Shown here: positions 1 through 14,473 of the stretch, piece by piece
Layout of the letters: each line of letters starts with the position of its first letter
How positions within the stretch are numbered: the first letter of the stretch is position 1
Assembly (NCBI GenBank): GCA_044870765.1
Contig: JBIOZG010000023.1
Location: 1 to 14,473, forward strand
Length of the DNA stretch: 14,473 bases
Source: Nitrososphaeraceae archaeon
GTDB taxonomy: Archaea > Thermoproteota > Nitrososphaeria > Nitrososphaerales > Nitrososphaeraceae
Direction: 5' to 3'
The notes under the pieces: model-generated
What the model was told of the DNA's origin: nothing
The model's input: the letters and a program-made list of their open reading frames with translations, nothing else
Database searches by the model: none
Position numbers and translations under genes: made by a program

Positions 1-7671: not shown

Positions 7672-8922
7672 CTATCTTATAGTAAACCTTTTTGGCCGCA
7701 CGCCGTAATCCTCTCTTTCTTTGCTTGTCATATCAAAAATTGTTTTCATCATGTTTTCATAATGCGTCGACATACTGATATTTCTTCTTGACATCATCCT
7801 TTTTTGAAACTTAATTGCTGAGGATCCATCCATTTGAGCATTTTGGGATCCGATTCCTTGACCATAGATAACATAGGAAGGAACATCATTGGCAATATTG
7901 CCATAAAGATGTGAAGATATTCCAATTCTCATTCCACAATAAATATTTGTACCTATTGATGTTTTGGACATGTCACCAAAAAAAGAACCTAATTTAGTTA
8001 TTCCCGTATCTTTTTTTTCATCTCCAATTTTCATTGACACTGTTCCATAGGTCATTTTAAGATCGGATGTAGTTGTATTGGCGCCAATATTCACCCATTC
8101 TCCGACATAAGAGTGGCCCAAATACCCATAGTGAGATTTGTTAGTATAATCCAAAATTATTGAAGAATCGATTTCTCCACCTATGCGACAATTATTGCCA
8201 ATATACGAATTGTTGATAGTCGAATATGGTTTTAGTTGTGTGAGTTCCCCAACATAAACAGGACCAATGATTGAAGATTGACCTATAACGGATTCAGGTC
8301 CAATGTAGATAGGCCCACCACTTGCGTCAAGGACAGTACCTAGGCCAATATTAGAAGTCTCGTCCACAAAAATGGGGTTTTTGCCAATAACTTTTACTTC
8401 CTTAGGGACTTTATTTTTTAGTTTAAGTTGATGTTGTAATACGTTTTTAAGTCCAGAAATGAGATCCCATGGCCAGCTGTAGAGACTACCACATTCATCC
8501 GTGCTATTAATATGAATTATTTCTGCTGTTAATTTACTATTCCGAACATCTTTATCATGAATTACTGTTTCATAGAGATATTTATAGTCTGATTTGTCTA
8601 ATCTTGCTATTAGAATCTTGTCTCTATAAGAGACCAAAAAATTCTTTCTCTTAGTCACTTTCTTAAAGAACGACATATGAGGAAAGAAAAGTGAATTGAC
8701 GAATATATCATTGGAGTCATATTCGAATTTGTTTACATTGCAGTTTGGATGTCTCTGCCTGGTCATATTTTCTAAGTATTTTCGTGTTAGAAGTTTTGCT
8801 GATTTAATATTGAAGTAGTCAAAAGTTGTCAGGCTCCCAATTTTAAGGTCGAACAATGATCTTGTATAGCTAAGTGGTACAAATTTTTTCCAACTAGTAT
8901 CTTCAAAGAGAACGATACTCAT
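7672..8922 (-). CDS. GlmU-related protein: degenerate sugar-nucleotidyltransferase N-domain plus left-handed beta-helix acyltransferase domain
   Basis: N-terminal LFED..W..F.PL...R..FDL.IG, then WPWDLI, hexapeptide repeats (GPIYIG, GPVYVG, IGNNCRIGGEI), NKSHYGYLGHSYVGEWVNIGA.TTTSDLK and KLGSFFGD.SKT.IG. Confidence 0.85.
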   Translation of the reverse strand: MSIVLFEDTSWKKFVPLSYTRSLFDLKIGSLTTFDYFNIKSAKLLTRKYLENMTRQRHPNCNVNKFEYDSNDIFVNSLFFPHMSFFKKVTKRKNFLVSYRDKILIARLDKSDYKYLYETVIHDKDVRNSKLTAEIIHINSTDECGSLYSWPWDLISGLKNVLQHQLKLKNKVPKEVKVIGKNPIFVDETSNIGLGTVLDASGGPIYIGPESVIGQSSIIGPVYVGELTQLKPYSTINNSYIGNNCRIGGEIDSSIILDYTNKSHYGYLGHSYVGEWVNIGANTTTSDLKMTYGTVSMKIGDEKKDTGITKLGSFFGDMSKTSIGTNIYCGMRIGISSHLYGNIANDVPSYVIYGQGIGSQNAQMDGSSAIKFQKRMMSRRNISMSTHYENMMKTIFDMTSKEREDYGVRPKRFTIR

Positions 8923-8925
8923 GAT

Positions 8926-9633
8926 TTAGATTTTTCCCAGGCGCTCCACATATTTTTTGTATGTTTGTAGGTATGATTTTTTATCCCCTATATCAATGAA
9001 TCCTGATTCTATTTTAAACCCATTTACGAGTTTTTTCATATCCAATGCCTCTCGAACAGCATCATCCATTCCATATGCGTTTGAAGGGGGAATCAAATCA
9101 ATAAACTCCGGTTCCATAACATAGCAACCTATGTTTATTAATCCCTTTATTTCGGGTTTTTCATTCCATGCGGTAACCCTGTTGTTTCCATTTATGTCAA
9201 TAAAACCGTACTTTAGTCTTGCTTTGTAGGACAATAAGGCCATGGAAATAAATGCTCCAAGCCTGTCGTGTTCATTTATCATTTCCTTAAGTGAGAACTC
9301 ATAAATGGCATCCCCGTACACACAAACAAATTTATCATCGATAAATTTTTTTGCGGTTAATAGCTGTCCTGCAGTTGCAAGCGGTCTATCGGATCTTGCA
9401 TATTCTATCTTTATGCCCAGCCTGCTTCCGTCTTCAAAATAGTCTTCTATCGATCTATGTAAGTAACTTACACATATTACAATATGATCTATGCCGTTGT
9501 CATCATTCTTTAACCACTCAATAATGTGTTCTAATAAGGGCTTGTTTCCCAGTGGCAGCATAGGTTTGGGAATGAAAAATGTATATGGTTGAAGACGTGT
9601 TCCAAGACCTCCAGCTAAAATTATTGCCTTCAT
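8926..9633 (-). CDS. Sugar-phosphate nucleotidyltransferase (NTP_transferase family)
   Basis: KAIILAGGLGTRLQPYT...PKPMLPLGNKP signature; also YF.DGS.LG..I.Y, PL.TAG.L, YGD, EKP, INIGCY and DIG. No C-terminal beta-helix. Confidence 0.92.
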   Translation of the reverse strand: MKAIILAGGLGTRLQPYTFFIPKPMLPLGNKPLLEHIIEWLKNDDNGIDHIVICVSYLHRSIEDYFEDGSRLGIKIEYARSDRPLATAGQLLTAKKFIDDKFVCVYGDAIYEFSLKEMINEHDRLGAFISMALLSYKARLKYGFIDINGNNRVTAWNEKPEIKGLINIGCYVMEPEFIDLIPPSNAYGMDDAVREALDMKKLVNGFKIESGFIDIGDKKSYLQTYKKYVERLGKI

Positions 9634-9638
9634 CTAAA

Positions 9639-9662
9639 ATTATAGTTTAATTGAACTATAAT
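9639..9662. promoter_or_regulatory. Near-perfect 24-bp palindrome; candidate operator
   Basis: ATTATAGTT-T-AATT-G-AACTATAAT has 11 of 12 pairs symmetric. It begins 5 nt upstream of the 9633 start codon and overlaps a TATA-like TTATATTA (minus strand, 9659-9666). Confidence 0.55.
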
Positions 9663-9678
9663 ATAAGGTAAAAACTAT

Positions 9679-11031
9679 TCAAATATTTTTATCTTTAAGT
9701 ACTTTTTTAACCTTGTCAACAACTTCCTGAGGAGTCTGCCCAAAAATTATTATCATCGGCTCCTTTCCGATATCCCCTGAATGATATATGACGTCGGCGT
9801 CAGGGTTGGCGCTTAACGCTCTACTGATCCCCCATGGGACAGAACTACCCTCTCTACCTTTGATGGTTTTTGGTTCCTGTTTTCTATAGTAGTGAGCTAC
9901 TCGATATAATCTGGTACAACTTTCTAACACTTTTTTATCATTTTTGATGTTAATTGCTGATCTTACCAGATGGTTGGTTTTCATATATTCCAGTACTGAG
10001 GAGGCTACATGTTTTGAAGCACCAAACTTAATACCAGCGGCTGGAACACTCCTTTCTCCGGCGTTTACAATACGTCCGCTGACTCCGGCAACATCGTCGA
10101 CGCTTTTGGCATTGGGTATTGCGTAGACAATATTTGATTGAGTTTCTGGGATTAATCTTGCAAAATTCTTCATGCTAGTTAATTCCTCAACTGCCTCAGT
10201 CAACTCTTTTATCACATTATATCTACAAGATTGTTCATACATAGTTGAAATCGGGTTATTAACCGGAATCCCTCTTCCAATTTTGACAATATTGACAATT
10301 GAATTGTGCACATATTGACTACCCATAATGCAGGCTTGAACTATTGGAAATTGCAATGCTATAAAAGCGGTTACTGCAGCAGAAAAGTTGCAACCACTTC
10401 CATGAGTTTCAACTATTTTTATTCTATTCTTTTTTAATATTGTGAACTTTCCTTTATAATCTAAGATTGTATCTGTAATTATTTCATCGTCCTTTCTAAA
10501 ATGACCGCCTTTTACAACAACATTTTTTGCTCCAAGTTTTTGTATTTTTAAAGCGGCTTTTTTAATATCGTCTTCGCTCTTTATCATAATCCCGGACAGC
10601 TTTTCTGCTTCGTGTATATTAGGAGTGACTACATCGCAAATAGGTAGTAGTTTGTTCTTAAAATCATTTAGAAATTCCTTTTGAAGTAGTTGCGCTCCAG
10701 TACCCGCGGAAATAATTGGATCTAGCACAATAGGGATTTTCAATTTATTTAGGGTATCGCTTACTGCGATAATAATTTCATTATTGTAAACCATTCCAAT
10801 CTTTAATGCATGAATTGGAATATCCGATAATACCGACCTGATCTGTTTTTTAACTGTGCCAGCATCAAGTGGATGAATGTGGTTTACATTTAATGTATTT
10901 TGCGCGGTTATTGCTGTGATGACAGTGCACGAGTATATGCCTAATGCAGACATGGTCTTTATATCTGCCTGAATCCCAGCACCACCACTTGAATCGCTAC
11001 CCGCTATTGTTAGCGCTGCTCGTACCAACAT
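9679..11031 (-). CDS. thiDN: Bifunctional HMP/HMP-P kinase (ThiD) fused to archaeal thiamine-phosphate synthase (ThiN)
   Basis: ThiD motifs LTIAGSDSSGGAGIQADIKT, TAQNT, KIGM, LDP, TPN..EA, KGGH and THGSGC. ThiN motifs IPE..SNIVYA, DVAG..GRI, FGASKHVA, RSAINI and GDIGKEPM. Confidence 0.95.
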   Translation of the reverse strand: MLVRAALTIAGSDSSGGAGIQADIKTMSALGIYSCTVITAITAQNTLNVNHIHPLDAGTVKKQIRSVLSDIPIHALKIGMVYNNEIIIAVSDTLNKLKIPIVLDPIISAGTGAQLLQKEFLNDFKNKLLPICDVVTPNIHEAEKLSGIMIKSEDDIKKAALKIQKLGAKNVVVKGGHFRKDDEIITDTILDYKGKFTILKKNRIKIVETHGSGCNFSAAVTAFIALQFPIVQACIMGSQYVHNSIVNIVKIGRGIPVNNPISTMYEQSCRYNVIKELTEAVEELTSMKNFARLIPETQSNIVYAIPNAKSVDDVAGVSGRIVNAGERSVPAAGIKFGASKHVASSVLEYMKTNHLVRSAINIKNDKKVLESCTRLYRVAHYYRKQEPKTIKGREGSSVPWGISRALSANPDADVIYHSGDIGKEPMIIIFGQTPQEVVDKVKKVLKDKNI

Positions 11032-11090
11032 TGGAAATATTCTGATAATGGATTATTCAGTCTATCGGAATTGCAGTCCTAATTATTTGA

Positions 11091-11273
11091 CTACTCGTAA
11101 TCTGTAAAAATGCTATTGATGTATGACAGTAATTCATCGCGTAATTGAATTACCTTTGTGCGCTTATCGCCGTCCAAATCAGTATGTAACAGTACATCTA
11201 GACCTTGTACTAGATACTGGATATTCGGCAGGGTAAGCAAGGATTTTAAATTAGACACATCTTGATTGCTCAA
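11091..11273 (-). CDS. Small hypothetical helical protein (60 aa)
   Basis: Fills the gap co-directionally with its neighbours; TTG start; amphipathic-helix composition; no recognisable motif. Confidence 0.5.
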   Translation of the reverse strand: MSNQDVSNLKSLLTLPNIQYLVQGLDVLLHTDLDGDKRTKVIQLRDELLSYINSIFTDYE

Positions 11274-11339
11274 TGAATTACTTTGTAGCCGGTTAATGTT
11301 AAGTATTATGGATTAGTTGGCTATGATTTGATTATGAGA

Positions 11340-11726
11340 CTACCTAACAAAAAATTCCTTTCCGTAGGCTATTTCGAATTTCTTTAATATATTGATACAA
11401 CCAGGTTCGACGAACACATTTCTTTTTTCATCTGTGTGGTATGCAATTAAACTATCTTGATTCTTTCCAAATATCGATCTTCCACAAATTACACACCTGT
11501 GGACTTCATCAAACAGGTCTAAGGCTTCGGAACCATAAGCATTTATAATAAATTTACTCCCGTCCATACCTTCAGCTTCAATATAGTAATATTCTATCCC
11601 ATTGTTCATGTAAATTACTTTTTCTGGCAGGAAACTAAATCTACATTTTTTATTTACAAGGTCGTGAACCAGGTTCTTTATGTCGGATGGGGCAACTGGT
11701 TTATGAACTAATTTACTACCACTCAA
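11340..11726 (-). CDS. Hypothetical protein with C-terminal TRASH/YHS-like metal-binding motif
   Basis: C-terminal CVICG...VFVEPGC pattern (CxxC plus a distal Cys after an aromatic residue). The TTG start has a strong Shine-Dalgarno upstream. Confidence 0.65.
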   Translation of the reverse strand: MSGSKLVHKPVAPSDIKNLVHDLVNKKCRFSFLPEKVIYMNNGIEYYYIEAEGMDGSKFIINAYGSEALDLFDEVHRCVICGRSIFGKNQDSLIAYHTDEKRNVFVEPGCINILKKFEIAYGKEFFVR

Positions 11727-11735
11727 TTAAATTAT

Positions 11736-11741
11736 CCTCCC
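11736..11741 (-). promoter_or_regulatory. Shine-Dalgarno GGGAGG for the 11726 TTG start
   Basis: Minus strand reads AAAAGGGAGGATAATTTAA-TTG. Confidence 0.65.
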
Positions 11742-11843
11742 TTTTGAATTTAAGCAAGTCAATCACACTTTATGTTCCGCTCAAATACAGATAAACCAGA
11801 TTAAGCTTGGAATATGAAAATTTTAACTAAATTATAATAACTA

Positions 11844-11889
11844 AGCTTCGGATCTGATGCTTTTTTGTTTGCTTATGATAACCGAAGCT
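11844..11889. other. Intergenic inverted repeat / hairpin
   Basis: AGCTTCGG (11844-11851) and CCGAAGCT (11882-11889) form perfect 8-bp arms, with additional inner ATC/GAT pairing. Confidence 0.5.
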
Positions 11890-11969
11890 AATGATTGTTA
11901 ATATCTTATTTAGAATAACTAACTTCGTAAATCAAAAGAAAAAATAAAAAATATTTTTTCTAAAGTATA

Positions 11970-12443
11970 TTATTTCACGTATTGCTTTTGTGCGGATGTA
12001 TAGAAGTTTGACCATGTATTGGCTAAGTTTGCATTATATTCGGTCACTGTCTCAACTGTTTTACTATACAATTTGATATTCTCCCTACTTGCGTTTAGAC
12101 TATCTATTGCTAATTGATTGGCAGCATCGAACACATGAAATGCTTGAGAGGTGGCTTCGTTGGATTGTTTTCTATATTGTTCTGAATATGGACCTTCCAT
12201 TGGTGTAAAGGAATTTCTTGCAGTATTTCTATACCAGGTTTTTTGAATTGCAAAAGTCCTGTTTATCGTTTCTTTTGTCACTTGAAGGTAATCTTGCTGT
12301 AGATTTGAAATTGATTGTGCGTATTGTGGCTGATATTTTGCAATTTCATCGACCGTTCTTAACATATTTTGCTTGCACGTGTCTAATAATTCGGCGTTTT
12401 CTGCTACATTTTCTCTAGATTTTTCTGTCATTTTCTCTACCAT
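11970..12443 (-). CDS. Hypothetical all-alpha Gln/Asn/Ala/Thr-rich protein (possibly phasin-like)
   Basis: 157 aa of long amphipathic helices (PQYAQSISNLQQDYLQ; NQLAIDSLNASRENIK; NANLANTWSNF). TTTATATA TATA box upstream. Confidence 0.75.
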   Translation of the reverse strand: MVEKMTEKSRENVAENAELLDTCKQNMLRTVDEIAKYQPQYAQSISNLQQDYLQVTKETINRTFAIQKTWYRNTARNSFTPMEGPYSEQYRKQSNEATSQAFHVFDAANQLAIDSLNASRENIKLYSKTVETVTEYNANLANTWSNFYTSAQKQYVK

Positions 12444-12461
12444 TCAATGGCATTAAAAGGG

Positions 12462-12469
12462 TATATAAA
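12462..12469 (-). promoter_or_regulatory. TATA box TTTATATA of the 157-aa gene
   Basis: Consensus archaeal TATA 19-26 nt upstream of ATG 12443, preceded by purine-rich CCAAAGA. Confidence 0.55.
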
Positions 12470-12636
12470 TCTTTGGTAGTCGAAGGGTATTAGCGGTATT
12501 CACTACCATACATATACTATAATAGGAGTATGGAAGATAGAGACAATTCGAAATTATTTATATATTATAAACGGAGAAAAAAGGGTATAAAAATTCAATA
12601 GAAAAATAAACCCCCCACCGGACAATAACTCAGATT

Positions 12637-13326
12637 ATGCAAATAAGCCACTGTAATTTTCCTGAGGGTATTCTTTATGATTTGGATAATTTCATTTGGA
12701 TAAAAAAAGATGACCGGGATGAATCTGTGTTTAGCTTGGGTGCAACATCAATTCTTGCAGCCTTGGCAGGAAAACTAACGAAAATTAAACTTAAAGACAT
12801 TGGCACTATGGTAGAGAAAAACAAAAGTGTAGCATCAATTGAAAGCCTTCGATATTTCGGTATGGTGAGATCACCTGTCAAGGGAAAAATCATTGAAGTT
12901 AATAACACCTTATCTAGCAATCCCAAATCTGTAAACGATTTTCCATATGATGATGGATGGTTTGTAAAGATAAAAACACAATATTCAGATGGAACCAATG
13001 ATTCTGATTTTAATACTGAAAATCTAAAATTCATTAATGATTGTCATGATGAAATTAAAAACCTTATAGACAAGCTTCACATCCGGTGTTTTTCAGCGTT
13101 TCCTGATTATGAGATGTTTGAGATTGGAGTAGAATGTGCAGCAACACTTACAAAGCTGGACGAATTAATTGGCAAAATTGATTTGGGAAACGTAGTTCAT
13201 GTTGTATCTGATGATACCTCTGCGGATCTTGAAATGATAAGATGGTCTGAAGAAAGGGAACAAAGTCTTTTAGAATATAGAAGGGAAGGAACACTTTATC
13301 ATTTTATAGTAAAGAAAATAAAGTAA
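12637..13326 (+). CDS. Fusion of a glycine-cleavage H (GcvH)-like domain lacking the lipoyl Lys with a C-terminal TusA/SirA-like sulfur-carrier domain
   Basis: Residues ~8-113 show P...LY....W, LG.T, IES-L-R, V.SPV.G.IIEVN and P..VN..PY..GWFVKIK (GcvH). Residues ~157-229 show G.EC, G.V.HVVSDD.SA..EM..W and YHFIVKK (TusA fold pattern). Confidence 0.85.
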   Translation: MQISHCNFPEGILYDLDNFIWIKKDDRDESVFSLGATSILAALAGKLTKIKLKDIGTMVEKNKSVASIESLRYFGMVRSPVKGKIIEVNNTLSSNPKSVNDFPYDDGWFVKIKTQYSDGTNDSDFNTENLKFINDCHDEIKNLIDKLHIRCFSAFPDYEMFEIGVECAATLTKLDELIGKIDLGNVVHVVSDDTSADLEMIRWSEEREQSLLEYRREGTLYHFIVKKIK

Positions 13327-13397
13327 AGTAAAAAAATTGAAATGAAAATGACATGGAATTACATGACTAGATTCAAGTCAAATAAAGTGCCATTTGA

Positions 13398-14234
13398 CTA
13401 CTTTTCAATTGGATTGTCTATCATGTTTCCCCATTCTGTCCATGAACCGTCGTAATTTTTGACGTTAGGATATCCTAGGAGATACTTTAGTACAAACCAT
13501 GTATGCGATGATCTTTCACCAATTCTACAATAGGAAATTACTTCTTTATCCGGCGTAATTCCTTTTGCTTGGTAAATCTTTGCTAGCTCATCAGCCGACT
13601 TGAATGTTCCATCCTCATTTACTGCCTGAGCCCACGGAATATTTGCTGCACCTGGAATATGTCCACCCCTTTGAGCATGTTCTGTCGGATATTCTGGAGG
13701 AGCCAATATTTCTCCGGTGAATTCTTTTGGACTTCTGACGTCCACTAACGCCTTACTGCCAAGAGTATCACTCACATACCTTAGAAACACGCGTATGTTG
13801 TTGTCAGGATCAGAACTTTTGAAATTTCCTTTCGGATAAGTAGGCACATCCTTTGTAAGTGCTTTGTCTTCTTCCAGCCATTTTTTCCTTCCTCCATTCA
13901 TCAATTTCATATTCTTGACTCCATAATACGTCAGTGCCCAAAATGCAAACGCAGCAAACCAATTATTAAAATCTCCATAAAGGATTAATGTAGTATCATC
14001 ACTAACTCCTATTCTTTGTAACAAATCCTGGCTTGCTTGCTTGCTCAGAATATTTCTTGCAAGAGGATCGTTAATGTCAACTTTCCAATCTATTAACACT
14101 GATCCTGGTATGTGTCCCAAGACATAGTTTGCAGTAGGATCATAATCTACCTCAGCAATGCGAACTTTGGGATCGTTTAGATGATCTTCGACCCATTTTG
14201 TATCAACTAGAACCTCTGGATGAGAATAATTCAA
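13398..14234 (-). CDS. Tandem-domain rhodanese / thiosulfate sulfurtransferase (CysA/SseA/TtuD-like)
   Basis: HPEVLV.T.WV, GHIPG twice, N.FAAFA.W, GGRKKW, LVDVRSP.EF.G, active-site YCRIGERS and C-terminal YDGSWTEW. TTG start with SD AGGTAGGTG at 14242-14250. Confidence 0.95.
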   Translation of the reverse strand: MNYSHPEVLVDTKWVEDHLNDPKVRIAEVDYDPTANYVLGHIPGSVLIDWKVDINDPLARNILSKQASQDLLQRIGVSDDTTLILYGDFNNWFAAFAFWALTYYGVKNMKLMNGGRKKWLEEDKALTKDVPTYPKGNFKSSDPDNNIRVFLRYVSDTLGSKALVDVRSPKEFTGEILAPPEYPTEHAQRGGHIPGAANIPWAQAVNEDGTFKSADELAKIYQAKGITPDKEVISYCRIGERSSHTWFVLKYLLGYPNVKNYDGSWTEWGNMIDNPIEK

Positions 14235-14344
14235 TTCATAACACCTACCTTAAATTTACTTTTAGCTTATATTAGTTTTTCACGAATAGATACTCGAATA
14301 GTGGTAATATTACTTGAAACTAAAACAATGAAAGTGCTAATTGA

Positions 14345-14473
14345 TTAACCATGATCAGCACCTCTATATCCTATTTTCAATTCCGCATCACCGTCATATT
14401 TTGGCTTGATGGCAAGTTGTCCAGGAGTATATATCAGATGCTCTTTTGTAAATGATGATAATTCATAGTCGTT
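14345..14473 (-). CDS. nuoI: 3' end (5'-partial) of a probable NuoI-like complex I Fe-S subunit
   Basis: Open minus-strand frame reads NDYELSSFTKEHLIYTPGQLAIKPKYDGDAELKIGYRGADHG, then TAA (14347-14345). DYEL....K..LIY resembles the segment after the second ferredoxin motif of NuoI. The Cys motifs would lie outside the window. Confidence 0.6.
   Translation of the reverse strand, partial: NDYELSSFTKEHLIYTPGQLAIKPKYDGDAELKIGYRGADHG

Follow-up and report, generated by a model that had tools for sequence, protein, structure and literature searches.

The stretch of DNA analysed here, referred to as the window, is 14,473 nucleotides long and comes from a Nitrososphaeraceae archaeon, an ammonia oxidiser of soil (contig JBIOZG010000023.1 of assembly GCA_044870765.1). 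It contains, at 12637..13326 on the plus strand (ATG start, TAA stop included), a gene for a protein of 229 residues in which a GcvH-like domain is followed by a TusA-like domain. At 13398..14234 on the minus strand (TTG start, TAG stop included) lies a gene for a tandem-domain rhodanese of 278 residues. The two genes converge, and their stops, TAA and TAG, are separated by an A+T-rich spacer of 71 nt (13327..13397), as a sequence-only reading of the window had described. A consensus scan of positions 12300-14473 for terminators and promoters of bacterial type placed no terminator-like site in this spacer and, the host being an archaeon, gave no result that could be interpreted. Neither tRNA genes nor Rfam families were found in the window. 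Contigs nearly identical to the fusion gene occur in three of four RNA libraries and those nearly identical to the rhodanese gene in all four; because these contigs are unstranded and could derive from carried-over DNA, they are weak evidence of expression.

The AF2 model of the whole fusion has a pLDDT of 91.7 and a pTM of 0.83. That a single open reading frame joins a GcvH fold to a TusA-type domain is borne out by this model, by VIA alignments and by profile comparisons. Among close orthologs, with only unsaturated dS considered, dN/dS lies between 0.08 and 0.20, and the TusA domain is the most constrained part of the protein. Such omega values indicate that the fusion is under purifying selection.

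The N-terminal part of the protein has the H-protein fold. It covers residues 6-143 (12652..13065, plus strand), including a C-terminal helix at 133-147, and aligns with the H-protein 3a7l with a VIA Z of 20.6 and an rmsd of 1.6 Å over 128 residues (model 6..143 to chain 1..128); the Foldseek match of the model to the H-protein has an E of 1.5e-11. Pfam GCV_H recognises residues 21-117 of the window protein alone at E 1.9e-25, and both NCBIfam GcvH models score it under their cut-offs (79.9 vs 117 and 65.8 vs 115.85). Its segment IESLRYFG aligns with ESVK of H-proteins, and profile alignment to 1onl and 3a8i puts Arg72 (codon 12850..12852, plus strand) in the lipoyl-lysine column. Across 34 independent representatives, chosen at 50% identity and used for all conservation counts below, this column holds R in 19, K in 11 and another residue in 4. 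Close relatives switch between K and R there, and the residue that follows is aromatic, unlike that of H-proteins. The closest free-standing relatives of the domain are Lys-bearing GcvH-like genes that adjoin genes for LplA-type ligases, a kinship that marks the H domain as a former lipoyl carrier, descended from lipoyl carriers.

The genome provides no context for lipoylation. In the whole host genome, which is 96.65% complete, there is no match to GcvT (GCV_T), GcvP (GDC-P) or LipA, no DsrE and no CCG (HdrB-type) domain. Lipoate ligase is likewise missing from this genome: the best LplA-B_cat score is 22.8 bits against a cut-off of 27, and the single gene of the BPL family encodes a biotin ligase. 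GcvP/T, lipoate ligase and Hdr genes had been reported as absent from the window, and a scan of its 16 ORFs agrees; the absence extends to the genome, and Arg72 fits with it. Since the lipoyl-lysine has been given up, the module would work without lipoate in this organism. A canonical TusA (CPEP) is encoded separately, with a PALP enzyme gene next to it, and a sulfite reductase is also encoded.

The C-terminal part, residues 152-229 (13090..13323, plus strand), is ordered beta-alpha-beta-alpha-beta-beta. Of the two domains that were to be confirmed by HMM search, GCV_H was found at once, whereas Pfam TusA (PF01206) scores the window protein alone at only 21.4 bits over residues 164-227, under its cut-off of 28.6. 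The TusA assignment therefore required further evidence, and this comes from the family. A profile of the C-terminal domain built from 21 members finds E. coli TusA (1dcj) at E 1.7e-9 and pairs an invariant Cys with Cys19 in the LRCPEP of 1dcj; all 21 members match Pfam TusA at E<=0.01, and PF01206 is already present on many homologues in precomputed annotation. An hhalign comparison with the host's own canonical TusA gives a probability of 98% (E 2.2e-13). In structure, the domain aligns with TusA 3lvj_C with a VIA Z of 14.3 and an rmsd of 1.5 Å over 77 residues (model 152..228 to TusA 4..80), and Foldseek matches the fusion model to TusA with E 1.2e-5 and a TMt of 0.88. The C-terminal domain does adopt the TusA fold. 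Its CPXP active-site motif is lost: the window protein has CAAT and the family C-[SA]-x-x, with Pro at +1 after the C167 column in 5 and at +3 in 2 of the 34 representatives. The Cys of CPXP is, according to PMC11094781, the residue with which TusA proteins have been proven to bind sulfur.

Four cysteines occur in the fusion, at residues 6, 136, 151 and 167, and three of them are conserved. The alignment of the H fold begins at Cys6 (codon 12652..12654, plus strand). Cys151 (13087..13089, plus strand) lies in a coil, residues 148-157, between the helix of the H domain and the first TusA strand. Cys167 (13135..13137, plus strand) is the first residue of helix 167-180 and, in both profile and hhalign alignments, the equivalent of the active-site Cys19 of TusA, as had been proposed. 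C6 and C151 are each Cys in 33 representatives and C167 in all 34. All three are invariant in alignment A1 (28 sequences at 25-93% identity), and C151 also in alignment A4. His222 is retained in 26/34; seven representatives have E, Y, N or Q instead, and one has a gap. The sequence-only reading had placed C151 and C167 correctly, overlooked C6, and treated the H-like domain as a mere docking module. The last point is not supported: C6 is near-invariant within the H domain itself and C151 stands at the junction, so that a three-cysteine device appears likelier than one carrier Cys with a dock, and the H domain probably does more than provide docking.

The rhodanese, of the thiosulfate-sulfurtransferase type, matches Pfam Rhodanese over two stretches. 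The N-terminal domain is inactive, with Asp88 in an invariant YGD, and the C-terminal domain bears the intact CRIGER loop already recognised from the sequence (C236 to R241, 13512..13529, minus strand, codons checked). C236 is the only Cys of the protein, and none of the six loop residues varies among 21 orthologs and paralogs. The loop conforms to CRXGX[R/T]; the classical active-site motif of rhodaneses is quoted as CRXGXR in PMC11094781. Among solved structures, T. thermophilus rhodanese 1uar is the closest relative (E 2.5e-110). Against the 3-MST model PRK11493 the protein scores 136.5, under the cut-off of 250.

The occurrence of the fusion is closely coupled to that of the rhodanese. Judged from the sequences surveyed, the fusion is confined to Thermoproteota. 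In a sample of 401 genomes of the phylum, 35 encode a full-length fusion, and all 35 have an ortholog of the rhodanese, which overall is found in 108/401. In 26 of the 35 the rhodanese gene immediately precedes the fusion gene on the same strand, and at the loci read the two ORFs overlap by up to 11 nt or stand up to 65 nt apart; in the others the two genes are convergent and adjacent (4), 4.4 kb apart (1) or unlinked (4). The contig profile search used the closer alignment A2, since A1 was too diverse. Among the 74 named loci with at least 1000 nt downstream, the only ones counted, the rhodanese is adjacent and convergent in 57, 3.6-4.4 kb away in 6 and missing in 11. Control neighbours are kept less often, the 157-aa gene at 23/70 named loci and ThiDN at 15/56.

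Loss of the two genes is also shared. Within the family, 131 of 201 genomes have both, 12 only the fusion, 6 only the rhodanese and 52 neither. The fusion-only genomes lack the fusion-type rhodanese, and 7 of these 12 are under 80% complete. In one genus (g173) neither the fusion (0/37) nor the rhodanese (0/37) is present. The clade of the rhodanese does occur without the fusion in another family (f2, 50/56), where it is paired with a different small protein, and therefore the rhodanese is not strictly dependent on the fusion as partner. A paralogous rhodanese of marine lineages is accompanied by a 103-aa protein, 'TCPDD', that is unrelated to the fusion.

No third gene is conserved with the pair across lineages that would indicate tRNA thiolation, cofactor sulfuration or detoxification as the destination of the sulfur. 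Genes upstream of the operon-like loci belong to unrelated, lineage-specific groups, and those downstream, none of them common to different lineages, encode an ABC ATPase, a SIS protein, a tRNA intron endonuclease, PhoU_div, HemD, CofD, a radical-SAM enzyme of wyosine synthesis and NurA. Longer proteins joining rhodanese and fusion were not found at E<=1e-10 among 8000 candidates, which is weak evidence. In two families (f13 and f21) small ORFs follow the rhodanese. One of these has a Pfam TusA match (E 0.0019), and comparison by hhalign, to see whether they are free TusA-like partners, gave a probability of 3.7% and E 0.011; two others look spurious.

The gene linkage had been thought possibly incidental, the genes being convergent. 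It is not: conservation of the pair spans families, distant lineages arrange it like an operon, its two genes are lost together, and homologues of the fusion do neighbour and co-occur with a sulfur-transfer gene. A functional tie between fusion and rhodanese is thus supported much more strongly than the sequence-only reading dared to suggest. The maintenance of the fusion beside a thiosulfate-type rhodanese in many archaeal lineages points to a cysteine-based sulfur relay, and the fusion is best viewed, with a probability of roughly 0.6 on sequence and model grounds, as a dedicated cysteine-based acceptor or relay of the sulfane sulfur of the neighbouring rhodanese. Cys236 of the rhodanese would take sulfane sulfur from thiosulfate or another sulfane donor and transfer it to Cys167, which holds the position of the TusA carrier cysteine where helix 1 begins. 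From there the sulfur would be handed on or resolved by Cys151 at the hinge and Cys6 at the N-terminus of the H fold. The chemical steps, the sulfur donor, which way the transfer runs and which molecule finally receives the sulfur are what we infer from this arrangement. Rhodanese-to-TusA transfer as such is established, for Rhd_2599 to TusA and as exchange between Rhd442 and TusA (PMC11094781).

Several observations weigh against a dedicated relay. In the host and its family the two genes are convergent and therefore not co-transcribed there, and the fusion stands away from the rhodanese at 11/74 named loci and in 4/35 sampled genomes. Twelve of the 201 family genomes keep the fusion without the fusion-type rhodanese, and the rhodanese clade of family f2 (50/56) has no fusion. 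CPXP is replaced by CAAT, and the window protein alone scores below the Pfam TusA cut-off.

It is distinctly less probable, though still plausible, that the fusion accepts sulfur without carrying it onward, as a surrogate for thioredoxin or dihydrolipoate. In this scheme C151 or C6 would attack the persulfide delivered by the rhodanese, releasing H2S and leaving a disulfide, so that rhodanese and fusion together would convert thiosulfate to sulfite and sulfide for assimilation. The presence of three conserved Cys rather than one suits this chemistry, as does the lipoyl-carrier descent of the H domain, whose nearest free-standing relatives keep Lys beside LplA-type ligases. Dihydrolipoate is an in-vitro acceptor of rhodanese sulfane sulfur according to PMC6067878, which cites Villarejo/Westley 1963, Silver/Kelly 1976 and Cianci 2000. 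The sulfite reductase, and the PALP enzyme beside canonical TusA, could use both products, and the separate canonical TusA is available for ordinary carrier duty. On the other side, in none of the lineages examined is the pair linked to a reductase that could act on the disulfide formed. Between resolution and onward relay, sequence alone does not discriminate.

The three invariant Cys with the mostly kept His222 could equally form a metal site. Somewhat less probable again is a metal or Fe-S protein, with C6, C151, C167 and His222 or an acidic residue meeting at the domain interface to bind Zn, Fe or an Fe-S cluster; the rhodanese would provide the sulfide from which a cluster is built, or the site would be purely structural. 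Exactly three near-invariant Cys, contributed by the N-terminus, the hinge and TusA helix 1, are consistent with such a site, and so are the fixed domain arrangement indicated by the pTM of 0.83, the retention of His222 in 26/34 and the loss of the prolines that carrier TusA proteins typically have in CPXP. The replacement of His222 in 7/34, with a gap in one more, argues against it, and there is no Fe-S assembly gene among the conserved neighbours. The C167 position, moreover, carries a persulfide in all studied TusA proteins (PMC11094781).

Inherited synteny, with a role of the fusion unrelated to the rhodanese, is very unlikely. The genes are convergent throughout the family, some lineages separate the pair, and related genomes are non-independent samples. 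Against this, the pair persists where all other neighbours in the window are lost, in distant families it is arranged differently, in operon-like fashion, and both genes have disappeared together from whole genera. A lipoylated LbpA-type protein of sHdr-like sulfur oxidation, fused to its TusA, would recall the cooperation of LbpA, TusA and rhodaneses in sHdr and the interaction of AqTusA with AqLbpA (PMC11094781) and the Lys at the lipoyl position in 11/34 representatives, but with Arg72 in a column that flips between K and R before an aromatic residue foreign to H-proteins, and with CCG/HdrB domain, DsrE, lipoate ligase and LipA all missing, it is refuted for this genome.

A broader version of the relay is speculative and, taken whole, doubtful. 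The fusion might be an all-protein, lipoate-free counterpart of LbpA-TusA in which the thiol of C6 takes the role of the dihydrolipoyl arm and the series C167, C151, C6 carries or resolves the rhodanese sulfur, giving archaea a route from thiosulfate or sulfane sulfur to biosynthesis. TCPDD might then be a second, independent solution, used by marine lineages for their paralogous rhodanese.

Nitrososphaeraceae rank with the most abundant archaea of soils, and to our knowledge their sulfur trafficking is essentially unstudied. The conserved two-gene module of rhodanese and three-cysteine GcvH-TusA protein would offer a concrete entry point. If a three-Cys relay operates, it would be a previously unrecognised route for sulfane sulfur in ammonia-oxidising and related archaea, and if the module makes usable sulfur from thiosulfate, models of the sulfur source of ammonia oxidisers would change. 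The fusion would also be a natural example of a lipoyl-carrier fold turned to a use that needs no lipoate, and as such bears on the origin of LbpA-type sulfur carriers and on the old in-vitro use of dihydrolipoate by rhodanese. No paper on a GcvH-TusA fusion was found in the literature searched, in agreement with the earlier statement that no protein of this architecture has been characterised; JGI automatic annotation already names both domains. The available parts of a 2018 eLife paper, a 2024 Protein Science paper and an archaeal fusion survey (PMC11237513) do not mention the fusion, which their supplements may list.

Known systems resemble the module in part. The H domain has in common with the lipoyl carriers GcvH and LbpA the complete fold including the C-terminal helix (Z 20.6), and LbpA operates with TusA and rhodaneses (PMC11094781). 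In contrast to these carriers, the fusion has R72 in place of the lipoyl-lysine and has gained an invariant N-terminal Cys, in a genome without lipoylation enzymes, glycine-cleavage partners or sHdr. The C-terminal domain has the same fold as E. coli TusA, also named YhhP (1dcj, 3lvj), with the Cys likewise at the N-terminus of helix 1 and with the PD and DDP motifs in common with 1dcj. It differs from TusA in its C-[SA]-x-x for CPXP, in an extra invariant Cys 16 residues upstream and in its position behind an H-protein fold. Studied TusA proteins accept sulfur from rhodaneses (PMC11094781).

The rhodanese belongs with the tandem rhodaneses 1uar and the Mycobacterium CysA2/SseA type (3hwi, 3aax and 3hzu; E 2.5e-110 to 1e-83). 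Unlike it, none of these four entries is described with a GcvH-TusA partner. The mycobacterial CysA2/SseA genes presumably adjoin that of a small protein, SseC.

A parallel in genetic terms is provided by Rhd_2599-TusA of Allochromatium vinosum and Rhd442-TusA of Hyphomicrobium denitrificans, where a CRXGXR rhodanese is likewise tied to a TusA-type carrier. Both are single-domain rhodaneses that, by way of DsrE proteins, supply sulfur oxidation of the Dsr or sHdr type (PMC11094781), whereas the rhodanese here is of tandem type and its host an ammonia oxidiser without DsrE or Hdr. YeeD (TsuB) of YeeE-YeeD (8j4c) matches the fusion in structure (Z 12.9, Foldseek E 3.9e-4). Its partner is a membrane transporter, unlike a rhodanese or an H fold, and its sequence identity to the fusion is 13%, but like the TusA domain of the fusion it is a TusA-fold domain fused to, or acting with, a partner in the handling of thiosulfate.

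The fusion is encoded on the forward strand (12637-13326, +, 229 aa) of the window, which is contig C23 of a 2.0 Mb genome (G000; 59 contigs, 96.65% complete); close homologues of the protein are named Nitrososphaeraceae, soil ammonia-oxidising archaea. The end of its ORF is separated by 71 nt from that of a 278-aa rhodanese (13398-14234, -). The Pfam search by which the sequence-only reading proposed to confirm a GcvH/TusA architecture bore out the first domain (GCV_H, E 1.9e-25) but, on the window protein alone, left the second below the cut-off (TusA, 21.4 bits against 28.6), so that independent support was required. This is provided by a C-terminal 90-residue profile of 21 family members, whose match to E. 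coli TusA (1dcj) reaches E 1.7e-9 and whose match to the canonical TusA of the same genome has 98% probability; Pfam TusA is found at E ≤ 0.01 in 21 of the 21 members. An AlphaFold2 model, with an alignment of 28 family members as input, has a mean pLDDT of 91.7 and a pTM of 0.83, the only low-confidence stretch being an eight-residue insertion (117-124). With VIA-align, residues 6-143 of the model superpose on H-protein 3a7l (Z 20.6) and 152-228 on residues 4-80 of TusA 3lvj_C (Z 14.3). Foldseek agrees on both folds, and it returned no solved chain spanning the two (best TMq 0.52). The two-domain architecture is thus upheld. The gene is under purifying selection (omega 0.08-0.20), with the strongest constraint in the TusA-like part.

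The family is small. A profile scan of 1.84 billion cluster representatives yielded only 50 proteins at E ≤ 1e-30. Named members of the family belong to Nitrososphaeraceae, Nitrosopolaris, Nitrosocaldus, 'Aigarchaeota' (Caldarchaeum, Calditenuaceae), Bathyarchaeia and 'Thermoprotei' MAGs. They are annotated as hypothetical, GcvH or TusA-family, and for some the JGI label is 'glycine cleavage system H lipoate-binding protein/TusA-related sulfurtransferase'; the architecture has therefore been seen by annotation pipelines yet is uncharacterised. Several MAGs hold two copies. In one MAG (L050:5804-6511) the gene is interrupted, giving ORFs of 148 and 70 aa, and the matching genome shows one in-frame TGA; this reflects either pseudogenisation or a misassembly.

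When the 33 matches of 205-330 aa are taken as two-domain members and aligned to the window protein (n=34), three cysteines stand out: C6 (33/34), C151 (33/34) and C167 (34/34), while C136 is not conserved. C167 corresponds in the alignment to Cys19 of TusA, the residue that binds sulfur, although the CPXP prolines around it are mostly lost. In the model, C151 lies in the coil that joins the C-terminal helix of the H domain (133-147) to the first TusA strand, and C6 aligns with the first residue of the E. coli H-protein. The proposal that the H-like domain is a docking module is weakened by a cysteine so widely kept on the H fold and by another at the hinge. The lipoyl-lysine column holds R in 19 sequences, K in 11 and other residues in four, alternating between K and R even among close relatives; the window protein has Arg72.

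Precedents for sulfur transfer of this kind exist. In the accessible text of PMC11094781, the CPXP cysteine of TusA binds sulfane sulfur, the rhodaneses Rhd_2599 and Rhd442 load TusA, and TusA interacts with LbpA; in that of PMC6067878, rhodaneses pass sulfane sulfur to dihydrolipoate in vitro. These lead to a proposed relay in which a persulfide on C236 of the rhodanese would be handed to C167 of the fusion. The hinge C151 and C6 of the H fold would then pass the sulfur onward or resolve the persulfide to sulfide. Of the proposed steps, the transfer from C236 to C167 is the best supported, and conservation and model position suggest C151 and C6 as relay or resolving thiols. The same three conserved cysteines could instead form a metal site, which is a real alternative.

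Coupling of the fusion to the rhodanese was counted in the 74 of 80 named fusion loci with at least 1000 nt downstream. An orthologous rhodanese is adjacent and convergent in 57 of the 74 (from a 4-nt overlap to 310 nt apart), lies at 3.6-4.4 kb in six (Nitrosocaldus and one other) and is missing in 11, as against control neighbours kept in 23/70 (157-aa upstream gene), 15/56 (ThiDN) and 14 of 46-51 loci (nucleotidyl transferases). In an even sample of 401 Thermoproteota genomes, a full-length fusion occurs in at least 35 among the matches listed, and a rhodanese ortholog (E ≤ 1e-60) in all 35 of these vs 108 of the 401 overall. In 26 of the 35 (families f12, f31 and f48) the rhodanese is immediately upstream on the same strand; the ORFs read overlap by up to 11 nt or are separated by up to 65 nt, an operon-like arrangement. 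The remainder are convergent and adjacent (four), 4.4 kb apart (one) or on different contigs (four, of one genus). No further gene was common to the compared neighbourhoods of different lineages.

Joint loss was followed in 201 genomes of the window's family (fusion at E ≤ 1e-30, fusion-type rhodanese at E ≤ 1e-127): 131 have both genes, 12 the fusion alone, six the rhodanese alone and 52 neither, all 37 genomes of genus g173 lacking both. Without four unpublished genomes (G563, G433, G475, G497) the tally is 128, 11, 6 and 52 of 197. The counts are given without a statistic because these genomes are related and not independent samples. Conservation relative to controls, a second gene arrangement and co-loss all speak against accidental adjacency. 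The sequence-only reading had allowed that the linkage may be incidental; instead the pairing is strengthened, and the neighbourhood survey it called for finds homologues beside a sulfur-transfer gene.

Among fusion loci without a rhodanese neighbour (e.g., L090, L093, L101, L105 and L106, from Nitrosopolaris, Nitrososphaera sp. and Nitrosopumilales MAGs), a same-strand uroporphyrinogen-III synthase gene (HemD) often comes next (5/9 scanned); the other downstream genes are CofD, a wyosine radical-SAM enzyme (2) and NurA. In one f53 genome (L136, G310:C20:149000-158000) the pair sits within a run of NADH dehydrogenase genes, with NuoH-like and 2x[4Fe-4S] ferredoxin-like genes upstream and a chain-6-like gene downstream. 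In part of f12 (L016:17-574(+), L020, L022-L024, L028, L034) a same-strand gene for 112-186 aa with CPVNCY and C-x2-C-G-x-C motifs, ferredoxin-like in appearance (FixX type), lies ahead of the operon; the one member scanned gave no Pfam match.

The rhodanese is of the tandem type, with a single cysteine inside the loop CRIGER. Its closest solved relative is the T. thermophilus rhodanese 1uar (E 2.5e-110), and mycobacterial thiosulfate sulfurtransferases are also among the nearest. In a quick maximum-likelihood tree of 40 sequences, the convergent, fusion-linked rhodaneses form one clade (SH-aLRT 98), outside which the operon-type rhodaneses of f12 and f31 fall. In a sister clade (SH-aLRT 99) the next same-strand gene after the rhodanese is an unrelated ORF of ~103 aa that ends in an invariant TCPD. 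Such ORFs (~101-110 aa) occur behind the paralogous tandem rhodanese in genomes of family f2 and, within the window's own family, in two, at L123:2685-2996(-), L124:2719-3030(-), L125:3871-4182(+), L126:3814-4146(+), L127:934-1239(-) and L133:1697-2029(-). Family f2 has the rhodanese in 50 of 56 genomes, with the second system only and no full-length fusion among the matches listed; one complete genome (G377) has both systems. Sequence searches of Pfam, NCBIfam and PDB gave no match for the TCPD protein. In its AF2 model (pLDDT 87.2), five strands and one long helix are accompanied by a flexible cysteine-bearing tail, and Foldseek returned no PDB match with an E-value under 0.06. The protein is a candidate for a second class of rhodanese partner. 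Each rhodanese paralog thus appears to have its own cysteine-bearing partner, which fits a donor-acceptor relationship.

Window positions 11300-14473 were compared with contigs from four RNA libraries, each of a different study. The contigs cover the fusion gene in three libraries and the rhodanese in all four, a weak sign that both are transcribed in soil, because contigs carry no information on strand or level and could stem from residual DNA. Divergently upstream of the fusion (11970-12443, -) lies the gene for a 157-aa helical protein without a family, kept only in the window's genus; in one library its contig depth exceeds that of the rest of the stretch, depth not being an expression measure. 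Elsewhere in this archaeal window, a 175-aa ORF (2468-2995, -) has five matches to RTX calcium-binding nonapeptide repeats (HemolysinCabind, E 8.4e-27).

With respect to lipoate INDEPENDENCE, the fusion is the sole GCV_H match in its genome. The lack of GcvP, GcvT, lipoate-ligase and Hdr genes seen in the window extends to the whole genome (96.65% complete), where no GCV_T, GDC-P, LipA, DsrE or CCG (HdrB) domain was found and the sole BPL/LplA-family gene is a biotin ligase (TIGR00121, 174.7 bits against a cut-off of 83.1); controls for these searches were positive in 10-14 of 14 reference genomes each. It follows that the protein is not an H protein of glycine cleavage, nor is it an LbpA of an sHdr pathway. 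The H domain most likely descends from a lipoylated carrier, since its nearest free-standing relatives are lysine-bearing GcvH-like genes adjoining LplA-type ligase genes in family f21. In P0163, a metagenome protein of 1391 aa, three GCV_H domains precede FAD_binding_4/FAD-oxidase_C, a 4Fe-4S dicluster and two CCG domains; in effect, H-protein folds are joined to an HdrD/GlcD-like oxidoreductase.

Further sulfur loci of this genome lie on contigs C7 (L040), C32 (L037), C35 (L039) and C24 (L004), and none is linked to the fusion. They comprise a sulfite reductase (NIR_SIR) with a tandem rhodanese and a divergent TfuA; a tandem rhodanese with a metallo-beta-lactamase-fold protein; a 420-aa rhodanese/metallo-beta-lactamase fusion; and a canonical TusA (CPEP) whose gene immediately precedes that of a PALP enzyme.

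No paper on a GcvH-TusA architecture was found in the accessible text of the literature searched, whose supplements may bear on it; this agrees with the sequence-only reading, to which no characterised protein of this kind was known. The components of the module are of known kinds. Compared with H-proteins, the fusion family differs in having an aromatic residue after the lipoyl-lysine column. The apparent novelty lies in the fusion itself, in the lipoyl-lysine having been lost, in the signature of three cysteines and in the close association with a single rhodanese clade.
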